Shown: piece by piece, positions 1 through 64,000 of the stretch
How the letters are laid out: each line of letters opens with the position of its first letter
Position numbering within the stretch: the first letter of the stretch is position 1
Assembly (NCBI GenBank): GCA_964418945.1
Contig: CAYQNR010000001.1
Coordinates: 13,414 to 77,413, forward strand
Source of the DNA: an uncultured Desulfobacteraceae bacterium
GTDB lineage: Bacteria; Desulfobacterota; DSM-4660; Desulfatiglandales; HGW-15
Direction: 5' to 3'
Length of the DNA stretch: 64,000 nucleotides
Translations under genes and position numbers: made by a program
Notes under the pieces: generated by a model
What the model saw: only the letters and a program-made list of their open reading frames with translations
What the model was told of the DNA's origin: nothing
The model's database searches: none

Positions 1-1022
1 TCATTATTTTTGTTCTCTCAGTTCTTCCTTATATGGGGAGGGCGGGAATGATTCTATACAGGACGGAAATCTCCTCATTGGCAACGGAAAATTTCCATTA
101 TCGGACCAAAAAGACCATCAATATATTATTCTATGTTTACGTCACTTTGACATTGCTTGAGATCATTCTTTTACTTTTCTGTGGTATGAACCTGTTTGAT
201 GCTATTACCCATTCTTTTGCCACTATTGCCACAGGAGGCTTTTCTCCCAAGAACGTAAGTATTTCATACTATAATAGTCCATCTATAGAAATCGTGATCA
301 TCGTATTCATGATTCTATCAGGTGTTCATTTCGGTCTTCTTTTCGGTGTAATTTCGGGAAAGATATCGCAAATATGGAAATCGAGCATTGTTCGTTATTA
401 CATATTTGCACTTATTGCGGGTACTATAATCACTGTGATGAGTGTCCGGATGCATAATTATGATACGTGGTTAGAATCATTGCGGTACTCCGCCTTTCAA
501 ATAATTTCATTAGGTACATCGACGGGTTTTGCCACGGCTGATACCTCTATTTGGCCTTCTCTTACACAGCTGATCATGATATTTTTTACATTGCAATGTG
601 CGTGTGCTGGTTCTACATCCGGAGGCATTAAAGTAGATAGAGTTGTTATCTTTTGGAAGTCATTCCAAAAAAGGCTTATTCAATTCAGGCATCCCAGAGC
701 TATAGTCGTCCCTAAAATCGATAAGATGGCAATCAAAGAAGATGAGTTAGAGATGGGTATTCTATATATTTGTGTTTATATGGGTGTCGTTTTCATTTCA
801 AGCATCCTTCTAACATCCCTGGGTCTTGATTCTCTCTCGGCATTTTCGGCGTCAGCCGCAACAATGGGTAATGTAGGTCCCGGTTTTGGCATGGTTGGCT
901 CAATGAGTAATTTCGGTTCTATCCCGGATATCGGAAAGTTGATTCTGACAGGAACCATGCTGCTAGGTCGACTGGAAATATTTGGGCTGATTATATTTTT
1001 TACGGTAAGATCATGGAAGTAG
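1..1022 (+). CDS. trkH: Trk/Ktr-type K+ uptake membrane subunit (TrkH/KtrB family), 5' end outside window
   Basis: The frame is open from the window edge. Repeated pore-loop-like motifs (TGGFS, GTSTGFATAD, STSGGIKVDR, MGNVGPGFG) and a multi-TM profile are typical of TrkH/KtrB. Confidence 0.85.
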   Translation, partial: IIFVLSVLPYMGRAGMILYRTEISSLATENFHYRTKKTINILFYVYVTLTLLEIILLLFCGMNLFDAITHSFATIATGGFSPKNVSISYYNSPSIEIVIIVFMILSGVHFGLLFGVISGKISQIWKSSIVRYYIFALIAGTIITVMSVRMHNYDTWLESLRYSAFQIISLGTSTGFATADTSIWPSLTQLIMIFFTLQCACAGSTSGGIKVDRVVIFWKSFQKRLIQFRHPRAIVVPKIDKMAIKEDELEMGILYICVYMGVVFISSILLTSLGLDSLSAFSASAATMGNVGPGFGMVGSMSNFGSIPDIGKLILTGTMLLGRLEIFGLIIFFTVRSWK

Positions 1023-1241
1023 GGAGGAAGGGGAAAATATTTTAAATAACAAAGTGCTCAAACCAAGGGCTGCTATCCAACTCATCCATGCCCCTTACAA
1101 GATCAGCCCTTAATCTAGCTAATCTGGGCATACACCCAAGATATCATTCCGGAACAAAACAGTTATGCACCTTCTGCACGAACGCCCCCTATTATTACAT
1201 TAGATAACCCATAGGACAATGTGATATAATTCTATTCACCT

Positions 1242-2816
1242 ATGATGATAAGATACAAATATAGTCTACTGAAAAGCGCATTCCTGATCTTAATCTGGAT
1301 GGGATGCTGTAATGCGTCAGGACACGGTTATGAACCTTTACCAATCACTCAAACAAAAAATCATCAGGAACGGTTAAGGAACGGGAAACACGCTGAAAAA
1401 AATGATAAATGGCTGGAACTCCTGACAGATATAAGTGTCTCGCTTGAAGGTGCAGGTGTTTATAAAGGTAATTATCAAGCAAAAACCCGAAGGGAAGTAC
1501 AATTCGATGCATTAAAAATAAAAGACCTGCATATCCATTTTGGGTTACGGGAAGATATATTATTCAACAGCTCCCCTGAACAGATCGACCATATAATTAA
1601 TTACATCCAGGCCGGATATGAAATATTTAATGGAAGGATCATAGCCTTATGGGATCATACATGCCACAACCCCAGCAGAGAGCTCGAAGAAAAAGAGACA
1701 AACGATATCCACTGGAACGAACTGGGAATAGGTTTTGAAACGAATGGGATGATGCTCGGTCACAAGGATGATGGCATAAACTTCAATGCCAGCTCGAAGT
1801 GGCTTAATAGTATCCACTGGAAGGCTACCCTCAGTAAGATCTGGATGAGGACTGAAAATGATTATGAGTGGATATTAAAGTTCGGTGCACGAGATGACAT
1901 ATTCAGGATAGGTACGCATGTCTTTTACACTCAAACCGATCTTGAACTCATTTATGATTACAGGGGTGTTAACTTCAATTCCAATCTGAAGGTTGGGGAC
2001 AGATTCCATTTAAATGAATATGCCTGCCTGATATTATTTTTAGGCTATGAGCATTTTGATGATTGGTACTATTTAGACCATAAAGAGAATATATTTTCAG
2101 GTGGTCTGTCACTCGAAATGGGACTGGGTGGTAAAGGCGATTGGATTCATCCCCCTATAAAGAAACAAGACGTCTCCTGGGCCCCCGATTGCTCCATAAC
2201 AGGAGGATATTCCAATATTCTGGGCAATGAAAGATACGGTCACGGCAGTGATTTTACTCTTGCCCTGGACCTATTAAAACCGAGGCCTGATACCCTGCTC
2301 GGGCTAAATACCTACGTAGGCATTCTTACCCTTCCTGATGATCTGAATCCCCAGTGGATAAAGTATGAAATCGGACCTTCATTGAGGATTGACCTAAATG
2401 AATACTATCTGGACCTTGTGTATTCATATTCAAGTCTTTTTGGAGTGGAAACTGACAGATCTATGAGGGATTATCATAAATTAGGCATTGAGATAACAGA
2501 AGACATGTGGGCTCACTGGGATATTAAGGCGGGCCTTGCTGCGTATCCGTTAACATCCGGCTTCGATTATGACGGAGAGGTATTCAGCGACCTGACCTTT
2601 AAGCTCAACCCAAAAGGAACAACCTTTTATATAGATTGCCTTTTAAAATATTTACAGGGGAGCGTTGATCATCTCGGTTACGCGATTGAATCAGGTGTAA
2701 CTCTTCTCGGGGAAAAAGGTAACTGTAATATCTACTGGCGTCAGCAAAAGGATATGGATATTTTCAAATTCGAGGAAGGAAAACAGGTATCTCTGGGGAT
2801 AAGATTTCATTTTTAA
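1242..2816 (+). CDS. Hypothetical secreted or outer-membrane protein (524 aa)
   Basis: Long ORF with an N-terminal hydrophobic signal-like segment ending WMGCC. Aromatic-rich with a C-terminal ...IRFHF (terminal Phe as in many OM beta-barrels). No family recognised. Confidence 0.5.
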   Translation: MMIRYKYSLLKSAFLILIWMGCCNASGHGYEPLPITQTKNHQERLRNGKHAEKNDKWLELLTDISVSLEGAGVYKGNYQAKTRREVQFDALKIKDLHIHFGLREDILFNSSPEQIDHIINYIQAGYEIFNGRIIALWDHTCHNPSRELEEKETNDIHWNELGIGFETNGMMLGHKDDGINFNASSKWLNSIHWKATLSKIWMRTENDYEWILKFGARDDIFRIGTHVFYTQTDLELIYDYRGVNFNSNLKVGDRFHLNEYACLILFLGYEHFDDWYYLDHKENIFSGGLSLEMGLGGKGDWIHPPIKKQDVSWAPDCSITGGYSNILGNERYGHGSDFTLALDLLKPRPDTLLGLNTYVGILTLPDDLNPQWIKYEIGPSLRIDLNEYYLDLVYSYSSLFGVETDRSMRDYHKLGIEITEDMWAHWDIKAGLAAYPLTSGFDYDGEVFSDLTFKLNPKGTTFYIDCLLKYLQGSVDHLGYAIESGVTLLGEKGNCNIYWRQQKDMDIFKFEEGKQVSLGIRFHF

Positions 2817-2908
2817 TTATCTATGTCCGAATCAGGGCTTTGCGGCCACCGGATTCCTCCCGGTGACCCAGCCAAAAGCAGGGAGCTCAGTTCATGGTGT
2901 CCGCTCCC

Positions 2909-3541
2909 TTAAGGGGCAGGGTCCTCCGTGGTTTGCTCCTGGTCCTCGCTTTTCGGGTCCACGTAATAGAACCAGTACGGGTAGTACCGATAATAGGGAT
3001 CATACCACACGGAATCATGAGAATACCCATGGTAGTAGTGATATACATACAGTTGTTCTTCCTCCCACAGGTAAATCTCTTGGACTGAAAGATAAGGGTA
3101 GTGATAGTCAATCTCTCCCAGCTTTATAACCTCTTCACCATCCACCACTCCTGCCACGGTAATCTTCCGGCCTTTACTGTATATCTCACTGTCTAAAAAC
3201 CCCTCATACAGGGCTAAAAAACGCCCCTGAGAAACGTCGGTATTAACAGGTTTTCCGTAACTATCCATCTCCGTCTGGTAAATCTCCAGGAGAGTGCCCT
3301 CTTTCTTGTTTTCTGTCTTGACAATGATCCCTCCCAGAAGAACCACCTTTCCCTTATATGCCCCGGGATCTTTAAGCAATTCTTCAAATCTAATCTCACT
3401 ATCCACCTGATTCAGGATATCTTTTGAGAATATATGGGCACAACCGGCCAAACCTATCCCCAGAAGCAGAATGCCTGCTAATTTTCCTATTAGCCCGGCG
3501 TATATGACATCTTTATCTTCAAGATTCCTGGCAATTGCCAT
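2909..3541 (-). CDS. slp: Slp-family outer-membrane lipoprotein with Tyr/Trp-rich C-terminal tail
   Basis: Signal peptide plus lipobox (GLAGC). The core YKGKVVLLGGIIV...GTLLEIYQ...GRFLALYEGFLD resembles the Slp family. The tail is YVYHYYHGYSHDSVWYDPYYRYYPYWFYYVD. Confidence 0.65.
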   Translation of the reverse strand: MAIARNLEDKDVIYAGLIGKLAGILLLGIGLAGCAHIFSKDILNQVDSEIRFEELLKDPGAYKGKVVLLGGIIVKTENKKEGTLLEIYQTEMDSYGKPVNTDVSQGRFLALYEGFLDSEIYSKGRKITVAGVVDGEEVIKLGEIDYHYPYLSVQEIYLWEEEQLYVYHYYHGYSHDSVWYDPYYRYYPYWFYYVDPKSEDQEQTTEDPAP

Positions 3542-3573
3542 AGTCTCTGTGCCTCCATCTATAGAATCTACCT

Positions 3574-4029
3574 TTACTGGGTATGCATCAGTTTTGAAAC
3601 AGCCATGATGGATTCATTCATGCCGTCGAGACGATTTACCAGCAGTTCAATAAAATAGTTTTTGACCTTATCCCGTATACCGGGCTCGACCTTTTCAAAA
3701 AAATTCGAATCCATTCTTAATACCTGGACATCATCATTTGCCAATGCGTCGCTGTGGCGGATTTTCTTTGAGAAGAAGGACATCTCCCCGAATATTTCAC
3801 CTGGTTTTAATTTAGCCAGACGAATAGTGTGTCCATCTGCCTTTTTGACGATCAACACACTCCCTTTGAGAAGAAGATAGATTGCAGTAGATTCATCACC
3901 CTCCTCTATAATAATATCTCCCCGATTATACTCCTCGAGCACATGGCCCATTTTTGAGAATGACTTGAGTTCCTTTTCCGAGAAGTCCTTAAACATAGTC
4001 ATATCTTCAATCTGTTCATATAAAGACAT
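3574..4029 (-). CDS. Cyclic-nucleotide-binding domain protein
   Basis: cNMP-binding fold motifs (GEIFGEMSFF, RHSDALA). I moved the start to the ATG at 4029, which is preceded by AAGGAGGAGGAT. The longer track ORF overlaps the upstream gene. Confidence 0.75.
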   Translation of the reverse strand: MSLYEQIEDMTMFKDFSEKELKSFSKMGHVLEEYNRGDIIIEEGDESTAIYLLLKGSVLIVKKADGHTIRLAKLKPGEIFGEMSFFSKKIRHSDALANDDVQVLRMDSNFFEKVEPGIRDKVKNYFIELLVNRLDGMNESIMAVSKLMHTQ

Positions 4030-4055
4030 ATCCTCCTCCTTTATTTTAGTCTCTC

Positions 4056-4880
4056 TCACATCCGCCAGGTTACCCTGGGCGCCTTGCGCCGCGGAATCCT
4101 GTGATAGCTGTATTTTGGATACCCGATCATCATAGAGCCGAAACACATGTGCCCTTCCGAAAGCGGCATGACCTCCTTCAGGGGAGGGAACGTATTGGCC
4201 GCTGCATTAAAAAACCCTGCCCAGCAACACCCCAGCCCCCTGGCCGCAGCCGCCAGTTCAAGATAGGTTAAAGCGATAACGCTGTTTGCAGAGGCCAGGC
4301 GGTTTTCTTCTTCCCCGTGGGCCACTATAACTGCGGGAGCGTTTCGAAGGGTAACATCTATACCCTCTTCCCAGCGCCTCACCGCATTATCCAGACGCAT
4401 TTCCCTGGCCAATTCCGGCATATTATCCATCAACCAGCGCATCCAGTCGACAGTCATCCCCGAAAGCTTGTTCAATTCATCCCTGTTTCCCAGGACCAGC
4501 CATTCCACACTTTGAGAATTGTGCCCGGTCGGAGCGTATCGTGCGGTTTCTATAAGTCCTGACAGAACTTCAGGAGATACAGGCTTATCCTCATAAACCC
4601 TTATGGACCGCCGACTCTTTAAAAAATGCTCACATTGTTCCGGCTTCACATAAAGCTCTTTTTGTACTGGATCACACTGCTCAACAGACATAACACGATG
4701 CTTCAGGCTCCCGGTAGGACAGACCGCCACGCAATGACCGCAACGGATACAGACATCCTCAGCCTCGGCAACAGGTTTCGGATAATCCCCTTTCTTAAAA
4801 TCAATAAGTCCGGAGGGGCAAACCGCGGCGCAAATTCCGTCCTGAATACATGTCTCCTTGTCTACTTCTAATATATCCAA
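4056..4880 (-). CDS. Nitroreductase-family protein with N-terminal 2x[4Fe-4S] ferredoxin domain
   Basis: Two CxxCxxCxxxCP motifs (CIQDGICAAVCP, CIRCGHCVAVCP) are followed by a nitroreductase-like core (RRSIRVY, APTGHNSQ). TTG start preceded by GGGAG. Confidence 0.75.
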   Translation of the reverse strand: MDILEVDKETCIQDGICAAVCPSGLIDFKKGDYPKPVAEAEDVCIRCGHCVAVCPTGSLKHRVMSVEQCDPVQKELYVKPEQCEHFLKSRRSIRVYEDKPVSPEVLSGLIETARYAPTGHNSQSVEWLVLGNRDELNKLSGMTVDWMRWLMDNMPELAREMRLDNAVRRWEEGIDVTLRNAPAVIVAHGEEENRLASANSVIALTYLELAAAARGLGCCWAGFFNAAANTFPPLKEVMPLSEGHMCFGSMMIGYPKYSYHRIPRRKAPRVTWRM

Positions 4881-4899
4881 TGCAAACTCCCTTTGTCTA

Positions 4900-5219
4900 G
4901 GTTTATCCGGTCACGGCGGTTCTTTTCAAGACGACATCTATAGTATCCCGTGGACGTGGTCTTATTTTCAAGGGTTTGGCAAACCTTTTCCTGGTGGCAA
5001 AGGCATATTCTGCCAGGGGTTCTGGTGGAGCAAACCCTTCAAACAAGCCCACTGCAGGCCTGGGGTGGAATTCTTTTTGAGATGTCGTTTTTCCAAGAAC
5101 CACCGTGACTTCAGGTCTTAATACTTTTCGAAATGATATCTAAATATTTTGGGCCATTAAGGTACTTATAATAAGCCTTAATCTTTTACTTCTTTGCGTA
5201 CTCATTAACCGGATGAAAC
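4900..5219 (+). mobile_element. MITE-like composite element, copy A (variant cargo module)
   Basis: The right arm and TIR (GCGTACTCATTAACCGGATGAAAC) match the other copies. The left end GGTTTATCCGGT is interrupted by a ~200-bp module with imperfect 29-nt inverted arms at 4910-4938 and 5081-5109. Confidence 0.7.
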
Positions 5220-5244
5220 TTTATTTATTAATCACACATCAGCT

Positions 5245-6192
5245 TCAATCCCCGTATTTATCCATCAGGTCCGCTATGCCACCCACCTCTTCGGCCATAT
5301 CATCTGTCCTGCCCGTGAATCCGGGTTCTTCTATCACTCCCCTTTTCGAAAGCAATGTTTTTATGACGGCCGTCCCATGTTTGTCATAAATATCCTTCAG
5401 ATTATTCAGGTATCTTCCTGTTTCCCATACCTGCTTCATATAATCCGGATAATCCCTTCTGTTGCCGTTGAGATTGAGGGAGGCGGTTGTTATCTTTTGC
5501 CATGCCCTTGGCGCCAGGTTGGCGCCCTTTGATACAATTCCATGCAGGCTGGGATGAGCCAGAAAATGAGATTCATCCCCGTCGTATATCCGAAAATCGG
5601 TTCGTGTCCGGACTACCTTCTGGTAGTTATAAGCCCGTTCCAGTGATCCTGAAAAGATAAGCCCTCTGATATCTCTCGCCCGGACAAGCTCTTTCAGAAT
5701 ACCTGTACGGATGTTACTCCTTTTAAACGGCCTGTTGAGAGGGCTGGTAAGATGGGGATCGTTATGAAGTATAAAAGGTCCATCAGCTATCGAAACCATC
5801 TCTTTATAATGATCTGGCAGCCCCCTGTTGCTGTGATAATACAGGGGGGTGTCAACCCAGAATAATGGCCCTTTGTATTTTCGAAGCTCCACTCTCTTTT
5901 TGAGGGAAATTAAGGTCTCCCTGGTCTTTTCGTCCGTCTCCCGGCTTATCCACATAAAAACAGGTGCCCGTTCTTGGATAACCACAAGACTCTTTTCAAG
6001 CAATTCCTCCCTTTGCTCGGTCCCGAGCTTGTCACCCTCTCCCATATAGGGGCTGGAAACAAACAATGCCTGGACATAGGGTAGGACCCTGTCCAACTGC
6101 TTCTCCAGGCCTCTACCGTCGATCCCTCCTTCCCCGGTGAAAGGCGTTACAAGGTCGATTATCAATCCTCTAGGCAGATGTAAAACCGCCAT
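5245..6192 (-). CDS. DapA/NanA-like class I aldolase-fold protein (divergent)
   Basis: The N-terminus LVTPFTGEGGIDGRGLEKQLDRVL resembles the dihydrodipicolinate synthase family, but the canonical GTTGE motif is not conserved. Forms an operon with kdsD. Confidence 0.35.
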   Translation of the reverse strand: MAVLHLPRGLIIDLVTPFTGEGGIDGRGLEKQLDRVLPYVQALFVSSPYMGEGDKLGTEQREELLEKSLVVIQERAPVFMWISRETDEKTRETLISLKKRVELRKYKGPLFWVDTPLYYHSNRGLPDHYKEMVSIADGPFILHNDPHLTSPLNRPFKRSNIRTGILKELVRARDIRGLIFSGSLERAYNYQKVVRTRTDFRIYDGDESHFLAHPSLHGIVSKGANLAPRAWQKITTASLNLNGNRRDYPDYMKQVWETGRYLNNLKDIYDKHGTAVIKTLLSKRGVIEEPGFTGRTDDMAEEVGGIADLMDKYGD

Positions 6193-7177
6193 TTAACTTG
6201 AATTCTCCTCTCCCCAACAGATCGTGCAGATGTACCACACCTTTCAATCGTTTTTCTCTGTCCAAGATTACCAGATGGGTTATTCCATATAATTCCATTA
6301 TCCCAAGGGCCTCGGCAGCAAACAGATCTTCACCTATGGTCCTTGGTGACGGGGTCATAATCTGTTCGACCTTCATTGAATAGATATCCTTATGGCCTAT
6401 CAATGCCCTTCTGAGATCGCCGTCCGTTAAGATACCCGACAGTCTTCTGCTTTCGTCAACAACAACCGTGGCCCCGATCCCTTTGGAATCCATCTCCATT
6501 ATGGCTTCCCCTACCGTCGAACCAAGTAATGCGGCAGGGATATTATCATCTGTTAACATTACCTCCTTTACCCTGACGGCAAGCCTCTCCCCGAGGCTTC
6601 CGCCCGGGTGATACCTTTTAAAGTCCTCCTGGCTGAATCGCCTGAGGTTTATCAGGACAACACAAAGGGCGTCTCCCATAGCAAGAACAGCGGTAGTGCT
6701 GGTGGTGGGGGCGAGGTTCATCGGACATGCCTCTCTCTCCACACCCACATCGATAACAATGTCGCTTATCCGCGCCATGGGAGAATCAAGCCCGCCGGTA
6801 AAGGATATTATCCTGGCGCCCATCTTCTTGATAATGGGTAACAGCCTGTTTATCTCCTGTGTATGACCGCTGTTTGATATGGCTAGGATAACATCGTCTT
6901 TTGTCACCATCCCCAGATCACCGTGTATCGCCTCTGCAGGGTGCATAAACAGAGAGGGGGTGCCGGTGCTATTCAAGGTGGCGGATATCTTCCTGGCCAC
7001 AAGCCCGGACTTCCCCATGCCCGTTAATACCACCCGGCCCTTTGACTTGAGGATGATGCGTACTGCCTCCTCAAATTCCGGACCCACCCGTTCCACAAGG
7101 TCCATAATGCCCTGGGCCTCTATATTCAATACCTCACTTACCTGTTCTGCAACCGTCTTTTGTTTCCCTGAATCCAA
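6170..7177 (-). CDS. kdsD: Arabinose-5-phosphate isomerase (KpsF/GutQ family; SIS + tandem CBS)
   Basis: SIS motif VVLTGMGKSG and ISNSG, followed by a C-terminal CBS pair. Typical length of 335 aa. Confidence 0.9.
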   Translation of the reverse strand: MDSGKQKTVAEQVSEVLNIEAQGIMDLVERVGPEFEEAVRIILKSKGRVVLTGMGKSGLVARKISATLNSTGTPSLFMHPAEAIHGDLGMVTKDDVILAISNSGHTQEINRLLPIIKKMGARIISFTGGLDSPMARISDIVIDVGVEREACPMNLAPTTSTTAVLAMGDALCVVLINLRRFSQEDFKRYHPGGSLGERLAVRVKEVMLTDDNIPAALLGSTVGEAIMEMDSKGIGATVVVDESRRLSGILTDGDLRRALIGHKDIYSMKVEQIMTPSPRTIGEDLFAAEALGIMELYGITHLVILDREKRLKGVVHLHDLLGRGEFKLNGGFTSA

Positions 7178-7433
7178 AAAACCTGCCCCCTCTTTGATTC
7201 AATATAAATGAAATTACTTTACGCCGGTTGTTTATCACTTTCATTGGTGTATGACAAGAATTATCATGTACTATCTTCTCTCCTCTTAACTTTGATTTGT
7301 TTATGCCAGGCTGGGTGAGGCCTAATCTTTTTGACAAAGATGTTGCCGTTTCACCCAATTCACGAACTGCCCAATAACAAAATACACTTCTCGGTTTTAT
7401 AATCGTTCCCTCCCCCGTTTAAAAGTACAAAAC

Positions 7434-7462
7434 TTGAGTTGAATTTAACCTGTTTTTATAAT
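7434..7462 (+). promoter_or_regulatory. Putative sigma-70 promoter for thrC
   Basis: TTGAGT-N17-TATAAT, located 34 nt upstream of the thrC ATG. Confidence 0.45.
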
Positions 7463-7495
7463 AGTCTTATATAATCTCACACAAAGGATCAAATA

Positions 7496-9001
7496 ATGAA
7501 GCTCGATCAATTCCCTGAAGACATAAGGCAGTATCTGATTCCCCAACCGGACGGCATGATGTATTACAAGTGTCTTGGTTGCCAAGGCGAATTCGGCATT
7601 GACCGGCTGTTATACACATGCCCTGAATGCGGTAATGTGCTTATGCTCCATGACAGGAGCTTCGATCGCTACAAGGATATCAGCGGACAACTGTGGAGGA
7701 AGATCTTTGATTACCGAAAGATGCTGAACAATCAACCCCTCAAGGGTATCTTTCGCTATTATGAATTCATTGCGCCTGTAATCCCCCTTGACCGGATCAT
7801 CTTTTTGGGAGAGGGTCACACCCCCTTGGTTGAAGCCAATGACACCCTAAAGGATATGGTCGGGCTGGACTTTTACTTCAAAGACGAAGGCCTCAATCCC
7901 AGTGCCTCTTTCAAGGACAGGGGAATGGCGTGCGCACTCAGCTTTATCAACCATTTTGCCAAAATCAACAAGCTGGACAAAATGCTGGCCATATGCGCCT
8001 CTACCGGAGACACTTCTGCATCCGCCGCCCTCTACGCCTCTTATCTCAAAGATCTCCTTAAATCAGCCGTCCTCCTTCCACAGGGAAAAGTGACGGCCCA
8101 GCAACTGGCCCAACCCCTGGGAAGCGGTGCAAAGGTGCTGGAGATCCCCGGTGTCTTTGACGACTGCATGAAGGTGGTGGAGTTTCTGGCGGATAATTAT
8201 CAGGTAGCGCTTCTTAATTCGAAGAACAGCTGGCGCATCCTGGGACAGGAGTCCTTCTCCTACGAAATCGCCCAGGATTTCGACTATGATTTAAGGAACA
8301 AGGCGGTAGTCCTGCCTATAGGCAATGCCGGAAATATCACGGCTGTTATGAACGGTTTTATAAAGTTCCACAGGGCCGGGATCATTGAACATCTCCCTAA
8401 AATAATAGGGGTGCAATCCGAACACGCCGATCCGGTGTACCGATATTACCTGGAAAATGACCCCCGGAAACGCCTCTTCAGACCCGTTAATGTTAAATCC
8501 AGTGTTGCCCAGGCAGCCATGATAGGAAACCCCGTATCCATACCCCGGGTTATCAAGGTCGCTGAGGAGTATGATAAAACAGCCGGAGGAAAGAGGATCT
8601 TCGTGGTACAAGTAACTGAACAGGATATCATGGATTCTATGATTATCGCCAACAGGAACGGGAATATCGCCTGCACACAAGGGGGAGAATCCATGGCAGG
8701 GCTTAAAAAGGCGGTGGAAAATGGTCATGTCGGCCCGGGAGAGATCGGCCTGCTTGATTCTACCGCCCATATGCTCAAATTCCTGGCCTTTCAGGAGATG
8801 TATTTCACCAACAATTTTGATCCGGACTACGATATAAGACCCCGGCAGGAATTGAAGAATAGCCCCATAATGGTCAAGGCCGAGGGCCAGGTAAGATGTC
8901 CGGAAGCCGGCAGGCCCCTTGAAGGGGAGGAAATGAAACGTTTTGTACAGGCTATGAGCTATGAGATAGCTCAAATCCTGGGTTTAGAAAAAAACAGATG
9001 A
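7496..9001 (+). CDS. thrC: Threonine synthase (long form with N-terminal Zn-ribbon)
   Basis: CxxC...CxxC N-terminus, PLP-lysine motif SFKDRG and STGDTSAS. 501 aa. Confidence 0.88.
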   Translation: MKLDQFPEDIRQYLIPQPDGMMYYKCLGCQGEFGIDRLLYTCPECGNVLMLHDRSFDRYKDISGQLWRKIFDYRKMLNNQPLKGIFRYYEFIAPVIPLDRIIFLGEGHTPLVEANDTLKDMVGLDFYFKDEGLNPSASFKDRGMACALSFINHFAKINKLDKMLAICASTGDTSASAALYASYLKDLLKSAVLLPQGKVTAQQLAQPLGSGAKVLEIPGVFDDCMKVVEFLADNYQVALLNSKNSWRILGQESFSYEIAQDFDYDLRNKAVVLPIGNAGNITAVMNGFIKFHRAGIIEHLPKIIGVQSEHADPVYRYYLENDPRKRLFRPVNVKSSVAQAAMIGNPVSIPRVIKVAEEYDKTAGGKRIFVVQVTEQDIMDSMIIANRNGNIACTQGGESMAGLKKAVENGHVGPGEIGLLDSTAHMLKFLAFQEMYFTNNFDPDYDIRPRQELKNSPIMVKAEGQVRCPEAGRPLEGEEMKRFVQAMSYEIAQILGLEKNR

Positions 9002-9471
9002 ATATCCTATTTGTGTGTACCGGGAACGTCAGCAGGAGCTTTCTCGCCGAAATGCTCCTGAAATATGAGATTAAAAGGCATAAACTGGAGAATGTCACTG
9101 TATCATCCGCGGGCCTTTATGCCTACCAGGGCATGCCTGCCGATCCAGAGATAATAGATTACTTGTCGAAAACAGGGGTGCCCTGGGAAAACCATAAGGC
9201 AAGAACCGTTACAAAGGAAGACGTGGACCTGGCAGACCTTATCCTGGTGATGGAAAAGGCTCATTTAGAGGCCCTTGCAAGTCAATGGCCCCAGGCGAAA
9301 GATAAGATAGAACTTTTAAGCAAATATATCGCACCGGACCAAGCCGAGGACGATATCATCGACCCCTACGGTAAATCCCTCTATCATTATCGGGTCACCC
9401 AGGCCCAGATCACCATGGCTGTCAGATCCCTTATAAGAGAAATCCTTCCTCAGAACAAAGAAGCCGGGTGA
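8998..9471 (+). CDS. Low-molecular-weight protein-tyrosine phosphatase / ArsC-like
   Basis: P-loop CTGNVSRS at the N-terminus and DPY near the C-terminus. ATGA overlap with the thrC stop. Confidence 0.85.
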   Translation: MNILFVCTGNVSRSFLAEMLLKYEIKRHKLENVTVSSAGLYAYQGMPADPEIIDYLSKTGVPWENHKARTVTKEDVDLADLILVMEKAHLEALASQWPQAKDKIELLSKYIAPDQAEDDIIDPYGKSLYHYRVTQAQITMAVRSLIREILPQNKEAG

Positions 9472-9539
9472 AAGTTCGGTGATTCGATATCCCAAGGTCC
9501 ATAATGACCTCTAAACTTGATATTTAGATAGTATTCTTG

Positions 9540-10013
9540 ATGCTTAGAATCAGGTTCATAGTGATCGATCGCACCAGAACTCCCTTTCTAAAGGAAGGTG
9601 AAACCCTTTTCCTGAAACGTCTAAGGAGATATGCCCAGATCGAATGGATCGAGGTCAAACCCTCAAAAATCACAAAGGGTCGCCCCCCGCAGGAGATTCT
9701 TGACAGGGAAGGCCGGGCAATAGCCCGATTCTTGAATCCGCGTGATTATGTTGTTGCGCTTGACAAATCCGGGCTCCAGTATGATTCAGAGGGTCTTGCC
9801 GACTGGTTGAAAAAGCTATCCACCACTACCGGGGGCTGGATATGCTTTGTTATCGGAGGACCTACAGGGCTGTCTGCGGAGATTAAAGGCCAGGCCCAAG
9901 AGATCTTGTCCCTGTCCAAACTGACCCTAACCCACGAAATGTGCAGGCTTTTTTTGCTTGAACAGGTTTACAGGGCCTTCACCATAATGGAAGGCAGAAG
10001 GTATCACAAATGA
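9540..10013 (+). CDS. rlmH: 23S rRNA (pseudouridine1915-N3)-methyltransferase RlmH (SPOUT)
   Basis: ~157 aa with the C-terminal motif LSLSKLTLTHEMCRLFLLEQVYRAFTI..G..YHK typical of RlmH. Confidence 0.85.
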   Translation: MLRIRFIVIDRTRTPFLKEGETLFLKRLRRYAQIEWIEVKPSKITKGRPPQEILDREGRAIARFLNPRDYVVALDKSGLQYDSEGLADWLKKLSTTTGGWICFVIGGPTGLSAEIKGQAQEILSLSKLTLTHEMCRLFLLEQVYRAFTIMEGRRYHK

Positions 10014-10020
10014 AGGTTCT

Positions 10021-10386
10021 TTAATTGCTCGCGCTGGCCTCCAGGGCAATCTTTATCTTGTTCTTAAGTTCCGTTAAATCAAATGATTTGATGACATAGA
10101 AGTCAGCGGCAATGGACTTCATATCCTCCTTGAAGGTATCATAGGCGGTGCAAAGAATAACCGGAAGGTTATAATAATTGTTGCGTATATCCTGCAGCAG
10201 GTCAAGCCCGTTATAATCCACCATCTTTATATCCAATACAATCAGGTCAGGTTTTTCTTCCTCTATCTTTTCCAGCAATTTATATCCGCTGTCGGCCGTA
10301 ATTACCTCGTATCCATCCTCTGTCAATTCCTCGGAATACAGGAAACGGATGTGCTCCTCATCGTCAACAATCAGTATCTTAGCCAT
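10021..10386 (-). CDS. Single-domain response regulator (CheY-like receiver)
   Basis: MAKILIVDDEE..., phospho-acceptor context LIVLDIKM, and a conserved K near ...YVIKSFD. Confidence 0.85.
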   Translation of the reverse strand: MAKILIVDDEEHIRFLYSEELTEDGYEVITADSGYKLLEKIEEEKPDLIVLDIKMVDYNGLDLLQDIRNNYYNLPVILCTAYDTFKEDMKSIAADFYVIKSFDLTELKNKIKIALEASASN

Positions 10387-10434
10387 AAACTATTTACCCC
10401 CTGACAGTACCTCTTATGGGAGATTATCAAAAAA

Positions 10435-10779
10435 TTTGATCCGGTTAATAAGTACGTAAACAAATAAACGATTAAACCTTATCCGCCTTCGCAGAAGACC
10501 ACGGGTTTACCCGTGGGGCTCCATTATAAGTACCTTAATGGCCCATGGGGCTCTCTTTTAAGCACCGAAAACATTAACAGCATGCGAATTACGTAAGGTG
10601 CCACCCAGGCGGGCGGAATACTTATGAGATATTAGAAAATTCTCGAGTCCGGCCAGATCCGGAAAAGGCTACCCGCCCGCCTCGTCTGGTTTTGTGCGCG
10701 GTCAGTGCCCATAAACGAGTTCGCCGCTTAAAGAGAGCCCCATGGGCCATATAGCGCAAAATATCTTAGATATCATTAT
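10435..10779 (-). mobile_element. MITE-like composite element, copy B (inverted; one TIR missing)
   Basis: One TIR is TTTGATCCGGTTAATAAGTACG. It carries the hairpin segment CCACGGGTTTACCCGTGG and the inner module at 10540-10748 bounded by GGCCCATGGGG/CCCCATGGGCC. Homology on the far arm stops at about 10779 with no TIR. Confidence 0.75.
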
Positions 10780-10960
10780 AATTTTATCACAAAACCAAAA
10801 AAGGTGCAAATATTATTGTGGCTTGTTTAGCCTCCATCCGGTCTGGAGCAACCATGGGATTACATGAGCAATAGATCCCATTCCGTGGAACTGTCAAGTT
10901 CGAAAGGAAAGTACGATTACAGATGGTGCCCTCATGGTGGACTAGGGTGCTATTTATAAA

Positions 10961-10989
10961 TTTACAACAAACAATAATAATGGTATAAT
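10961..10989 (+). promoter_or_regulatory. Putative sigma-70 promoter for ftsH
   Basis: TTTACA-N17-TATAAT, about 40 nt upstream of the ftsH TTG start, which itself has an AGGAGG RBS. Confidence 0.5.
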
Positions 10990-11030
10990 TAATATTATAA
11001 TTTTCAACCTAAACAGGAGGTTTTTTCCAA

Positions 11031-12848
11031 TTGAACCCATTTTACAAAAATCTTGCCCTGTGGCTGGTCATAAGCCTGATGGTAATTATGTTATTTCAGG
11101 TCTTCAAACAGCAGGACAGGACCAGCACAACCATTGGATACAGCGATTTTCTCAGCATGGTGGAGAGCGGGAGCGTCATCCAGGTAGTTATTGAGGGCCA
11201 AAATATTACCGGGACTTCTTCACAAGGACCCTTTAAGACTTTCGCTCCTCAGGACAATGAGCTGATACCCATATTGAGGCGTAACGACGTCAAGATATCT
11301 GTAAAACCCGAAGAAAGTTCTCAATGGTTTCAGATGTTTATCTCATGGATTCCCATGCTGCTCCTTTTGGGCATCTGGATATTCTTTTTACGCCAGATGC
11401 AGGCAGGCGGAGGCAAGGCCCTTTCCTTCGGAAAGAGCCGCGCCAGGCTGATGAGTGATTCACAGGAAAAGGTGACATTTGAGGATGTTGCCGGCATTGA
11501 TGAGGCCAAGGAAGAACTCCAGGAGATTATTGAATTCCTGCGTGATCCAAAGAAATATACGCGATTAGGAGGCAGGATCCCCAAAGGTGTGCTTCTTGTC
11601 GGTTCTCCAGGAAGCGGCAAAACACTCCTGGCCAGGGCCATAGCAGGAGAAGCGGCTGTCCCCTTCTTCAGCATAAGCGGTTCGGACTTCGTTGAAATGT
11701 TTGTCGGGGTTGGAGCGTCCAGGGTAAGGGACCTGTTCATACAGGGCAAAAAAAACGCCCCCTGTATAATCTTTATTGATGAGATAGATGCTGTCGGCCG
11801 TCACCGGGGCGCCGGCCTGGGCGGCGGACATGATGAGAGGGAACAGACCCTTAATCAGCTCCTCGTGGAAATGGACGGTTTTGAATCAAACGAGGGCGTG
11901 ATTCTTATCTCCGCTACCAATAGGCCCGACGTCCTTGATCCCGCCCTTTTAAGGCCTGGACGATTCGACCGGCAGATAGTGGTCCCTGTTCCGGACATAA
12001 GAGGCAGGGAAGGGATACTTAAAGTGCACACAAAAAAGACACTCCTTTCGGATAATGTCGATATAGTTGTCCTTGCCAGGGGAACGCCAGGTTTTACAGG
12101 CGCTGATCTGGAAAACATGGTGAATGAGGCGGCGCTGCTGGCGGCAAGGAGAGGCAAGGATAAGGTGGAGATGCCGGACTTTGAGGACGCCAAAGACAAA
12201 GTGCTGATGGGAACCGAGCGGAGAAGCATGATCATCAGCAATGAAGAGAAAAAGGCAACCGCCTATCATGAATCAGGACATGCTCTCGTCGCCAAGCTGC
12301 TTCCCGACACGGACCCTATTCATAAGGTCACCATTATTCCCAGGGGAAGGGCTCTCGGTCTTACACAACAGCTTCCTATAGACGAAAAGCATACTTATCC
12401 TAAAGATTATCTCTTAAACAACATCTGTATATTAATGGGAGGAAGGGCCGCGGAAGAGCTGGTACTCAATACAAAGACCACTGGGGCCGGCAACGATATT
12501 GAAAGGGCAACTGAAATTGCCAGAAAGATGGTCTGCGATTACGGTATGAGCGATAAGCTCGGTCCCCTTACATTCGGGAAAAAAGAGGAACAGATATTCC
12601 TGGGCAGAGAGATCTCCCAGCACAGAGACTATAGTGAAGAGACTGCACGGATGATCGATCAGGAAGTAAGAGATATTGTATCAAAGGCCTATAATAAAAC
12701 CCATAAGCTCATTGAGGATAATCTGGATAAACTCCACGCCATGGCCAACGCCCTTTTGGAAAAGGAAACCCTGGAAGGCCGGGATATAGATAATATCATG
12801 GCCGGACAATCCGAACCAGGCAAAGATTCGGAGGTTAAACAGGTTTGA
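11031..12848 (+). CDS. ftsH: ATP-dependent zinc metalloprotease FtsH
   Basis: Walker A GSPGSGKT, Walker [12 protein letters not shown] region and zinc motif HESGHAL. Two N-terminal TM segments. Confidence 0.95.
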
Positions 12849-13714
12849 CAGGTTTCCGCAGAGAGGAGTTCGTCCTTAGATGGAACAATCACTCTTTAAA
12901 CCTGGGTAAAAGGACCCTTATAATGGGTGTCCTTAATGTTACTCCCGATTCCTTTTCAGACGGCGGCCTATTCTTTAAAAAGGACAGGGCTATAGAACAA
13001 GGACTGGCAATGGCGCGTGAAGGTGCGGATATCATTGATATCGGCGGTGAGTCCACCAGGCCCTATGCCGAAACCCTTTCCCATGATGAGGAACTGGCAC
13101 GCGTTATTCCCGTCATCGAGGCCCTCAGTAAGGAGATAAACCTAATTATCAGCATAGATACTACCAAGGCTCCCGTGGCCGGAAGGGCCTTGAGCGCCGG
13201 CGCTTGCATGATCAACGATATCAGCGCCCTCAGGTTCGATCCTGAGATGGCCTCGGTTGCTGCGGAGGCAGGCGTCCCCATCATACTCATGCACATGCAG
13301 GGAACCCCTGGCAATATGCAGGATAATCCCACTTATAACAGGCTGATCCCCGAGATATTTGACTTTCTTAAGGATGCCATAGACCGGGCAACAAGAGCCG
13401 GCATTAGAAAAGACCTTATAGTTGTAGATCCCGGGCTGGGTTTCGGTAAGAAATTTCATCATAACCTGGAGATAATTAATGGCCTACACCGTTTCAGCTC
13501 ACTGGGACGACCGGTTCTTCTGGGGATTTCAAGAAAGGCCTTTATAGGCCATATCCTAGACAAGACGCCCCCTGAAAGAGATACGGGAACCATGGCCAGC
13601 GTTTCCGCCGCTATAATGAACGGCGCTCACATCGTCAGGGTGCATAATATCAAAATGACATTGGAAACGGTCAAGATTATTGACGCTATCCGGACGGCGG
13701 ACGAGAAAGGATAA
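12845..13714 (+). CDS. folP: Dihydropteroate synthase
   Basis: [25 protein letters not shown] and DPGLGFGK motifs. The classic ftsH-folP linkage. The start is uncertain (TTG overlapping the ftsH stop). Confidence 0.9.
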
Positions 13715-13717
13715 GAT

Positions 13718-14485
13718 ATGCTTCTGTGTATTGATGTTGGCAATACAAACATCGTTCTGGGGGTCGCCAAACAGGACCGGATTCTTGCCCATTGGCGAAT
13801 AAGGACTGAAAAAGACGCCACGCCGGACGAAATCGGGATCACCATGGGCAATCTCTTCAAGTCCTCGGGGCTCCGGATGGAAGACGTCACCGACATTATT
13901 ATCTCATGCGTCGTCCCTTCACTTTTAAACGTCCTTGAGGAATTTTCCCAGCGCTACTTGGGTATCAGGCCCATGATAGTGGGCCCTGGATTAAAAACAG
14001 GCATTCACATTAAATACGATAATCCGAAGGAGGTGGGCGCGGACAGGGTTGTTAACGCCGTAGCCGCTTATGAAAAATACCGCACCGGTCTGATTATAGT
14101 CGATTTCGGAACAGCCACTACCTTTGATTGCGTTTCCAGGGATGGGGCTTGGATTGGAGGAGCCATAGCGCCCGGGGTTATTATCTCATGCGAGGCCCTT
14201 TTTGAAAAGGCATCCAAACTGCCCAGAGTGGAGATTTTCGCTAAACCGAAAAATGTCATCGCCAAAGACACCATAAGCGCTATGAATGCAGGGATTATTT
14301 ACGGATTTGCGGGCCTCGTAGACGGGATAGTAAGGCGTATCAAGAAGGAGATGGGTGAAACGCTCACGGTTATAGCAACGGGAGGTATCGCGCCCATCAT
14401 TCTCAAAGAATCGGAGACTATTGAACACGTGGATGAATCCCTGACCCTCCAGGGTCTGATGATAATCCATGGGAGGAACAGTTGA
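13718..14485 (+). CDS. coaX: Type III pantothenate kinase
   Basis: N-terminal [15 protein letters not shown] and GADR motifs. 255 aa. Confidence 0.9.
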
Positions 14486-15384
14486 AAATTAAACCTCCGC
14501 CGCTCAGGCCCGGGGATGGGATCGGTATAATTGCACCATCAGGTCCGGTGACCCGATCTGAACTGCAGCCGGCCGTAGATCTTCTTACGGCAAGAGGATA
14601 TCATGTTATCGAGACCCCCCATACATATTCCAGACAAGATTATCTGGCCGGTCACGATGATCTCCGTTTGAGAGACCTCCATTCCGTGTTTCATGATCAA
14701 GATATAAAGGCCGTCCTCTGCGCTCGGGGGGGCTATGGGACCCTCAGACTGCTTGATAGAATCGATTACATCCTGATCCGAAAGCATCCCAAAATCATTG
14801 TCGGTTACAGCGATATCACCGCGCTTCTGCTTGCCATATATAAAAAGACGGGGCTGGTGACCTTTCATGGCCCGGTGGTAAAGGATATCTCGGGAGACCG
14901 GCTTAAGAATCTGGATGCCTTCCTTGATCTGGCTTCATCCCCGAAGCATTTTTCTCTAAATCTGTCGGATGGGGAAGTCCTCACCAGTGGCAGGTCCAAG
15001 GGCTTCCTTATAGGGGGGAATCTGACTCTCATCTCCCATTTGATAGGAACGCCCTTCATGCCTTCCATAAAAGGGGCTATACTATTCATAGAAGAAAGAG
15101 GGGAACCCCTATACAGGATAGACAGAATGCTGTCACATCTGAGACTCAGCGGCCTATTGAAAAACCTGGCTGGTTTGATAGCAGGCGAATTTTTGGATTG
15201 CGGAGATATTTCAGAAATAAATCGGTTGTTAAAAGACGTTACTTCAAACATCGGGATCCCCGTATTCAGCGGATTACCGGTCGGGCACGACGCCTTAAAC
15301 CTGTCCATCCCCCTCGGCGTGCGGGCGGTGCTGGACACGATTAACAGGACCTTATCAGCCTCGGAGCCGTGTTTGGCGGTATGA
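14482..15384 (+). CDS. ldcA: LD-carboxypeptidase (peptidase S66, muramoyltetrapeptide carboxypeptidase)
   Basis: [14 protein letters not shown] and nucleophile-serine context GYSDITAL. About 300 aa. Confidence 0.85.
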
Positions 15385-15607
15385 ACCGGTTTTTTCTTGA
15401 CACAAAGTTCCTTAATCGGGGATAAGTATTGCCTGGCTTCTGTTTAGTGTCAGGGGATATCCCCGGCAAAGATACTTGGCCTCAACAATCTCTATCAACT
15501 TCATTAGTATACAAATTCCGATACGTTTAAAGAAGGGCATGGATAGCGTCTTTTGCAAGATGAAGTTTTAAGTAGCGCCTTATCAAATGGATTGAGAGCA
15601 AGGTTTT

Positions 15608-16399
15608 ATGGTACACAAACTTTTTGATTTAACAAGGAATCTGGGAGCGTGGTCATTGAGGTACGTCTCAGGGATGGGGCTTATGGCCATATTCTTTGTA
15701 AAGGCGCTGGTATATTCCGTGACACCCCCCCTAAAGGTTATTGATTTTATAAAACGAATCCGTTTTATCGGCTCCCAATCCGTATTTCTGATCGCCCTTA
15801 TAGGTGCCTTTTCAGGCATGGTCCTGGCCCTTCAGGGATACCACACATTAAACAGGCTGGGATCAGTGGCGTTCCTGGGGCCAATGGTAGCCCTGTCCAT
15901 AATAAAAGAACTGGGGCCGGTACTTGCGGGAATAATGGTAACCGCAAGGGCCGGGTCGGCCATAACCGCTGAGATCGGCATTATGCGCATAAGCAACCAG
16001 ATTGACGCTATTGAAATGATGGGGTTGAATCCTTTCCGTTATCTTGTTGTCCCCAATTTTCTGGCCGCCGTAATCGCCCTGCCCTTGCTTACAGGTATAT
16101 TCGATTTTGTAGGGATCTTCGGCGGTTACCTTGTAGGGGTAAAAATGCTCGGAGTAGAGCCTGGCACTTATCTCGGCGAGATATCGAATTATCTGGAGAT
16201 GGGAGATATTCTTGAAGGCCTCTACAAGTCAATCAGTTTCGGTCTTATCATATCATGTGTCTCCTGTTACAAGGGATACTATATGGGCACGTCCGGATAC
16301 GGCGCGGAAGGTGTAAGCAGGGCTACAACCCAATCTGTGGTCCTATCCTCCGCGATGATCCTTATATGGGATTATTTCATGACCGCCTTACTATTTTAA
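15608..16399 (+). CDS. mlaE: Mla/Ttg2-type ABC transporter permease
   Basis: MlaE-like polytopic protein (ELGPVLAGIMVTARAGSAITAEIGIMRISNQIDA) that heads the mlaEFDCA-like operon. Confidence 0.88.
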   Translation: MVHKLFDLTRNLGAWSLRYVSGMGLMAIFFVKALVYSVTPPLKVIDFIKRIRFIGSQSVFLIALIGAFSGMVLALQGYHTLNRLGSVAFLGPMVALSIIKELGPVLAGIMVTARAGSAITAEIGIMRISNQIDAIEMMGLNPFRYLVVPNFLAAVIALPLLTGIFDFVGIFGGYLVGVKMLGVEPGTYLGEISNYLEMGDILEGLYKSISFGLIISCVSCYKGYYMGTSGYGAEGVSRATTQSVVLSSAMILIWDYFMTALLF

Positions 16400-16407
16400 G
16401 GTACGCG

Positions 16408-17154
16408 ATGATACAGATTGAAGACCTGCATAAATCCTTCGGTGAAAATAAAGTCCTTAAAGGGGTTGACTTAACCGTTAATAGAGGAGAGATCATTGTC
16501 CTTATAGGGATGAGCGGATACGGCAAGAGCGTTCTATTAAAACACGTCCCCGGGTTGTTTAGACCCGACAAGGGACGGGTGCTTATCGAAGGCGCGGATA
16601 TAGGCGCCCTTAGCGGCAAGGCTCTGGCCGGTTTGAGGAGTCGCCTGGGCTTTCTCTTTCAGGGCGGCGCCCTTTTTGAATCCATGACCATCTTTGATAA
16701 TCTGGCTTTTCCCCTGAGGGAGAAGTTGGGTTTGAACAAAAATGAGATAAAAGAAAGGGTCCTCAATGAACTGGACCAGGTGGGACTCTCAGGGGCGGAA
16801 AATAAATACCCTTCCCAGATTAGCGGCGGCATGCAGAAACGGGCCGCCCTTGCGCGTGAACTGGTATGGCGACCGGAGATAATGCTCTTTGATGAGCCGA
16901 CTACCGGCTTGGATCCCATAATCGGTCATGCCATATTGAATCTGATTGAGGACTTGCACGAACGCATGAAATTTACCGGAATCCTCGTCACCCATGAGCT
17001 ACACAGGGTATTTAAGATAGCGCATAAGGCCGCAATGCTGCACGAAGGGGTCATTAAAGCGCTGGGAACGCCGGATGAGATACTGGCCTCCGAGGACCCC
17101 TTTGTCAAGCAGTTTGTCAGCGGAGATACCGAGGGACCCATATCATTCAAATAG
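16408..17154 (+). CDS. mlaF: Mla-type ABC transporter ATP-binding protein
   Basis: Walker A GMSGYGKS, signature SGGMQKR and Walker B MLFDEPT. Start reset to the ATG at 16408 (MIQIEDLHKSFG); the track ORF runs upstream inside mlaE. Confidence 0.9.
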   Translation: MIQIEDLHKSFGENKVLKGVDLTVNRGEIIVLIGMSGYGKSVLLKHVPGLFRPDKGRVLIEGADIGALSGKALAGLRSRLGFLFQGGALFESMTIFDNLAFPLREKLGLNKNEIKERVLNELDQVGLSGAENKYPSQISGGMQKRAALARELVWRPEIMLFDEPTTGLDPIIGHAILNLIEDLHERMKFTGILVTHELHRVFKIAHKAAMLHEGVIKALGTPDEILASEDPFVKQFVSGDTEGPISFK

Positions 17155-17194
17155 TGTTTCTTTAAGGGAACAGAAATATATTCAGGAGGTCAAT

Positions 17195-17635
17195 ATGAAG
17201 AAATTTGATCTTGAATTATCCGTAGGAATATTTGTCCTTGCCGGTATCATCTGCCTCGGATACCTCTCCGTGAAGCTGGCAAAGATGGAGATCCTTGGCG
17301 GGGACAGATATAAGGTTTATGCGATGTTTTCAGATATTGGGGGATTACAAGCCGGTTCATCGGTCTCCATCGCTGGTGTGGATGTAGGGCGGGTGTCTTC
17401 AATCAGTGTGGAAGATTATGAGGCCAGGGTTGTGCTGTCACTTCCAAATGATGTAAAATTACAGGAAGATACAATCGCGTCAATAAGAACAAGGGGGCTT
17501 ATTGGTGAAAAATATCTTTCCCTGACCCCGGGCGGGTCTGAAAACATAATTGAACCGGGAGGCCGGATCAGGGATGCCATTCCGCCTGTGGATATTCTGG
17601 AATTGATCTCCAAGTATGCCTTTGGAGAGGTATAG
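17195..17635 (+). CDS. mlaD: MCE-domain protein MlaD
   Basis: N-terminal TM segment followed by an MCE domain (VSIAGVDVGRV). Start at the ATG at 17195 after CAGGAGG. Confidence 0.85.
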   Translation: MKKFDLELSVGIFVLAGIICLGYLSVKLAKMEILGGDRYKVYAMFSDIGGLQAGSSVSIAGVDVGRVSSISVEDYEARVVLSLPNDVKLQEDTIASIRTRGLIGEKYLSLTPGGSENIIEPGGRIRDAIPPVDILELISKYAFGEV

Positions 17636-17669
17636 GTGAATCCTATTAAAGCATATTAAGGGGTTCTTT

Positions 17670-18275
17670 ATGTCATTCAATGTTATTAAAAGATTAATCC
17701 CTTCAATCTCTCTCTTTTTATTCATCCCTTTAACCGTCATGGCGGGAGAACCCACCGAGAGGATTAGGGCCGTCTCCGACAAGCTCATATCCATTCTTTC
17801 CGACAGCACCTTGCTGGACCCGGAGATGGGGCAAAAGAGGGAACAGATGATTATGGAAACGGTGAACAGTGTCTTTGACTGGGAGGAATTTTCCAGGAGA
17901 GCCCTGGCAAGGCACTGGGCCAAGAGGACTGATCAGGAAAAAAGGGAGTTTGTATCCCTGTTCGGCCGCTTGGTTAAGGGCGCCTATATGGGCAAGACCA
18001 TGCAGTATTCCGATGTAAGCGTCCAGTTTACGGATGAAAAGATTGAAGGAGCATATGGTAGAGTATTAACAAATCTGATCACATCAACCGGCACACAGAC
18101 ACCGGTTGAATATCGCATGATTAAGAAGAACGGCACATGGTGGGTTTATGACGTTTATATAGAAGGGGTAAGTCTTGTAAACAACTACAGGAGTCAATTC
18201 AACAGTATTTTGGCTCGTTCCTCCTATGAAGAACTTGTTAAACGCTTGAAGAAAAAGGTTGATGAAAGGGAATAG
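17670..18275 (+). CDS. mlaC: Phospholipid-binding periplasmic protein MlaC (Ttg2D/toluene-tolerance family)
   Basis: Signal peptide and MlaC-like pattern (FDWEEFSRRALARHW, W.VYDV.IEGVSLV.NYRSQF). Position in the operon fits. Confidence 0.8.
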   Translation: MSFNVIKRLIPSISLFLFIPLTVMAGEPTERIRAVSDKLISILSDSTLLDPEMGQKREQMIMETVNSVFDWEEFSRRALARHWAKRTDQEKREFVSLFGRLVKGAYMGKTMQYSDVSVQFTDEKIEGAYGRVLTNLITSTGTQTPVEYRMIKKNGTWWVYDVYIEGVSLVNNYRSQFNSILARSSYEELVKRLKKKVDERE

Positions 18276-18287
18276 GAGAAAGTACTC

Positions 18288-19043
18288 ATGAAAAAAGCCT
18301 GCTTTCTATTTATCTGTGGCGTATTTTTTTTGGTCCATTGTCCCGGTTTCTTATTGGCAGAAGAGACCGGGCCCCCTGAATGGGCCAATGATGCAGATGC
18401 CCTTGAGGATTATTACGAACTGGAGGAAGGTTACGAGGGCATATCGGACCCCTTCGAGCCGATAAACAGGATATTTTTTAGTTTTAACGACAAGCTATAT
18501 TTCTGGTTTCTCAAGCCTGTGTCCTCCTGTTACAGGTTTGTTGTCCCTGAACCAGTAAGGACCAGTCTGGACAATTTCTTTTACAACCTGGAATTTCCGC
18601 TCCGTTTTGTTAATTGTGTTCTGCAGGCCAAGTTTGAAGGCGCTGGTTATGAATGGGGCCGGTTTGTAGTGAATTCGACGGTGGGAGCGGCGGGCTTCTT
18701 TGATGTGGCAGAAAAACATCTCCAAATAAAAAAATATAACGAAGACATGGGACAGACCCTGGGGTCCTACGGCCTTGGGAACGGCTTTTATATCAATTGG
18801 CCCTTCTTGGGCCCATCCAGCGCACGGGATACCTTAGGAGATGTGGGAGATTATTTTCTGGATCCCGTGTTTTATATAGATATCGAGACCAAGTATTCGT
18901 TGGCTGTAACGGGCCTTGAAAAAGTCAACGATACTTCATTGACCATTAATGAATACGAAGATCTTAAAAAAGCCGCCTTTGACCCCTATATCGCCCTAAG
19001 GGACGCCTATTTTCAATATCGCCAAAGCAAAATAGCTGATTAG
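18288..19043 (+). CDS. mlaA: MlaA/VacJ-family lipoprotein
   Basis: DPFEPINRIFFSFND, FVVNSTVG.AGFFDVA and GLGNGFYINWPFLGPS motifs are typical of VacJ. Confidence 0.85.
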   Translation: MKKACFLFICGVFFLVHCPGFLLAEETGPPEWANDADALEDYYELEEGYEGISDPFEPINRIFFSFNDKLYFWFLKPVSSCYRFVVPEPVRTSLDNFFYNLEFPLRFVNCVLQAKFEGAGYEWGRFVVNSTVGAAGFFDVAEKHLQIKKYNEDMGQTLGSYGLGNGFYINWPFLGPSSARDTLGDVGDYFLDPVFYIDIETKYSLAVTGLEKVNDTSLTINEYEDLKKAAFDPYIALRDAYFQYRQSKIAD

Positions 19044-19104
19044 GGACATGATTCTATGACAACAGGATCTTTCCCGGCTTAGTATCTCCATCCGGGAATT
19101 TTTT

Positions 19105-19435
19105 AGTTAATCCGGTTAATGAGTACGCTAGTTAATGATATCTAAATACTTTGCTCTATATGGCCCATGGGGTTCTCTTTTAAAAGGCGAACTCGCTTAT
19201 GTGCAATGACCCTGCACAAAACAAGACGAGGCGGGCGGGTAGCCTTTTCCAGACTTGGCCGGACTCGAGAATTTTGTGTTATCTCATAAGTATTCCGCCC
19301 GCCTGGGTGGCACCTTACGTAGTTAGCATGCTGTTAATATCTTCGCCGCTTAAAAGAGAACCCCATGGGCCATTAAGGTACCTGTAATAAGGTTTGATCT
19401 TTTTCTTCTTTACGTACTCATTAACCGGATGAACC
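19105..19435 (+). mobile_element. MITE-like composite element, copy C
   Basis: TIRs AGTTAATCCGGTTAATGAGTACG ... CGTACTCATTAACCGGATGAACC. Inner module at 19162-19371. No hairpin segment in the right arm. Confidence 0.8.
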
Positions 19436-19571
19436 AATCTTTATCACTATTCAGGAACATAGGCTGTGGACATTTAGACTATAGTCGATAGCGCAGGGGA
19501 AGACCTAAAGCTAAATAGACTGCCGCCTATTCCACCTGATATAAAAGCAATCCTTTTGTGAGGGAGTCTAA

Positions 19572-21188
19572 ATGACTGAACAGACAAGGATGGATCCCGA
19601 AGACCTTTCCATGGTCCTTGATACCATATCCAAGCTGGAGAATGAGAAAATAACTATTGAGAACAAGCTTGCCATGGATCAGGAAGGTCTCTTTCCCACG
19701 GAACTTATCCGCTTCATGCTGGGGCCTGAGGTGGCCCTTCACCTGATTTTTATACCCGCAGAATACGGCGGACTAGGCGCCGGCGCCATGGATATTGCAA
19801 TAGTCTCCGAGAGGATGGCCAAGATGGATCTTGGCATTGCCACCTCTTTTCTTGCCATATGCCTGGGTATGGATCCTATCAGGGTAGCAGCAACCCCGGA
19901 ACAGAAGCAAAGGTTTATAACCAGGATAGCCGAACAAGGCCTTATAGTGGCATACGGCATCACCGAGCCGGAGGCCGGATCCAACGTGCAGGCCCTAAAG
20001 ACCAGGGCGGAAAGAGTGCTGGATGAGAATGGAGGAATTATAGGATATAATCTAACCGGGCAAAAACAGTTCATTACAAACGGCGGGGTGGCCCAGCTAT
20101 ATACCATACTTGCCGAAGCCCCAGACGGCCCTTCCTTTTTTATAGCCGAGGCCGGGGCACAGGGGCTTTCCGCTGGTAAACATGAAGACAAACACGGAAT
20201 AAGGGCCTCCAATACCTGCCCACTGATCCTGGAGGATCTTTTTGTCCCAAAACAAAATCTTATAGGCGACATTGAAGGGCAGGGTCTGAAGCAATCCAAT
20301 GAAGTGTTCGGCTACACCAGACTTATGGTTGCTACCTTCGGACTGGGGGGAGGCATGGCCGCCCTTGAAAAGACTATTGCCTACGCAAAGCAGAGAGTAC
20401 AGTTTGGCTCTACCCTTGCGGAAAAACAGGGCTACACACACAGGCTTTTGGTCCCCAACGCGGTACGGCTGGAGGCGGCCAGGGCGTATATAGAGGAAGT
20501 TGCGTTCAGGCTGGACTCGGGTGAAAAGGACCTGCAAATTGAGGGTTCAATAGCAAAGTATTTTGCCACAGAGGCCGGGGACGCCATGGCAAACGACGCC
20601 ATACAGGGCCTCGGAGGCTACGGTTACATAAGGGAATATGAGGTGGAGAAGATAAAGAGGGATATCAAGATCACTACTATATACGAGGGGACCAGCGAGA
20701 TACAACGCAGGCTAATTGCAATGTTCCGTTTGCAGAAAACAGTACGCTCAAAAGGGGAGTATTATTCGGCTATGGCCGACGCCGTGGTAAAACTTCCGGA
20801 ACACCAGGGGCCCGGCTACCTTGCCAAGGCAATCCGTATAATGAACGATATCATCCTCGCTGCGAGAAGGTCCAAGCTTACCAAATCCCAGTATGTCATG
20901 TTCCTTCTGGCCGACATGATGACCTGGTGCGAAGTAGGGGCGTCCCTCTGCAAAAAGGCTGCTGATTACAAAGCAAAGGAAAGGAGCCCTGAATTCATGG
21001 AGGCCGCGGCCCGGCTCTTCGCGAGGGAGGTTTCGGAAAAGGTCTATATCAACGGTCTGAAGATATGCACGGGCTGTGAAACAAGACTAGATGAACTGGC
21101 CGCAGAACTGAAAGGCATTAGCCTCGCCAACCTGCTAAAAGACAACCTTAAAGACATGGATATAGTCGCGGCCGAATTGGTCAAATGA
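19572..21188 (+). CDS. Acyl-CoA dehydrogenase with ~150-aa C-terminal extension
   Basis: ACAD motifs GITEPEAGSN and IYEGTSEIQR. At 538 aa it is longer than canonical ACADs. Confidence 0.85.
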   Translation: MTEQTRMDPEDLSMVLDTISKLENEKITIENKLAMDQEGLFPTELIRFMLGPEVALHLIFIPAEYGGLGAGAMDIAIVSERMAKMDLGIATSFLAICLGMDPIRVAATPEQKQRFITRIAEQGLIVAYGITEPEAGSNVQALKTRAERVLDENGGIIGYNLTGQKQFITNGGVAQLYTILAEAPDGPSFFIAEAGAQGLSAGKHEDKHGIRASNTCPLILEDLFVPKQNLIGDIEGQGLKQSNEVFGYTRLMVATFGLGGGMAALEKTIAYAKQRVQFGSTLAEKQGYTHRLLVPNAVRLEAARAYIEEVAFRLDSGEKDLQIEGSIAKYFATEAGDAMANDAIQGLGGYGYIREYEVEKIKRDIKITTIYEGTSEIQRRLIAMFRLQKTVRSKGEYYSAMADAVVKLPEHQGPGYLAKAIRIMNDIILAARRSKLTKSQYVMFLLADMMTWCEVGASLCKKAADYKAKERSPEFMEAAARLFAREVSEKVYINGLKICTGCETRLDELAAELKGISLANLLKDNLKDMDIVAAELVK

Positions 21189-21318
21189 TTCTCAACCCGA
21201 ACTCTTTACATTCTCAAAGAAACCTTTTGCTCAACATCACAGAGTTGGTGGTTTAAATCCAGCTGTTGTATAATGTCATTTAGATAATAACGGTTAAAGA
21301 GAAAGGAGCAAGGTCAAA

Positions 21319-21474
21319 ATGAATGATAAGAAAGTAACGAAGGATACACAAATAATGATGCAATGTAAAAACTGCGGTTATCGAGTCATTCAATCAGAGA
21401 TTGACGAAAATGAAGGGAATTGTCCTAACTGTAACGAAGAATTCCAACCTCTGGATGAGTCTTCTCAGAGTTGA
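21319..21474 (+). CDS. Small zinc-ribbon protein (51 aa), absent from the ORF track
   Basis: ATG preceded by AAAGGAGCAAGG. Sequence is MNDKKVTKDTQIMMQCKNCGYRVIQSEIDENEGNCPNCNEEFQPLDESSQS, with CxxC-N17-CxxC. Stop is TGA at 21472-21474. Confidence 0.55.
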   Translation: MNDKKVTKDTQIMMQCKNCGYRVIQSEIDENEGNCPNCNEEFQPLDESSQS

Positions 21475-21558
21475 GTCATTCGAGGAACAAACACGCCGGC
21501 CTAACTGACTTTCTTGCGTCTACCCTGTATCTACACATCCAGGTTGACAGATACTTTT

Positions 21559-22118
21559 GCTTCATCCGGTTAATGAGTGCCCTAGTTAATGATATCTACA
21601 TGTTCTGCGCTATATGGCCCATGGGGTTCTCTTTTAAGCGGCGAACTCGTTTATGTGCAATGACCCTGCACAAAACAAGACGAGGCGGGTGGGTAGCCTT
21701 TTCTAGACTTGGCCCCACTCGAGGATGTTCTATTATCTCACAAGTATTCCGCCCGCCTGGGTGTCACCTTACGTAATTAGCATGCTGTTAATATTTTCGC
21801 CGTGTAAGAGAGAGCTTCATGGGCCATTAAGGTACTTATAATGGAGCCCCACGGGTAAACCCGTGGTCCCATTAAAATACCCGTCTTTCCATCCTCCGTA
21901 GCCCGTCCTCCGCAGTGGCCTGCTACGGAGGATGGACAGGCTACTGCGGAGGACGGGCGCCTCCGGCTACGACGCGGTTATCCGCCTGAACTGGGGGCGA
22001 CATCGCGCCGTAGCAAGCCATCATTTGCGCATTCAACCACGGGCAAGCACGTTGTCTTCTGCGAAGGCGGATAAGGTTTAATCCTTTACTTCTTTACCTA
22101 CTCATTAACCGGATGAAA
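21559..22118 (+). mobile_element. MITE-like composite element, copy D (fullest form, 560 bp)
   Basis: Contains TIRs, the inner module at 21616-21825, hairpin CCACGGGTAAACCCGTGG at 21849-21866, a 170-bp third module at 21867-22036, and a second hairpin CCACGGGCAAGCACGTTG at 22037-22054. Confidence 0.85.
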
Positions 22119-22197
22119 CTTACTTTTTGTGAATTGGCTTCACTTTTATCCTATGATATTATATAATATTTTGAACAAACAAGGAGATGATTAAACA

Positions 22198-24906
22198 ATG
22201 GCTGAAGGACGTCAGGCAACATATCCTGCACAGTATGAGAACGAGGTCCTCCTGAAGGACGGTTCGCGGATCTTGCTGCGACCCATCAGGAGGGATGACA
22301 TTGAACGGTGGCTCGACTTTATCTCGAGGCTCAGCGATCGCACCAAATACCTGCGGTTCCATTCCGTCCCGAAACTGGGGCGTGAAGACGCTATTCGATT
22401 CTGTTCAGTGGACTATGACAATGCCTTTGCCTTTGTGGCCGAGGTGCTGCGAGATAGCCAGCGTCACATCATCGCTATCGGGCGGTATTACCGCATACCC
22501 CACAAGCCCTCGGCGGAAGTCGCCTTTGTCATTGAGGACGCATATCAGGGAAAAGGCATCGCCACCAAGCTTATGGAATGGCTTGCCAACGTCGCTCGGG
22601 ACAATGGTATTTCCATCTTTGAGGCCTCCGTGCTCGCAGAAAACAAAGAGATGATGACTGTCTTTAAGGACTACGGTTTCCATCTCACCAGCAAGTTAGA
22701 GGAAAACGAGTACCGCGTTACTTTCCCCATAGCCAAGACCAGGCTAGTGACTCAGAAAGAAGAACAGCGGGAGCGTATCGCAACGGTGGCCTCTCTCCAT
22801 TCCCTCCTATACCCCCGTTCGGTAGCGGTGATCGGCGCCTCCCGGGAACCGGGCACCATTGGACAGCTCCTCTTCCGGTGCATTATGGAAAACAGGTTCT
22901 CCGGGGTCGTCTATCCCATAAACCCCAATGCCGAGGCTGTCATGTCGGTGAAGGCCTATCCTTCGGTCCTTGACGTACCCGGTGATGTCGATCTGGCGTT
23001 GATCGCCGTTCCAGCGCCCCTGGTTGTCAAAGTAACCGACGAGTGCGGACGAAAAGGGGTGCGCGGGATCGTGGTCATATCGGACGGATTCAAGGAAAGA
23101 GGGGGGGAAGGAATACAGCGGGAACAACAACTCCGGGAGATCGCGCTGGGCCACGGTATGAGGATAGTAGGCCCAAACTGTATGGGTATTATCAACACCG
23201 ACCTCTCCACAAATCTCAATGCCAGCTTCTCTCTGGTTTATCCGCCCCCGGGCAATGTAGCCTTTCTCTCCCAGAGCGGCGCATTGGGTCTTTCCATCCT
23301 TGAGTATGCCAACAATCTAAACATCGGCATTTCCACCTTTGTCAGCGTAGGCAACCGAGCCGACATCTCCTCCAATGATATGCTGCAGTATTGGGAACAG
23401 GATAAGGCCACAAAGGTTATCCTGCTCTACCTGGAATCCTTTGGTAATCCCCGGAAATTCGGCCGTATTGCCAGGAGGGTCTCGGCCAGTAAGCCCATCG
23501 TTGCGGTCAAGGGCGGCAGTAGCACTGCCGGTTCGCGTGCCGCATCCTCGCACACAGGTGCGCTGGCCACCCCACAGATAGCCTCAGACGCCCTCTTTTA
23601 CCAGGCTGGCATCATCAGGGTCAATGCCCTCGAGGAGCTTTTTAACATGGCCACCCTCCTTTCAAACCAGCCGGTACCCACGGGAAAAAGGCTGGCTATC
23701 TTGACCAACGGAGGCGGTCCGGGTATAATCGCTGCTGATGCCTGTGAGCATTACGGGCTCACACTGCCGGAGCTATCCGATAAAAGGATCGAGGCACTCA
23801 AGTCTGTGGTGAAACGTGACATTTCCTTCCGTAATCCTCTGGACCTCACCGCCGGCGCCACAGAGGATGAGTTTAAGACTGTACTCAAGATATTGGCCCA
23901 GGATAACAGTTTTGATGCTGTGCTTACCATCTTTATACCTCCGACTGTCGTCGATCCAAAAGGAGCAGAAGACGCCATACGGGAGGTAGCCCCCCTTTTC
24001 CAGCGCAAAAAGAAGACACTGTCAGCCTGTTTTATGGGACAACGAGGTTTCAACATCAAGCTGGGAACCACTGGAAAACTTATCCCCTGTTACGCCTTTC
24101 CCGAAGAGGCTGTCTCCGCTCTAGCCAAGGCAGCTGAGTACAATGACTGGCTGAAAAGGCCCAGGGGATCCATGCCCAAGATTCGGGGGCTCAAACGGCA
24201 AAAGGCGCGAGAGATCATCGACTCTGCCCTCACCAGCAGTGCTGACAGGCCCCTATGGCTTTCAGCCCAGATGACAGCTGATCTGCTTAAGTGCTACGGC
24301 ATCCGCATAGCCGAGACCGCGGCAGCAAAAACACCTACTGAGGCTGCTGCTGCGGCCTCAAGATTGGGCTTTCCTGTTGCTGTTAAATTAGCCTCCTCCA
24401 CCATCGTGCACAAGACAGATGTCAGGGGAGTGGTCCTCGGCCTTAATTCCGAAGATGAGGTGGAAAAGGCCTTCAAAGATATAAAAGCCAGGCTCGCTGA
24501 GACGGGCCGCCAGTCAGAGATGTGGGGCGTTACGGTGCAACGCATGGTTACAGGGGAAGTAGAGGTGGTCGTAGGAGTGACCCAGGACCCCTCTTTTGGG
24601 CCCATCATCATGTTCGGCCTGGGTGGCATCTATACCGAATTATTGAAAGACGTAGCAGTTAGATTACATCCACTCACCGACGTGGATGCCCACGAACTGG
24701 TAAGCTCTATCAAGACGTCAAAGCTCTTTGAAGGGTTCCGGGGTGCACCTCCCAGTGATACCCGATCCCTTGAAGATTTATTGCTGAGACTTTCGGCTTT
24801 GGTGGATAATATCCCCCAGATCGCCGAGCTAGACCTCAACCCTGTAAAGGTAATGGAGCGTGAGAAAGGATATTGGGTGGTCGATGCGAGGGTTATGGTG
24901 AGATAA
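22198..24906 (+). CDS. GNAT acetyltransferase fused to ADP-forming acyl-CoA synthetase-like domains (Pat-like, GNAT at N-terminus)
   Basis: N-terminal GNAT (QGKGIATKL). It is followed by a CoA-binding/succinyl-CoA-synthetase-like flavodoxin region (SVAVIGASREPG, GPNCMGI) and a C-terminal ATP-grasp domain. 902 aa. Confidence 0.8.
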   Translation: MAEGRQATYPAQYENEVLLKDGSRILLRPIRRDDIERWLDFISRLSDRTKYLRFHSVPKLGREDAIRFCSVDYDNAFAFVAEVLRDSQRHIIAIGRYYRIPHKPSAEVAFVIEDAYQGKGIATKLMEWLANVARDNGISIFEASVLAENKEMMTVFKDYGFHLTSKLEENEYRVTFPIAKTRLVTQKEEQRERIATVASLHSLLYPRSVAVIGASREPGTIGQLLFRCIMENRFSGVVYPINPNAEAVMSVKAYPSVLDVPGDVDLALIAVPAPLVVKVTDECGRKGVRGIVVISDGFKERGGEGIQREQQLREIALGHGMRIVGPNCMGIINTDLSTNLNASFSLVYPPPGNVAFLSQSGALGLSILEYANNLNIGISTFVSVGNRADISSNDMLQYWEQDKATKVILLYLESFGNPRKFGRIARRVSASKPIVAVKGGSSTAGSRAASSHTGALATPQIASDALFYQAGIIRVNALEELFNMATLLSNQPVPTGKRLAILTNGGGPGIIAADACEHYGLTLPELSDKRIEALKSVVKRDISFRNPLDLTAGATEDEFKTVLKILAQDNSFDAVLTIFIPPTVVDPKGAEDAIREVAPLFQRKKKTLSACFMGQRGFNIKLGTTGKLIPCYAFPEEAVSALAKAAEYNDWLKRPRGSMPKIRGLKRQKAREIIDSALTSSADRPLWLSAQMTADLLKCYGIRIAETAAAKTPTEAAAAASRLGFPVAVKLASSTIVHKTDVRGVVLGLNSEDEVEKAFKDIKARLAETGRQSEMWGVTVQRMVTGEVEVVVGVTQDPSFGPIIMFGLGGIYTELLKDVAVRLHPLTDVDAHELVSSIKTSKLFEGFRGAPPSDTRSLEDLLLRLSALVDNIPQIAELDLNPVKVMEREKGYWVVDARVMVR

Positions 24907-24983
24907 ATATCCGAAGCCTCATATGCCCCTATCATATCTTTTGCCTTGATAAATGAGATTATCGGCGCAACAATAAAAACTGG

Positions 24984-27692
24984 ATGAAGAACAGAAGACC
25001 TCATTACTCCAGACAGAGTAGGCCCCCCCTGAAGAAATCCGGTAGATCGGGAAAAGGGCTTTATAAAGATTGCAGGCTTGATCCTGACCTAAGACATGTC
25101 TTTGGAAAGATAGGTGTCCCCAAATCCGAACCCTTTACACCGGATCCCTTTCAGTTGGAGGCACTTGAAAAGATAGAGGATAATGACGTACTGGTGAGCG
25201 CTCCCACGGGTGCCGGTAAGACATGGATAGCCTCACGGGCAATAGAGAGGTACCTCCAAAAGGGATTAAGGATCTGGTACGCCTCCCCCCTCAAGGCCCT
25301 TTCCAATTCTCTTTACCAGGAATTCTCCAATGAGTTCGGGCCCCCTTCGTGCGGGATCCTGACCGGCGAAAGAAAGGAAAATCCCGATGCCCCTGTTATC
25401 GTGGGAACCACGGAGATACTCCGAAACCAGCTCTACGACGCCATGCATGAGGGAACCAGCGTTTCTTCCGACCTGGTTATACTGGACGAGGCCCATTACC
25501 TGAGCGATCCGGATCGGGGCGTGGTATGGGAAGAGGTCCTCATTTACCTGCCCCCCCGTGTAAGACTCCTGCTCTTATCTGCCACCATATCAAACGCCGA
25601 AGAGGTGTGTTCATGGCTCAGGAACAACAGAAAGACACCTTTTGCCGTAGTACGTGCCCACCAAAGACCGGTTCCATTACAAACCCTCTTTTTATTTCCC
25701 GACGGCCTTATCAGTCCCCTGTCGGGTAAAAAGGGCCTGGCACCAAAGGTGAAGAAATTTATCCAATCACGCACGATATACGGAAGATTCCGGGGTCGGG
25801 GAAAGACAGAATTTGGCGACATCATATCCTGTCTCAGAAAATTCGATCTTTTGCCGGCCATCTTCTTCCTCAAATCAAGAATGGACTGCGACCGGGCACT
25901 GGATCTGTGTACTATGCCTGAAGGCCGGGAAGGATTAAAGGAGCATCTCAAGGCGGAGGTAAGCTCATTCCTGCGTGAATACCCTCACCTGAAGGATCAT
26001 AGGCAAATGGATCCCCTGCTGCGCTCTCTGGTGGTATCCCATCACGCGGGTCAGCTCCCCTACTGGAAGGTCCTTATCGAAAAGATGATGAACAAGGGTT
26101 ACCTGGAGGCCATCTTTTCCACCTCAACCGTCGCTGCGGGGGTCAACTTTCCCGCCAGGACCGTGGCCCTGGTCCAGAGCGACAGGTTTGACGGTCATGA
26201 ATTCACCGACCTTACCGCAACAGACCTTCATCAGATGATAGGCAGGGCTGGCAGGCGCGGTATGGATAATATAGGCTTTGCGCTGGTCATTCCCGGGATC
26301 CATCAGGATCCAAAACTGATTCATGAACTGGTGTATTCTCCTCCCGAACCCCTTTTAAGTCAGATCCGCATCAATTTTTCTATGACCTTGAACCTGCTGT
26401 TATCCCACAGGCCCAAAGAAGTAAAGAATTTGCTTGATCTGTCCTTTGCCGCCTTTCAGCACGTTCGTTCAGAAGCACCCATTCAAAGTCAGTGGGATGA
26501 TCTCATCGACTCTCTCAAAAGAACACTTCCCAATGCTGTTTGTGATACAAATGACCCATATGAGATACTTGAATACATACGAAAAAGGTCCGAACTGAGA
26601 AAAGAAAAGCGAAGGCTTGCCGGAGATGAAGCCGATAAAAAATGGATAGAATCCCTAAAGCCGTTCTTAGAAAAAGGAAGACTATTTCATCATAAGGACA
26701 AGGGAATCCATATCCTTTTTTATTGGTACACGGATCATGAAAGGCTCATCTGTGCCTCACATAATATTGATAAAAAGGTCCGTCTCCGCAAGGGAAAGAT
26801 CCGCCTCAAAAAGGTACCCTTCACCAAGATCAGCCGCCTCTATGATTATATCTTCGATATTCCGGAAAAATACACCACGGGCAGTCTGCAGACTATGCTT
26901 GACTCCATAGACCGAGAAGGTCTGAAAACACTGGATACAGCCCCCCTTGTACAGGCCGATAAATCTGCAAAAATAAAGGCTGTGGAAGAAAGAGAAAGGG
27001 GTCTTCCCTGCGAGCACTGCGAGCATTTTCGTGACTGCCACGGCAAACGGAACAAAGATCTTCACAGGATACTGAAGACCTTCAAATGGCTTTCCAACAG
27101 CATGGGAGGGACAAGCAGTGGATTGTGGCTGAGTTTCAAACGACACCTGAGATTTCTTAAGGAAACACGGTTTGTGGATGAAAAGGACAGGCTTACCTCC
27201 GACGGGATATGGGCCTCCAAGCTAAGGCTTGACCAGCCCCTTCTTATTGCTGAGGCCATAAGAAAGGGTGGATTCCGGGACCTCGGGCCTGAAGTAATGG
27301 CAGGCTGTATCGCCGTTTTTGTATGGGATAAGGACCAGGACGTCGAGATGCGGACAGGAGACCGTGAAGACCTGAAAACTATGGAAGATGCCTTCAACAG
27401 GCTTCTTGTCAGAATGGAACATGTCAGGAGGTTAAAGGCGGCAAGGGGATTTGATAATCCCTCTGTGCTTTACTGGCCCGCGGCCGCCCTCTTCCTGTGG
27501 TCAAAGGGGACTCCCTGGGAAGACTTGTTATACTATGTTCCCATCGGAGAAGGAGATATGGCCTCCATGATTACCAGGACAGCCGATCACTTGCGACAGG
27601 TTGCAACCCTCGAGGCTACACACCCTGAACTGGCCCTGGTTGCCGTAAGGGCGATAGGCCTCATCCTGCGGGAACCTGTGTTTATCCCCTGA
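24984..27692 (+). CDS. Ski2-like DExH-box helicase (HelY-like)
   Basis: Motif I SAPTGAGKT, motif II DEAH, SAT, HHAGQLP and GRAGRRG. The long C-terminal domain is as in the Ski2/HelY family. Confidence 0.85.
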   Translation: MKNRRPHYSRQSRPPLKKSGRSGKGLYKDCRLDPDLRHVFGKIGVPKSEPFTPDPFQLEALEKIEDNDVLVSAPTGAGKTWIASRAIERYLQKGLRIWYASPLKALSNSLYQEFSNEFGPPSCGILTGERKENPDAPVIVGTTEILRNQLYDAMHEGTSVSSDLVILDEAHYLSDPDRGVVWEEVLIYLPPRVRLLLLSATISNAEEVCSWLRNNRKTPFAVVRAHQRPVPLQTLFLFPDGLISPLSGKKGLAPKVKKFIQSRTIYGRFRGRGKTEFGDIISCLRKFDLLPAIFFLKSRMDCDRALDLCTMPEGREGLKEHLKAEVSSFLREYPHLKDHRQMDPLLRSLVVSHHAGQLPYWKVLIEKMMNKGYLEAIFSTSTVAAGVNFPARTVALVQSDRFDGHEFTDLTATDLHQMIGRAGRRGMDNIGFALVIPGIHQDPKLIHELVYSPPEPLLSQIRINFSMTLNLLLSHRPKEVKNLLDLSFAAFQHVRSEAPIQSQWDDLIDSLKRTLPNAVCDTNDPYEILEYIRKRSELRKEKRRLAGDEADKKWIESLKPFLEKGRLFHHKDKGIHILFYWYTDHERLICASHNIDKKVRLRKGKIRLKKVPFTKISRLYDYIFDIPEKYTTGSLQTMLDSIDREGLKTLDTAPLVQADKSAKIKAVEERERGLPCEHCEHFRDCHGKRNKDLHRILKTFKWLSNSMGGTSSGLWLSFKRHLRFLKETRFVDEKDRLTSDGIWASKLRLDQPLLIAEAIRKGGFRDLGPEVMAGCIAVFVWDKDQDVEMRTGDREDLKTMEDAFNRLLVRMEHVRRLKAARGFDNPSVLYWPAAALFLWSKGTPWEDLLYYVPIGEGDMASMITRTADHLRQVATLEATHPELALVAVRAIGLILREPVFIP

Positions 27693-27785
27693 AAGTTCCT
27701 TCCTAACTCGCGCCGGCCGAATTTATTGGAATATATAAAGGAAATAGGATATAAAATCATATCCACATTGATAAAACCTGAAGAT

Positions 27786-29315
27786 ATGCTGAGGAGAACC
27801 GAACCAGTTCTGGTAACAGGGTCCACGGGATATGTGGGAGGCCGTCTTGTACCCCTCCTGCTTTCATCCGGCTACAGGGTCCGGGCCATGGCCCGGTCTA
27901 TGAAGAAATTGCGGGGCAGGAGATGGTCAAACCACCCCGGTCTTGAGCTGGTTCAGGCGGATCTCTACGACCCCGGATCCCTAAGAAAGGCTGTTGAGGG
28001 AGGTTCCGCGGCCTATTATCTGGTCCATTCCATGAACCCCGAAAACAGAGATTTCGCCGAGGCGGACCGCCTCGCGGCCCGTAATTTTGCCGATGCCGCG
28101 GCCGGGGCTGGACTGGAACGAATCATATACCTGGGCGGGCTAGGCAGAGAATCCGCGGACCTGAGCACCCACCTGAAAAGCAGGGCCGAAGTAGGGAAGA
28201 TCCTTCAAACAGGTCCTACACCTGTCACTGTTCTACGTTCCGCTCATATCCTGGGCTCCGGGAGCGCCTCCTTCGAGATACTCCGTTACCTGGCCGAACG
28301 CATGCCGGTAATGCTTATACCGGCAGGAATATTGAAAACCAGGATCCAGCCGATATGTATCCGTAACGTCCTTAAATACCTTGCCGGATGTCTCGAGAAG
28401 GAGGAGACAACGGGCCGGACATTTGACATAGGGGGTCCTGATATCCTCGATTATCGAAGCCTTATAGAACTCTATGTGGAGGAGAAAGGGCTGCGCAAAC
28501 CAGTATTTATCTCTGCCCCGTTTCTATCTAACTCCCGTTTGGGATACATGCTTTCCATCTCTTTGGCCAAACTTATTCTTCCGGTCCCTTCAAGCATCGT
28601 GGAACCGCTTCTTAAGGGGGCTGTAAACGAGACCATAGCTGAAAACAACCAAATCACCCGGATAATCCCCCAGGATCTAATGCCCTGCCGAGAGGCCATC
28701 AGGCGGGGCATTCAAAAAGACTCTCTAAAAATAGTGGAGACCCGCTGGACGGACGCCGGTGATCTGAATCCTCCCGAGTGGGTCCGCTGGGGGGACGCGC
28801 CCTACGCAGGAGGCACCCTGCTTCAGGGGGGATTCAGGGTGGTTCTTGCAGCTTCGCCTGAAGAGATATGGCCGGTCATCAGCAGAATCGGCGGTAATAA
28901 CGGCTGGTATTACGGGGATTTTCTTTGGCGACTGAGGGGCTGGATGGATACTCTGGCTGGTGGCGTCGGCCTGCGGCGGGGACGTCGTCATCCCGAAAAC
29001 CTGCTGGTCGGCGACGCCCTTGACTTCTGGCGTGTTCTGGACATCTCCCCGCCCAGGCGTCTGATCCTGGCGGCAGAGATGAAGCTGCCCGGAGAAGCGA
29101 TTCTGGGTTTTGAGATCATCTCATCCGATTCCGGGGCGGAACTCCGGCTGGGCACCAGATTCCGGCCCAGCGGGCTCTACGGGGTCTTTTACTGGTACGC
29201 GCTGCTTCCCTTTCATGATATCCTTTTCGGAGGCATGCTAAAGGAAGTGGCAAAAAGGGTAGCCCGGCCTGTTATAAACGGCCCCTTGAAATTCAAACCC
29301 GGACCTATCTCCTGA
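27786..29315 (+). CDS. NAD(P)-binding SDR/NmrA-like protein fused to a DUF2867-like C-terminal domain
   Basis: Rossmann motif VLVTGSTGYVGG. The C-terminal half resembles the DUF2867 architecture. I prefer the ATG at 27786 over the TTG at 27726. Confidence 0.65.
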   Translation: MLRRTEPVLVTGSTGYVGGRLVPLLLSSGYRVRAMARSMKKLRGRRWSNHPGLELVQADLYDPGSLRKAVEGGSAAYYLVHSMNPENRDFAEADRLAARNFADAAAGAGLERIIYLGGLGRESADLSTHLKSRAEVGKILQTGPTPVTVLRSAHILGSGSASFEILRYLAERMPVMLIPAGILKTRIQPICIRNVLKYLAGCLEKEETTGRTFDIGGPDILDYRSLIELYVEEKGLRKPVFISAPFLSNSRLGYMLSISLAKLILPVPSSIVEPLLKGAVNETIAENNQITRIIPQDLMPCREAIRRGIQKDSLKIVETRWTDAGDLNPPEWVRWGDAPYAGGTLLQGGFRVVLAASPEEIWPVISRIGGNNGWYYGDFLWRLRGWMDTLAGGVGLRRGRRHPENLLVGDALDFWRVLDISPPRRLILAAEMKLPGEAILGFEIISSDSGAELRLGTRFRPSGLYGVFYWYALLPFHDILFGGMLKEVAKRVARPVINGPLKFKPGPIS

Positions 29316-29334
29316 AATTATCATTATGGGTAGT

Positions 29335-30422
29335 GGGACGCTCTTTAATAATTTAAAAACTTATCTTTCAAGAGAATAATTACCCTCTTTTGCGATTGAT
29401 TCTCCCCGTTCAACGGAAAATCCGACACCAGCTAAACTCATCTCTAATTTTTTGGCCAGGGATGTATGAGACAGGCCCAATTCCCTGGAAGCCCAAAAAC
29501 ATAAAAGACTCCTCGCCTTTACTTTTCTGTCCTGTCGCCCCTTTGAAAAAACTTCATCCGGTTTCATCCCTAGTACTTCCGAAACCCTCTTGGCTATACC
29601 ATCCAGATCATATCCTTTCCGCCTAAGTCTATGCCTTCGCTCATAGTGTTCCTCAGATTGTGAAATGACCGAATCAACAAAATCAGAATCCCCCAGGATT
29701 CTCTCATCACTCATAATATGAATACCACCCTTCAAAATTTCTCGGGCTTCAGTCCAACCACCAAGACTGCGGATTAATCCACCACCGGTCAATTGTTTCT
29801 TTCGGCCTTGGGTAAAACCTTCTTTAACAAAGGATTCATATTCTTCCCTGGCTTTACTCTTGCTTTTACTAAAATAGCCGAGAACGTAATCAGTATCCTG
29901 CCATTTACTTTCCGTTTTACCCATTAAAGTGCTATGCCCGCAATATTTATAGCTCTTCAATTCATCAAGCGTTTGAACAATTCCTGATCGAATAGGATTC
30001 AGATGAATATATCGGACCAATTCTTTAAGATACCCATCTTCCTGACAGATTATAGATTTGTACCTGTTCTGAAATAATTGACCACTACGTTTATGTCGGC
30101 GGTTAAATCTGATAACATAACCAGTAAGCAAACGTCTCATGAGTCTGGATAACGGCACCGTTCCGGTACGAAAAAGAAAATGTGCGTGATTAGACATGAA
30201 CGCCCACGCATAACAGGTTGTCTGCGTTGTATTACATAGGTTCTCAAGTCGTTCGATAAGATCCTCACGATCTTTATCGTTTCGGAATATCTTCCTGCGT
30301 TCTATCCCCCGAATCATGACATGGTGTAGAACACCTGGAGCATCAAGTCGTGCTGTTCTAGGCATATTTCTTTTTTAATATCGCCATCCTACAATGTCAA
30401 TTAAATTATTAAAGAGCGTCCC
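29335..30422 (-). mobile_element. Y1/HUH transposase gene bracketed by perfect 22-bp inverted repeats
   Basis: GGGACGCTCTTTAATAATTTAA at 29335-29356 is the exact reverse complement of TTAAATTATTAAAGAGCGTCCC at 30401-30422. The pair encloses the single ORF 29361-30365. Confidence 0.75.
29361..30365 (-). CDS. IS200/RAYT-like Y1 (HUH) transposase with C-terminal DnaA-C-like HTH domain
   Basis: N-terminus MPRTARLDAPGVLHHVMIRG, HUH motif SNHAHFLF and catalytic-Tyr region VRYIHLNPIRSGIV. The C-terminal SLLCFWASRELGLSHTSLAKKLEMSLAGVGFSVERGE is HTH-like. Confidence 0.8.
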   Translation of the reverse strand: MPRTARLDAPGVLHHVMIRGIERRKIFRNDKDREDLIERLENLCNTTQTTCYAWAFMSNHAHFLFRTGTVPLSRLMRRLLTGYVIRFNRRHKRSGQLFQNRYKSIICQEDGYLKELVRYIHLNPIRSGIVQTLDELKSYKYCGHSTLMGKTESKWQDTDYVLGYFSKSKSKAREEYESFVKEGFTQGRKKQLTGGGLIRSLGGWTEAREILKGGIHIMSDERILGDSDFVDSVISQSEEHYERRHRLRRKGYDLDGIAKRVSEVLGMKPDEVFSKGRQDRKVKARSLLCFWASRELGLSHTSLAKKLEMSLAGVGFSVERGESIAKEGNYSLER

Positions 30423-30437
30423 CTTTTGTCACTTTTG

Positions 30438-31181
30438 TCACTTTTCCTTAACTGCCCTATATCTTTCCAACTGTTCCGCAGTAAGGATACTGGAGAGGCC
30501 CTCTTCAAAGGTCTTTTTTGTCTCAGCCAAATCACCCCTGTATTTTTCCAGGCATTTCCTCCTTTCCTCTTCATTCTCCTCCATTAAGGTTCTTATCCTT
30601 TCTTCCTGTTCCTGTGAAAGATCCAAACAGTCTTTCAAGGGGTCAATAAACCATCTATAATCTTTCTGGAAAGGCTTTACGTCGGGTGACCCCGGGACAG
30701 GGGAATGCTCGGGTATCCACCGTGGAGGCATCTGCTCGGGGACATCCTTTGGACGACCTTGTTGTTCAGGGGCCCTTTGAGAATGCGCTTGTCCTCTTGG
30801 AAATCTGTCCCGGATATCCTTCATCCTCTGAACCAGTTTATCCAATTTATCTTTTTGCTCATCAGTCAGTCTATCCCTTATAGATTCAAAGGTCTGTTTG
30901 TTGATCTCCTCTATTTCAGGGAAGACCCTACGGCCGAGGGAAAAAATCTTTTCCTGGGATTCCCTCACGATCTTTTCAATTTCGGCCCTTTGATCATTCG
31001 TTAAATTAAGGTCATCTGAAAACCTCCCTGACACTATCTGGACCCTTTCAGATACCGGAGGGCCTCCGGCTTCAAATTTTTCCACCCGCTTCTTATAATA
31101 GACAACGGTCCCCAGGGACCCCGCTAATGCCCCTACAATTAAGAGAATACTGACTCCGGCGGCAAGTTTTAATTTATCCAT
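30438..31181 (-). CDS. Periplasmic LTXXQ-motif (Spy/CpxP-like) protein
   Basis: N-terminal TM/signal segment and four LTxxQ-type repeats (LTNDQRAEI, LTDEQKDKL, LSQEQEERI, LTAEQLERY). Last gene of the ECF sigma operon. Confidence 0.65.
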   Translation of the reverse strand: MDKLKLAAGVSILLIVGALAGSLGTVVYYKKRVEKFEAGGPPVSERVQIVSGRFSDDLNLTNDQRAEIEKIVRESQEKIFSLGRRVFPEIEEINKQTFESIRDRLTDEQKDKLDKLVQRMKDIRDRFPRGQAHSQRAPEQQGRPKDVPEQMPPRWIPEHSPVPGSPDVKPFQKDYRWFIDPLKDCLDLSQEQEERIRTLMEENEEERRKCLEKYRGDLAETKKTFEEGLSSILTAEQLERYRAVKEK

Positions 31182-31194
31182 AAATACCCCACTA

Positions 31195-31524
31195 TCAATT
31201 ATTCATGGCCAGCAACATAAAGTCTTTCGGATCGCTTACAAATATCTTGGCGAGCTCATAATCGGGGAAAAAATCCATCTTGACTATGGTAAATGTCAAA
31301 GCCACAGCCAATACGCATGCCACGGGAGCAAGCCGCCATAGGAATTGCTGGAAAAGCTCAAAAAAATAGCCTGCTTCAGAATAAAAAGGGGTCAAGTTTC
31401 GAATATGCCCCATCACTCCGGCCTTCCACCACATATCGCTCACCTCAGCTTTTTCCCTTGCATAATAAGCTGGAACAAAGGCCGCCATTATTCTGGCAAT
31501 ATTTTTTCTTTTAATGGATTTCAT
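31195..31524 (-). CDS. Small membrane protein, candidate anti-sigma factor
   Basis: 109 aa with one clear TM segment, immediately downstream of the ECF sigma gene. The assignment rests on position only. Confidence 0.4.
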   Translation of the reverse strand: MKSIKRKNIARIMAAFVPAYYAREKAEVSDMWWKAGVMGHIRNLTPFYSEAGYFFELFQQFLWRLAPVACVLAVALTFTIVKMDFFPDYELAKIFVSDPKDFMLLAMNN

Positions 31525-31536
31525 ATCTTCCTCCGG

Positions 31537-32127
31537 CTACCTTTTTATAACCTCCGCCAGGATCCTTTGAAGCCTTTTCCGGGAACGAAATACCCTGACC
31601 TTTACGTTTGAGAGCGTCCAGCCCAACAGAGCACCTGCCTCTTTAGCTGTCAGCCCTTCTAAATAAACCAGCTCAACAACCATTCGGTCTTTGGGTGAGA
31701 GTTTTGCCAAGGCCCAGTCCAAAAGCTCCCCTGCCTCCCTTTGCAATCCTTTCTTTTGAAGCACGGATTCCGATTGGTCCGATATAACTCCTTCCAACCA
31801 CTCCCGGTGTCTCTCGGTGAGGGAACACATGGGAATTTCTCTGGACCTGTATGCCTTTCGCCAGTAATCATAACACGATCTCAGTGTAATCGCGGAAAGC
31901 CATTGTTTGAATTCTCCTTCACCTTTATATGTGGAAAGGGCCTCAAATACCCTAATGAAGGAATTCTGGGCCACCTCCTCCGCTTCGCTAAAAGGTACAT
32001 GTCTTTTTACGATATTTGAGACAAGCCCCTTATACCTTGTCAGTAGAGATTCAAACGCGTTGGTGTCTCCGCTGAGGACCTGTTGAATAATTTCTGTATC
32101 GCTGACTCTAAGATTTTCATTCCGCAT
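31537..32127 (-). CDS. ECF-type RNA polymerase sigma-70 factor
   Basis: Region 2 (VAQNSFIRVFEAL, DYWRKAYR) and region 4 HTH (LTAKEAGALLGWTLSNVKVRVFRSRKRL). Confidence 0.88.
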   Translation of the reverse strand: MRNENLRVSDTEIIQQVLSGDTNAFESLLTRYKGLVSNIVKRHVPFSEAEEVAQNSFIRVFEALSTYKGEGEFKQWLSAITLRSCYDYWRKAYRSREIPMCSLTERHREWLEGVISDQSESVLQKKGLQREAGELLDWALAKLSPKDRMVVELVYLEGLTAKEAGALLGWTLSNVKVRVFRSRKRLQRILAEVIKR

Positions 32128-32751
32128 TTGGCATTCGGGCCGGCTTAACTAAGATTCTTTATTCGTCAGGTACTTTATATCAAAAAAGCTCGGCAATAGA
32201 CAATGATTATATCGGTCATTATGTATCTCAGCAATCCTGGATTTACTGTTCCTCAGTAATTCTATCACAGGACAGTACCGCTATCCGATTCACTCTCAGC
32301 AAAAAGTATCCCCGCTATATTGACCGTATTTCCCGAAACGACCCTCTTTTGCCCAGATACAATCTCAAAAACAACATATTCGCATAAGCGGCTTATTTCA
32401 ATACGTTATATAATCCCCCTTTCTCAACTATAATTACCCAATTTCTCTTTGGTCCTTATGGGTTTAAGTCGCTATCCATATTGAAAAGGTTACATATAAA
32501 CCATCCAGATGAATAATCTGTAACCTTTCTGGAACCCCGACGTCTTATAATACAATAATAAAGCTATAAGCACCAAAACCGGTGTACGGTCCGTTGTTCG
32601 TGGCCAGTTACCTGTTGCCAAAAGCAAAAATATAATTAATTCGGGTACATGAAAGAAAAGAAGCGGAATCAGATGATCTACCCTGATTATCTGAAAACCT
32701 ATATCCAACTGCCTACCGACAACCAGAATAGGCATGCTATTAAAAGCAGTT

Positions 32752-33114
32752 GGTTCATCCGGTTAATGAGTAGGTAAAGAAGTAAAGGATTAAACCTTAT
32801 CCGCCTTCGCAGAAGACAACGTGCTTGCCCGTGGTTGAATGCGCAAATGATGGCTTGCTACGGCGCGATGTCGCCCCCAGTTCAGGCGGATAACCGCGTC
32901 GTAGCCGGAGGCGCCCGTCCTCCGCAGTAGCCTGTCCATCCTCCGTAGCAGGCCACTGCGGAGGACGGGCTACGGAGGATGGAAAGACGGGTATTTTAAT
33001 GGGACCACGGGTTTACCCGTGAGGCTCCATTATAAGTACCTTAATGGCCCATGGGCCATATAGCGCAAAATACTTAGATATCATTAACTAGCGTACTCAT
33101 TAACCGGATGAAAC
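32752..33114 (-). mobile_element. MITE-like composite element, copy E (inverted; central site empty)
   Basis: By eye, one half is identical to the reverse complement of copy D, including the 170-bp third module at 32835-33004. The central palindrome GGCCCATGGGCC (33046-33057) is uninterrupted. Confidence 0.85.
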
Positions 33115-33458
33115 AACCAGTTTCTTCTATAAAAACAACAAAAACTTTGATATAAATAAAAAAGACAATCACCTCGACCTTAATACTTACATTCTTTTTT
33201 AGTTCGGTGTTCATGCCCCTCGGAGATGCTGCCCCCCACGACAGGCCTCGGCCCAGGAATAACGCCCCTGGAAAGACGGTGTCCGTGAGTGTTCCCTTGC
33301 TCAACGTCCGTTCGGAGCCCGGATTAAATCTCCCGGTTATCTTTCAAAATATCCCGTAATATGGTTGCTTAAAACAACAACTTGCATTATTATGACGGGA
33401 ATTGTAGAAAAGATTACTTTATTAATTCTCTTTAAATGGAAAAGGGTGCTTGCATAAA

Positions 33459-35174
33459 ATGATATCTGGTCGATCAATCCAAATCCTTTTTATTCTGATT
33501 CCGGCGTTATTATGGCAGTTATCTATATCAAAGGAGTGTCAGGGGGCTGCCTTTGCCTATATCCCGAACAGCGGCGATAATAACGTGTCCATTATCAAAG
33601 TCCGAGACAGTTCGCACCAAGGCACAGTCAATGTCGGGACCGGCCCATATGGCGTGGCTCTGGGAAAGGAATATTCTTTCTTGTCCAACTCCTCGGACAA
33701 CACCGTTTCAGTCATAAGCATGTCAGATAACAGCCTAATCCGGACACTGGATGCCGGGCATTCCCCCCGTGGCCTTGCGGTAGCATCCGACGATTCATAT
33801 GTATATGTCGCAAACCATTCAGCCAACACGCTGTCCATCATAAACGCTTCTGATAACAGCCAGACAGCTTTGGACATCGGGGCAGGACCTATAGGAGTAG
33901 CCATTAGTCCGGATGGAAACTATATCTATGTCACGAATAATTCGGATGACTCATTATCCGTCATTTCCACACATACCCCTGAATTGTTTGTCGCCCTTTC
34001 CAATCATCACTATATTAAGTACCTTGATGATCCTGATGAAGACATTGCCTTTGATAAACCGTACGGTGTGACAGTATGCCCTGAAGGATACTATATATTC
34101 GTAGTCAATAACGGCAATAATACATTATCGATATTATCCGCCTATGAGGTATACAATCAAGGCGACTACTTCGACTGGGCCGATTATGACCCCGATGATG
34201 ACGACCAGGGCCCATACGGTCTTTCCCAGCCTATCGCTATAGGCAATGACCCCCGCTGCGTGGCCGTGACCCCGAACGTAGCATATGCCTATGTCACAAA
34301 CTACGCAGACGATACGGTTTCCGTTATAGCGCTTGACAACTATGAAGTCATACAAACCATCGACGTGGGAGACGGCCCTTACGGCGTATCAGTAACCGAT
34401 TCCGGGGAAATTGTGTATGTCGTAAACCAGCTGGCGGGCACTGTCTCTGTTATTGATATTTACGACGATGACGGCGAATTCACTAATACTGTAATGGAGA
34501 CTATAGCTGTTGGAGATACGCCTGTTGCTTTTGGTAACTTCATCGGTGGAAAGACTCCCAACCCGCCCTCCAATCTCAAGGCCACCCGGAAAGGCACCTA
34601 TGAAATCAGCCTGACCTGGGATGACAACTCCGACGATGAGCTGATTTTTAGGATCATGAGAAAGCACTATATTTACGGGAGATATACCCAAATAGCCATT
34701 TTGGATGAAAACACGACAACCTACACGGAAAAGGGCCTTGTAGGCGAATCTAATTATTATTACATGGTGGCCGCCCAAAACCATGTCGGGTATTCGGATG
34801 ATTCCAACGAGGCCTACGCAACTACAGGAGATGACTCATCAGGATGTTTTATAGCCACGGCTGCATACGGATCCGTTCTGGAGCCCCACGTCAAAATACT
34901 TCGCGATTTTAGAGACCGATTCCTGGCCACCAATACTCCGGGCAAGACTCTCCTTAATATCTATTATAAATATTCACCACCCCTAGCCCATCATATACAA
35001 AGCCATGATATGCTTCGCATTGCGGTTCGCTGCGGTCTGTTGCCCGTGGTAGGGATATCCTGGCTCGTTTTATCCATCGGTCCGGCTTCTGCCCTAGGGA
35101 TTGTTGCGATCTGCATGTTTTTAGGCATCATAGCTGTAATATTTGGCAGACGGCGGGTCCTTTCAGGGACATAA
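33459..35174 (+). CDS. Surface protein: YVTN beta-propeller repeats + FN3-like domain + CFIATAAYG-type C-terminal membrane module
   Basis: Signal peptide and repeated motifs (NTVSVI, NTLSII, DSLSVI, DTVSVI, GTVSVID with GxxPxGVA). An FN3-like segment (PSNLKAT...WDDNSDDE...YYYMVAA) is followed by GCFIATAAYGS and two C-terminal TM helices. Confidence 0.7.
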   Translation: MISGRSIQILFILIPALLWQLSISKECQGAAFAYIPNSGDNNVSIIKVRDSSHQGTVNVGTGPYGVALGKEYSFLSNSSDNTVSVISMSDNSLIRTLDAGHSPRGLAVASDDSYVYVANHSANTLSIINASDNSQTALDIGAGPIGVAISPDGNYIYVTNNSDDSLSVISTHTPELFVALSNHHYIKYLDDPDEDIAFDKPYGVTVCPEGYYIFVVNNGNNTLSILSAYEVYNQGDYFDWADYDPDDDDQGPYGLSQPIAIGNDPRCVAVTPNVAYAYVTNYADDTVSVIALDNYEVIQTIDVGDGPYGVSVTDSGEIVYVVNQLAGTVSVIDIYDDDGEFTNTVMETIAVGDTPVAFGNFIGGKTPNPPSNLKATRKGTYEISLTWDDNSDDELIFRIMRKHYIYGRYTQIAILDENTTTYTEKGLVGESNYYYMVAAQNHVGYSDDSNEAYATTGDDSSGCFIATAAYGSVLEPHVKILRDFRDRFLATNTPGKTLLNIYYKYSPPLAHHIQSHDMLRIAVRCGLLPVVGISWLVLSIGPASALGIVAICMFLGIIAVIFGRRRVLSGT

Positions 35175-35247
35175 GATCTCGTTGCCCATTGGCCGGAAGG
35201 GGCAATCCCAGAAGAGTTCTCCCCGCAGAATACTTGTTCCAGTATGT

Positions 35248-35928
35248 TTATAACTCTTTGTAACCAAAAAGCTGCCACTTGTTCTCCTTAAACTCAAAGG
35301 AAGCAAAAAACTCTCCATCACTTGAGGGTGCACAATGTTTAGAGTACTTCACCAGGGCATATCTGCGATCTTTAGAAAACGCAACTTTTGAAACAGTGTA
35401 GTAGGAACGATATTGTTGGCCCATACGGGTATATACATTAACATTCCCTTTCCCTTTTTCAACCAGGCAAAACTCGTCTCTGTTCTTTTGGATTGAATTA
35501 AGGCTATATTCTTCCGGCAAAAAAACGGGATCAAGGGTTGTGCAGTTCCAATTCACAGTGCTGTGCGTTTTATTTACGCTATAAAGCTCTTGAACAAGTT
35601 CGATTGATATATCTCCCAAATCCTTTAACCACTCTTTCCATTCTTCCTCTTTATATGGGTTTTCAGCAAACCACCGATCCTCAGTTGTGTTTGCCAGATA
35701 AAAATTAGGCTTCCTTATTTCTTTAAAGAGATCAGAAAAAAGTGCTTCATAGATCTTTTCTTCCGTTGCCTGTCCGTATCCGGGTATTGAACTGGATTCT
35801 TCCAAGCTCTTAAAGAATGCGCCGTCAAAACCTTCGATTGCGGGTTGTCCATACGAAATGGAGATGTCATATTCATATCCGGTAAGAATAATAAGGAGAC
35901 ATATTGGTATTAAACTAATCCGTTTCAT
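35248..35928 (-). CDS. Hypothetical secreted protein (226 aa)
   Basis: Clean ORF with an N-terminal signal-like segment MKRISLIPICLLIILTG. No family recognised. Confidence 0.5.
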   Translation of the reverse strand: MKRISLIPICLLIILTGYEYDISISYGQPAIEGFDGAFFKSLEESSSIPGYGQATEEKIYEALFSDLFKEIRKPNFYLANTTEDRWFAENPYKEEEWKEWLKDLGDISIELVQELYSVNKTHSTVNWNCTTLDPVFLPEEYSLNSIQKNRDEFCLVEKGKGNVNVYTRMGQQYRSYYTVSKVAFSKDRRYALVKYSKHCAPSSDGEFFASFEFKENKWQLFGYKEL

Positions 35929-35966
35929 GTTTTCCCCGAGAGTTTAACGATTTTTCTCTTATAGCC

Positions 35967-36140
35967 TTAATCCTGAAGGGGTTTGGCTTCTTCGATCAGC
36001 ATAATGGGAATGTCGTCCTTGATCTCGTACACAAGTTTACAGTTATCGCATATCAACCCATCCCCCTTCTCGTTTAGGTAGATATCCCCCTTGCACTTAG
36101 GACACGCCAGAATATCCAGCAACTCTTTACTTATTGCCAT
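35967..36140 (-). CDS. ycaR: Trm112/YcaR-family (UPF0434) small zinc-ribbon protein, absent from the ORF track
   Basis: Sequence is MAISKELLDILACPKCKGDIYLNEKGDGLICDNCKLVYEIKDDIPIMLIEEAKPLQD, which matches the family signature LACP.CKG...C..C...Y.I.DGIP.ML. It lies downstream of lpxK, as ycaR does in E. coli. Confidence 0.8.
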   Translation of the reverse strand: MAISKELLDILACPKCKGDIYLNEKGDGLICDNCKLVYEIKDDIPIMLIEEAKPLQD

Positions 36141-37239
36141 AACGCCGCTCCTTTTCTGTTTTATCTTTATGTACCACCTTTGGAATTATTTTACTCCTTA
36201 ACTGGTCATTAATCTCATCCAGCACCGGCCCGATGTCAACATTATTGCAAAGTCCTTTTTCACATTTCCTTTTAAAACACGGACCACAGTAAGGTGAAAT
36301 TTGTACAACCTTGTCCGTGCTTCGCCTGGGTCCTGAGTACTCTGCTGAAGAAGGGGCGTAATATGAGACGGTCGGGGTCTCCACAGCACTGGCCGCATGC
36401 ACCGTCCCCGTATCCGGACCTATTACGAGACGAGACAACCTCAACAATTCTATAAAAACATCAACAGGCAGATCTCCTATCTGGAACACATGGCTCTCGG
36501 CCAGGTTTGAAATCCGTTCAGCCCTTTCCTTTTCATATTCTCCCGCCCACGAAACCACCGGCTTAAGTCCGTTATGGCTTACGCAATTACACAATCGAGC
36601 AATAAGTCCCTCCTTCAGCAATTTTGTTTCCCATCCTCCACCCGCCGCAATAACGGCAAAATCTCCCGGAATCAGGCCTTTGTGAGCAAGGATTTCCCTG
36701 GCTTCGCCTAAGGCACTCTCACTAAGGGGAAGGGATGGAGAGATATCTCTTTCTATCTTCACATCAAGTACCTTTTCGAGCAAGCCAACCGTCTGATCAA
36801 CCACATGCCCGGAGGAAACGAAGAAGGTCCTGTCTAAAAAAAGAACGCTGTGCTTTTCCTTGCAGAACCGGGAATCCCTTGAAAAACCGACTCGCCGATC
36901 TGTTCTGGCCATACGAGCGAGAATCGAACTCCTGAGCAGGCCGTTAATATCAATCACCATATCGTATTTGTTCATTCTCAGGATGGACAAAAAGTCTGAT
37001 ATCTCCTTCCAGGTCTTCCAACTCAAAAGAGACCTCCTCCAGTCCTTGGTGTTTATAACTATAATGTTATTCACATCCGGACAGTTTTTGAGGATAGGGC
37101 TCCACTCCTTCTCTACCAGCCAGTGTACTTCAACCTTCCTGTTATACTGTTCAGAGTATTCCCTGAAACAGTCCATAACCGACAATGAATGGATGATATC
37201 TCCAAAAGCGCTTAATTTTATTATTAGAACACGTAGCAA
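36127..37239 (-). CDS. Glycosyltransferase family 9 (LPS heptosyltransferase-like)
   Basis: N-terminus RVLIIKLSAFGDIIHSL, C-terminal GPDTGTVHAASAV, and the LPS-core gene neighbourhood. Confidence 0.8.
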   Translation of the reverse strand: MLRVLIIKLSAFGDIIHSLSVMDCFREYSEQYNRKVEVHWLVEKEWSPILKNCPDVNNIIVINTKDWRRSLLSWKTWKEISDFLSILRMNKYDMVIDINGLLRSSILARMARTDRRVGFSRDSRFCKEKHSVLFLDRTFFVSSGHVVDQTVGLLEKVLDVKIERDISPSLPLSESALGEAREILAHKGLIPGDFAVIAAGGGWETKLLKEGLIARLCNCVSHNGLKPVVSWAGEYEKERAERISNLAESHVFQIGDLPVDVFIELLRLSRLVIGPDTGTVHAASAVETPTVSYYAPSSAEYSGPRRSTDKVVQISPYCGPCFKRKCEKGLCNNVDIGPVLDEINDQLRSKIIPKVVHKDKTEKERRYGNK

Positions 37240-37276
37240 TGGGATACCCTCAGGATCTTTCTTGTTATAAATCTTT

Positions 37277-38428
37277 TCATGACATCAACCTTTTCTCCAC
37301 CCTGTCGCTGACCATATTAAAAAATCTTTCCTCCCCGGGCAACAGGGAAAAATCTATCACCAGGTAGGCTAGATCGGGAAATTCGAAGTGGACATCTTCC
37401 AACTTCACCCAGTCTTTTTCGGTAGTTATCAGAAATTCTGCGCCCCTCTTCTCTTTTTCAGCCATTAGAGCGTCCAATTCACGCCGCCTGTACACATGAT
37501 GATCCCTGAATCCACTGAATGATAACAGATCGGCTCCCAGCTTTATCAGAGTGTCCTCAAACGCCTTAGGTCTGGCGATACCCGCAAAGGCTATTACCCT
37601 TTTCCCTTGTAAAAACGCCGGTGAATTGTCTGTACCTTTAACGGGGAAAACAACCTTTTTAGGGATATGTTCGGCCCTGAAAAGGGGTTTTCCCTGCACT
37701 ATTCTTCTTAGCCTGTTCTCCAATCCATATCTCAGGGGCCCGGATCCGGATCTCGTGAATATAGCAGCATCTGCCCGCTTTGCTTGTTTAACAGGCTCCC
37801 GAAGGGGGCCCCACGGCAAGAGATGTCCGTTACCGAACGGTTTTTCCGATGCCTCGATCAAAAGGAGGTTCAGGTCCCTTTTTAACATCAGATGCTGGAA
37901 GCCATCGTCAAGTATAAAAAAATCAGTGCCGAAATCTTCATGGGCCTTCAACCCTGCCAAATAACGGTTCCGAGAGATAATTACCGGGACAGATCTCAAC
38001 CTGCGGGCTATGAGACAGGGTTCGTCACCTGCTGTAGCCGGTCCTGCCTTAATATTATGCATATCGGATAAGACTAAGACTTTTTTTTGGTAATTTCCTC
38101 CATAACCTCTTGACAGCACCGCCGCGCGGTAACCCTTGTCCAGGGCCCATTGCGCCATCATTATAGTCGCGGGTGTTTTGCCCGTCCCCCCTGTTGTCAG
38201 GTTCCCTATGCTTACCACAAACCCTGGCAGCTCTTTCTTCCTTCTCTTTCTGAATGCGAAAATCCTTAGCCTTACCCCCAATCCATACAAAAAAGAGAGC
38301 ATGGCTAGAAAAGGCGTGCCGCCATGAAATCGTCTTTCTTCATGGATGCATGTCCAGTCAGGCAGTCTCAATGTAATCCCCGATATATTCCATAACCCGT
38401 TCCACAGCTCCCTTGTGCTTTTCCACAA
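37277..38428 (-). CDS. lpxK: Tetraacyldisaccharide 4'-kinase
   Basis: P-loop GNLTTGGTGKTP and FILDDGFQH. The start is uncertain: the ATG at 38428 overlaps waaA by 71 nt. Confidence 0.85.
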   Translation of the reverse strand: MWKSTRELWNGLWNISGITLRLPDWTCIHEERRFHGGTPFLAMLSFLYGLGVRLRIFAFRKRRKKELPGFVVSIGNLTTGGTGKTPATIMMAQWALDKGYRAAVLSRGYGGNYQKKVLVLSDMHNIKAGPATAGDEPCLIARRLRSVPVIISRNRYLAGLKAHEDFGTDFFILDDGFQHLMLKRDLNLLLIEASEKPFGNGHLLPWGPLREPVKQAKRADAAIFTRSGSGPLRYGLENRLRRIVQGKPLFRAEHIPKKVVFPVKGTDNSPAFLQGKRVIAFAGIARPKAFEDTLIKLGADLLSFSGFRDHHVYRRRELDALMAEKEKRGAEFLITTEKDWVKLEDVHFEFPDLAYLVIDFSLLPGEERFFNMVSDRVEKRLMS

Positions 38429-39635
38429 ACTCTTTTGCCCTTGCCCCCATTTGGTCTAAAACCGATGGATCGGAAAGGAGCCGACGGACCATGACAAAAA
38501 GCTCCTCCGCCCCATATACTCTCTGGCCCCCACCGGCCTTAATCAAGAGCTGAGACATAAGGTGAAAATTATAGGTGTACTTCCCGAAAAGAACAGGGCA
38601 GCCGAAACTGGCAGGTTCCAGAAGATTATGGCCCCCCACCGGTACCATGCTCCCACCCACGAAACTTATGTCCCCCAGGCCGTAAACGCGACTTAGTTCT
38701 CCCATGGTATCCAGAATCAGGACCTGATACGGAGGCTTACCATCTGCCTCCAGATCGCTCAACAGTACTGTCTCAAGGCCCATTCCCACACTCAACCCGT
38801 ATACATCCCCGGACCTTGTGGTCTTTCTGGGCACAATAATAAGAATAAGATCTGGAAAAATATCTTTCAGCATTTTGAATGCCTCCAGAAGAACCCCTTC
38901 TTCCCCTTCATGCGTGCTTCCGGCAACCCAAATCCTGCTTCCTGTTTTTAGGCGAAGTCGTTCCAACCAATAGCCGCGCTCCTTTTCATCCATCGGTTTC
39001 CATTCCATGTCAAACTTGATATTCCCGACAGCAGCCAACTTGTTGCTCTTCATGCCTATCTTAAGTAACATTACCTTGTCCTGCTCCGATTGCATCAAGC
39101 ACATGTCCAAGTAATCCAACATTCTCCGGGACAAAAACCAAAAACGTCTATAAGCCCTGAAGGTGCGTGGAGAGATACGTCCGTTTATCAAGATGGCTTT
39201 TACACCCCTCTTTTTAAGAAAAGAAAGAAGCCCGGGCCAGATATCGCTTTCCACCAGCAACAGAATGGAAGGACGGACATAATTCACAACTCTCCTTATC
39301 GACCACCAACAATCCAATGGCATGGGAAGCAAGATATCCACCTTACTTCCGAGTTTTTCACGGGCAATCTTCATCCCATGTTCTGTTTTCACCGTAAAAA
39401 CGATGGTTCTTGAAGGGTATTGCTTTCTGATTCCATCCACAAGCGGTATGGCGGACATTACTTCACCCACTGAGAGGGCGTGAATCCAAATATTTTTTCT
39501 CCCGGTCGGTACAGGGGGTAATTTCACGGCCAATTTCTCATAAAACCACTTGTCTCTTGATAGAAAAAATATGGGGAGGGAAAATATTAAAAAGAGGCTC
39601 CAGGCAAAATCATAGAGAAAAGAGAATTTCGGCAT
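38358..39635 (-). CDS. waaA: 3-deoxy-D-manno-octulosonic acid (Kdo) transferase
   Basis: IWIHALSVGE near the N-terminus, GGSMVPVGGHNLLEPA near the C-terminus. 425 aa. Confidence 0.88.
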   Translation of the reverse strand: MPKFSFLYDFAWSLFLIFSLPIFFLSRDKWFYEKLAVKLPPVPTGRKNIWIHALSVGEVMSAIPLVDGIRKQYPSRTIVFTVKTEHGMKIAREKLGSKVDILLPMPLDCWWSIRRVVNYVRPSILLLVESDIWPGLLSFLKKRGVKAILINGRISPRTFRAYRRFWFLSRRMLDYLDMCLMQSEQDKVMLLKIGMKSNKLAAVGNIKFDMEWKPMDEKERGYWLERLRLKTGSRIWVAGSTHEGEEGVLLEAFKMLKDIFPDLILIIVPRKTTRSGDVYGLSVGMGLETVLLSDLEADGKPPYQVLILDTMGELSRVYGLGDISFVGGSMVPVGGHNLLEPASFGCPVLFGKYTYNFHLMSQLLIKAGGGQRVYGAEELFVMVRRLLSDPSVLDQMGARAKEFVEKHKGAVERVMEYIGDYIETA

Positions 39636-39697
39636 AATATTATTCCATTAACCCTCGGGTGTGAAATCCTTTTTCAAGGAGCTATGATTCTCTCTCA

Positions 39698-41932
39698 TCA
39701 CACATTTACCGGGAGTTCTATAATAAACCTTGTCCCGCGAGGCTGATTGTCCTGGACCTCAATAAACCCGTTATGATCATGTACAATCGTATTTACTATA
39801 GCCAGGCCCAGCCCGGTTCCGTGCTTTTTGGTTGAAAAATAGGGTTCGAAAAGCCTTGTCTTCGCATAGGGAGGTATACCCTTTCCATTATCGGCAACCA
39901 CTATCCTCACTGTCTCATTTTCCTTATCATGGCTGAGATCCACCACAATCTCTCCATCCGGCTTGTCTATCGCAGCTATTGCATTGTCTAACAGGTTAAT
40001 CATCACTCTTTTAATCTGCTCTTTATCCACTCTAAACAGCGGCAATTTGTCTGTGTCGTGAAAGATCACTTTAACATTATTCTGTGTCTCCTCATAGAGG
40101 CCTACCGCTTCCTTTATAATTTGGTTTATATCCTCCAGTGCCGGACTTGATGCCGGCATCCGGGCATAGATGGAAAATTCGTTTACCAGACGCCTTAATC
40201 CTTCGACCTGATTGATTATCATATCCGTACATTCCTCAAAGACCTTGCCGTCAAACTTACTCACCATGTTCCCGTATCTCTTTTTAAGCCTCTGAGCAGA
40301 GAGCTGAATGGGTGTAAGGGGATTCTTTACTTCATGGGCAATACGTCTTGCCACCTCCCGCCATGCGGCCATCCTTTGTGCCTTCTCGATTTCTGTGAGA
40401 TCCTCAAACACCGCCACCAGTCCGGAATATTTCCCCTGATCATCACGCAGCATATTGATGGAAAACAGCAATGTTAGATTCCTGTTCCCGACCGACAGGT
40501 TTATCTGCTTTTGCATAAAACCTTTCCGGAGAAGGGTCCTACCCCCGACAAAATCATTGATTACCTTGATTTGTTCCCGATTCAATATATCCTTATAATC
40601 TTTACCGATAATATTTTCAGCCTTTATATTCAACATCTCCTGCGCTGATTTGTTGATAGTCAGGATCTTTCCTTCCATATCGGTGGAGACTACACCCGCT
40701 CCAACATTTGCCAGGACAATCTCCATATAAAGGCGCCTTTGTTCTATCTCCGCATTCCGCCTTATCAATTCCTCATTTGTTGCCTCCAGCTGTTTTTTGC
40801 TGTTTTTGAGATCGAGGGTCATTCTGTTAAAAGAATTTACCAGTACACCTATCTCGTCGGGCGCCCCCAGATCGATAAAAAAGTCATAATCACCCGAAGC
40901 AATTCGTTCGGTCCCTTCGGCCAGTTCCTGAATCGGAACAGTGATGCCTTTCGAAAGGAAAAAACCGAACCACACGGAAGTAAAGATAATGAGAAGGGTT
41001 ACAATGGATAACGTAATCATATGGTTTATCTTTATGGGCCTTTTCAGTATTTTAAACTGTCTGTACTCCTCCAGCCCTCTTGATATGCCGTCTACCCTGC
41101 TGACAAAAACCTCGGGAATAAATTTTGACAAAACAATAAAACCTACCACCGCCTTGGACTCGGTCCTTGAAAATATAGGTACAATTACACTCACCAGTTC
41201 TCCCTGGGCCGAGGACTGAATATCCTGAACATCCGTGCCTTTCTCAAAACTCTCCCACAGGGAAGTTTCAGGTGGGTTTTTGAAGGGAGACAATTCTGTA
41301 CTGTCATCCATTGCGGAGGCCCTTAACTCCATTGATCGAGAAAAGACCTTTATTGAGGTAAGGTTGTATTCCGAACGTTTTTCGTTGATGAACTTCTCCA
41401 GATCCTCTGTCCTGGAAACCAGCATATAACCGTGATACGTTATCAGCTGGCTGAGATTGTTGCCAAAGGAAATAATCTCATCATTAATATATTGATAATA
41501 GTCCTCTCCCACTTCCACAGAATTCCTCAGTGATCTCTCAATGGGAAGATTATACCAGTATTCAATAGACACGGAAATAAACTGAACAGAGACAAAGAAA
41601 AGGATTATCGTCGGCAGCAAGGAGAGTGTTATAAAGGCCACTACCAGCTTGGTCCTGAGCCTTGCCCCCATAATCTTTCTTTTTCTTTCAAAAATCAGCT
41701 TGACCAGATTCCTCATGGTCAGGAAAAGCAGAAGCAGGAGCAAAATAACATTGATGTTAATAAGTGCGAAAACAAGAATACTGTTTGATATGGGAAGATC
41801 CACACCTAGGTCATAGATCTTGAAACCCAGATAGGACAGGAAAAAGACAACGACGATGAGGCATGCTATGATAACACGCTCTCTTCGTTGCCTTTTAAGA
41901 TCCTTGATATTGTTCTCCTGATAACTTTTCAT
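39698..41932 (-). CDS. Sensor histidine kinase, NtrY-like (TM-HAMP-PAS-HisKA-HATPase)
   Basis: Multiple N-terminal TM segments, HAMP, PAS, H-box IAHEVKNPLTPI, N-box LLDNAIAA and G-boxes DNGKGI and GTGLGLAIV. No cognate regulator gene is adjacent. Confidence 0.85.
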   Translation of the reverse strand: MKSYQENNIKDLKRQRRERVIIACLIVVVFFLSYLGFKIYDLGVDLPISNSILVFALININVILLLLLLFLTMRNLVKLIFERKRKIMGARLRTKLVVAFITLSLLPTIILFFVSVQFISVSIEYWYNLPIERSLRNSVEVGEDYYQYINDEIISFGNNLSQLITYHGYMLVSRTEDLEKFINEKRSEYNLTSIKVFSRSMELRASAMDDSTELSPFKNPPETSLWESFEKGTDVQDIQSSAQGELVSVIVPIFSRTESKAVVGFIVLSKFIPEVFVSRVDGISRGLEEYRQFKILKRPIKINHMITLSIVTLLIIFTSVWFGFFLSKGITVPIQELAEGTERIASGDYDFFIDLGAPDEIGVLVNSFNRMTLDLKNSKKQLEATNEELIRRNAEIEQRRLYMEIVLANVGAGVVSTDMEGKILTINKSAQEMLNIKAENIIGKDYKDILNREQIKVINDFVGGRTLLRKGFMQKQINLSVGNRNLTLLFSINMLRDDQGKYSGLVAVFEDLTEIEKAQRMAAWREVARRIAHEVKNPLTPIQLSAQRLKKRYGNMVSKFDGKVFEECTDMIINQVEGLRRLVNEFSIYARMPASSPALEDINQIIKEAVGLYEETQNNVKVIFHDTDKLPLFRVDKEQIKRVMINLLDNAIAAIDKPDGEIVVDLSHDKENETVRIVVADNGKGIPPYAKTRLFEPYFSTKKHGTGLGLAIVNTIVHDHNGFIEVQDNQPRGTRFIIELPVNV

Positions 41933-42140
41933 CTTTTCCTGATATTTTGGATCCCTGGAAGGTTCAGGCGGCTTGGGGCCCTACCGGAACTTGTTGGTAT
42001 ATATCGATATTTTTATAAGGTATGATATCCGAGGGAAGAGATAAATGCAATAGTAATCACACCCCTGATTCACCATCAGGAGTCATCTGTGACCCAACTG
42101 AATGAAAAGATATATATTTTTAGGTATAATAAGACTCTAA

Positions 42141-43073
42141 TTAGGCAGCAACAGATTCCGGCGATCCAAATACCGGGATTTTCACACTGGCTTCGACCCC
42201 GTCTTCCAGGCTTTCCACGGTCAATCTCTTCCAGTACCTCTTGCTGGCGGTCAGTTTCTTTAACATGGACTGATTGAGTGAATGCCCCGACTTCTGTACA
42301 TAAAAATGTCCGATAACCGGTGAACCTATAACCGCAAGGTCCCCTATAAAATCCAGAATCTTATGTCTTACAAATTCGTCTTTGTACCTAAGGCCATCCT
42401 CATTCAGCACCCTAAAACCATCGATAACAATGGCATTGTCCAAGGATCCTCCCCTGGCTAACCCTGCCTCCCTTAAGGCCTGAATATCTTTCAAAAAACC
42501 GAAGGTGCGGGCCCTGCTTATCTCATCAATAAAACTCTTACCGGAAAAGCGCAGGTTATATCTTTGAGTATTTATCAGCGGGTGCCGAAAATCCACTGTA
42601 AAGGATATCTTAAGCTGTTTTGACGGCTTTACGATGATTGATCTATTACCTTCCTGAATCTTAAATGTCCTCTTTATTACAATAAACTCTTTGGGGTTCT
42701 TTTGTTCTCTAATACCGACACTTTTCAAAAGGAAGATAAAGGGGGCCGAACTCCCGTCCATAATAGGAACCTCGGGGCCGTCGACCTCCACTAGGGCGTT
42801 ATCAATTCCGAAACCGAAAAAGGCGGCCATTAAATGCTCTATTGTTGAGACCTTGTTCCCGTTATTATTCCCTATGGTGGTAGACATGTTAGTATCCACC
42901 ACGTTTTCAAACCGGACCTTTATTGCTCGACGTCCGGGTAAGTCCTTCCTTAGAAATTTAATCCCGCTGTCAGGCGGGGCCGGTTTAATGGTTAGCCTTA
43001 CCTTTTTCCCGCTATGCAGCCCAATTCCTGTACAACTTATATTATCTCGAACCGTACGTTGTTTATAATCCAC
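42141..43073 (-). CDS. lpxC: UDP-3-O-acyl-N-acetylglucosamine deacetylase
   Basis: GIGLHSGKKV, TIEHLMAA, PIMDGSSAPF and HKILDFIGDL motifs. Confidence 0.92.
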   Translation of the reverse strand: MDYKQRTVRDNISCTGIGLHSGKKVRLTIKPAPPDSGIKFLRKDLPGRRAIKVRFENVVDTNMSTTIGNNNGNKVSTIEHLMAAFFGFGIDNALVEVDGPEVPIMDGSSAPFIFLLKSVGIREQKNPKEFIVIKRTFKIQEGNRSIIVKPSKQLKISFTVDFRHPLINTQRYNLRFSGKSFIDEISRARTFGFLKDIQALREAGLARGGSLDNAIVIDGFRVLNEDGLRYKDEFVRHKILDFIGDLAVIGSPVIGHFYVQKSGHSLNQSMLKKLTASKRYWKRLTVESLEDGVEASVKIPVFGSPESVAA

Positions 43074-43343
43074 ATCATGCCCCTGTTTAAACTAATTGAA
43101 TTGAATTAAATAGCACCCTCATTCCTGCAATTAACGTGCCATTACGGTTAAAGTCAAAGTGAATAGCCATGTATCTGTTTTTGCTTTTGTTTTTGCTAAT
43201 TCATCCTTGAATTGCAGGATCCCCTTTTGCGGTGATATCAGTCAGTGTGGTATATATACCACATACGTATTCAACCCGGTGAGGATTGATTGGCCCTTCC
43301 ACTCGGCCTGACATCCGCGAAACAACCCTATTGTCTAAATTTT

Positions 43344-43716
43344 GGTTCATCCGCTTAATCAGTACGGTAGCTAATTATATCTAGATACTTTGCGTTACAT
43401 GGGCCATGGGGTTCTCTTTTAAGCGGCGAACTCGTTTATGTGCTATGACCCTGCACAAAACAAGACGAGGCGGGCGGGTAGCCTTTTCCAGACTTGGCCG
43501 GACTCGAGAATTTTGTGTTATCTCATAAGTATTCCGCCCGCCTGGGTGGCACCTTACGTAGTTAGCATGCTGTTAATGTTTTCGTCCCTTAAAAGAGAGC
43601 CCCATGGGCCATTAAGCTACTTATAATGGAGCCCCACGGGCAAGCACGTGGTCTTCTGCGAAGGAGGATAAGGTTTAATCTTTTACTTCTTTACGTACTC
43701 CTTAACCGGATGAAAC
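43344..43716 (+). mobile_element. MITE-like composite element, copy F
   Basis: Degenerate TIRs GGTTCATCCGCTTAATCAGTACG ... CGTACTCCTTAACCGGATGAAAC. Inner module at 43401-43610. The right arm carries hairpin CCACGGGCAAGCACGTGG. Confidence 0.8.
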
Positions 43717-43903
43717 TAAATCTTTATGTCTTTTGTCTCGATAATTGTCTCTTTGTATGCTATAAGAATATAATAAAAGTCAATGCATTTCGGTAAAGAC
43801 TTTGCCTATACTATCTATCATGCTATATTCTAATCGGAGATTATTGAACATATACAAGCTTCCCAAGACATATAGGTATAATTCCCCTAAAAGACAATAA
43901 ATC

Positions 43904-45139
43904 ATGGAAAAAAGTGATCCGGATATATCACAAAAGATTGCCCATGTCTTGTTAATCATAATCTTTTTTATATTCATCGTCGGCTTATGGGCTTGTTACC
44001 GCCCCCTTGAAGAGGCCCCCCAAGTGCCTGAACAGGCCCTAATACCGATCAAGTACTTCTATCCCGAATTCAATGATGACATGGATTTCGGCTCCCTTGC
44101 CACTGCGATAGAGAGGAATTTCCAATATCTGGACAGACTTGATCCGGAACACGTCTTTTTCTACGGTCCCCACAAATTCACCTGCCGGCAGGTACGTGAA
44201 AGTCAGGAAGCCTTTTTAGAACTTATCCTAGGCATCCGTGGCTCTGAGGAATTGAATAGAGAAATCAAAGAGAATTTCAATGTCTATCGGGCTGCAGGCC
44301 GGGTCGGCAACAGGAGTATCCTGTTTACCGGTTATTTTGAACCCATATACGAAGCAAGGCTTACCCCTGACAAAGTCTTCAAGTATCCAATATACACCCT
44401 CCCCGGTGATCTGATTAAAATAGATCTATCCCCTTTCAGCGAAAGATTCCAGGGGCAAAGTATTACAGCAAGGATAGAAGGCAACAAGGTACTGCCATAT
44501 TATTCCCGAAAACAGATAGAAACAGGAAAGGCTTTGGAGGGGAGAAACCTGGAGATAGCCTGGTTAAAAGATTCTGTTGATGTCGCCTTTCTGCATATCC
44601 AGGGTTCAGGCCGTCTAAACTTGCCGGATGGAAACAGGATCACCGTAGGCTACCTGGCATCAAACGGGAGGCCCTATCACAGCATAGGGAGATACATGAT
44701 TGATAAGGGTTATATGGGTAATGAGGGGATGTCAATGCAGGGCATCCGCGATTTTTTCAGAAAACACCCTGAAGTTATTGAGGAAGTGCTGAATCATAAC
44801 CCCTCTTATGTGTTCTTCAGGACTCTGGATAATGGCCCTCTAGGCAATATCCGCGTTCCTCTCACCGCCGGGAGATCTATTGCACTGGATTCGGGACTTT
44901 TCCCCAAAGGAGCCCTTTGTTTTATATCATCCGAGAAACCTGTAATAGAACATAATGGAGAGATAGTCGGATGGGCAGCGTTCTCCCGTTTTACCGTAAA
45001 TCAGGATACTGGTGGAGCCATAAAGGGCGCGGGCAGAGCGGACATCTTCTGGGGAAATGATAAATATGCCGAGTTAGCAGCCGGCCATATGCAGCATGAA
45101 GGAGATCTGTACGTCCTTATGAAAAAACCCGGAAGATGA
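43904..45139 (+). CDS. mltA: Membrane-bound lytic murein transglycosylase A
   Basis: MltA-specific and 3D-domain motifs (TGYFEP, LHIQGSGRL, SYVFF, DTGGAIKG). N-terminal TM anchor. Confidence 0.85.
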   Translation: MEKSDPDISQKIAHVLLIIIFFIFIVGLWACYRPLEEAPQVPEQALIPIKYFYPEFNDDMDFGSLATAIERNFQYLDRLDPEHVFFYGPHKFTCRQVRESQEAFLELILGIRGSEELNREIKENFNVYRAAGRVGNRSILFTGYFEPIYEARLTPDKVFKYPIYTLPGDLIKIDLSPFSERFQGQSITARIEGNKVLPYYSRKQIETGKALEGRNLEIAWLKDSVDVAFLHIQGSGRLNLPDGNRITVGYLASNGRPYHSIGRYMIDKGYMGNEGMSMQGIRDFFRKHPEVIEEVLNHNPSYVFFRTLDNGPLGNIRVPLTAGRSIALDSGLFPKGALCFISSEKPVIEHNGEIVGWAAFSRFTVNQDTGGAIKGAGRADIFWGNDKYAELAAGHMQHEGDLYVLMKKPGR

Positions 45140-45174
45140 TACGAATAGTAGAATATTAATCTATAAATGATCTA

Positions 45175-47253
45175 CTAAATAGAAAACTTGGAAAAATCTG
45201 CCATGGTCAAAAAGAGTTCTGCAAGGTGTTGCAATAAGGCTACCCGGTTATCTCTCAGCCCTGGATCTTCCTTTGTCAAGACCTCCACACCATCAAAAAA
45301 TGCGTCTACCGGTCCCTTGAGCTTGGCCAGGACATTTAGTGCATTGAAATAGTCCCTCTTTTCCATAAACTCGCGGATCTCTTTTTCAAGTTCCTGAGAG
45401 GCCTTCCAAAGATCCGTTTCACAGCTTTCTTTAAACATGGACTCATCTACTTTTAGAGGCTCCTTCTGGCCTTTTATTATATTGGAAACTCTTTTAAAGG
45501 TAAGGGCAAGAGACTGGAAATCGTGTGATTCCGATATAAATCTCCTCAGATGCTCCATCCTGACCGAAAGTTCACAAAGGTCGTCAAACTCCGCTGAAAC
45601 AACCGCTTCAATAAGGTCAGTCCCATATCCTAAAGCAGACATCCTGTTTTTATATCGCTCTCTGAAAAAATCAAGCAGGTCACTGAAGGTCTTATCGCTG
45701 TCAAATCTTACATGCTCTCTCAATATCTCCAAAGACCTTGAGATCAGACCGGAAAGGGACACGTTCCAAGCGTTGTTCTCCAGGATTCTTATTATGGCAA
45801 GGGCGTGCCTGCGGAGGGCAAAGGGATCCGCCGCTCCGGTGGGCTGTAATCCGATTGCGAAGCATCCTCCTACCGTATCCATCCTGTCCGCCAATCCCAC
45901 AATAGACCCTATCGGTGATGAAGGTAAATCGTCATCTGCCTTAGCTGGAAGATAGTGTTCATGAATCGCCACGCAGACCTCTTCCGGATGGCCGTCCATC
46001 CTGGCATATTCCCTGCCCATAACACCCTGCAGGGTCGGGAACTCCATAACCATCTCGGTAACCAGATCGCATTTACATAATCTTGCGGCAAGTTGGACAT
46101 TATCGCCCTTTTCCGGTGCTATCTGTTCGGCCAGGTATCTCGCCAATTCCGTAAACCGCTGCACCTTGGCAAAGGAGGTGCCTAGTTCGGCCTGGTAAAT
46201 GACCCCTTTCAGGTCTTCTAATCGGTCTTCAAGGGGCCTTTTTCGGTCCTCATCAAAAAAGAAAACCGCATCTGACAGCCTGGCCTTTAGAACCCTCTCA
46301 TGCCCCTTTGTGACAACCGAATCATCCTTGGGAACGGTATTATTTACGGCCACAAAATGGGGTATTAAACTTCCATTCCTATCCTGGATTGCAAAGTATC
46401 TTTGATGTTCTTTCATCACCGTTATTAAAACGGGTTCGGGAAGATCCAGGAATTTTTCCTCAAATCTGCCGCATATGGAGTAAGGAAATTCCACAAGATT
46501 GGAAACGGTTCTTACCAGATCCATATCTTGCACGGGGACCCCACCAACATCCTTCGCCTTTTTGATTGTCTGGTCTTCGATCTCCTTTCTCCTATCCTCG
46601 GGGTTTATCATCACCGAAGATTCTTTCATCTTCTTGAAATAATCCCGGAGGCCCTTTACTTGCAATGCGCGGGGAGACATAAACCTGTGTCCCATGGTCC
46701 TGCTCCCGCTCCTTACTCCTGCCGTTCCAAAAGGGATCACTCTACCGTCCAAAAGGGCTAGGATCCAGTGAACAGGACGAACAAAGGGGAAACCAATACT
46801 TCCCCACCGCATGGATTTAGGCCAGGGAATCCTGGGTATTACCTGGGGCAGGATCTCCGACAGGACTTCACCGCTAGGCCGACCGGGTATGTGACGCTTT
46901 AGACCGAGATATTCACCTTTCTGAGTCTCTACAATCCGGATATCATCAAGAGTAACCCCGTATTTTTGGGCAAAACCTATGGCAGCCTTTGTGGGATTTC
47001 CTCTCTGATCATATGCCGCTTTCCTCGACGGTCCCATCAATTCCTGGAACATGTCTTCCTGTTTCTCAGCAACCTTCCGGCAAAAAAGCACCATCCGCCT
47101 GGGCGTCCAGTACACGAAAAGTTCCCCCGAAATCACGATTCTGTTTTCTTCCAGACTTGACTTTGTCAGGCGCCCGAACTCTTCCGGGGCACTATCGAGA
47201 TAATCCGAAGGAATCTCTTCCGTCCCTATCTCCAACAAAAATTCAGCAGTCAT
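45175..47253 (-). CDS. glyS: Glycine--tRNA ligase beta subunit
   Basis: N-terminus FLLEIGTEEIP and a length of 692 aa, with GlyS-typical conserved blocks (FATPRR-like WTPRRM, HEHY). No glyQ is adjacent. Confidence 0.92.
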   Translation of the reverse strand: MTAEFLLEIGTEEIPSDYLDSAPEEFGRLTKSSLEENRIVISGELFVYWTPRRMVLFCRKVAEKQEDMFQELMGPSRKAAYDQRGNPTKAAIGFAQKYGVTLDDIRIVETQKGEYLGLKRHIPGRPSGEVLSEILPQVIPRIPWPKSMRWGSIGFPFVRPVHWILALLDGRVIPFGTAGVRSGSRTMGHRFMSPRALQVKGLRDYFKKMKESSVMINPEDRRKEIEDQTIKKAKDVGGVPVQDMDLVRTVSNLVEFPYSICGRFEEKFLDLPEPVLITVMKEHQRYFAIQDRNGSLIPHFVAVNNTVPKDDSVVTKGHERVLKARLSDAVFFFDEDRKRPLEDRLEDLKGVIYQAELGTSFAKVQRFTELARYLAEQIAPEKGDNVQLAARLCKCDLVTEMVMEFPTLQGVMGREYARMDGHPEEVCVAIHEHYLPAKADDDLPSSPIGSIVGLADRMDTVGGCFAIGLQPTGAADPFALRRHALAIIRILENNAWNVSLSGLISRSLEILREHVRFDSDKTFSDLLDFFRERYKNRMSALGYGTDLIEAVVSAEFDDLCELSVRMEHLRRFISESHDFQSLALTFKRVSNIIKGQKEPLKVDESMFKESCETDLWKASQELEKEIREFMEKRDYFNALNVLAKLKGPVDAFFDGVEVLTKEDPGLRDNRVALLQHLAELFLTMADFSKFSI

Positions 47254-47279
47254 GCTTCCCTTTCAACCTCAATCTTTTT

Positions 47280-47601
47280 GGTTCATCCGGTTAATGAGTA
47301 CGGAAAGGACTTTATATAAATACTTGGTTTGGCCCATGGGGTTCTCTTTGCGACAGGCGAACTTGTTTATGTGCAAGGCGCGGGCAATAAGCCGGACTAG
47401 GCGGGCGGCGGGCTATTGGAATAATATACCAGGACCGGAAGTCCGGCTATCATCTCAGAAGTTACCCGCCCGCCTGGCAGGCACCTTATGCTATTATCTT
47501 GCTTCTAACCTTTTCGCCGCTGCAAAGAGAGCCCCATGGGCCGAATATCACCAATCTTGCTATAGTATTATCATTAAGTGTGCTCATTCGCCGGATGATC
47601 C
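47280..47601 (+). mobile_element. MITE-like composite element, copy G (subfamily 2, filled)
   Basis: The arms are nearly identical to copy H. A variant inner module at 47331-47542 is inserted in GGCCCATGGGCC. The element fills most of the glyS-metV divergent intergenic region. Confidence 0.85.
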
Positions 47602-47633
47602 GAATTACCTGTCAGGGATATAGGAGGATTAAG

Positions 47634-48329
47634 GTGTTACTCTCGGAACAGAAACCTTTCGATGAGATATTAGGGTATTTGGAGCATGAAGAGAAAGTAT
47701 TTATTTTGGGCTGTGACGGATGTGCACAAGCAAGTCAGACTGGAGGATTACCTCAAGTGCTGGAGATGAAAGAACGATTGAAAAAGGAGGGGAAAACAGT
47801 GACAGGTTACCATGTGGCTGATTTCCTCTGTCAGAAGGCTTTGGTGGCTTCAAGGCTGAGGCCCCTGGAAGATACCATAATGGTGTCAGATTCCCTCTTG
47901 GTTCTCTCCTGTGGTATTGGCATCCAATGTGCAGCCGCCATGGTAAAAAAGCCGATACACCCTGGCTGCAATACTATCAATCTTGGTGGTTCCCGGGGAG
48001 AATGGAAGGGGTATGAACGTTGCCTGGAATGCGGAGATTGTTTACTGGAATATACTGGCGGTATTTGTCCACTCACAGTGTGTTCAAAAGGACTTAGGAA
48101 TGGAGCATGCGGAGGGGCTTCCAACGCTAAATGCGAAGTAAGCCGTGATAGGCCCTGCGGGTGGGAGACGATTTACACACGCCTGAAGGAGACAGGAAGA
48201 GTCGATATGATAAAGAGATTTATTCCTCCTAAGGAATGGAACAAGATGAGGCCCAGATCAGAGATGCTTTCCACACCCATTTGGGCTCTTGAGCAAAGAG
48301 ATGGGTCAAGAGAGGAGCGGCCAGGATAA
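47634..48329 (+). CDS. metV: Methylenetetrahydrofolate reductase C-terminal-domain protein (MetV-like Cys-rich subunit)
   Basis: Cys-rich motifs CLECGDCLL and GGICPLTVCSKGLRNGACGG...KCEV. GTG start after TAGGAGGA. The longer track ORF starts inside the repeat. TAATG overlap with metF. Confidence 0.75.
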   Translation: MLLSEQKPFDEILGYLEHEEKVFILGCDGCAQASQTGGLPQVLEMKERLKKEGKTVTGYHVADFLCQKALVASRLRPLEDTIMVSDSLLVLSCGIGIQCAAAMVKKPIHPGCNTINLGGSRGEWKGYERCLECGDCLLEYTGGICPLTVCSKGLRNGACGGASNAKCEVSRDRPCGWETIYTRLKETGRVDMIKRFIPPKEWNKMRPRSEMLSTPIWALEQRDGSREERPG

Positions 48330-49207
48330 TGGCTTTCAAAGAAGCCCTAGAAAGCGGAAAATTTGTAATTACCACAGAAATCGGTCCCTTAAAGGGAACA
48401 GACATATCGGAAATTGTAGAACTGGCAAAGATCCTTAAGGGAAAAGTGGACGGGATAAATGTAACTGATCAGCAAAGCGCTGTAATGAGACTGGGATCAC
48501 TTGCAGTATGCTCCATACTGGTGAAAAAGGGGGTAGATCCTGTATTCCAGATGACGTGCCGTGATAGAAACAGGATTGCACTTCAGTCCGATCTACTCAG
48601 TGCATCTGTTCTGGGAATCAAAAACCTCTTGGTTATTTCAGGTGATTATCCCACTCTGGGAGATCACATCGATGCCAAAGACGTCTATGACCTTGACACA
48701 GAGCAATTGATCTGGACAGTCAACCGCATGAACCAGGGCTATGACCTAACCGGCAATGAACTTCAAGGTAAAACTGATTTTTTGGTAGGGGCCGTGGTAA
48801 AACCAGTATCTGATACAAGTGAATCCTTCGAGCTCCAACTTACCATGATGGAAAAAAAGATTAGTCTTGGCGCACGGTTTTTCCAGACGCAAGCCGTTTA
48901 CGACGTTGAGGCATTTGAGAGATTTATGAAACAGGCGGCACAGTTCAAGATACCTGTTTTGGCAGGAGTTATCCCTCTGAAATCCGCTGGTATGGCACGG
49001 TACATGAACAAGAATGTGTCCGGCGTATTCGTTCCTGATCATATGATCGAGGATATGGTCAATGCAAAAGATAAGACAGCAACTGGATTGGAGATCGCTG
49101 CCCGTCTTTTAAGAGAACTCCGGGAACTCAGCCAGGGGGTCCATATAATGGCAATCGGCTGGGAGAAAAAGGTTCCGGATATTTTAAGGCTTGCCGACTT
49201 AGGCTGA
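48329..49207 (+). CDS. metF: Methylenetetrahydrofolate reductase (MetF family)
   Basis: The TIM-barrel MTHFR pattern (EIGP..G, VTD, CRDRNRIALQSDLL, FFQTQAVYD) and coupling to metV. Confidence 0.85.
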   Translation: MAFKEALESGKFVITTEIGPLKGTDISEIVELAKILKGKVDGINVTDQQSAVMRLGSLAVCSILVKKGVDPVFQMTCRDRNRIALQSDLLSASVLGIKNLLVISGDYPTLGDHIDAKDVYDLDTEQLIWTVNRMNQGYDLTGNELQGKTDFLVGAVVKPVSDTSESFELQLTMMEKKISLGARFFQTQAVYDVEAFERFMKQAAQFKIPVLAGVIPLKSAGMARYMNKNVSGVFVPDHMIEDMVNAKDKTATGLEIAARLLRELRELSQGVHIMAIGWEKKVPDILRLADLG

Positions 49208-49310
49208 TGGAGAACAAGAAAGATGTTGATCATACCCCTTATAGAATATTTAGGTATCTTCTTGAATCCCTTATTCTCTTGCGGCATTCCTGCATGGAGA
49301 CTCTGATTCT

Positions 49311-49778
49311 ATGATACAGAACAAGGTAGTTATACTTGGCGTTGGAAATCTGATCCTCAAGGACGAGGGCGTGGGAATTCATATAATAAAGGAAATGAAA
49401 AACAAGAAACTGCCGGTAGGAGTTGCGGCTCTCGATGCTGGTACTGCTGCCTTGGATCTTTTATCAGTCATCTGTGAGAGTGAGAAAATCATAGTTATCG
49501 ATGCCTTGAGGTCAGGTGGAGAGCCTGGCACTGTCTACCGCTGCCTTCCCGGGGAGCTTGTGGACACTGACAAGGAATCTCTCTCCCTTCATGAAGTTGA
49601 TCTTTTAGATGTTCTGCTCATGGCACGGCAGCTTGGCGGACATGCCTGTGTTGTCATTATAGGAGTCGAACCTAAAGAGATTGAATACGGACTGGAACTC
49701 ACCCCTAAGGTAAAGGCGGCAGTTCCAAGGGTTTTACAGGCGATTTTTGAGGAACTTAAGGAAATGGGATATGCATGA
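49311..49778 (+). CDS. Hydrogenase maturation endopeptidase (HyaD/HybD/HycI family)
   Basis: VILGVGNLILKDEGVGIH, DAGT and SLHEV motifs. 155 aa. Confidence 0.85.
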   Translation: MIQNKVVILGVGNLILKDEGVGIHIIKEMKNKKLPVGVAALDAGTAALDLLSVICESEKIIVIDALRSGGEPGTVYRCLPGELVDTDKESLSLHEVDLLDVLLMARQLGGHACVVIIGVEPKEIEYGLELTPKVKAAVPRVLQAIFEELKEMGYA

Positions 49779-50121
49779 ATTCGGGATAGTACAGAGTCTC
49801 CTGGAGATTGTTGAACAGGAAGCCCTCCCATACAAAGGGGCAAGGATTGCTAAGGTTACAGTGCAAATTGGGACGTTGAGTGGAGCAATGCCGGATGCCC
49901 TGAGATTTGCCTTTGAGGTTCTCAGGAAGGGAGGCATAGCGGAAGACAGCTCACTCGAGATAGAGGAAATACCATTAAAGATACAATGTCATCAGTGTGG
50001 GAAGGCCGCTATTCTAACGGATCCTTTCTTGATATGTCCATATTGCGAAAATATAGACGTAGAGATACTAACTGGAAGAGAGTTACAGATAAAAAACATG
50101 GAGATAGAAAATGGAAATTAA
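49771..50121 (+). CDS. hypA: Hydrogenase nickel incorporation protein HypA
   Basis: Begins MHEFGIV (the MHE nickel site) and has CxxC...CxxC zinc motifs (CHQCG, CPYCE). Start reset to the ATG at 49771. Confidence 0.9.
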   Translation: MHEFGIVQSLLEIVEQEALPYKGARIAKVTVQIGTLSGAMPDALRFAFEVLRKGGIAEDSSLEIEEIPLKIQCHQCGKAAILTDPFLICPYCENIDVEILTGRELQIKNMEIENGN

Positions 50122-50770
50122 GGTAGTCAGGAATATCCTCGAGGCAAATGAGGTAATAGCTTCTCAAAGCAGGAAGCTCTTTGCCGAGAAAGGTATTTAT
50201 GCTCTTAACCTGATGGGAAGCCCTGGAGCGGGCAAGACGACACTCCTTGAAAAAACAATAGAATATTTAAAAGATAAAAATCATATTGCAGTGATAGAGG
50301 GAGACGTAGCTACCTCACGGGATGCGGAACGTATTGCCCAGCATGGCATTCCTGCTTTGCAGATAAACACAGGGGGGGCATGCCACCTTGACGGGAACAT
50401 GGTGCACGGAGTCCTGGATGAGTTTGATTTAGACCGGGTAGACCTTCTTATCGTAGAAAATGTAGGAAACCTTGTGTGCCCCGCAGAGTTTAACATCGGT
50501 GAGAATGATAAGGTAATGATCCTCTCTGTTACGGAAGGTGATGATAAACCGAAGAAATATCCCCTTATGTTTCAGGTTTCCACTGTATTGCTATTGAACA
50601 AGATCGACCTTCTCCCCTATGTGGATTTTGACATGGAGCGATTCCAGAGTGATGCCCTCAAGGTCAACCCAAAACTGAAAATCATGACTCTATCCTGCAC
50701 AACAGGTGAAGGGTTTGATGACTGGTTGAACTGGATTGAGGACAGAAAACAAATAGCAAGGGTGAAATAA
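50111..50770 (+). CDS. hypB: Hydrogenase nickel-insertion GTPase HypB
   Basis: GSPGAGKTT P-loop, the CH motif GGACHLD, ENVGNLVCPA and NKIDL. Confidence 0.92.
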   Translation: MEIKVVRNILEANEVIASQSRKLFAEKGIYALNLMGSPGAGKTTLLEKTIEYLKDKNHIAVIEGDVATSRDAERIAQHGIPALQINTGGACHLDGNMVHGVLDEFDLDRVDLLIVENVGNLVCPAEFNIGENDKVMILSVTEGDDKPKKYPLMFQVSTVLLLNKIDLLPYVDFDMERFQSDALKVNPKLKIMTLSCTTGEGFDDWLNWIEDRKQIARVK

Positions 50771-53034
50771 TGGAGTCTGTCAGGGCCTGTGTACAGGTAA
50801 AAGGTGTTGTTCAGGGTGTGGGGTTCCGCCCTTTTGTGTACGACCTGGCAAAAGAGAATGATCTTAAGGGCTGGGTCCTTAATGATGAAAAAGGGGTTAT
50901 GATAGAGATAGAAGGGCAAAAAGAGAGAGTGAAGAACTTTCTAACAGGCCTCTCTTCCCCTCCTCCTATTGCCCGAATAGAAAATACTGCCATCCTTTAT
51001 GAAGCTCCTTTGGGCTATAGCGACTTTGAGATAAAAACCAGCGAAAATGGCGAAGACAAATGTGTTTTGGTCTCTCCTGATATTGCAACATGCCAGGATT
51101 GCCTGGATGAGCTTTTTGATCCCCACAATCCTCGCTTTTACTATCCCTTCATCAACTGCACAAACTGCGGTCCTCGGTTTACTATTATTACCAATGTTCC
51201 CTATGACAGGGCTAATACTACCATGTCACCTTTCAAAATGTGTCCGATGTGCAGCAGCGAGTATCACAATCCAGCGGATAGACGTTTCCATGCGCAACCA
51301 AACGCCTGTCCTGAGTGCGGGCCTGCTCTACAGCTATTTTCTAACGATAGTAATCTGATTAAAACCCATGACCCGCTCAGAGAGGCAATTACCTTACTTA
51401 AAAGAGGCGCAATTATAGCCATCAAAGGGATTGGAGGATTCCATATTGCCTGTGATGCTACTAAGGAGAATGTGGTTGCAGGTCTCCGCGCAAGAAAATA
51501 TAGAGAAGACAAACCATTTGCCCTTATGTGCAGGGATATGGGGGTAGTTAAAAGTCTCTGTGTGGTCGATGATCTCTCAAGTGATCTCCTTGCCAGCAAG
51601 GAAAGACCCATTGTTATTCTCCCCAGAAAAAGAGATGCAAGAATAGCCTCATCCGTCGCCCCTTTTCAGAAAACCCTCGGGGTAATGCTTCCTTACACCC
51701 CGCTTCACCATCTTCTTTTTGATCAACAAGTTCGTGTCCTTGTTATGACAAGTGGAAATGTAAGCGATGAACCAATCGTCTATGGCAATAAAGAGGCGTT
51801 TTCGCGGCTTTGTACTATTGCAGATTTCTTTTTGGTGCATGATAGAGAAATCTATACACGATGCGATGACTCGGTGGTCAAACCCTTAGGGGAAACTAAA
51901 GTGTTTTTCAGGAGGTCTCGAGGATTTGCCCCATTTCCCATCAAACTTAACAAAAATGGAAAGCATATCCTGGCCTGTGGAGCAGATATGAAAAACACAT
52001 TCTGCCTTACAAAAGATGACTATGCATTTATGAGCCAGCATATAGGGGATATGGAGAATTTTGAAACACTGAGATCCTTTGAACAAGGCATAGATTTATT
52101 CAAAAAAATGTTTCAGATAGAGCCGGAGCTCATTGTACATGATCTTCATCCAGACTATTTTTCAACCAGCTGTGCGTATGGACTTGATGTACCCAAAACA
52201 GGAATTCAACATCATTTTGCCCATGCACTCAGCTGTATGGCGGAATATGGCGCCAAAGGCCCCTGTTTGGCAATAATCATGGACGGAACAGGATATGGAG
52301 AAGATGGCTGTATCTGGGGCGGAGAATTCTTAGAGGTAAATGTTCAGGAATACAAACGCTTGGGGCATCTGAGATACATACCCCTGCCGGGAGGGGATAA
52401 GGCCGTACAGGAGCCGTGGAGAATGGCGGCCATATACCTCGAAAGGATTTATGGACGATTGGAGGGACTTTCTATACCCTTTTTAAAGGAAATTGACCTT
52501 GAGAGATGGAGCCAGATACGATTGGCCGTGAAGTCTCATATAAACTCACCCTTATGTTCAAGTACGGGAAGACTTTTTGATGCAGTGAGTGCAATCTTAG
52601 GTATCAGGATGACCGTAAACTATGAGGGACAGGCTGCAATAGAATTGGAGCAGATTGCAGAGGAAGGGGAAGAGGGTGAGTATCCATTTAAAGTCCTCAA
52701 TGAAAATGGAAGCATGATCTGGGACCCGGATCCGATTATAGAAGCTATTGTGGAGGATTTGAAAAGAAAGGAAAGCCCGGCCGTCATATCCGCCCGGTTC
52801 CATAATTCCATAGTCCGGGTCTTATCTCGAACGGCAAGAAGGATGCGGCAGGGAACAGGGCTTCGCGACATCTTTTTGAGCGGAGGAGTTTTTCAGAATA
52901 CGCTTATCCTAGGTAAGGCACGAGATATCCTGAAAGAGGACGGCTTTAAGGTGCATATCCACCAAAAAGTACCCCCAAATGATGGAGGTATATCCCTTGG
53001 ACAGGCCTTTTATGGTGTTAATCTTGTTGATTAG
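50770..53034 (+). CDS. hypF: Carbamoyltransferase HypF
   Basis: Acylphosphatase N-domain (VQGVGFRPFV), two CxxC-N18-CxxC zinc fingers, then YrdC-like and Kae1-like domains. 754 aa. Confidence 0.93.
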   Translation: MESVRACVQVKGVVQGVGFRPFVYDLAKENDLKGWVLNDEKGVMIEIEGQKERVKNFLTGLSSPPPIARIENTAILYEAPLGYSDFEIKTSENGEDKCVLVSPDIATCQDCLDELFDPHNPRFYYPFINCTNCGPRFTIITNVPYDRANTTMSPFKMCPMCSSEYHNPADRRFHAQPNACPECGPALQLFSNDSNLIKTHDPLREAITLLKRGAIIAIKGIGGFHIACDATKENVVAGLRARKYREDKPFALMCRDMGVVKSLCVVDDLSSDLLASKERPIVILPRKRDARIASSVAPFQKTLGVMLPYTPLHHLLFDQQVRVLVMTSGNVSDEPIVYGNKEAFSRLCTIADFFLVHDREIYTRCDDSVVKPLGETKVFFRRSRGFAPFPIKLNKNGKHILACGADMKNTFCLTKDDYAFMSQHIGDMENFETLRSFEQGIDLFKKMFQIEPELIVHDLHPDYFSTSCAYGLDVPKTGIQHHFAHALSCMAEYGAKGPCLAIIMDGTGYGEDGCIWGGEFLEVNVQEYKRLGHLRYIPLPGGDKAVQEPWRMAAIYLERIYGRLEGLSIPFLKEIDLERWSQIRLAVKSHINSPLCSSTGRLFDAVSAILGIRMTVNYEGQAAIELEQIAEEGEEGEYPFKVLNENGSMIWDPDPIIEAIVEDLKRKESPAVISARFHNSIVRVLSRTARRMRQGTGLRDIFLSGGVFQNTLILGKARDILKEDGFKVHIHQKVPPNDGGISLGQAFYGVNLVD

Positions 53035-53060
53035 GATATCGTTTGCAGCCTAAATTAATA

Positions 53061-53182
53061 GGTTCATCAGGTTAATGAGTACGGAAAGGATTTTATATAA
53101 ATACTTGGTTCGGCCCATGGGCCGAACATCACCAATCTTGCTATAGTTTTATCATTAAGCGCACTCATTTGCCGGATGATCC
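53061..53182 (+). mobile_element. MITE-like element, copy H (minimal 122-bp form, empty central site)
   Basis: GGTTCATCAGGTTAATGAGTACGG ... GCGCACTCATTTGCCGGATGATCC around the 20-bp palindrome GTTCGGCCCATGGGCCGAAC. It lies between hypF and hypC. Confidence 0.85.
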
Positions 53183-53247
53183 ATTAATATAGACCAGCTA
53201 TGTACCATGATTCTAATTGAGAACAGGAGATAATAAGGAGATTGCCT

Positions 53248-53478
53248 ATGTGCTTGGGTGTGCCGGGAAATATAGTTTCAATAGAAGGAGATCTTGCCGA
53301 TGTCAACTTTGGTGGCGTAATAAGAAGGGTAAGCCTGATGTTATGCAATGACGTCAAAATAGGCGATTATGTCCTCGTTCATGTAGGTTTTGCTATCCAG
53401 AGATTGGAGAAGGAGGATGCCCTGGAGACATTGCGGCTGTTTGAGGAGATCGAGAAGGCTCACCATGCATCAACGTAA
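53248..53478 (+). CDS. hypC: Hydrogenase assembly chaperone HypC
   Basis: Begins MCLGVPG, with the essential Cys2. The ATG at 53248 is preferred over the upstream TTG. Confidence 0.9.
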   Translation: MCLGVPGNIVSIEGDLADVNFGGVIRRVSLMLCNDVKIGDYVLVHVGFAIQRLEKEDALETLRLFEEIEKAHHAST

Positions 53479-54547
53479 CAGTTCATATAAAGCCGATGTC
53501 ACCACTGCCATAATCAGGGAGATCTCAAGACTTGCCAATAGACCCTTCCGTTTCATGGAGGTGTGCGGCACACATACCGTATCCATCTTTAGATCAGGGA
53601 TAAGGTCTCTTCTGCCCAAAGAAATAGAACTTGTATCCGGCCCCGGCTGTCCTGTATGTGTAACGCCTGTAGGAGAGATTGATAGGGCCATTTCTATGGC
53701 TGCACTAAAGGATGTAACCCTGTTGACATTCGGCGATTTGATGAAAGTACCGGGCACTTATTCATCTCTTTCTGACGAGAGGGCAAAGGGCAAGGACATC
53801 AGGGTAATAACCTCACCTTTAGATGCCCTGGAGGTTGCCATAAGAGAACCAGATCGAAGGATAGTCTTTTTTGGTGTAGGCTTTGAAACCACCTCCCCCG
53901 CTATTGCCGCTTCCGTCAAAGAGGCAAAGGCAAGGAGAATATCCAATTTTTATTTGCTTTCTTGTCAAAGGCTCATTCCCCCGGCGATGAAGACCTTGCT
54001 CTCTTCAGGAAACACCAAAATAGACGGTTTTATTCTTCCGGGTCATGTTAGCGTAATCATTGGAAAGCGACCGTATTCCTTTATTTCCGATAGATTTTCC
54101 CTCACGGGAGTAATTACCGGATTTGAGGCTCTCGATATTCTGGAGGGCATATACATGCTTCTTCGCCAGCATAAAGAGGGTAGATCTGACATAGAGGTCC
54201 AGTATAAAAGGGCGGTAAAACAAGAGGGAAATACTCTGGCACTTAAGATAATGGAAGAAGTATTCAAACCTGTCAGTGCCCGCTGGAGAGGTCTGGGTAT
54301 TATCCCCGAGAGCGGCATGGCACTCAGGGAGGGATTCAATAGAATGGACGCGACAGCGGCCTTTGATATTCCATATGAAGACAAGCCGGACCCTCCGGGT
54401 TGTCTTTGTGGTGAGATTCTTCAAGGAATCAAGCTCCCTCGGGAATGTTCTCTCTTTGGGACGCGATGTGTCCCGCAGGATCCCGTAGGTCCTTGTATGG
54501 TCTCCTCTGAGGGGAGCTGTGCAGCTTTTTACAGATACGGTGGTTAA
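53465..54547 (+). CDS. hypD: Hydrogenase maturation factor HypD
   Basis: MEVCGTHT, GPGCPVCVTP, FFGVGFETT and a C-terminal Cys cluster. Start reset to the ATG at 53465, overlapping hypC. Confidence 0.9.
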   Translation: MHQRNSSYKADVTTAIIREISRLANRPFRFMEVCGTHTVSIFRSGIRSLLPKEIELVSGPGCPVCVTPVGEIDRAISMAALKDVTLLTFGDLMKVPGTYSSLSDERAKGKDIRVITSPLDALEVAIREPDRRIVFFGVGFETTSPAIAASVKEAKARRISNFYLLSCQRLIPPAMKTLLSSGNTKIDGFILPGHVSVIIGKRPYSFISDRFSLTGVITGFEALDILEGIYMLLRQHKEGRSDIEVQYKRAVKQEGNTLALKIMEEVFKPVSARWRGLGIIPESGMALREGFNRMDATAAFDIPYEDKPDPPGCLCGEILQGIKLPRECSLFGTRCVPQDPVGPCMVSSEGSCAAFYRYGG

Positions 54548-54548
54548 A

Positions 54549-55559
54549 ATGAAGGGCAAAAATATCTTACTTGCGCATGGGGCAGGCGGAAAACTGAGTC
54601 ATGACATTGTCAGGGAGGTATTTTTGCCTTTTCTTGAAAACCAGTTTCTTTCCCCCCTTGACGACAGCGCCGTCCTCCCTATTGAAAGATCCAGACTTGC
54701 ATTTACCACAGATGCTTATGTAGTTAAACCCCTTTTCTTTCCAGGCGGAGACATAGGAAGGCTTTCCATCTGCGGGACGGTCAATGATCTTGCTATGGTT
54801 GGAGCCAGGCCCTTAGGGATTTCCGCCTCTTTTATATTGGAAGAAGGGTTTCCTGTGGAGGATCTCAAGAGGCTGCTCTCCTCGATAAAGAACGCGGCTC
54901 TGGAGGCCGAGGTAAAGGTGGTTACGGGGGATACAAAGGTGGTTGAGCATGGAGCAACGGAGGGCCTTTTTATTTCAACATCCGGGGTGGGGATTATACC
55001 TGAAGGAGTTGATATGAAAAGCTCTCGCGCTTCCCCCGGGGATATTATCATTATCAATGGCTCTATCGGGGATCATGAGATAGGTGTCCTCCTGGCAAGG
55101 GGAGAATTTTCTTTAAAAGGACAGATAAAAAGTGATTGCGCACCCCTAAGCAACCTTGTTCAAAAAATGTTAAAGGAATGCCCCGATATTCATGTTATGA
55201 GGGACCCTACCAGAGGTGGCCTTGGGACCGTGTTGTGGGAAATCGCAAATGCATCTGATGTTGGCGTTATTGTCGATGAGGAAAAGATAATAGTAAGTGA
55301 AGGGGTAAAAGGAGTATGCGACCTGCTGGGATTTGATCCCTATTATCTGGCCAATGAAGGAAAGCTTGTGGCCTTTGTTCCCCAGAAATATGCTGAAAGA
55401 ATTCTTGAGGTAATGAAGGCTGACCCTTTGGGCAAAGACTCAGTTATTATAGGCAGGGTGGTTGGCGAAAACAGAAGAAAGGTCCTTCTTAAAACAAATA
55501 TAGGAGGCCATAGGCTTCTTGAGCCCCTGAGCAGCGTCCAGTTTCCTAGGATTTGTTGA
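54549..55559 (+). CDS. hypE: Carbamoyl dehydratase HypE
   Basis: AHGAGG N-terminus, the PurM-like fold and the terminal ...PRIC cysteine motif. Start reset to the ATG at 54549. Confidence 0.92.
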   Translation: MKGKNILLAHGAGGKLSHDIVREVFLPFLENQFLSPLDDSAVLPIERSRLAFTTDAYVVKPLFFPGGDIGRLSICGTVNDLAMVGARPLGISASFILEEGFPVEDLKRLLSSIKNAALEAEVKVVTGDTKVVEHGATEGLFISTSGVGIIPEGVDMKSSRASPGDIIIINGSIGDHEIGVLLARGEFSLKGQIKSDCAPLSNLVQKMLKECPDIHVMRDPTRGGLGTVLWEIANASDVGVIVDEEKIIVSEGVKGVCDLLGFDPYYLANEGKLVAFVPQKYAERILEVMKADPLGKDSVIIGRVVGENRRKVLLKTNIGGHRLLEPLSSVQFPRIC

Positions 55560-55703
55560 ATGGGACGGTCATTGTTATAACGTTTAAGTGTGTCATTTCA
55601 TCATCAGGTTGGGCAGCCATGTCGCCAGAGCAGGATAGAACAAAACAATAATCTTTACGACAAGACTTGCTATGCAGTACGGAATAGCACCTCGATATAT
55701 TAA

Positions 55704-55946
55704 TTACTTTTCAGTATCATCTGCATCCTCTAACTCCTTAAAACGGTCGGACTGTTGATTCCGGATTTCTCCTATGTGCCTTTCCATTACCTTCATTTGC
55801 TCCACTTTCTTCTTCCCGCTAAATTGCTCCACCGTATTATCCACCTCCTCTCGGGTGTCAGAGCCCTTGCATCCGGTGAATGTCAGAAAAGCCAGAACAA
55901 GTCCCATTACTATGGTCTTACCATTTAAGCAAATTATCCTGAGCAT
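55704..55946 (-). CDS. Small lipoprotein (80 aa)
   Basis: Signal peptide with lipobox LTFTGC, followed by a charged mature part. Confidence 0.5.
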   Translation of the reverse strand: MLRIICLNGKTIVMGLVLAFLTFTGCKGSDTREEVDNTVEQFSGKKKVEQMKVMERHIGEIRNQQSDRFKELEDADDTEK

Positions 55947-56021
55947 GATTTTCTCCTCTTATATAAAGTTCTATCACCCTTTTTGGAAGCATATGAGGAT
56001 TAAGAATCCGGACCTTCCTTT

Positions 56022-56444
56022 TCATTTATTTTTCATGGCCTTGTGCTCTGACTGCAATTCGGTAAGCAGATACTTTAGCGGCCATTTTTCGGAAACCGGG
56101 GTCAGGGTTGCCCATATCTGAGGAACAAACCCGGCCTTTTTATAGCTACCCATCAGATTGTGTAGTTCGTCCTGGGTCACTCCGGACATTACTACAGCCC
56201 TCGGCATATCTGACTCTTCCCAAGACCCGACCTCGTCCTCACGGGTCAGGATATCCCCTACCCCCGTCCCCAGATCACGAGAGGAAGCAAAAACGACCGG
56301 TGTACCGGCAAGTCCTGCATCTTCTATTATCTTGAGAAAACCGGACCGCTCCTCTACACCATAGCCGCAAACCAGCAATCCCCTGGGTCCGTGCATACGT
56401 TCTTTCGATCTCCCTATCTTTGTAAATCTTCCTTTATGCTTCAT
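56022..56444 (-). CDS. DUF3783-like protein
   Basis: The pattern LLVCGYG...AVVMSGVTQDELHNLMGSYKKAG...ATLTPVSEKWPLKYLLTELQSEH matches my recollection of DUF3783. The start is uncertain, between 56396 and 56504. Confidence 0.45.
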   Translation of the reverse strand: MKHKGRFTKIGRSKERMHGPRGLLVCGYGVEERSGFLKIIEDAGLAGTPVVFASSRDLGTGVGDILTREDEVGSWEESDMPRAVVMSGVTQDELHNLMGSYKKAGFVPQIWATLTPVSEKWPLKYLLTELQSEHKAMKNK

Positions 56445-56550
56445 ATCCCTGCCTTTCTGCTTTTGCCTGTAACCATAAACCATATATATATCACAACGCT
56501 GCACCTTGCGCCTTGTGCCGTTTGCATTTCTTTTCCCTATAGACTCTATG

Positions 56551-57093
56551 CTAATTTGAGCCCTTCCAGGACCTGTATTTCATGAGTTCTTCACCCATGG
56601 AATTCAGGATTGTGGTCAATACGGCGATATCGTCTACAAATCCTACCAGAGGGATAAAATCAGGTATAAGGTCAATGGGCAGTATAAAATAAAGCAGTCC
56701 GCCACCTATAATTCCCAGATTGACCGGATGGAGCTTATATCTACCGTTTACAGCGTCCTTAAAAAGATAGTAAAGCTCCTTCACATCCTCGACCATACCC
56801 TTTAATATATTGGCTGCCGCATGGATCTTTCCTGAAAAAGAGCTGTCATTGACATAATGCTCAAAACTCCTTCCCTTGGAAAAGCGGAGTATCCTGTCAT
56901 AGTGTTTTTTTTGTTCGGGATCAGAAAGCATACCGTATGCGATGTTAAGCACCTTTGTCATCTCTTCAGCCTCTTCTTGGCGAAGAGGATTCTTATCGGG
57001 ATGCCATTCCTTCACTCTTTCCCGATAGGCCTGCTTGATTTCTTCGGGCCCCGCTTTTGGCTCAACACCCAATAATTCATAATAATTCATCAT
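56551..57093 (-). CDS. J-domain protein with C-terminal DUF1232/YkvA-like membrane domain
   Basis: YYELLGV...HPDKN J-domain. The C-terminal YFILPIDLIPDFIPLVGFVDD is typical of DUF1232. Confidence 0.75.
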   Translation of the reverse strand: MMNYYELLGVEPKAGPEEIKQAYRERVKEWHPDKNPLRQEEAEEMTKVLNIAYGMLSDPEQKKHYDRILRFSKGRSFEHYVNDSSFSGKIHAAANILKGMVEDVKELYYLFKDAVNGRYKLHPVNLGIIGGGLLYFILPIDLIPDFIPLVGFVDDIAVLTTILNSMGEELMKYRSWKGSN

Positions 57094-57219
57094 TTTATGT
57101 TGTCCGTCCCTTCCTTATCCTTCCCTGTTATCGATATCAGTTATATCTTCAGAGCCATGATCCCTCATTACTGTCCACTATCCCCTTTTAATTTCCTATC
57201 CCTGAGCCAATCCAGCAGG

Positions 57220-57909
57220 CTAGCCCACATCCATTAATATCTCTTTAGCCTTTGGCCCGCAATTGAAAAGCAGGTCGAAAGAAGAAAGATTGGGAATGAA
57301 ATCCCCCCAAAGCTGGGGGTAAATCGGGACAGGTGTATTAAAGAATTCGGGCGTGACACCGGCCTCAGAAAAAAGAGAAGTATCCATGAATTTCTTTGCC
57401 GAACTCTGGGCCAGGAATGTCCCTGCTTTCGCCTGCGCGCACAGCTCAAGGATAAGCCGGTCTCCCTGTTCATCAATATTCAGTTCAGAAAGAAGCATGA
57501 CCCGTGTATCGATATTCAGATTTGTCATCAGATAACGTATAATAGAAAGATTGAGATCCACAAGTCTTTCAAACTTTTTAAAAAATGTGCCCTCAAGAAA
57601 AGCCATGTGCTCCTTGAAATAGGGGGCATTTTGATAGGCGTTTTTCAAGCTGGCAACATGTTTTTTTGCCCAACGACCTTGGCGATCAATCATGACCTGA
57701 TCGATCCTTTGCAGACCCAGACCTTTCTTCCGCACCGGGATTGTTATCCACAATGTCCCCTGATCGTTTTTAAAGCGGTTCCGGCTCACCCAAGTAGTTC
57801 CCCTGGGGAACTGGACCCGGTCGAGGATCACGAAGATATCCGAACGGAAGATTTTATAAAAAAACCCGGGAAAAGGCGCAAAATACGGCTGACTGACACT
57901 CAGGATCAT
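57220..57909 (-). CDS. WbqC-family protein
   Basis: The N-terminus MILSVSQPYFAPFPGFFYKI and overall length resemble the WbqC-like family (PF08889). Based on recollection only. Confidence 0.55.
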   Translation of the reverse strand: MILSVSQPYFAPFPGFFYKIFRSDIFVILDRVQFPRGTTWVSRNRFKNDQGTLWITIPVRKKGLGLQRIDQVMIDRQGRWAKKHVASLKNAYQNAPYFKEHMAFLEGTFFKKFERLVDLNLSIIRYLMTNLNIDTRVMLLSELNIDEQGDRLILELCAQAKAGTFLAQSSAKKFMDTSLFSEAGVTPEFFNTPVPIYPQLWGDFIPNLSSFDLLFNCGPKAKEILMDVG

Positions 57910-58005
57910 ATATTAATTGAATTTAACGAAACGTTGACTCCAAAACAACTTCAAACTGGAAGATACAATTGGACTAGGAGGACTGTAGGATTGCCCCTCG
58001 AAGGT

Positions 58006-58317
58006 TTAGATCCTGCTAAAAAATTCCTGCAATTCTTTAATAAACGATACCTTTGCGTCCAAAGATGCGTCCTCATTAAAAATAAATTCTAATAGAAAAA
58101 TCGTTTTGTAATTAACTGCCGATGTTTCATATTTCTGTAAAGAGGTAACTCTAAAATCTTTTACTTTTTCGTATTCCTCTCTATTAAACAGATCGGATTT
58201 TCTTAGAATAAGATTAATCGCCTCTTTTGCATTATCAGGATTCTCCAGTACTATTTCAATACCATCTAATTTCTTCAGGGCCTTTATGATCTTTTCGCTT
58301 TCGACTTTTATTTTCAT
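58006..58317 (-). CDS. Hypothetical protein (103 aa) in AT-rich patch
   Basis: Clean ORF that is K/E-rich. No family recognised. Confidence 0.35.
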   Translation of the reverse strand: MKIKVESEKIIKALKKLDGIEIVLENPDNAKEAINLILRKSDLFNREEYEKVKDFRVTSLQKYETSAVNYKTIFLLEFIFNEDASLDAKVSFIKELQEFFSRI

Positions 58318-58493
58318 TTTTCTACTCTCTTAAAATGTTTTTTATTTTGTCCCTTAGGCATAACCTCAAAAATCCAAAACACTAATTATGACTGACAGCG
58401 ATAGTTGTAACATATATATTATAGAGTTTCTTCATTTTAACGGAAAAAGCGGGTTGGCTTAGTTATTCAATAGATGAAGGTGTCTGAATCTCA

Positions 58494-58700
58494 CTATTTC
58501 ACTGTTCCGGATATATTGGCGATTAGCTCGGCTGCAGCCCCGCTTCTCCAAAGATACAAACCTACACCTAGGGTTACTAACGCCATGATGTAGAAAAATC
58601 TATTCTCACCAATATCTGCGGTAAATAGTTTTTTTAAAAAATACAACATTAACAATACTATTATTCCAGTGATTATATTAACGGTGTTAATATAGTTCAT
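58494..58700 (-). CDS. Small two-TM membrane protein (68 aa)
   Basis: Two hydrophobic helices and AGGAG-like sequence upstream. No family recognised. Confidence 0.35.
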   Translation of the reverse strand: MNYINTVNIITGIIVLLMLYFLKKLFTADIGENRFFYIMALVTLGVGLYLWRSGAAAELIANISGTVK

Positions 58701-59008
58701 GAATTACTCCTTTTGTTGAAAAATCACTTTCTCCTAAGAATTAAGTGAACATTAGCCCTAGCCTGGAGGTTGGTTCCAAAACGACTTTCCATTATGCTCA
58801 TCAGGCAATTTTGGAACCAATATCTCCCATTATGAATAGTTTATATCAAATTTCCAAGAAAATTATACTATCCAAGTGACAGCCGTCGTTCAAAGATACT
58901 GGTTTGTTGTCGAGATTAAACTACCTGGAATACGGCAGGGAATGGTTGCTTGACTTGAGGCAAATTCAGTGTATTATTTAAACACAAAAATTTTCAAGGA
59001 GGGAGACC

Positions 59009-60247
59009 ATGGACTACTGGAAGAACTATCTGGGCGTCTTTTTGAAGGAAGAAGATGTCGAAATGGCCAAGACGATGCGTGCTTTTGTAGAAAAAGAGAT
59101 CATGCCGGTGCGGCATCAGATTGACGATGACAAGGACCACACGTTGATCACCAAAATCTTGCAGGGGTTGACCAATATAGGCATGCAAAAGGCGCCCTTC
59201 CCGCCGGAGTACGGGGGCATGGGGGCTTCATCGGTGGTCACCAGTACTGTGTTGCACGAGGAACTCTCCCGGGGAGACAGCGGTATTTGTACCGCATTCA
59301 ATGTCACGGCCTGGGCATGGTTTCCAGCTATCCTAGGCGGCAACAAGGCAGTGCTGGACGCCTTTGCTACCATGTTCTGTGGCAACCAGCTTAAGCTGGG
59401 CTGTTTCGCCATGACCGAGCCAGGTGGAGCCCATGGCGGTGGTGGCTGCGACATTGAAAATCCCACCATGCACGGGAAGAAGATCAGGACCATTGCCAAA
59501 CTCGACGGGGACGAATGGGTCATCAACGGACAGAAGATGTGGACATCCAACAGCGGGGTGGCGGATATGTATTGCGTCGTGTGCACCACCGATCCGGAGC
59601 AGGGGGACGAGGGCATTGCCTTGATCTATGTCCCGGCGGATACCAAGGGCCTCTCCTTCGGTAAGTGGGAACAGAAGGCGGGGATGGAGGCCGACGTGAA
59701 TTGCGCCATGTATCTTGAGGACGTGAGGGTCCCCAAGGAGTACCGGGCGGTAGGTCCGGGGAAGGATGCGGAACTGCTGCACTTTAATGTGATGCTGGCG
59801 AGGATCGTCACCGCGGCCTCAGGGTTGGGAAATGCCCAGGCGACTTTTGAGACGGTGCTGAAGTATACCGGCGAAAGGATCGTGGCGGATAAGCCCATCA
59901 GGGACCACTCCATTGCCGCGGGGATACTGGCGGATATGGCCATTGGGATAGATACGGCAAGGAACTCGTATCTGATGGCTGCCTATATGGTAGATCATCC
60001 CGAAATATACGGCCCCCCCACATCAAATTTTATCCTTTCCAAGGCCAGCATCGCCAAAGTCCACGCAGGCGATGTAATCGTGATGGTGACGAACAAGGCC
60101 ATGGAGCTTATGGGCTCATACGGCTATGTCAGGGATTACGACGTAGAGAAGTATTGGCGTGATTGCAAGATCGTACAGCTCTGGGAGGGCGGAGGACAAC
60201 TGGGCAGATTCGACGTCTGCCGTGGCTATTACGATTGTAAACTTTAA
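59009..60247 (+). CDS. Acyl-CoA dehydrogenase family protein
   Basis: AGGAGGGAG RBS and the ACAD fold (MTEPGGAHGGGG, W.SN, LWEGGGQ). 412 aa. Confidence 0.8.
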   Translation: MDYWKNYLGVFLKEEDVEMAKTMRAFVEKEIMPVRHQIDDDKDHTLITKILQGLTNIGMQKAPFPPEYGGMGASSVVTSTVLHEELSRGDSGICTAFNVTAWAWFPAILGGNKAVLDAFATMFCGNQLKLGCFAMTEPGGAHGGGGCDIENPTMHGKKIRTIAKLDGDEWVINGQKMWTSNSGVADMYCVVCTTDPEQGDEGIALIYVPADTKGLSFGKWEQKAGMEADVNCAMYLEDVRVPKEYRAVGPGKDAELLHFNVMLARIVTAASGLGNAQATFETVLKYTGERIVADKPIRDHSIAAGILADMAIGIDTARNSYLMAAYMVDHPEIYGPPTSNFILSKASIAKVHAGDVIVMVTNKAMELMGSYGYVRDYDVEKYWRDCKIVQLWEGGGQLGRFDVCRGYYDCKL

Positions 60248-60272
60248 CAACCGGTGATAAAGGAGGAACAAG

Positions 60273-60731
60273 ATGTCTCAATTCGATAGAAGCTATTTTG
60301 TCACGGAACCGCTTCGGGAAGTAGCTGTTCCCGGTATCGACCTGGTAAAGGGTAGGACCTATCCTACCTTGACCTATATGGGCAGAGACCTGGTGCCGGC
60401 AGCCAACGATTATTTGGAATTCGGCTGGATCTGGGAAATGCCCGATCCCAATCCCCACATATTTGAGCATGTTCATCCTAAATACGATGAGATCATCATG
60501 CACATCGGCTCCGATCCTCACAACCCCGAGGACCTCGGCGCGGAGATTGAATATGTGGTGGGGGGAGAAACGCTGATCATCAATAAGACATCGTCCATTC
60601 TTGTACCCAAGGGGGTAAGGCACGGCCCCTTGACCTGGAAGAGCTTTAAGAGACCTCACATTCAGATGACCATCATGCTGGGGGCAGGCACCCTTGCGGA
60701 AGCGGCCCCTGCCGATCACACGGTCAAATAA
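60273..60731 (+). CDS. Hypothetical protein, possibly cupin-like (152 aa)
   Basis: AAGGAGGA RBS and co-directional with the ACAD gene. His-rich segment HIFEHVHPKYDEIIMHIG...GVRHGP suggests a cupin metal site, but weakly. Confidence 0.4.
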   Translation: MSQFDRSYFVTEPLREVAVPGIDLVKGRTYPTLTYMGRDLVPAANDYLEFGWIWEMPDPNPHIFEHVHPKYDEIIMHIGSDPHNPEDLGAEIEYVVGGETLIINKTSSILVPKGVRHGPLTWKSFKRPHIQMTIMLGAGTLAEAAPADHTVK

Positions 60732-60992
60732 CCATCACCCGGGGGCAGGTACCCGTGGGGAAACGACCCTTGGGGGAGTAAAGAGAAAAAATAGGGGCGA
60801 TGTTGTTCGTCGCAATGATGTATTGTTTACGGATCTGCAACTGAGCACTGACTTGTTAGAATCATGGATAATAGAGGGGGCATGCCTGGCGTCCTACCCG
60901 CCCCCGTATTGAGCTCATGGGGATACCGCTGCAAAAAGCCTTCATTTGTGGAGAGATGAACAGTCGAAAATATGGGGGTCGCGTCTGTACTC

Positions 60993-61067
60993 CTGACAAA
61001 TTCCGTATTAATCATCTATCTACAAGTAGTACTAAATTAAGATACGTGAAGAATGGAGACCTGACCC
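60993..61067 (+). promoter_or_regulatory. Conserved promoter/operator-like block, copy 1
   Basis: About 75 nt, with roughly 80% identity to 63872-63946. It reads CTGACA-N18-TATCTA and then the shared block CAAGTAGTACTAAAT...CGTGAAGAATG. Confidence 0.45.
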
Positions 61068-61278
61068 GAATATTTTCGTTGGAAACCTGAACCGAAACCA
61101 AATTGAAGTTATTTAAGCCTCTACTCAAAACTGGCATCAGCTGCGGATGAAGGGGTGATTATCAGGCATCATTAATATGGAATAGGAAGGTGGATACTCA
61201 GCCTGTCCGCGAGTGATCTGAGTTATACCTTTACAGCGATAGCAGTACCATACCAATAAAACTGATAAGGAGGCAAAA

Positions 61279-62049
61279 ATGGGAAGGATGGAAGGCAAAG
61301 TGGCTATTGTGACTGGTGGTGCTTTGGGGATTGGTCGTGCCACTTCTCTACTGTTAGCAAAAGAAGGGGCAGCAGTCGCAGTGACCGATATTTCTGATAA
61401 TGAAGGAAGCGAGGTCGTGTCGGAGATCCAAGGTCACGGTGGTGTGGCTCAGTATTGGCATGTCGACGTAACCGATGAAAAAGAAATACGGCAAGCCTTT
61501 CCTGAGATTTATAAGAAGTTTGGGAGAATTGATGTTCTCGTCAACAATGCAGGGATCCATGGCGTGAACAAACCCACTCATGAGGTAACTGAAAAGGAAT
61601 GGGACGAAGTCATGGCGGTGAACGTCAAAGGTGTTTTCCTGTGTACCAAACATGCGGTTCCTTATATGAAGGAGGGGGGTGGGGGAAGCATCATCCACTT
61701 GTCGTCCAATTATGGTATTGTAGGTGCCGCGGATAGCCCTCCATACCATGCTTCCAAAGGTGCTGTACGTTTGATGGCCAAGACTGATGCCATGTTCTAC
61801 GCGAAGGATAAAATCAGGGTAAACTCCGTTCACCCTGCCTTCGTTTGGACTCCAATGCTTGAGTCTGTATCAAAGACTTATTCCGATGGTGTTGAGGCTT
61901 TCAAAGAACGTATCATTGGCCGTCTCCCCATAGGTCATTTTGGTGAGCCGGATGATATCGCTTTCGGTATTCTCTACCTCGCGTCTGATGAATCGAAGTT
62001 TGTCACAGGCAGTGAGCTGGTCATAGATGGGGGATATATAGCTCAGTGA
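61279..62049 (+). CDS. Short-chain dehydrogenase/reductase (classical SDR)
   Basis: TGGALGIG, NNAG and the catalytic Y...K (PPYHASK). 256 aa. Confidence 0.88.
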   Translation: MGRMEGKVAIVTGGALGIGRATSLLLAKEGAAVAVTDISDNEGSEVVSEIQGHGGVAQYWHVDVTDEKEIRQAFPEIYKKFGRIDVLVNNAGIHGVNKPTHEVTEKEWDEVMAVNVKGVFLCTKHAVPYMKEGGGGSIIHLSSNYGIVGAADSPPYHASKGAVRLMAKTDAMFYAKDKIRVNSVHPAFVWTPMLESVSKTYSDGVEAFKERIIGRLPIGHFGEPDDIAFGILYLASDESKFVTGSELVIDGGYIAQ

Positions 62050-62087
62050 CGGTCACAAGGTATAATTGGATAGTTGGCAGGGAAAAA

Positions 62088-62120
62088 GGGTCACCCTTTA
62101 AAGGGTGACCCCATTATTTT
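62088..62120. terminator. Bidirectional Rho-independent terminator between convergent genes
   Basis: Perfect 9-bp stem GGGTCACCC/GGGTGACCC with a TTTAAA loop. An A-run lies upstream and CATTATTTT downstream. Confidence 0.7.
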
Positions 62121-63468
62121 AAGAGTAAACCCCATACTCACGCGCCGCCTCAATAAGGGCACGCACGTTTTCCTCTTTCGCCACATCAATATCTGCCCCG
62201 GGCGCAAGGAAATAGCCACCATCCTGCCCAACGGTGTCAATCAGGTTCTTGCAGTAGTCCTTGATCTGTTGCGGTGTCGAGGCCAGGAGCATCGAAGTAG
62301 GAACGTTGCCACCAAAGCAACCCCAGCCACCGAATTTCTTCTTGACTGCTAACATGTCAGTTTTGTCGAACATCCAAAAAGTTTTACCTGCCGGCAGACC
62401 TGATTCGGCGATCATGTCCAAACGCGTATTGTATCGGCCTTCTACAAACGCGGCAGCAACGATGCCTTCGTTCATCAAGCCCTCCATAACCTGCTTAAAG
62501 TGGGGCCAGTAGAATTTCCTGAATTGTGCATCCGACATGAAGGTATCGTCACCTTTGTGCAAAACTCCCATTACGATCGGGATACCACTCATGTTGGCAC
62601 CTTCAATTCCTAACTGGATGGAAATTGGTACCAGGCGTTCGCATGCAGCCAAAAGCTTATCGGGCTGACGGTATACATCCAGCATGATACCTCTCGTGCC
62701 ACGCATTGTGTCTCCGATGATATCATAGGGTACTTTCCAAAAGCCCCCCATCGTGGCCGGTATCCCCAAATTGCCTACCACTTCCTCGTTGATCTTAGCT
62801 ACTGTGCTCATAAACTGAGCAGCAATTTGACCAGCCTCCAAGAATGCCTCGAATGCTTCCCGAACAGGAGGCGCAGCAACCGCGCCCGCCAGTGCCGTTA
62901 CAATAGGGAATTCCATCGCGTTATAAAAGTTTGGCAGCATCCGCCAGCCTTCCAGTGCCTTGAATGCGCGCGGCATATAGGTCCTCATGAAGTACCCTTC
63001 CGGGTCTGCGATCAGTTGATCGTATTCATCTGCCTTCATATATTCGGCGTCCACCATTTGGTAGCTCTTCGAAGTCATAGGCAGGCCATCGCCGGGCCAG
63101 CGATAGGTTTTCATACCCAGCCGTTCGTACATCTTTCCGGGCGCAATCATCACCATACTGTAATCCGGTTGGAAGTCCCGGTGGAACTTAATAATGGCCT
63201 TCTCCGCTTTAGCAGGATCATAGAAAAAATCCCCGTAGTTAATACCACTATATTCCGCCATGTATGCATCGATCATAGGCATACAAGGGACGCGATCAGG
63301 CTTCTTCAGTTGGATAATATCCTTTATCCGCTGAACGCGTTGCCTATAGCCCTTCTCCGCCTCACCGGTCGCGAATTTTGCGCCCGCTCCTGATAGCCAA
63401 TGCTCAAAGCGAGCTTCCATCTTCTCATCCGGCGAGAGTGAATTCCAATTTTCAGGATAAATGAACAT
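62119..63468 (-). CDS. Uroporphyrinogen decarboxylase (URO-D)-like family protein
   Basis: 449 aa. The N-terminal region and overall pattern resemble URO-D/MtaA-like TIM-barrel proteins. The assignment is tentative. Confidence 0.4.
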   Translation of the reverse strand: MFIYPENWNSLSPDEKMEARFEHWLSGAGAKFATGEAEKGYRQRVQRIKDIIQLKKPDRVPCMPMIDAYMAEYSGINYGDFFYDPAKAEKAIIKFHRDFQPDYSMVMIAPGKMYERLGMKTYRWPGDGLPMTSKSYQMVDAEYMKADEYDQLIADPEGYFMRTYMPRAFKALEGWRMLPNFYNAMEFPIVTALAGAVAAPPVREAFEAFLEAGQIAAQFMSTVAKINEEVVGNLGIPATMGGFWKVPYDIIGDTMRGTRGIMLDVYRQPDKLLAACERLVPISIQLGIEGANMSGIPIVMGVLHKGDDTFMSDAQFRKFYWPHFKQVMEGLMNEGIVAAAFVEGRYNTRLDMIAESGLPAGKTFWMFDKTDMLAVKKKFGGWGCFGGNVPTSMLLASTPQQIKDYCKNLIDTVGQDGGYFLAPGADIDVAKEENVRALIEAAREYGVYS

Positions 63469-63871
63469 GATTTTAACCCCCTATCCAATGTTTTACAATT
63501 GAGAGGTCTCAGGTGCGCTCTCACGCAAAACAGCCTCCTCCAAAATCACGAGCGGGCCTTTATCTGAGCCTAGCCTGTTTTCAACCGCAGAGCCCGCTCA
63601 GGAAAAACTGTGACAATAACTTAAACCTGGCCTAACAAGTTAACGGCCCATAGCTAACATTTGTTGGGTGAGGTAAGGTGAGGAGATGAGAGCTCCCTTT
63701 TTTGGGGCCTAAGTATAGGTGATTTGGTCCTGCGTGTCAATGATAAAGTCGACGCATGATGTGGTAATCCTCCATTTTGCCTGGAAATCAGATTGATGAG
63801 TGGAGGGCATTCAGAGGTGGGGAAGGTACATCTGGGGCCATATCTTTGTGAAAAGGATGACAGTTTCACTC

Positions 63872-63946
63872 TTGACAGATTTCAGATTAATGATTTATCT
63901 ACAAGTAGTACTAAATAAAAATGCGTGAAGAATGAAGATCTGAGCC
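63872..63946 (+). promoter_or_regulatory. Conserved promoter/operator-like block, copy 2
   Basis: TTGACA-N18-TATCTA plus the same downstream block as 60993-61067. It points toward sequence beyond the window end. Confidence 0.45.
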
Positions 63947-64000
63947 TCCCTTTTTCCATAGGAGGAAATCGGCAATTTGGCCTTCATGTAACTCTTTGAT

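Follow-up and report, generated by a model that had tools for sequence, protein, structure and literature searches.

A non-coding, MITE-like module nested at palindrome centres in an uncultured Desulfobacteraceae bacterium, with tips that resemble the ends of a TIRYT-type Y1/HUH transposase family

The window (the whole 64-kb stretch of DNA analysed here) contains five full copies of a short repeated module together with two empty versions of its insertion site. The reference copy lies between the two halves of a palindrome, all features being given on the + strand. The left half of this host palindrome (GGCCCAT, 19162..19168) represents the target and is part of an outer element, not of the module; at empty sites the target reads GGCCCATGGGCC. 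The module itself is a GGGG...CCCC unit of approximately 196-202 bp, with imperfect inverted arms of 23-26 bp on either side of a conserved interior of approximately 150 nt. The left arm GGGGTTCTCTTTTAAAAGGCGAA (19169..19191) is the better kept of the two, with 28 substitution events compared with 53, approximately twice as many, in the right arm (p=0.007). It is followed by an internal hairpin, CTCG..GTGCA[ATGACCC]TGCAC..CGAG (19192..19230), the structure of which is weakly kept across copies, with the inner helix 76.6% paired. A GC stem has its 5' half AGGCGGGCGG at 19229..19238, almost invariant in the two subtypes A and B described below as well as in the outlying copy L001, and its 3' half CCGCCCGCCT at 19295..19304, kept also in copies found independently of the search pattern. 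The 56-nt region closed by this stem (19239..19294) differs almost totally between the subtypes and takes further small insertions. A conserved block, GGGTGGCACCTTACGTA..AGCATGCT..TTAAT, occupies 19305..19341, with GGGTGGCACCTTACGTA itself at 19305-19321; the palindromes TACGTA and AGCATGCT occur in subtype A only. The right arm TTCGCCGCTTAAAAGAGAACCCC (19342..19364) is C-rich and more variable, and the right half of the host palindrome (ATGGGCC, 19365..19371) completes the locus. The terminal stem, the internal hairpin, the GC stem around 56 nt and the conserved blocks had all been proposed in a preliminary description of this DNA, and this anatomy is indeed present. Its count of 20 Watson-Crick pairs, 5 G-U pairs and 1 mismatch for the terminal stem of the copy at 21616 is likewise correct by direct reading, and the GC stem of that copy reads GGCGGGTGG, as it had said.

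The module is non-coding. No conserved reading frame was found within it, and frame-shifting indels separate subtype A from subtype B; a coding reading was considered, but although the frame is uninterrupted in subtype B, in subtype A it is shifted and contains stops. Per-site change in the arms is 3-6 times slower than in the loops, and the window has 7 occurrences of the arm motif, with 0.00 expected. The arms themselves are not self-complementary. Direct reading shows the wrong spacing for a sigma-54-like interpretation of GGCACC..TGC and no GTTRRRY core for an attC-like one, and a Tn3-like reading of the GGGG tip and CGAAAAC founders on a 5-bp duplication, which is impossible at module sites.

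In addition to the reference copy, the window carries subtype A modules at 10540..10748 (- strand), 21616..21825 (+ strand; copy D of the preliminary description) and 43401..43610 (+ strand), and a divergent module of subtype B at 47331..47542 (+ strand), located within a B-type outer element. All are intergenic, and every one sits within a larger repeat that has ends of approximately GGTTCATCCGGTTAATGAGTACG. For the reference copy, this outer MITE-like element spans 19101..19447 (+ strand), with ends of approximately CCGGTTAATGAGTACG at 19112-19127 and 19413-19428. The module is repeated well beyond the window: a scan of sediment metagenomes found at least 116 loci with the module, and nhmmer yielded at least 148 metagenome copies, 116 of them full length and 82-83 of them distinct in sequence. 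Grouping the metagenome copies by BLAST of their far flanks gave about 102 loci among the matches listed. Contigs of GTDB genomes contributed a single copy (L001), in a Deltaproteobacteria MAG. No module match was found by blastn in PLSDB plasmids, and scans of IMG/VR for the module core and for the ends of the Y1 unit described below gave no match.

Two subtypes can be distinguished, with mean pairwise distances of 11% among the approximately 52 loci of subtype A and 7% among the approximately 24 loci of subtype B. Each is tied to its own type of outer element, inside which its orientation is always the same. Conservation of the string CCGCCCGCCTGG..G.CACCTTA is partly an artefact of the search pattern used; in seven copies found without the exact pattern, the string is either within one mismatch or not scorable. 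Among the differences between subtype A and subtype B are two true compensatory changes (T:A>G:C and A:T>C:G), one G-U change, one A-C change and one bulge.

A comparison of filled and empty sites reveals the insertion point. An A-type outer element retains the empty target GGCCCATGGGCC at 33046..33057, within ATGGCCCATGGGCCAT, and the B-type outer element at 53061-53182 has the empty target GTTCGGCCCATGGGCCGAAC at 53112..53123, the core of which again reads GGCCCATGGGCC; three more empty sites were found among the metagenome loci beyond the window. Set against GGCCCATGGGCC, the filled arrangement GGCCCAT-GGGG...CCCC-ATGGGCC leaves an exact boundary, placing the insertion at the AT in the middle (CATG) of a perfect palindrome of 16-20 bp in the outer element. 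The module thus lengthens its host palindrome rather than breaking it, and the single-base precision with which it enters the centre of a palindrome in another element is among the notable aspects of the arrangement. Because the site is palindromic, a target duplication of 0, 2, 4, 6 or 8 bp would be possible at these loci. The L001 copy, with the flank GTCGTAGTAT, is inserted in a different palindrome (GTCGTAGT-AT-GGGG...CCCC-AT-ACTACGAC), and the duplication is therefore limited to AT (2 bp) or none at all.

The module occurs in at least 6 unrelated flank contexts, L001, L029/L080, L016 and two B-type hosts among them, and hence has been inserted independently of any single outer element. 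Most copies have nevertheless been co-amplified: the one fixed orientation that most of them share in the same outer element indicates that they probably multiplied passively, as part of a composite with that element. The same fixed orientation, seen in nearly all copies, could be taken to mean that the module is simply an internal segment of the composite and not independently mobile, with the 'empty' versions arising by palindrome-mediated deletion, for which the inverted GGCCCATGGG junctions could provide a precise route. We consider this highly improbable in view of the unrelated flank contexts, which include a different palindrome in a different organism (L001), and of the subtype divergence, which follows the type of host element. 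The outer element is flanked at some copies by 7-9-bp AT-rich direct repeats, like a conventional MITE. Nesting reaches a depth of at least 4 modules, and other small nested units are also present: a 42-bp unit, itself host to a unit of approximately 190 bp, and, within some module copies, hairpins of 39 bp and 23 bp.

The module has the arm length (23-26 bp) and size (<300 bp) of a generic MITE, and it resembles one also in being non-coding and in its dispersed filled and empty sites. The preliminary description had instead proposed a structured RNA, that is, a + sense transcript selected for its fold, which would be a cis-acting element of an mRNA or an independent small RNA and in which G-U changes would be tolerated. 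The blocks kept between subtypes are in line with such a proposal, as is a fold that is strong for its composition (z -6.8 for the + strand of the copy at 19162). However, the - strand of this copy folds equally well (z -7.8), the corresponding DNA folding energies being -49.5 kcal/mol (+) and -51.8 kcal/mol (-). No Rfam family was matched at any threshold: the window gave 0 matches to Rfam 15 at gathering score, and at E<=10 the sole match across both subtypes was a chance lncRNA (E=0.31). Over 80 sequences the proposed structure is 90% paired overall, with the double changes falling almost entirely in the terminal stem and in a helix formed by the palindromic flanks. This flank helix corresponds to the host palindrome and varies with the type of outer element. 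The internal helices are either invariant or just 77% paired, and the GC stem has no double changes in the 80 sequences. RNAalifold, applied to 80 copies and to each subtype, found only the terminal and GC stems to be stable, with a covariation term of -0.99 kcal/mol, and its predictions for the interior disagree between subtypes A and B.

The genomic context offers no more for a transcript. Relative to co-directional flanking genes the module lies in the same sense in 13 cases and in the opposite sense in 15; of 55 scorable loci, 22 are between divergent genes and 5 between convergent ones. The module contains no promoter-like site. With no Rfam match, no covariation of internal helices, no sense bias and no promoter, the structured RNA claim is not supported, and an RNA gene appears very unlikely; mobile MITE-like DNA is, in our view, very probably the correct description.

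The preliminary description had based its RNA or single-strand proposal largely on a strand-asymmetric bias towards G-U pairs. We examined this using one copy per locus (n=76), a neighbour-joining tree and Fitch parsimony. The element stems have undergone 54 changes from Watson-Crick to G-U and 30 from Watson-Crick to A-C (p=0.012; 76 loci), with 35 and 21, respectively, in the terminal stem alone (p=0.08). The loops are strand-symmetric (C>T 65 vs G>A 73; A>G 79 vs T>C 74), and G-U variants are found in more loci than A-C variants (61 vs 32 copies, Mann-Whitney p=0.02). Each of these observations could be read in favour of a selected RNA. However, the entire G-U excess stems from C>T in the right arm (24 events at 8 sites) compared with G>A in the left arm (9), whereas the remaining three pair classes show 7 G-U and 10 A-C events. 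Counting each distinct variant type once gives 21 G-U and 20 A-C, and stem-breaking transversions, which reach 11, 11 and 8 loci, have spread equally widely. Folding energy of the whole element as RNA, better for the + strand in 64/83 copies, was set aside as evidence, since a single T:G pair, ancestral and shared, dominates it. When this pair is neutralised, the stem is better on the + strand in 31 loci and on the - strand in 36; subtype A favours the + strand (28/15) and subtype B the - strand (21/3). A weak excess of G-U changes therefore stands, in the form of a modest, class-specific asymmetry in subtype A, and there is no family-wide signature of pairing in one sense. Protein-bound inverted repeats account just as well for the compensatory changes that separate the two subtypes, and also for the double changes in the terminal or flank palindrome.

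A candidate for a trans-acting mobiliser is encoded approximately 10 kb from the module. The gene at 29361..30365 (- strand) codes for a 334-aa Y1/HUH tyrosine transposase of the TIRYT type, and is the sole transposase that Pfam models detected in 39 ORFs scanned, out of 49 in the window that are 180 aa or longer. It matches Pfam Y1_Tnp (8e-14) and the NCBIfam REP-associated tyrosine transposase model, REP_Tyr_transpos (1.3e-18; 67 bits, below the cutoff of 80); the protein also has a weak C-terminal DnaA-like HTH (DnaA_C). A PDB sequence search with the protein gave no match. The gene is bracketed by a perfect 22-bp inverted repeat, GGGACGCTCTTTAATAATTTAA (29335..29356, + strand), and its partner (30401..30422, - strand). 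In all ten places read, it is found at one locus only. The protein family is very large and strongly conserved: it has at least 8000 candidate members at E<=1e-10, and the best 120 of these at least 8000 are 76-100% identical, with relatives named from Deltaproteobacteria, Thermodesulfobacteriota and Patescibacteria. Most of the homologues in other assemblies share their ends, GGGACGCTCTTTAATAATTTAATTGAC on the left and GGGACGCTCTTTTAAAATTTA on the right.

These ends suggest a link between the transposase and the module. The right end of the Y1 family, GGGACGCTCTTTTAA, is identical to the module tip, GGGGCTCTCTTTTAA, at 13/15 positions, and the tip common to the terminal repeats of the Y1 family and the module is GGGnCnCTCTTTTAA. 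A search of the window for the right-end 15-mer at up to 2 mismatches gave 4 matches, with 0.22 expected, and these are only the ends of the Y1 unit and module arms. Against the repeats of the window's own Y1 unit, the module tip is identical at 11/15 positions (ungapped). No similarity of the module to the Y1 unit was detected past these 15 nt, neither in the rest of the arm nor in the interior, and the Y1 unit's own repeat was not found dispersed elsewhere in approximately 0.9 Mb. The likeness to TIRYT ends makes a single-stranded DNA route plausible on the basis of sequence. The single-strand intermediate suggested in the preliminary description gains independent, if indirect, support, and is plausible for the likeness of the module tips to the repeats of Y1/HUH TIRYT units rather than for the G-U argument originally advanced, which is weak.

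We consider the module probably to be a non-coding, non-autonomous, MITE-like piece of mobile DNA that inserts at the AT centres of palindromes and, we infer, is moved in trans by a Y1/HUH enzyme of the TIRYT type. An enzyme like that encoded at 29361-30365 would act on the module tips, and, if IS200/IS605 and RAYT/REPIN systems are taken as the analogy, it would nick one strand and move it in folded, single-stranded form, leaving no long target duplication. The long stem would then be the panhandle of the moved strand, extended by the palindromic flanks, and G:T pairs would be tolerated on the moved strand only, which could be one origin of the mild asymmetry that subtype A shows. A more specific version can be offered tentatively, in which the module is a 'giant REPIN', the non-autonomous partner of a TIRYT Y1/HUH transposase, with the strand panhandle inserted at the apex of a hairpin-forming palindrome to give a 0- or 2-bp duplication.

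Counted against the Y1 route are a likeness confined to 15 nt, a Y1 repeat that is undispersed, the long inverted repeats and the lack of a link to GC skew (43/39 for module orientation against local skew), although 16/22 pairs of neighbouring copies share an orientation (p=0.05). It is DDE transposons, rather than members of the IS200/IS605 family, that typically have long terminal inverted repeats, and for IS608 and ISDra2 a link between orientation and GC skew has been reported. The module could instead be an ordinary DDE MITE, with a cut-and-paste enzyme bound to the 26-bp inverted repeats in double-stranded form and a short palindrome at the target (AT, CATG, CCATGG or CCCATGG G) being duplicated, so that the likeness to the Y1 family would be coincidental or convergent. 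Its long inverted arms and small size, together with sites that are either filled or empty, give the module the classical MITE signature, a palindromic target permits a duplication of 2, 4, 6 or 8 bp, and the compensatory changes between subtypes A and B, T:A>G:C and A:T>C:G, are consistent with a single protein binding both ends. Disruptive mismatches present at 8-11 loci imply that pairing is not required, and the 7-9-bp duplications of the outer element indicate that DDE-type MITEs are active in the genome. Nevertheless, the 39 window ORFs scanned include no DDE transposase, no 0.6-6-kb unit with module arms was found in approximately 0.9 Mb, L001 rules out duplications longer than 2 bp, and a 13/15 tip identity to the Y1 family end is improbable by chance. 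Overall, we regard an ordinary DDE MITE as rather unlikely. Given that the module is mobile DNA, movement by the Y1 route falls somewhat short of even odds, and an unseen DDE partner is only slightly less likely.

No autonomous unit with module arms (GGGG[CT]TCTCTTTTAAGCGGCGAA) spaced 0.26-6 kb apart was found in approximately 0.9 Mb; a 465-bp case (L094) considered as an autonomous element proved to be two adjacent elements.

Among the known systems nearest to the module are the TIR families of TIRtrons and TIRYTs (Di Nocera, De Gregorio & Rocco 2013, PMC3733652; Quentin et al. 2018, PMC6006769). The TIRtron/TIRYT class comprises RAYT-like Y1 enzymes, with a DnaA_C/HTH tail in subclass 2.1, for which the mechanism is not known; TIRYT genes with GGGG-type TIRs, as well as dispersed TIR families, have been described (PMC3733652, PMC6006769). 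Shared with the present locus are an HTH-tailed, RAYT-like Y1 gene between long inverted repeats starting with GGGG, and dispersed non-coding repeats with similar ends that occur as inverted pairs in the same genome. In contrast, the published repeats are copies of the TIR itself, present as singles, dimers or clusters, whereas the module matches only the first ~15 nt and has a conserved interior of approximately 150 nt between its arms; furthermore, no dispersal of the Y1 unit's own repeat is seen here. The GGGGWSAS consensus (PMC3733652) is matched at 7/8 positions by the Y1 unit (GGGGACGC), and the module tips, GGGGTTCT and GGGGCTCT, do not fit it.

The REPIN-RAYT system (Bertels & Rainey 2011, PMC3116915; Ton-Hoang et al. 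2012, PMC3333891) similarly combines a single-copy Y1 transposase with hundreds of intergenic, non-autonomous, hairpin-forming repeats, has a proposed single-stranded DNA hairpin as substrate, and contains mosaic or nested repeats, as in BIMEs. It differs in that the module has no GTAG/CGTC tag, its arms are not 20-40-nt palindromes, it is approximately 200 bp with a long interior, and the dispersed repeat does not flank the Y1 gene. IS200/IS605 elements and PATEs have in common with the proposed route a Y1/HUH enzyme, a possible absence of target duplication and strand-specific single-stranded DNA chemistry, which would tolerate G:T on one strand only. The ends of IS200/IS605 elements, however, carry their own small subterminal hairpins on the same strand and insertion occurs 3' of a 4-5-nt target, whereas the module ends are inverted repeats located at a palindrome centre, with no signal of orientation by replication strand. 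Finally, the Correia/NEMIS, ERIC, RUP and Nezha MITEs (PMC3733652) are, like the module, intergenic, high-copy repeats of 100-300 bp with inverted repeats of 15-30 bp that would form a long hairpin if transcribed. They have a defined duplication (e.g. TA) and a known or suspected DDE partner, and show neither the nesting at palindrome centres nor the Y1-shared tips that the module has. The module represents a new family of a known kind, unusual in these two features.

At face value, the module adds another small mobile-repeat family in an uncultured, sulfate-reducer-like bacterium, the proposed RNA being unsupported. The TIRYT class, which lacks an established mechanism, counts near-identical relatives by the thousand in different phyla, and we know of no experiment that shows transposition by any TIRYT. 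If the proposed partnership is correct, the filled and empty sites would offer a first view of DNA movement by this widespread, unstudied class, and each insertion would create a new, longer palindrome, explaining the Russian-doll nesting across the genome. Should the Y1 link hold, the loci described here would provide testable substrates, with defined ends, a defined target and empty sites.

Copies of the outer MITE-like element (ends GGTTCATCCGGTTAATGAGTACG), the larger repeat that carries the ~200-bp non-coding module, lie at positions 53061-53182, 21555-22131 and 47280-47601 of the window. Some copies have AT-rich direct repeats of 7-9 bp: the pair at 53061/53182 reads ATTAATA, and the pair at 21555/22131 reads ACTTTT(T)G. 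This points to the outer element being a conventional DDE-type MITE. A truncated copy is located at 5137-5231, and lacks both the CATG centre and the left half, with TTTTGGGCCATTAAGG being all that remains of the central palindrome. A further pair of direct repeats (79 bp, 84% identical), unrelated to these elements, lies close to the 3' end of the window at 60989-61067 and 63868-63946.

The outer element was found to hold two additional nested modules, a 42-bp unit inserted at TTATAAT^AAGG and a ~190-bp GC-rich unit that sits within the 42-bp unit, inserted at CCACGGG and with CCACGGG on either side. Such additional modules occur at 43618-43659, 21849-22054, 32817-33022 and 10497-10516. At the junctions of the ~200-bp module with the host palindrome, a consensus scan (the only means by which these were found) identified small terminator-like hairpins (GGCCC-ATG-GGG followed by a T-run), each directed into the module, at 19162-19174 (+) and 19371-19359 (-).

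The module copy at 47331-47542 and that at L019:237-495, a sequence from another sample, correspond to one genomic locus, with 99% identity in the downstream flank. The two modules are identical apart from an extra 39-bp palindromic insert in L019, GCCCTTCGACGTTGCTCAGGGCCGTGAGCTTGTCGAACG, positioned after GGCGGGCGGC and also contained in L017 and L060. The presence or absence of this mini-hairpin is thus a polymorphism between samples at this locus.

At the Y1 (TIRYT) units, which comprise a tyrosine transposase gene and its inverted repeats, short tandem repeats resembling the first bases of the repeat occur immediately external to the inverted repeats. These were located at 30423-30441 in the window and, elsewhere, at L128 ~1927-1944, L132 ~214-235, L133 ~1574-1589 and L129 downstream of 3031, the repeat units across loci being GTGACAAAA (x2), GGAAGC (x3), GGATGCGT (x3 or x2), GGTGGAAG (x2) and GGGAAGT (x2). 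A remnant of a second TIRYT, covering the C-terminal HTH region, was detected by tblastn (45% identity, 47 aa) in the intergenic spacer at 7260-7400 (-). L132 and L133 appear to represent one locus, with 3 and 2 tandem units respectively, and the array outside the Y1 inverted repeats therefore seems to be dynamic.

Follow-up and report, generated by a model that had tools for sequence, protein, structure and literature searches.

A probable ISL3-type MITE family with a palindrome-ended core and nested secondary repeats in an uncultured Desulfobacteraceae bacterium

The Correia/NEMIS elements of Neisseria, ERIC/IRU and RUP are non-coding, intergenic and hairpin-forming MITEs bounded by terminal inverted repeats (TIRs), and their long and short forms differ by an internal segment. 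The IS200/IS605-derived PATEs and the REP/BIME/REPIN sequences are moved by Y1 (HUH) transposases. Published MITEs of the ISL3 type include a 187-nt element of Microcystis aeruginosa with 8-nt direct repeats (PMC11448079) and a 179-bp element of Methanosarcina acetivorans related to ISMac21 (PMC3852290), and nested ('Russian doll') transposable elements are already handled in prokaryotic transposable-element pipelines (PMC3852290). Here we analyze eight copies of a repeat within a 64,000-nt stretch of metagenomic DNA (the window) from an uncultured sediment bacterium. Like the ISL3 MITEs, these copies are small, non-coding, present in high copy number and mostly intergenic, with a predicted stem-loop, TIRs that match ISL3 and an 8-bp duplication. 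They are unlike the published ISL3 MITEs in the repeat itself (GGTTCATCCGGTTAATGAGTAC here, GGCTCTTCG-type there) and in that only a ~24-bp repeat is common with the IS, the interior being a conserved ~210-bp palindrome-ended core. TIRs, lack of coding sequence, intergenic position, hairpins and the occurrence of long and short forms recall Correia/NEMIS, ERIC/IRU and RUP; however, parent family, duplication and sequence are all different, the palindromic core is what distinguishes long from short forms here, and the copies hold further, nested repeat families. As in the 'Russian doll' elements, small elements lie inside small ones and composites propagate as units, with up to three layers in 561 bp (MITE, hairpin-ended element and 70-bp insert), whereas the apparent layering of the core is better explained by deletion. 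We consider it likely that the eight copies form a high-copy, non-autonomous MITE family with ISL3-family ends that has been diversified by deletion, secondary insertion and recombination.

A search of the window with the TIR consensus GGTTCATCCGGTTAATGAGTAC returned 11 matches with three or fewer mismatches, compared with none in 100 shuffles; the other copy ends (in B, and the right ends of G and H) carry four mismatches or are truncated. Together with module mapping, this search places eight copies where the original prediction had put them, the single correction being that copy D ends at 22119 instead of 22118. Every copy lies between ORFs of at least 100 aa, in agreement with the claim that none is inside a gene, and at least two arm subfamilies are present as had been proposed, grouped here as A-F versus G/H.

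Copy C (19105-19435, forward strand) has the standard 331-bp form, consisting of TIR, arm, palindrome-ended core (19162-19371), arm and TIR, with no secondary insert. Copy D (21559-22119, forward) is a 561-bp composite whose palindrome-ended core occupies 21616-21825 on the same strand, and copy F (43344-43716, forward) combines a core at 43401-43610 with a 42-bp collapsed element at 43628-43669. Copy B (10435-10779, reverse) likewise has a palindrome-ended core (10540-10748, reverse) and a collapsed 42-bp element but has lost one terminus, its low-numbered arm stopping, in the element's own orientation, at ...ATAATGATATC. Copy G (47280-47601, forward), of the G/H arm subfamily, has its core at 47331-47542; B, C, D, F and G are exactly the five copies in which the core had been predicted. 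The core is absent from the other three. Copy A (4900-5219, forward), of the A-F arm type, retains an intact right arm and TIR and has the core-less junction ...TTTTGGGCCATTAAGG, while at its left end the TIR is cut down to its initial 12 nt (GGTTTATCCGGT), next to which lies a foreign repeat of 200 bp. In E (32752-33114, reverse), which carries a 230-bp element with a nested insert, and in H (53061-53182, forward), a 122-bp form of the G/H type, the central palindrome GGCCCATGGGCC is intact (33046-33057 and 53112-53123, respectively). The copies thus range from 122 to 561 bp and are without transposase coding capacity. Two ORFs that run through copies (47252-47623 and 21471-21776) were rejected as spurious because their frame is not conserved across subfamilies, since core subfamilies differ by a 1-nt indel (alignment column 26) that shifts any read-through frame. 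A promoter and terminator scan of 19000-22300 found nothing notable within the elements.

These copies share their termini with insertion sequences of the ISL3 family. In other genomes, elements of 1,298-1,314 bp are bounded by the exact 18-mer TCATCCGGTTAATGAGTA; they encode proteins of 401-413 aa that match DDE_Tnp_ISL3 (PF01610, E = 1e-79), together with Zn_ribbon_ISL3, and score 304 bits against NF033550 (cut-off 180 bits). In the full-length elements the right repeat GTACTCATTAACCGGATGA reads Y-S-L-T-G-stop and is the C-terminus of the transposase, which accounts for the conservation of the 22-nt termini across phyla. The full-length ~1.3-kb elements are flanked by perfect 8-bp duplications, and 8-bp duplications also flank MITEs with the same TIR in Pirellulales, Desulfobacteraceae and other MAGs. 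Among viral contigs, the TIR 18-mer had one match.

At 84 distinct sites of the MITE family, the 8-bp flanks (82% A+T) are identical in 26 cases and match at seven of eight positions in another 21, where shuffled pairings give 0.4 and 0.9, respectively. Within the window, seven of eight positions match at D (ATACTTTT / TTACTTTT), E (AAGCAGTT / AACCAGTT) and F (TAAATTTT / TAAATCTT), and six of eight at A (TTTGTCTA / TTTATTTA) and C (AATTTTTT / AATCTTTA). A 7-nt repeat, ATTAATA, adjoins both ends of H. For copy G the window shows no target duplication; in its counterpart from another sample the left flank, GAATTACC, is the same as the right flank of G in the window. Because ISL3-family termini occur together with 8-bp A+T-rich duplications, a hallmark of ISL3, the element is, as judged from its sequence, an ISL3-type MITE. 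The original prediction had not recognized it as a described element, yet with these ends and flanks it belongs to a described kind.

No partner IS came to light for the family in the sequences closest to it: a tblastn search with the ISL3 transposase found no match in the 64-kb window, and none was found in 858 kb of related contigs. For most transposases of this ISL3 clade the contig is ~1.3-2 kb long, suggesting separate assembly of the insertion sequence. The ~1.3-kb ISL3 elements with the same ends would presumably supply the DDE transposase to move the MITE in trans, into A+T-rich intergenic DNA, with 8 bp duplicated. BLAST and direct comparison confine the similarity between MITE and IS ends to ~24-41 terminal nucleotides, and beyond the ~24-bp repeat the arms have nothing recognizable in common with the IS ends. 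Its subterminal sequence is thus not homologous to the ends of the parent, and the MITE is not derived from the IS by simple internal deletion.

A comparison with Rfam had been proposed along with the prediction; at the gathering threshold no family matches anywhere in the window, and a permissive search of copy D (E up to 10) gave generic microRNA-hairpin matches only. PLSDB plasmids queried with the DNA of copy C gave no match, and a literature search for the TIR string found no paper. The kind of element is already published, as ISL3-type MITE, and this particular family is without a match in Rfam, PLSDB or the literature searched. A RAYT-mobilized REP or REPIN was ruled out for the outer element, given its TIRs and 8-bp duplications. 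The one gene of Y1 type in the window (29361-30365) reaches 67 bits on NF047646, under the 80-bit cut-off, and is flanked by unrelated inverted repeats of 22 bp. Compared by eye, these repeats of the Y1/DnaA_C-HTH gene (GGGACGCTCTTTAATAA...) and the ends of the core (GGGGTTCTCTTTTAAG...) agree at about 10 of their first 14 nt, but a link between the two is not supported: the Y1 element is close to single-copy, and no other feature joins them.

A metagenome scan with the core motif matched at least 116 contigs, and insertions of the MITE family occupy 84 or more distinct sites, spread over more than 100 related contigs. The family is thus not confined to this locus, and the proposal of a dispersed, TIR-bounded, non-coding and intergenic repeat family with subfamilies holds. 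That it has been active recently, as had also been proposed, finds only weak support in the identities among copies: C, D and F share 86-88% identity with one another, and for 57 distinct paralogues the nearest-neighbor identity is 76-97.5%, with none reaching 99%.

A standard unit measures ~320-330 bp and comprises a ~24-bp ISL3 TIR, a short subfamily-specific arm, the ~210-bp core, a second arm and the other TIR. In copy D the core comprises an inverted-repeat stem of ~30 bp, an internal GC stem (GAGGCGGGYG...CGCCCGCCT) and unpaired blocks that are conserved. In nearly all cases GGCCCAT or GGGCCAT precedes the core ends, and CCCATGGG is found on both sides of the core, within its palindromic ends. 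The original prediction took the 122-bp minimal form for the backbone into whose central palindrome the core had landed. According to this account, a two-arm backbone of ~122 bp would be ancestral, and the palindrome GGCCCATGGGCC would be a recurrent landing pad for an independently mobile inner MITE of ~210 bp, the copies being built up by successive landings. Some observations fit it. The ~30-bp inverted ends of the core show compensatory changes between subfamilies, and the sequence at the occupied site allows for an insertion that duplicated either CCCATGGG (8 bp) or GGGCC (5 bp). The core is also better conserved between subfamilies (~70-80%) than are the arms. An ancient independent insertion would fit all three features too. 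Finally, a 26-nt hairpin insert, identical or matching at 25 of 26 positions, sits at the same core position in two core subfamilies, so site-specific small insertions or conversions do occur.

The distribution of the core nevertheless argues against repeated landing. All 139 core instances among the matches listed, from at least 116 contigs, lie in ISL3-type arms or else at contig ends or degraded termini; none was found outside such arms, and the TIR stands at fixed distances from the core. An autonomous element with the ends of the core was not found in any sequence examined. Core subtypes co-vary with arm subfamilies. Copies without a core account for 8 of the 40 of the A-F arm type; these are polyphyletic, with core-bearing copies as their nearest neighbors, and their junctions differ from copy to copy. 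Moreover, sister families in other genomes have left asymmetric remnants that are explicable only as deletions (for example L020 versus L045, and also L080). Because the core was found in these arms only and its subtype is linked to theirs, and because core-less copies are scattered and differ at their junctions, the 122-bp form is more likely to be a deletion product than an ancestral landing pad, and we regard successive landings as an unlikely history. Loss by deletion appears to be the direction of change and fits better than repeated landing: deletion between the short repeats in the palindromic ends (CCCATGGG) could have produced the 120-130-bp forms represented by H and by the backbone of E.

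It is also conceivable, if rather improbable, that the cores are distinct, long-lived modules, either mobile at hairpin tips and palindrome centers or acting as structured nucleic acids, which ride on different TIR vehicles; if so, structured cores would aid transposition or serve a host function. A different palindromic core, of ~170 bp, sits in MITEs with ISL3 TIRs in other Desulfobacterota genomes, and in the source lineage it occurs, at 73-76% identity, in contexts other than ISL3. This reading is retained because the ~210-bp core is better conserved than its arms and because the ~170-bp core is found in these non-ISL3 contexts. In Rfam, the loci with this second core family have no match at the gathering score.

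We give very little credence to the reading that the repeats or their conserved core are structured-RNA genes or cis-regulatory sites, to which the ISL3 ends would be incidental. The predicted fold is strong, copy C forming nested hairpins as single-stranded DNA with z = -9.7; across 61 cores, 97% of cells are paired, compared with about 50% in slid controls, and several unpaired blocks of the core are nearly invariant. However, no Rfam family was found at the gathering threshold, or with E up to 10 beyond the generic hairpin matches, copies occur in both orientations and in every type of intergenic setting, and compensatory change goes no further than two or three pairs or so, which one subfamily has inherited. 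The TIRs and 8-bp duplications show, instead, that the copies arrived by transposition.

The window is part of a single metagenome contig, in which chimeric assembly at repeats is possible, and the junction of G disagrees with the assembly of another sample. That the copies are a segmental duplication restricted to this contig, or an artefact of its assembly, nevertheless has next to no probability: it is refuted by the dispersal of the family over 84 or more sites, on more than 100 contigs that come from many samples. Against it stand also the unrelated flanks of the eight copies, with 8-bp duplications of their own, and independently made short-read assemblies, which break at copy D.

Recombination between copies appears to have added to the diversity of the MITE family. 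The right half of D is nearly identical to that of E, whereas their left arms are ~88% identical (by eye from the alignment), which suggests that D is a recombinant, with the right half of E joined to another left arm. Copy G sits at a synteny break, which may likewise stem from inter-copy recombination. Its orthologue in the other sample has an extra 37-bp hairpin, with a downstream flank 99.5% identical, pointing to ongoing change.

True nesting is found in the right arm. The original prediction distinguished a ~43-bp segment in B, D, E and F from a 170-bp module beside it in D and E. All four copies are indeed occupied at one right-arm site; however, the two modules are collapsed and full forms of one element of ~160 bp, which also occurs outside the MITEs. 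In D it spans 21843-22072 (forward), from GGAGCCCCACGGGTAAACCCGTGG to CCACGGGCAAGCACGTTGTCTTCTGCGAAGGCGGAT, the full form together with a nested insert making 230 bp, and in E it spans 32799-33028, also 230 bp. The collapsed 42-bp form in B (10481-10522, reverse) retains the loop of hairpin 1 (CCACGGGTAAACCCGTGG), and that in F (43628-43669) retains the loop of hairpin 2 (CCACGGGCAAGCACGTGG). The element sits between TTATAAT and AAGG, and its ends (GGAGCC... and ...GGCGGAT) are not inverted repeats, although hairpins of the form CCACGGG-N4-CCCGTGG lie near both. Comparison of the empty site of C (TGTAAT followed by AAGG) with the filled site of B shows that they differ by the element alone, without duplication, an AT dinucleotide at the junction being ambiguous. 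Standalone copies of ~160 bp with the same boundaries are intergenic and lie away from the MITEs (L128:980-1139; L173:3486-3645, reverse; L121:6128-6282; L114; L157), and forms of 42-44 bp also stand alone (L196:2016; L122:1714). The nested insert of ~70 bp (21888-21957, forward, in D; 32914-32983 in E) is made up, in D, of four CCRTCCTCCGYAG copies in the order a, b, a', b', and is likewise found standing alone (L189, about 3385-3470).

The picture of nested landing pads with layered modules therefore survives in part: self-contained repeats are nested in some copies, but these are the secondary elements and not the core. We envisage that the ~160-bp element entered the right arm, that its full form with the ~70-bp insert persists in D and E, and that deletion between its two hairpins could have given rise to the 42-bp form in B and F. 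Because the four occupied copies share one site, a single insertion followed by spread with the MITE would fit better than repeated landing. In its lack of TIRs and target duplication, its hairpins near both ends, its constant boundaries and its collapsed derivatives, the ~160-bp element resembles PATEs and REPs, as it does in a left flank that usually ends in AT. In the ~1.5 Mb of sequence examined, neither an autonomous element nor a Y1 gene sharing its ends was found, and it is longer than a typical REP. We infer that its mobility depends on a single-strand (Y1/HUH) transposase. In two standalone cases the element stops 17-20 nt ahead of a start codon. A riboswitch or leader was rejected as a reading of the element, since Rfam gave nothing for standalone copies, the genes downstream have no relation to one another and a nearby gene is missing at other copies.

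The foreign repeat in copy A (4910-5109, forward) is a separate ~200-bp unit bounded by TIRs, with inverted ends of 29 nt (GTCACGGCGGTTCTTTTCAAGACGACATC), which probably entered the left end of that copy. It has 55 BLAST matches in the 858 kb of related contigs, in contexts that include cores, other repeats and arms; judging from this spread, it is a dispersed family of its own, independent of the MITE.

These results reveal no new kind of mobile element and no new mechanism; the family is a fairly ordinary case of a known kind. They do put a name, ISL3, to the transposase family on which the dominant repeat depends, and they separate true nesting of independent elements from deletion variants. 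Moreover, short-read assemblies break at these repeats, and at least one synteny break or chimeric join falls on them; contigs from such populations therefore need to be treated with care.

A 22-nt consensus of the terminal repeats, GGTTCATCCGGTTAATGAGTAC, matched the window at 11 positions with three or fewer mismatches and had no match in 100 dinucleotide-preserving shuffles. Extracting and aligning the eight intervals with their flanks, which lie at 4900-5219 (A), 10435-10779 (B), 19105-19435 (C), 21559-22119 (D), 32752-33114 (E), 43344-43716 (F), 47280-47601 (G) and 53061-53182 (H, 122 bp), reproduced the anatomy originally described. These repeats, also found at no fewer than 84 distinct insertion sites gathered from related metagenome contigs, are thus real, dispersed and correctly mapped, save that D, whose start stands, ends one nucleotide beyond the 22118 first assigned. 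As predicted, no copy lies inside a gene: all eight sit between flanking ORFs of at least 100 aa. The window is bacterial in gene content (FtsH, GlyS-beta, HypF), has ~47% G+C and makes up nearly all of a 64,070-bp JGI metagenome contig. The prediction of at least two arm subfamilies also held, as the alignment separates A-F from G/H. E and H keep an unbroken central palindrome, GGCCCATGGGCC. Copies B, C, D, F and G have a ~210-bp core with palindromic ends; B and F contain a 42-bp hairpin segment, and D and E a 230-bp expanded version of it; the left end of A is interrupted by a different 200-bp repeat; and B has lost one terminus. The window also holds a 79-nt direct repeat unrelated to this family (60989-61067 and 63868-63946, 84% identical, 2.9 kb apart).

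We used the 18-mer TCATCCGGTTAATGAGTA to scan a single genome from each species and obtained at least 96 loci, those among the matches listed coming from Desulfobacteraceae, Desulfatiglandales, Syntrophus, Pirellulales, Sedimentisphaerales and others. At several loci, two inverted copies stand 1,298-1,314 bp apart around one ORF of 401-413 aa that matches DDE_Tnp_ISL3 (E = 1e-79) and an ISL3 zinc ribbon, and that scores 304 bits against the NCBIfam ISL3 transposase model (cut-off 180). The transposases of these elements are only 37% identical while the termini are kept, for which there is a simple reason: the transposase ORF extends into the right repeat, GTA CTC ATT AAC CGG ATG A, which translates as ...Y S L T G stop. 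Perfect 8-bp target duplications flank these full-length elements and, in other MAGs, small non-coding ones that share their termini. At the 84 sites of the window's family, the 8-bp flanks (82% A+T) are identical at 26 and match in 7 of 8 positions at 21, as compared with 0.4 and 0.9 for shuffled pairings; in the window itself the flanks match at 7/8 for D, E and F and at 6/8 for A and C, and the 7-nt repeat ATTAATA stands at either end of H. With ISL3-type ends, an 8-bp duplication and no coding capacity, the family is therefore an ISL3-type MITE. Although the original prediction did not recognize a described element, the kind has been described, with published examples in Microcystis (PMC11448079) and Methanosarcina acetivorans (PMC3852290). 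The family itself had no match in Rfam, a query proposed at the outset, in PLSDB plasmids or in the searchable literature, and it has only the ~24-bp repeat in common with the ISL3 insertion sequences, its arms being otherwise unrelated to their ends. In several phyla, unrelated MITE families (84-313 bp) also have the same ISL3 termini (Pirellulales MAGs at loci L005, L022, L040, L058 and L092, and other TCATCCGGTTAATGAGTA loci), most with clean 8-bp duplications; a single ISL3 clade has therefore given rise to many independent MITE families.

Neither the window nor 858 kb of related contigs encodes an ISL3 transposase, a weak argument for its absence. A search at the protein level gave 4,870 relatives at E <= 1e-40, one cultured host being Syntrophus aciditrophicus. 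Most of the best 120 lie on contigs of 1.3-2 kb, suggesting that assembly tends to leave the insertion sequence on a short contig of its own.

The copies had been interpreted as nested landing pads, layered from a 122-bp backbone into larger forms. A core-internal motif was found on at least 116 metagenome contigs, many of which belong to the source sample or its sister samples. Among the matches listed, all but three of 139 core instances have an ISL3-type repeat within reach, and those three and the one-sided instances mostly fall at the end of a contig or show a terminus that is degraded or interrupted. The repeat stands at fixed distances, 74-90 nt away on one side and roughly 244-252 nt on the opposite one, and GGCCCAT or GGGCCAT almost always precedes the core's inverted ends, so the core is always in the same setting; no autonomous-looking element was found between paired core ends. 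The core occurs in at least five arm subfamilies, and its subtype goes with the arm subfamily. Eight of 40 copies with A-F-type arms are core-less; these do not cluster, the nearest relatives of each by arm sequence are core-bearing, and their junctions vary (...TATATGGGCCATGGGCCATTAAGG in some, ...TATATGGGCCATTAAGG in others). In sister families from other MAGs, short forms retain an asymmetric piece of their own core, for which deletion is the only possible origin (e.g. L020 vs L045 and L080; the L020-L045 breakpoint carries the direct repeat GCAGTC). In the window's family the direct repeat is CCCATGGG, on both sides of the core, and deletion between its two copies yields exactly GGCCCATGGGCC. 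Together, the restriction of the core to these arms, the tracking of subtypes, the scatter and differing junctions of core-less copies and the remnants argue that the standard element is probably the ~320-330-bp core-bearing unit, with H and the backbone of E as its deletion products. The less likely alternative, in which an independent element entered the palindrome long ago, would draw on the core's own inverted ends (~30 bp), on two or three pairs of its outer stem that are changed on both sides between subfamilies, and on its greater conservation than the arms between subfamilies. We favor the deletion reading, under which part of the proposed layering runs the opposite way, from larger to smaller; landing pads remain an apt description for the secondary elements and probably not for the core. 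Inverted-repeat symmetry of the core is strong (97% of cells paired vs about 50% with slid partners); independent compensatory events are too few to argue for selection on RNA structure. A second palindromic core family (~170 bp; …AGTGACTATCGGGAGGGCGCTGTTATTTCAGG…GGGGGACCCCC…), with no Rfam match, is found within MITEs with ISL3 TIRs in other Desulfobacterota MAGs and, at 73-76% identity, outside ISL3 arms in the source lineage, where it adjoins repeats of the type found in A (genomes: L024, L038, L057, L076; metagenomes: L111, L148, L190, L209, L214).

BLAST against related contigs merged the 43-bp segment and 170-bp module, previously taken as separate, into collapsed and full forms of one element. 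The full form, ~160 bp from GGAGCCCCACGGGTAAACCCGTGG to CCACGGGCAAGCACGTGGTCTTCTGCGAAGGCGGAT, has a hairpin near each end and lacks a terminal inverted repeat. It stands alone in intergenic DNA, without a surrounding MITE and with constant boundaries (L128:980-1139, L173:3486-3645, L121:6128-6282, L114, L157), bearing out the idea that some larger copies contain self-contained repeats. Empty C (TGTAAT|AAGG) and filled B reveal no target duplication, an AT dinucleotide at the junction being ambiguous. The 42-bp form, which keeps the loop of the first hairpin in B and of the second in F, is what is left after deletion between the two hairpins; standalone collapsed forms of 42-44 bp occur at L196:2016 and L122:1714. 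D and E carry the full form plus a further ~70-bp insert of four copies of CCRTCCTCCGYAG, in the order a, b, a', b'; this insert occurs alone in L189. As the element occupies the same site in all four occupied window copies (B, D, E, F), a single insertion that afterwards travelled with the MITE is a simpler account than four independent landings. It resembles IS200/IS605-derived palindrome-associated elements or REP-type repeats, which Y1 transposases move in single-stranded form, and by this analogy it may be mobilized in the same way; no autonomous partner was found. A leader RNA was rejected, there being no Rfam match and the downstream genes being unrelated.

Separately, the window encodes a protein of 334 aa with a Y1 (IS200-like) transposase domain and a weak DnaA_C-like helix-turn-helix match (29361-30365, minus strand), bracketed by perfect 22-bp inverted repeats, GGGACGCTCTTTAATAATTTAA (29335-30422). 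It scores 67 bits on the REP-associated tyrosine transposase model, below the cut-off of 80, and is 83% identical to the product of a gene in a Desulfatiglandaceae MAG (L046) that the same repeat adjoins; a 58-bp derivative in L216 (2135-2192) consists of the two repeats only.

Other small repeats are nested in the family. The 200-bp repeat in A has inverted ends of 29 nt and 55 BLAST matches in related contigs, in varied contexts including the inside of cores. Two small hairpin inserts also occur both inside cores and elsewhere (L120:321-361, L146, L155:3795, L206:6466; L144, L185, L200, L042). The larger (37-41 bp, CCCTTCGAC…GTCGAACGGGG) is found inside G-type cores and at unrelated sites; the smaller (23-26 bp, GACGAAGATCCCGGTTCACCGGGG) follows CCGCCCGCCT at an identical position within cores of two subfamilies, where the 26-nt insert is identical or matches at 25/26. 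The orthologous copy of G in another sample has the 37-bp hairpin, its downstream flank being 99.5% identical. This difference, with the near-identity of the 26-nt inserts, shows that small modules are gained, lost or converted over short times.

Copies within a subfamily are typically 85-95% identical, and a perfect 8-bp duplication is kept at about a third of the 84 sites. Nearest-neighbor identity among 57 distinct paralogues ranges from 76 to 97.5%, with no pair at 99%. The family originally proposed as large and recently active is large and not ancient, but these values do not establish a very recent burst.

The right halves of D and E are practically identical, down to the 230-bp element and to arm variants restricted to this pair. 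Read by eye from the alignment, the left arms of the two agree at only ~88%, which suggests a recombinant. In the window no target duplication flanks G, and synteny breaks exactly at this copy: in the other sample (L120:1-560) the C-terminus of a NiFe-hydrogenase large subunit lies upstream instead of glyS, and the last 8 nt of that left flank, GAATTACC, are those of the window's right flank. These two features point to either rearrangement or recombination between two MITE copies or chimeric metagenome assembly at the repeat. In short-read assemblies of other samples (L098-L102), contigs with the gene downstream of D begin within or beside its right end, indicating that the repeat breaks such assemblies.

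The repeats of the window form a family of ISL3-type MITEs whose palindromic core is conserved; this family has been invaded by other small repeat families and reshaped by deletion and recombination. The kind is already known and this particular family is new; its relevance, to those who work on mobile DNA and those who assemble such genomes, is moderate.

Follow-up and report, generated by a model that had tools for sequence, protein, structure and literature searches.

Interleaved inverted repeats in an uncultured Desulfobacteraceae bacterium as probable cargo of a gene-less element of the IS200/IS605 kind

Why should two perfect 14-nt inverted repeats lie interleaved, in the order of a pseudoknot, within a short segment that occurs twice in the same stretch of DNA? 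The question is raised by positions 21867-22054 of the window (here, the whole stretch of 64,000 nucleotides that was analysed, from an uncultured Desulfobacteraceae bacterium), which an initial annotation had called a third module. The answer that appears most probable, at roughly 0.65, is that this "third module" forms the inner part of a mobile element of the IS200/IS605 kind, 230 bp long and gene-less, and that the array of repeats within it is most likely selfish palindromic cargo.

The array occupies 21889-21956 on the plus strand. It is made from one 14-nt unit used four times, twice in direct and then twice in inverted orientation. Its parts are S1 (CCATCCTCCGTAGC, 21889-21902), S2 (CCGTCCTCCGCAGT, 21903-21916, directly followed by GGCCT), S1' (GCTACGGAGGATGG, 21922-21935, directly followed by ACAGGCT), and S2' (ACTGCGGAGGACGG, 21943-21956). 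The coordinates and the reverse complements bear out what had been described: S1' is the reverse complement of S1 and S2' that of S2, each pair being perfect over 14 nt, in the order 1-2-1'-2'. S1 differs from S2 at positions 3, 11, and 14. With up to two mismatches allowed, the unit pattern is matched 11 times in the window against 1.79 expected, a count reached by none of 100 shuffles. The same core is found in many other contexts.

The array lies within copy D of a MITE bounded by terminal inverted repeats (TIRs), which extends over 21561..22117 on the plus strand (TIRs CATCCGGTTAATGAGTGC at 21563-21580, with the inverted partner at 22098-22115). The TIR pattern is matched 14 times in the window, where 0.05 matches are expected. 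When MITE copies A-F are aligned, they share a backbone; copies A and C are empty (..TA/ATAAGG..), and copies B, F, D, and E are filled with the element. Another comparison comes from the locus L062. Once the element is removed from it, the flanks join without a gap and align to window repeats at 60989-61067 and 63868-63946 (..AGTACTAA/ATAAAG..). Both of these independent empty/filled pairs show precise insertion with no duplication of the target site.

These comparisons place the element at 21841..22070 on the minus strand, as the long form of a non-autonomous, PATE-like element of the IS200/IS605 type. Its top strand, which is the minus strand of the window, reads 5'-TTAT/CCGCCTTCGC...GGCTCCAT/-3'. 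The TTAT (22071..22074, ATAA on the plus strand) is target DNA outside the element, and is both the target and the left cleavage tetranucleotide; both empty sites have it, and it is conserved beside every copy. Neither of the termini, ATGGAGCC and GAAGGCGG, is an inverted repeat of the other; the element has a subterminal hairpin at either end, without terminal inverted repeats. At the right end (RE), the hairpin is CCACGGGTAAACCCGTGG (21849..21866, minus strand), and the same hairpin stands in MITE copy B at 10499-10516. At the left end (LE), it is CCACGGGCAAGCACGTTG (22037..22054, minus strand), a hairpin of the type in copy F, which reads CCACGGGCAAGCACGTGG there (43634-43651). The right guide is GGGA, the reverse complement of 21867-21870, and the right cleavage site is CCAT, the reverse complement of 21841-21844. 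The left guide, AAGA (22055-22058, minus strand), lies 5' of the LE hairpin on the top strand.

The initial annotation had noticed that the segment is bracketed by two unlike REP-like hairpins, one as in copy B and one as in copy F, and these are indeed the hairpins at 21849-21866 and 22037-22054. It suggested either insertion beside a hairpin by an element with a hairpin of its own, or recombination between two copies that each bear one. They are not a target hairpin beside an incoming one; they are, rather, the two subterminal end hairpins of a single miniature element of the IS200/IS605 type. The interval 21867-22054 survives as an identical stretch, and not as the unit of insertion, which is 21841-22070. 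The alternative that it named, a fragment of a known IS end, was near the truth, since the segment lies inside an element whose IS type is known.

The element is typed as a non-autonomous member of IS200/IS605 because it inserts precisely and without duplication, because its neighbour is RTAA (TTAY on the top strand), and because its guide and cleavage tetranucleotides co-vary in the pattern of IS608. Type I copies have at least nine different left-flank contexts, with a right flank that is always RTAA; this motif, read on the plus strand of the window (TTAY on the top strand), stands beside 15 of the 15 type I listings. Type II elements are flanked by TTAT, CTAT, TTAC, or TCAC. The right-end pair of IS608 is TCAA/GAAT. 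In IS608, the TTAC site is read through AAAG, positioned 5' of the foot of the LE hairpin (PMC5027513). When 17 of the elements are read in the IS608 register, guide and cleavage site at the left end pair by Watson-Crick rules in 49 of 51 cases, with two wobbles and no mismatch; at the right end, 42 of 51 are Watson-Crick. Three left-end combinations of cleavage site and guide co-vary: TTAT with AAGA or AATA, TTAC with AAGG, and TCAC with GATG. A Y1 HUH transposase encoded elsewhere would move such an element in trans, in the form of single-stranded DNA.

The window does have a Y1 gene (Y1_Tnp, 29361-30365), the only one in it, and it lies between two copies of the element. As a mobiliser (a RAYT) it is nevertheless rejected, since it has perfect 22-bp inverted repeats of its own, GGGACGCTCTTTAATAATTTAA, which are related neither to the units nor to the ends of the element, and since its Verrucomicrobial homologues are likewise TIR-flanked. 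In 10 metagenome contigs, the gene is single-copy and in the same context. A homologue at locus L094 is flanked by GGGGTCACATCTTAATTATT. At seven loci with four Verrucomicrobial homologues, the inverted repeats are again unrelated to the units, and AAGGTGTCAGTCAATGATAATGT is found in six of them. A TIR-associated Y1 type, as seen around these Verrucomicrobial genes, has been described (PMC3733652). Every Y1 gene seen in the window and in the loci examined is of this TIR-flanked type, with unrelated ends. The other 29 ORFs of the window were scanned against Pfam without TnpA or TnpB appearing, and neither the window nor the loci examined yielded a cognate IS200-type transposase.

Shorter forms of the element also exist. 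A 42-bp form with one hairpin, of the LE type, sits in MITE copy F (43626..43667, minus strand), and another, with an RE-type hairpin, sits inverted in copy B (10483..10524, plus strand). Short forms are thus known with either type of hairpin, and a short form recurs at an independent site, L080. Between these and the long form lie long-copy intermediates of 135, 176, 195, and 209 bp. The one-hairpin forms in B and F are probably internal deletions between the two end hairpins; deletion, from long to short, is the more parsimonious direction, although the short form at L080 speaks against it.

A second 230-bp element lies inverted in MITE copy E (32801..33030, plus strand, with its array at 32915-32982), its top strand being the plus strand of the window. 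The module had been held to be identical there, as the reverse complement, and it is: 21867-22054 and the reverse complement of 32817-33004 agree at 100%. The identity of copies D and E runs well past the module, from 21818 to 22117, with one mismatch (C at 21849 against T at 33022), and is broken at 21817 and at 22118. The two would have become near-identical over these 300 bp when MITE copies recently recombined or underwent gene conversion. Near-identical inverted copies of this length cause breaks in metagenome assemblies, and could serve to invert the intervening 10.6 kb. As for presence/absence polymorphism at locus E, the element was present in all related metagenome contigs examined.

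How, then, does the array fold? In both RNA and DNA folds, the dominant predicted hairpin pairs 21901-21922 with 21937-21958 on the plus strand, giving a stem of 22 bp that includes one G-T pair. All forward units end with GTAG, which consequently stands at the 5' foot of this hairpin. Its loop of 14 nt (21923-21936) is complementary to 21888-21901, which ends where the stem starts; this complementarity corresponds to S1/S1', displaced by one nucleotide. The extended S2:S2' hairpin is the minimum free energy (MFE) structure, at -53.6 kcal/mol; the fold with S1:S1' forced has -47.2 kcal/mol, and the nested one -39.9 kcal/mol. The whole 170-nt module has an MFE of -81.4 kcal/mol (z = -5.4). In a set of 38 distinct arrays, the share of paired cells is 95.4% for the interleaved register and 90.2% for the nested. 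The earlier view that the interleaved complementarity is better than the nested therefore holds, by energy (with S1:S1' forced) and by paired cells alike. The long nested hairpin (S2:S1' with S1:S2') can be rejected, having the worst energy and pairing worse than all 500 of its shuffles. An intrinsic terminator is rejected as well; no T-run follows the hairpin, and a terminator scan finds none there.

In these folding models, a single strand prefers the 22-bp S2:S2' hairpin, with S1' as its loop and S1 as its 5' neighbour, and S1:S1' would be a competing hairpin. The initial annotation had offered a choice between mutually exclusive hairpins and an H-type pseudoknot. Alternative hairpins are most likely. 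On geometrical grounds, a complete H-type pseudoknot with both 14-bp stems appears sterically implausible, because S2 follows S1 with 0 nt in between, and only 7 nt separate S1' from S2'; beside the 22-bp hairpin, only a partial contact from loop to flank could be expected to coexist. The further hairpin reported at about 21967-22014 is present, with its limits corrected: GCTACGACGCG at 21966-21976 pairs with CGCGCCGTAGC at 22004-22014 (plus strand), with one A-C mismatch. It is kept in other long copies; that at L085 is changed on both sides, with L074 as a one-sided intermediate. Both strands of the element interior are strongly structured.

Arrays of the 14-nt unit make up a palindromic family that extends across phylum boundaries. 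A degenerate pattern matches 44 genome stretches, most of which are true arrays, mainly in MAGs of Desulfobacteraceae and Verrucomicrobiae, with one from Dehalococcoidales; about 9 of the 44 are unrelated matches (Streptomyces, Lachnospiraceae, and others). Metagenomes add 63 stretches with 43 distinct cores. Arrays are extragenic and clustered, and are multi-copy in several MAGs. They have 2-10 forward units with a period of 14 nt and 1-4 reverse units with a period of 19 nt. The four-unit order seen here is found again in many flanks that are unrelated, which counts against the explanation preferred here; type II elements contain the array in either orientation, and it is also found outside such elements. 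At L024, comparison with intact homologues shows a single 32-nt hairpin cleanly inserted in a Y1 gene.

The order of units is variable. At L022 and L089 it is nested, at L069 the loop is flipped, the Verrucomicrobial arrays are uniform, and many arrays are deletion derivatives. The interleaved order is thus not constant among diverged copies. Nor does covariation of the interleaved pairs S1/S1' and S2/S2' rise above column shuffles: the 95.4% of the interleaved pairing is the mean of those shuffles, and two-sided change occurs in three pairs, in one cell each.

Is the family already known? Rfam gave no match at the gathering score for the window and 16 loci, and a known RNA family is rejected, since at E values up to 10 only chance microRNA hairpins appear, far below threshold. 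An origin in phages is rejected, viral contigs being without arrays and a looser pattern matching only generic hairpins, as is an origin in plasmids, where nothing matched. Searching the literature by sequence string returned only primer coincidences, and the RepRanger supplements were negative; one family of Opitutus terrae (PMC3733652) could still be identical. The unit array, shared across phyla and absent from Rfam and from the literature searched, is apparently undescribed.

One feature of the family is not what pure junk predicts. Among 19 distinct complete arrays of the window's type, variation amounts to 0.8% of cells in S1', 3.0% in S2', 14.7% in the loop, and 9.8% in the spacer; S1 and S2 were fixed by the exact search pattern (an ascertainment). 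Because it varies at just 0.8%, S1' must be constrained or homogenised, even though it is "only a loop" in the best fold. This would suit an array that is a functional bistable switch, in RNA or single-stranded DNA, merely spread by the miniature transposon. Here, S1:S1' would form first, to be replaced by S2:S2' or to coexist with it in part, as a short pseudoknot from loop to 5' flank. The two folds lie about 6 kcal/mol apart, S1' is the most conserved unconstrained segment (against 10-15% in loop and spacer), and the interleaved register pairs better than the nested, all of which fit such a switch. Through G-U pairs, the folds of Verrucomicrobial arrays are about 8 kcal/mol better on their forward-to-reverse strand, and at low-GC loci the array tends weakly to be co-oriented with its neighbours (28 against 12 on the left and 19 against 9 on the right, from crude ORF calls and partly redundant loci, the arrays being oriented by unit spacing since both arms match the forward pattern). 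However, covariation does not rise above shuffles, arrays of the window's type fold without strand asymmetry, and most changes that fall in the uppermost 5 bp of S2:S2' disrupt its stem. The units differ in number and order, partial deletion of the array is frequent, and no consistent gene neighbourhood was seen among the array loci. There is no intrinsic terminator, the downstream gene has its promoter-like site beyond the MITE, and the full double 14-bp pseudoknot is, again, hard to reconcile with steric limits. Such a switch is therefore unlikely. A tentative possibility, itself on the doubtful side, is that the array is an independently mobile, functionally constrained hairpin module of Verrucomicrobiota and Desulfobacterota (and once of a Dehalococcoidales MAG), which IS200/IS605-type miniature elements carry as cargo; its Desulfobacterota form would be a selected bistable fold, S1:S1' against S2:S2', as a structure recognised by an enzyme in single-strand DNA or as a new RNA element.

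Mobility might also be sought in the units themselves, were they classical REPs, that is, GTAG-tagged palindromes in BIME-like clusters moved by a dedicated RAYT. The GTAG that ends every forward unit, and hence marks the 5' foot of the 22-bp hairpin, points that way, as do arrays that are extragenic, multi-copy, and clustered, and the single hairpin inserted without duplication at L024. REP families, those of Verrucomicrobia (Opitutus terrae) among them, have been described with G-T pairing and with GTAG tags (PMC3733652). This origin is nevertheless improbable: REPs would stand on both sides of their RAYT gene (a REPtron), but among the Y1 genes examined, in the window, at L094, and in Verrucomicrobia, none is flanked by units, all having other inverted repeats; the L024 hairpin disrupts its Y1 gene rather than flanking it; and the units run n direct and then m inverted, where those of BIMEs alternate. 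Less credible still is the idea that the element interior (second hairpin plus array, on the top strand towards the right end) is an omega-RNA scaffold, used in trans by TnpB or IscB, as has been reported for many IS200/IS605 derivatives that lack genes. Known omega-RNA scaffolds have short pseudoknots, unlike the 14-bp interleaved stems, which counts against it. PATE elements do "often encode omega-RNAs" (PMC10055086), and the interior is both strongly structured, on either strand, and placed directly upstream of the right-end hairpin. Yet Rfam, including its curated IS605/HEARO-type families, gives no match, the 30 window ORFs scanned with Pfam include no TnpB or IscB, and the array is not confined to such elements, nor to one orientation in those of type II.

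What results is a nest of three levels: a unit array in a gene-less element of the IS200/IS605 type in a TIR-bounded MITE. On the preferred reading, as selfish cargo, slippage, loop inversion, and hairpin-templated copying would maintain the array and change its shape, and its role in transcripts would be at most that of a strong hairpin. The analysis gives the exact boundaries of that element and its target motif (TTAY or TCAC), and the co-varying pairs of guide and cleavage site form a signature, drawn from sequence alone, of single-strand "peel-and-paste" transposition among uncultured Desulfobacterota. Should the conservation of S1' reflect function, the array is a candidate for a new structured element. 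Should it not, the array illustrates cleanly that pseudoknot-like orders can arise, without a pseudoknot, from slippage, loop inversion, and hairpin-templated copying.

Parallels can be drawn with several known systems. H-type RNA pseudoknots have the same segment order, 1-2-1'-2', but those that are known combine short stems with loops long enough to cross the grooves, whereas the array has 14-bp stems and gaps of 0 and 7 nt. BOX elements of Streptococcus pneumoniae (boxA-boxB(n)-boxC) are, like the array, modular and intergenic, with a variable number of internal units, long predicted hairpins, and no transposase of their own; their sequences are unrelated, and BOX modules are not direct-then-inverted copies of one unit. 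To our knowledge, BOX elements are not found inside IS200/IS605-type ends, unlike the array. The array resembles REPs, BIMEs, and REPINs as a set of short, GC-rich extragenic palindromes, clustered and variable in number, with GTAG beside the stem. A REP is a palindrome of 20-40 bp, extragenic and in many copies, that bears an unpaired GTAG or CGTC tag at one end; in the minimal hairpin of the array, GTAG lies within the stem. The array also resembles REPs in inserting without duplication and, in some lineages, in having G-T pairs on one strand (PMC3733652). It differs from them in its 14-nt units, in the direct block followed by an inverted block (with periods of 14 against 19-21 nt), and in a unit that is near-identical across phyla, REPs being usually lineage-specific.

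Closest to the element as a whole is the IS200/IS605 family with its PATEs (IS608, ISDra2), which likewise have one imperfect subterminal hairpin at each end and no TIRs, duplicate no target, and insert with the left end always 3' of a specific tetra- or pentanucleotide. The element departs from these references in having no transposase gene, in its targets TTAT, TTAC, or TCAC, in an interior that is an array of palindromic units with another hairpin rather than a gene remnant, and in being itself nested in a TIR-bounded MITE. With IS608 it shares, in the same register and with co-variation, the 4 nt 5' of each hairpin foot that are complementary to the cleavage site (PMC5027513).

The interleaved repeats at 21889-21956 consist of four 14-nt units that can be read directly from the window: S1 (CCATCCTCCGTAGC, 21889-21902), S2 (CCGTCCTCCGCAGT, 21903-21916, then GGCCT), S1' (GCTACGGAGGATGG, 21922-21935, then ACAGGCT), and S2' (ACTGCGGAGGACGG, 21943-21956). 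S1/S1' and S2/S2' are exact reverse complements in the order 1-2-1'-2', just as the initial annotation claimed, and three positions distinguish S1 from S2. The 14-nt pattern, allowing at most two mismatches, has 11 matches in the window where 1.8 are expected, a number reached by none of 100 shuffles. The module was also said to be identical in two copies, and it is; 21867-22054 is the reverse complement of 32817-33004, with identity extending over 21818-22117 save for a single mismatch at 21849/33022.

The surroundings are chromosomal bacterial DNA, with genes for lipid A, hydrogenase maturation, acyl-CoA dehydrogenase, and an ECF sigma factor. The genomes in which its repeats recur make Desulfobacteraceae the probable source. 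A MITE with the inverted repeat CATCCGGTTAATGAGTAC at its ends recurs in the intergenic regions of the window, in at least eight copies (5198-5215, 10438-10455, 19109-19431, 21563-22115, 32756-33110, 43348-43712, 47284-47597, and 53065-53178). Two subfamilies have unlike interiors; 47282-47599 and 53063-53180 have in common only the ends and a CCCATGGG site. When the copies called A to F are aligned (B without one end, A present as a right-hand part only), they resolve into one backbone plus optional inserts. The first insert, of ~197 bp, lies within the MITE palindrome GGCCCATGGGCC in B, C, D, and F, and not in E. The second, between ..TATA and ATAAGG.., is missing from A and C, and measures 42 bp in B and F but 230 bp in D and E. 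The interleaved repeats lie in the interior of this 230-bp insert (21841-22070 in D, inverted at 32801-33030 in E), and the arrangement is thus a three-level nest.

The ~197-bp insert (21621-21817, with further copies in B, C, F, and at about 47447-47542) has the 12-bp palindrome as its site, which copy E displays empty. It has terminal inverted repeats of its own (GGGGTTCTCTTTTAAGCGGCGAA / TTCGCCGCTTAAAAGAGAACCCC) and long internal complementary G/C runs (GGCGGGCGGG / CCCGCCCGCC), and appears to be either a structured RNA or one more miniature element in the nest.

The 230-bp element, 5'-ATGGAGCCCC...GAAGGCGG-3', is also found in other contigs, outside the MITE. Its left flank occurs in at least nine different contexts, the flanking bases are never seen duplicated, and RTAA lies directly to its right in every context. 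Two independent empty sites make the boundaries exact to the base, and imply that RTAA is target DNA. One is supplied by MITE copies A and C. The other is a second repeat family, 79 bp long and 84% identical between its copies at 60989-61067 and 63868-63946, upstream of two window genes. A homologue lies at 5889-6237 of L062, a locus from outside the window; once the element is removed, the L062 flanks align to this family without a gap (..AGTACTAA/ATAAAG..).

At other loci, long copies are shortened to 135, 176, 195, and 209 bp by internal deletions that run from one short repeat to another. The 42-bp forms retain the leader of the left end (LE), one hairpin, and the tail of the right end (RE); the hairpin is of the RE type in copy B, and of the LE type in copy F and locus L080. 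Recombinational deletion between two similar hairpins, with differing crossover points, is the more parsimonious account of both 42-bp types, although not a proven one.

Over their right-hand 300 bp, copies D and E show 99.7% identity, against only 90% at their left ends; other MITE copies diverge by 9-12%. This mosaic points to recombination or gene conversion in the recent past rather than to one recent transposition of the whole MITE. D and E face in opposite directions, 10.6 kb apart, and their 99.7% identical 300-bp repeats (21818-22117 and 32754-33053) enclose a segment of slightly higher G+C (0.50-0.53, versus about 0.45). Independent metagenome assemblies stop at these repeats, four from Logan giving contigs of 10.3-10.7 kb. 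The segment could invert via recombination between them.

The array is not confined to this element. When one genome per species was scanned with a degenerate pattern, 44 stretches came up, about nine of them unrelated matches (Streptomyces, Lachnospiraceae, and others). The rest are true arrays, and come from several Desulfobacteraceae/Desulfobacterales MAGs, one Dehalococcoidales MAG, and three Verrucomicrobiae MAGs, in each of which copies are numerous. Scanning metagenomes for an exact 22-mer added 63 stretches, among which 43 cores are distinct. In general, an array consists of n forward units (CCGTCCTCCGTAGC, period 14) and, after a short loop, m reverse units (ACTGCGGAGGGTGG and a spacer, period 19-21), with n = 1-10 and m = 1-4. 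Within type II elements (one of two related miniature types), the array can point either way with respect to the ends, and it stands alone in Verrucomicrobia; it is therefore a module in its own right. Its smallest form is a single 32-nt forward-loop-reverse hairpin, CCCGTCCTCCGTAGCTCACTGCGGAGGGTGGA, in a Verrucomicrobiae MAG (MFD02416.bin.2.131, locus L024, 7285-7335). Here, it separates codons 5 and 6 of a Y1 transposase gene and shifts the frame, and intact homologues are uninterrupted at that point (ATGGCTCGCAAGCTG/CGC...). Thus, the minimal unit hairpin is itself a duplication-free insertion. No Rfam family matched the array, nor was it found in viral contigs and plasmids or, by sequence string, in the searchable literature. 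Among palindromic repeat clusters, it is apparently a variant not described before, and its spread across phyla is unusual. Seven Verrucomicrobial arrays (L013, L021, L026, L028, L030, L042, L077) have 7-8-nt short tandem repeats on both sides, in direct orientation, that vary by locus (GAACCTT, ACAGTCC, CATCCAA, GTGATGC, GGACTTC, and others).

What, then, does the interleaving mean? Among arrays beginning CCATCC, the order 1-2-1'-2' is the commonest and is seen with many unrelated flanks. Other orders exist: the arrangement in L022/L089 makes the nested pairing the perfect one, L085 is nested-compatible, and L069 has its loop unit flipped, with the nested partner after it. Verrucomicrobial units are uniform. 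In 38 distinct arrays of the two-plus-two kind, 95.4% of cells pair when read in the interleaved register, which is the column-shuffle mean. Covariation therefore contributes nothing, and the independent co-variation of S1/S1' and S2/S2' suggested as a check finds no support above the shuffle level. The nested register pairs 90.2%, lower than in all 500 shuffles.

Folding 21880-21965 as RNA gives -53.6 kcal/mol for an extended S2:S2' hairpin (the MFE), -47.2 with S1:S1' forced, and -39.9 for the nested fold. S2 and S2' are predicted to pair, as first proposed, in a stem that proves longer (22 bp, 21901-21922 with 21937-21958, one G-T pair) and leaves S1' as its loop; a further hairpin also exists, at the refined coordinates 21966-21976 with 22004-22014. 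Of the suggested mutually exclusive hairpins or pseudoknot, the alternative hairpins are reasonable. A complete H-type pseudoknot is unlikely, since it would require a 0-nt link across one 14-bp stem and a 7-nt link across another, too short by standard pseudoknot geometry; no more than a few pairs between loop and flank could form alongside the 22-bp hairpin.

The main rival reading is that the array is a functional bistable element, and it stays so because S1' is conserved. In 19 distinct complete arrays of the window's type, which are non-independent copies with S1 and S2 fixed by the search pattern, variable cells make up 0.8% of S1', 3.0% of S2', 14.7% of the loop, and 9.8% of the spacer. 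The low variation of S1' speaks against pure neutrality. In the top 5 bp of the 22-bp stem, a single change is compensated (A-T to G-C, via a G-T pair as in the window), alongside a few wobbles and about six disruptive changes, a pattern that looks like a decaying DNA palindrome. Verrucomicrobial arrays have a clear strand asymmetry through G-U pairs (~8 kcal/mol); arrays of the window's type have none. We would instead derive the perfect interleaved complementarity from palindrome events at the DNA level (unit slippage, loop inversion, hairpin- or template-switch copying), the array afterwards being inherited en bloc while elements spread. A Y1 transposase supplied in trans would excise and insert the element as a single strand, short forms would arise by deletion, and gene conversion may have acted on D and E. 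Any cellular effect would come from a very stable hairpin in read-through transcripts.

A Y1 gene does lie between the two copies (29361-30365, minus strand), with an IS200-like Y1 domain and a C-terminal DnaA-type HTH. It scores 67 bits on the NCBIfam REP-associated transposase model, below the cut-off of 80. A perfect 22-bp inverted repeat, GGGACGCTCTTTAATAATTTAA, stands on both sides (29335-29356 and 30401-30422). A TIR-associated Y1 class has been described by Di Nocera et al. (PMC3733652); the gene agrees with that class ("TIRYT") in being flanked by inverted repeats, and differs from a REP-flanked RAYT in having no flanking REPs. It thus looks like a TIRYT, and not an IS. In 10 metagenome contigs, the gene stands as a single copy in this same context, and more than 8000 homologues were found at 77-88% identity. 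Homologues in L094 and Verrucomicrobia are flanked by inverted repeats of their own, and neither these nor the window gene could be linked to the 14-nt units or the element ends. At L099/L100/L112 and L093, arrays are truncated by small inserted elements whose termini are inverted repeats of the GGGGACGC type (GGGGGACGCTGTTAGG ... CCTAACAGCGTCCCC), similar to the repeats around TIR-associated Y1 genes. TIR-only derivatives of such genes therefore seem to move and to insert into the array.

No cognate transposase of the 230-bp element was found, and its filing comes from structural traits and guide/cleavage complementarity. Read on the opposite strand, it is 5'-TTAT/CCGCCTTCGCAGAAGA-(hairpin)...(hairpin)-GGCTCCAT/. 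The two differing hairpins that bracket the module are present as annotated; called REP-like, they are real, and are the RE (21849-21866) and LE (22037-22054) subterminal hairpins of one element. The element shows the traits that define IS200/IS605 elements (PMC5027513): each end has one subterminal hairpin, terminal inverted repeats are lacking, nothing is duplicated, and the left end invariably lies 3' of a set tetranucleotide. In IS608, the guide AAAG, immediately 5' of the left hairpin foot, reads the target TTAC (PMC5027513). When the IS608 register (c1:g2, c2:g1, c4:g4) was applied to 17 elements of two related types, the LE guide/cleavage pairs were Watson-Crick in 49 of 51 cases and wobble in two, with no mismatch. 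Three target/guide sets co-vary at LE: TTAT/AAGA or AATA, TTAC/AAGG, and TCAC/GATG. At RE, 42 of 51 pair, some misses stemming from hairpins of differing length. In the window copy, the left cleavage site TTAT with guide AAGA and the right site CCAT with guide GGGA are Watson-Crick at 6/6 positions. A second IS200/IS605-like miniature type (ATGAAGCTCCCCGC...hairpin ... hairpin...GGCGAAGGCGA, at L031, L035, L068, L070, L086, L090, L098, and L111) lies beside ATAA or GTGA with the same 14-nt-unit array, and its target/guide tetranucleotides co-vary (TTAT/AATA versus TCAC/GATG). The window element, alike to IS608 in end hairpins, lack of duplication, fixed tetranucleotide, and guide/cleavage register, can thus be filed from its sequence as an IS200/IS605-type non-autonomous element (PATE-like), and joins the already known kind of IS200/IS605-type miniature elements.

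Follow-up and report, generated by a model that had tools for sequence, protein, structure and literature searches.

Apparent mosaic ancestry of two inverted ISL3-type MITEs with nested hairpin elements in an uncultured Desulfobacteraceae bacterium

The stretch of DNA that was analysed, called the window in the following, is 64 kb long and contains eight intergenic copies (A–H) of one repeat family, 118–561 bp in length. Two of them, D and E, lie in inverted orientation with 10.6 kb between them, and the comparisons below support the view that D is a true mosaic, also when sequences from sister assemblies are put in its place, with a diverged left half and a right half that is nearly the same as that of E. 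This pattern is probably, if only just, the outcome of an ectopic gene conversion limited by homology, in which an E-type right half was copied over an older D. About half of the signal of identity between the two copies depends on one assembly, and where dispersed repeats in a metagenome contig look perfectly identical, independent assemblies should be consulted before the match is given a biological reading. Everything central to the analysis fits known kinds, namely IS-derived MITEs, nesting, solo deletions, concerted evolution and the collapse of repeats in metagenome assembly, and the window may serve as a compact example of how a bacterial MITE family evolves in concert. The copies are of two types, type 1 (A–F) and type 2 (G and H), which have only the ends and the central palindrome in common:

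5135..5217 (approximate), plus strand: copy A, a truncated type 1 remnant with an incomplete palindrome and with neither left terminal repeat nor nested element
10436..10790, minus strand: copy B, type 1; it has module 1 and, of the nested element, a 42-bp solo remnant in which the left-type hairpin is kept
19107..19433, plus strand: copy C, type 1, module 1 present and nested element absent
21559..22119, plus strand: copy D, ISL3-derived MITE of type 1, 561 bp, with the palindrome module and the full nested hairpin-ended element
32752..33114, minus strand: copy E, ISL3-derived MITE of type 1, 363 bp, with the full nested element and no module 1
43346..43714, plus strand: copy F, type 1; it has module 1 and, of the nested element, a 42-bp solo remnant in which the right-type hairpin is kept; its left arm is an outlier
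47282..47599, plus strand: copy G, type 2 MITE with the same terminal repeats and palindrome, other arms, and a diverged module 1 in the palindrome
53063..53180, plus strand: copy H, minimal type 2 MITE of 118 bp with the palindrome intact

The terminal repeats of the window elements are 19–22 nt, the same as in ISL3-family insertion sequences; the left terminal repeat of copy B is degenerate. The 19-nt end TTCATCCGGTTAATGAGTA is present in more than 92 stretches of GTDB genomes among the matches listed, and the genomes that carry it are, again among the matches listed, mostly Desulfobacterota MAGs, with others labelled Pirellulales, Sedimentisphaerales and Leptolinea. In a Syntrophus MAG (L058) and in Desulfoferrobacter suflitae (L085) two such ends 1.31 kb apart flank the gene of a 400-aa transposase, which matches the Pfam family DDE_Tnp_ISL3 with E = 1e-79 and the NCBIfam model transpos_ISL3 with 304 bits, and these full-length ISL3 copies have 8-bp target duplications, ATAAGTTA and GTAATTGT. 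Duplications of 8 bp are found at the window copies as well, with 7/8 positions matching for D, E, F (TAAATTTT / TAAATCTT) and the outside copy L236, 7–8/8 for H and 6/8 for C; copy G has no matching 8-bp target duplication at its ends. On these sequence features, ISL3 terminal repeats together with AT-rich duplications of 8 bp, the window elements are assigned as MITEs of an ISL3-family insertion sequence. Like other IS-derived MITEs they are short and non-coding and occur in many intergenic copies, with inverted ends identical to those flanking ISL3 transposase genes and with 8-bp AT-rich target site duplications, and they differ in being strongly modular, with three levels of smaller repeats nested inside them. 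No autonomous ISL3 partner was seen within the 64-kb window, and the search for occupied and empty sites gave no presence/absence polymorphism, every sister assembly having each copy in the same place. Among the matches listed, the closest relative in a named genome is a copy in an uncultured Desulfobacteraceae MAG (L050). The copy L236 has the E-type architecture at another locus with its own 8-bp duplication, TTAGATG(A/G), and this copy alone suggests that the E-type composite may be transposed as a unit. Literature searches for nested ISL3 MITEs returned general papers only. The ISL3 terminal repeat is common to MAGs labelled Desulfobacterota, Planctomycetota and Chloroflexi.

Three smaller units are nested in the MITEs, namely a 198-bp hairpin module (module 1), a 230-bp hairpin-ended element and, inside the latter, a 35-nt motif. 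The parts of D and E are placed as follows:

21551..21558, no strand: left target site duplication of D, ATACTTTT, with its partner TTACTTTT at 22120-22127 (7/8 match)
21561..21624, plus strand: left arm of D, from the terminal repeat to the left palindrome half; the diverged half, 6/64 positions differing from E
21626..21823 (one equivalent placement), plus strand: module 1 in D, a 198-bp insert in the palindrome
21818..22117, plus strand: the half that D has in common with E, 299/300 in the window and 293–294/300 in sister assemblies
21843..22072, plus strand: the 230-bp element nested in D, with hairpins close to both of its ends
21889..21961, plus strand: doubled 35-nt motif in D, the outer copy being TCCATCCTCCGTAG..CTACTGCGGAGGACGGGCGCC and the second copy inverted within its loop
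32744-32751 and 33115-33122: target duplications of E, AAGCAGTT and AACCAGTT (7/8 match)
32799..33028, minus strand: nested 230-bp hairpin-ended element in E, including the doubled motif
33046..33057, no strand: intact central palindrome of E, GGCCCATGGGCC, which together with its neighbours makes the 16-bp perfect palindrome ATGGCCCATGGGCCAT

The span of the original prediction, 32752-33114, coincides exactly with element E including its terminal bases, and its statement that E keeps the palindrome intact was borne out by GGCCCATGGGCC at 33046-33057. The insert that it described in D does lie at the palindrome point, but its length is 198 bp and not 210 bp.

Module 1 has terminal inverted repeats of its own of about 20 bp (GTTCTCTTTTAAGCGGCGAAC) and is bordered in the family by CCCATGGG on both sides, the right border in D being TTCATGGG; its DNA fold is a long hairpin of -43.9 kcal/mol (z = -5.75). 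B, C, D, F and L050 carry it within the palindrome, the type 2 copy G has a variant with 75% identity there, and the palindrome is intact and free of the module in E, H and L236. The presence of the same module in the same palindrome of two MITE subfamilies with unrelated arms (B, C, D, F and G) makes it plausible that the palindrome is an insertion hotspot, as had been proposed, but a deletion between the CCATGGG repeats fits the distribution equally well. An insertion with an 8-bp duplication and a precise deletion between these repeats would leave the same 12-bp palindrome, so that module 1 may have been either gained or lost here.

The 230-bp element consists, in this order, of GGAGCC, a left hairpin (CCACGGG-TAAA-CCCGTGG), the interior, a right hairpin (CCACGGGCAAGCACGTTG) and TCTTCTGCGAAGGCGGAT, and its DNA fold has z = -5.2. 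What the original prediction called the hairpin region is part of this independent element. It also stands alone, with no ISL3 MITE around it, at four loci (L199, L208, L227 and L219). The sites are CAAT, GCAT, GAAT, TAAT and ACGT, followed by AA or GA (n=5), so four of the five come after ..AT and one after ..GT, and a 2-bp AT duplication would be compatible with them as well. The loop of the left hairpin is TAAA and that of the right hairpin CAAGC or CATGC, a consistent difference in L199, L208, L227 and L236, and the more distant L219 has one loop sequence in both hairpins. With a hairpin near each end, a duplication of at most 2 bp and no long terminal inverted repeats the element resembles the PATEs of the IS200/IS605 group, and no partner Y1 transposase was identified for it. 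Copies A and C are entirely without the element, and the 42-bp form in B and F is made up of its two ends joined at the hairpin; since B keeps the left hairpin type and F the right one, the two short forms are independent internal deletions. Transposons can excise precisely between short direct repeats that flank long inverted repeats, and the formation of solo LTRs is known. The window is similar in that the 12-bp palindrome corresponds to the two ends of module 1 joined at CCATGGG and the 42-bp forms to the ends of the nested element joined at the hairpin, and it is different in that insertion and deletion of module 1 are both admissible. Both nested units thus occur in full, 'solo' and empty states, and together may be regarded as a compact case of nested modular growth and decay. 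D is the sole copy observed with both module 1 and the full nested element.

In the window sequence, positions 21818-22117 of D and the reverse complement of E 32754-33053 were compared over 300 nt and have one mismatch, 21849, which is C in D and T in E, so that the earlier statement of no difference over more than 250 bp has to be corrected by this one position. The left arms, 21561-21624 in D and 33112-33049 in E, differ at 6/64 positions, which fall in both of the clusters that had been pointed out, 21579 and 21581 in one and 21599, 21600, 21602 and 21605 in the other. The contrast of 6/64 on the left with 1/300 on the right has a Fisher p of 1.5e-4. The description of the two copies as identical in one half and diverged in the other hence agrees with the window itself (6/64 positions differing against 1/300), but the identity is not robust across assemblies.

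The differences between D and E were polarised with B, C, F, L236, L208 and L227 as outgroups. Substitutions found in D only make up 14/257 positions left of the junction and 3–4/300 right of it (p = 0.006–0.007); by segment they are 4/64 in the left arm and 10/193 in module 1, and right of the junction 0/51, 1/138 and 2/81. All six differences in the left arm are on the side of D, and four of them are found in no other copy. E has 0/59 unique substitutions in its left arm and is near the family consensus throughout. In the right half the derived base is in D at 21934, 22004, 22041 and 22048, and in E at 21849, 21913 and 22019. The D/E identity in the left arm, about 90%, is typical of the family (pairs 83–95%), and the right half with 97.7–99.7% is closer than any other pair in any segment. 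The set compared comprises the eight copies of the 64-kb window plus a few relatives from outside it, and a closer donor for either half could exist elsewhere in the genome. The segments of the host MITE right of the palindrome (21818-21842 and 22073-22117) are 70/70 identical between D and E even in sister assemblies, and the other 27 pairs have a mean of 88% over the same segments (P about 1e-4). An independent insertion of a young nested element in D and in E can be dismissed, given these host-MITE segments at 70/70 against the family mean of 88%.

The changes unique to D reach 21816, and the shared block starts at 21818, where homology to E ceases; the next change unique to D is 21934 (or 22004 in a count that is unable to score 21934). 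The switch point is thus no more than a few bases from the right half of the palindrome. The original prediction of a mosaic ancestry with its joint at the palindrome is upheld as far as the mosaic goes (14/257 against 3–4/300), but a mechanism specific to the palindrome is not needed for it. Strings specific to D in the left arm are GAGTGCCCTAG and CTACATGTTCTGCG. Unique bases make up 9/64 positions in the left arm of copy F against 2/193 in its module 1, and the identity of C and F is 95% over module 1 and 83% over the left arm, which suggests that the longer internal modules may have been homogenised more than the short arms. As F is heterogeneous too, variation in substitution rate from segment to segment may have contributed in part to the contrast in D.

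Look-ups with exact proteins led to about 20 further assemblies (JGI 33000312xx–33000320xx and Logan runs) with contigs of the same population, which are 99.9% identical to the window. Copy D is spanned with unique flanks on both sides in five independent assemblies and copy E is spanned by six. In 5/5 assemblies (L001, L002, L004, L006 and L011) the sister D has A at 21934, T at 22004, G at 22019, A at 22041 and G at 22048, where D of the window has G, C, C, G and C respectively, and in 6/6 assemblies (L011–L014, L018 and L019) the sister E has T at 32958, where the window has G. The right halves of D and E differ at 6–7/300 positions in sister assemblies, with a p of about 0.01 for the contrast with the left arm, and all 7 D/E differences are located inside the 230-bp element. 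The five differences between D of the window and the sister D correspond to 1.7% in 300 bp against 0.02–0.08% in unique DNA, and therefore reflect a block event and not point mutation; ordinary strain divergence is excluded as their source by the same figures. A chimeric D joined by mistake is likewise excluded, as each of the five independent assemblies reads through the entire copy into unique DNA at either end.

Only in this assembly does the identity between D and E rise from about 98% to 99.7%. It had been named beforehand that sequencing or assembly error behind the identical segment would speak against the mosaic; that objection applies in part, to the last step from about 98% to 99.7%, and the mosaic stays when the sister sequences are used. 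This last step to near-identity is either a very recent conversion from E to D in the strain of the sample or a collapse of the 98%-identical repeats by the assembler. In other assemblies contigs end inside the repeats, at positions 19408, 21635, 21875, 22088 and 32783, and the Logan contigs of SRR8557270, probably the sample of the window, break inside the repeats. No site other than the surviving mismatch, 21849, lies within 31 nt of a repeat border, and the homogenised sites are all at least 64 nt from a border or a retained difference. The window combines C at 21913 with G at 21934, 21 nt apart, a haplotype which is present in neither the sister D nor the sister E, and the E of L011 has the allele of E at the site equivalent to 22041 and the allele of D at that equivalent to 22048, 7 nt apart. 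Recombinant haplotypes over distances of 7 and 21 nt, seen here at the level of contigs, would have to exist in the reads, which argues that some of the exchange or polymorphism is real, and exchange between D and E appears to be still going on in the population.

According to the mechanism that we favour, D would be an old diverged copy, in which the left arm and module 1 have each acquired about 5–6% substitutions of their own, and ectopic gene conversion, with E or an E-type copy as the donor, would have replaced its right 300 bp or so. The converted tract would take in the core and the right arm as well as the nested hairpin-ended element, and the exchange would be non-reciprocal, dependent on homology and between inverted copies 10.6 kb apart. 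It would end at the module 1 indel at the palindrome on one side and at the end of the element on the other, stopping at the palindrome because the homology of D and E ends there, D having the 198-bp module and E being without it. From parsimony we infer that the transfer went from an E-type copy to D, a direction that would need no unseen donor. The near-identical block is bounded by the limits of homology and the parts flanking it are at family-typical divergence, which is the pattern by which gene conversion is recognised. Concerted evolution by ectopic gene conversion among dispersed repeats has been described for copies of insertion sequences, REPs and rRNA operons. D and E are like these cases in having a block of near-identity that ends with the homology, partners that are nearby and inverted, and patchy recombinant haplotypes in the population, and they differ in that the tract would have to extend to within about 23 nt of the element end and in being known here from contigs. 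The two shared derived bases of the right arm, 22084 and 22097, are at distances of just 36 and 23 nt from the end of the element, so that a classical conversion tract with two sides would have very little homology beyond them, which counts against conversion. A reciprocal crossover or inversion between D and E is out, as it swaps arms without making the right halves alike and the five to six assemblies that cross the region are colinear.

The main rival to conversion as a mechanism starts from common descent, with D and E both being recent transpositions of an E-type master and D having later received its left arm and module 1 from an unseen diverged copy. The transposition of the E-type architecture as a unit, as seen in L236 at its other locus with its own 8-bp duplication, would agree with this, and so would the presence in D, alone among the copies, of module 1 together with the full nested element. 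The identity to the very end of the right arm, including the two derived bases close to it, is also easier to obtain by copying of the whole element. Against a replacement of the left half, no donor is visible, the left arm and module 1 of D being outliers to every window copy and to L050, the same problem of short homology returns at the left end, where the changes unique to D start 21 nt from the element end, and an extra player that is not observed has to be brought in; we regard it as quite unlikely. In another reading D and E would be nothing more than rather close relatives within the family, the assembler would have merged two 98%-identical repeats of 300 bp onto one path, and the contrast of 9% with 2% that remains would be ordinary rate variation among segments. 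The near-identity in this assembly only, with 5/5 sister D and 6/6 sister E differing at the same sites, points this way, the spacing of the sites (21849 within 31 nt of a border, the rest at least 64 nt away) fits a merging of bubbles with a k-mer near 55, contigs of the other assemblies break inside these repeats, and F demonstrates that arms can diverge faster than modules. The mosaic survives with the sister sequences, however (14/257 against 3–4/300, and host segments at 70/70 against 88%), the short-range recombinant haplotypes of the window (21913/21934) and of the E in L011 would have to be in the reads, and at k = 127 the copies have no k-mer in common, so that a pipeline with multiple k should resolve them, as the assemblers of five sister assemblies did. 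An artefact of this kind is unlikely as an explanation for the whole pattern.

The original prediction went further and took the palindrome for a recombination hotspot. In such a mechanism the palindrome GGCCCATGGGCC or the hairpin of module 1 would be extruded in cruciform or hairpin form and lead to breakage or template switching, and exchanges would start or stop there regardless of homology. The junction does coincide with the palindrome, module 1 and the palindrome halves together fold to a long hairpin (z = -5.75), and the indel is at the same site in two MITE subfamilies. But the coincidence is fully accounted for by the break in homology, a single junction cannot separate the mechanism from homology-limited exchange, and in F the discordance between left arm and module comes without a clean breakpoint at the palindrome, which together make a role of this kind very unlikely. 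A recombination hotspot is not required, the junction being where the homology of D and E stops, and more generally a junction found at a palindrome may mean no more than that homology ends there. Homology-limited conversion with an E-type donor is the reading that we retain for D and E.

The 35-nt motif and its 230-bp carrier are the unexplained item worth following, and are more interesting than the D/E pair. The motif is bipartite, TCCAYCCTCCGTAG-(C+3-4 nt)-CTACTGCGGAGGACGGGCGCC, and lies in the centre of the 230-bp element. A scan of metagenomes with its 21-nt right half gave at least 117 matches, and the sister D and E loci are not among the matches listed. It occurs in at least 98 unrelated contexts from soils, peat, sediments and bioreactors, on contigs with 41–66% G+C. 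The left half TCCAYCCTCCGTAG is present at the standard spacing of 4–6 nt in 82/98 distinct contexts with enough flank among the matches listed, and though outside the query it is essentially invariant in those 82, with the loop and the flanks varying. The motif was absent from plasmids and from the viral contigs searched, a literature search with the motif strings gave nothing relevant, and Rfam 15, searched with the window and with 20 motif loci, gave no match that reached the gathering score, the hits below threshold being chance matches of generic hairpins of microRNA type.

REPs are defined as imperfect palindromes of 20–40 nt with GT[AG]G located 0–2 nt 5' of the stem (PMC6006769). The motif resembles the REP/REPIN-RAYT system in being a short imperfect palindrome which contains GTAG, but its GTAG is at the top of the stem, at the loop end, and not at the 5' foot as in canonical REPs, and with this placement it does not qualify as one of them. 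The Y1 gene of the window scored 67 bits against REP_Tyr_transpos, below the cutoff of 80, and is bordered by unrelated 22-bp terminal repeats of its own and not by the motif, and a Y1 homologue was found at only 2/117 motif loci among the matches listed. A tie of the motif or the nested element to the Y1 transposase of the window is consequently unsupported, in view of these terminal repeats and of the two loci in 117 listed.

It is possible, though doubtful, that the 35-nt motif is a previously undescribed self-nesting mobile or catalytic unit, which either is recognised by a conserved enzyme or acts as a structured nucleic acid. If so, the three nested levels of D and E would be the record of several classes of elements having inserted site-specifically into hairpin loops and palindromes, and the motif would offer a handle on how such tiny repeats move. 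A motif of 35 nt that is invariant across habitats is the item here that could lead to something new. It is found in three forms, as a single copy, as a head-to-head pair and with one copy nested in another. The second copy is inverted within the loop of the first in D, E, L163 and L182, and in L205 a direct copy of the motif splits the left half.

The ISL3-derived MITE copies D and E each contain a nested hairpin-ended element with a 35-nt motif at its centre, and copies B and F contain a short solo form of the same element.

21843-22072, nested hairpin-ended element, in D
32799-33028, nested hairpin-ended element, in E
21889-21961, doubled bipartite 35-nt motif, in D
32910-32982, doubled bipartite 35-nt motif, in E
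10497-10538, 42-bp solo form, in B
43627-43668, 42-bp solo form, in F

The element is 230-290 bp long with one hairpin close to either end, starting with GGAGCC and a hairpin and finishing with a hairpin followed by TCTTCTGCGAAGGCGGAT, and it is found standing alone in other metagenomes (L199, L208, L227 and L219). Four of five insertion sites lie after AT and one after GT, in all five cases with AA or GA following. The layout is similar to that of non-autonomous elements of the IS200/IS605 type, and a search for a partner enzyme found none. A wider family with similar ends is represented by L134, L163, L182, L206, L209 and L229.

The motif, which is also present in loci L122-L238, is bipartite, with the structure TCCAYCCTCCGTAG-(C + 3-4 nt)-CTACTGCGGAGGACGGGCGCC, and its sequence is constant in at least 98 unrelated contexts. 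These come from metagenomes of soil, peat, sediment and bioreactors, and the contigs have a G+C content of 41-66%. A second copy is located head-to-head within the motif's own loop in D, E, L163 and L182, and L205 shows nesting in direct orientation. No family in Rfam matches the motif, and it was absent from the plasmids, viral contigs and publications that were searched.

In the solo forms both ends of the element are joined at the hairpin, with a left-type loop (TAAA) in B and a right-type loop (CAAGCA) in F, and the two are independent deletions between the direct hairpins. Besides D, copy F is another mosaic MITE; in its left arm (43346-43409) 9 of 64 positions are absent from every other copy, as are 2 of the 193 positions in its module 1 (43410-43602), the palindrome insert, which is 95% identical to that of copy C. 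In the sister assembly L011 (sample 3300031586), at the sites matching window positions 32823 and 32830, copy E has the allele of D at one and its own 7 nt away; this haplotype is a recombinant and must exist in the reads. One more difference, between the window and sister assembly L001, is located at 10549 in the palindrome region of B, again inside a repeat copy, and differences among the assemblies are concentrated in repeats.

A transposase unit is located between D and E.

29361-30365, minus strand, Y1 (HUH) transposase gene, 334 aa (unit 29333-30425)

Perfect 22-bp inverted repeats, GGGACGCTCTTTAATAATTTAA, enclose the gene, and the C-terminal domain of its product has a weak DnaA-C-like match. 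The unit fits the 'TIRYT' or subclass 2.1 group described in PMC6006769. The same unit, with 81% protein identity, is present in a different context in L054, a Desulfatiglandaceae MAG, and sister assembly L013 departs from the window directly past the 22-bp repeat at about 30400.

Two MITE copies are of type 2.

47282-47599, type 2 MITE copy G
53063-53180, type 2 MITE copy H, the minimal 118-bp form

Their similarity to type 1 is limited to the ISL3 ends and to the GGCCCATGGGCC palindrome. In type 2 this palindrome is lengthened to the 18-bp TTCGGCCCATGGGCCGAA, and in G it holds a version of module 1 with 75% identity. Among the matches listed (loci L021-L112, for example L024, L033, L048, L064 and L093), the 19-22-nt ISL3 end is found in MAGs labelled Pirellulales, Sedimentisphaerales, Leptolinea, Bacillales and many Desulfobacterota, a spread to which contamination during binning may contribute. 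The end is the exact terminus of many of these contigs, and in the Pirellulales MAGs the ends form MITE-sized pairs with a spacing of about 140-185 bp. Unrelated to the MITE family is a 79-nt direct repeat (60989-61067 and 63868-63946), with 84% identity between two intergenic copies 2.9 kb apart.
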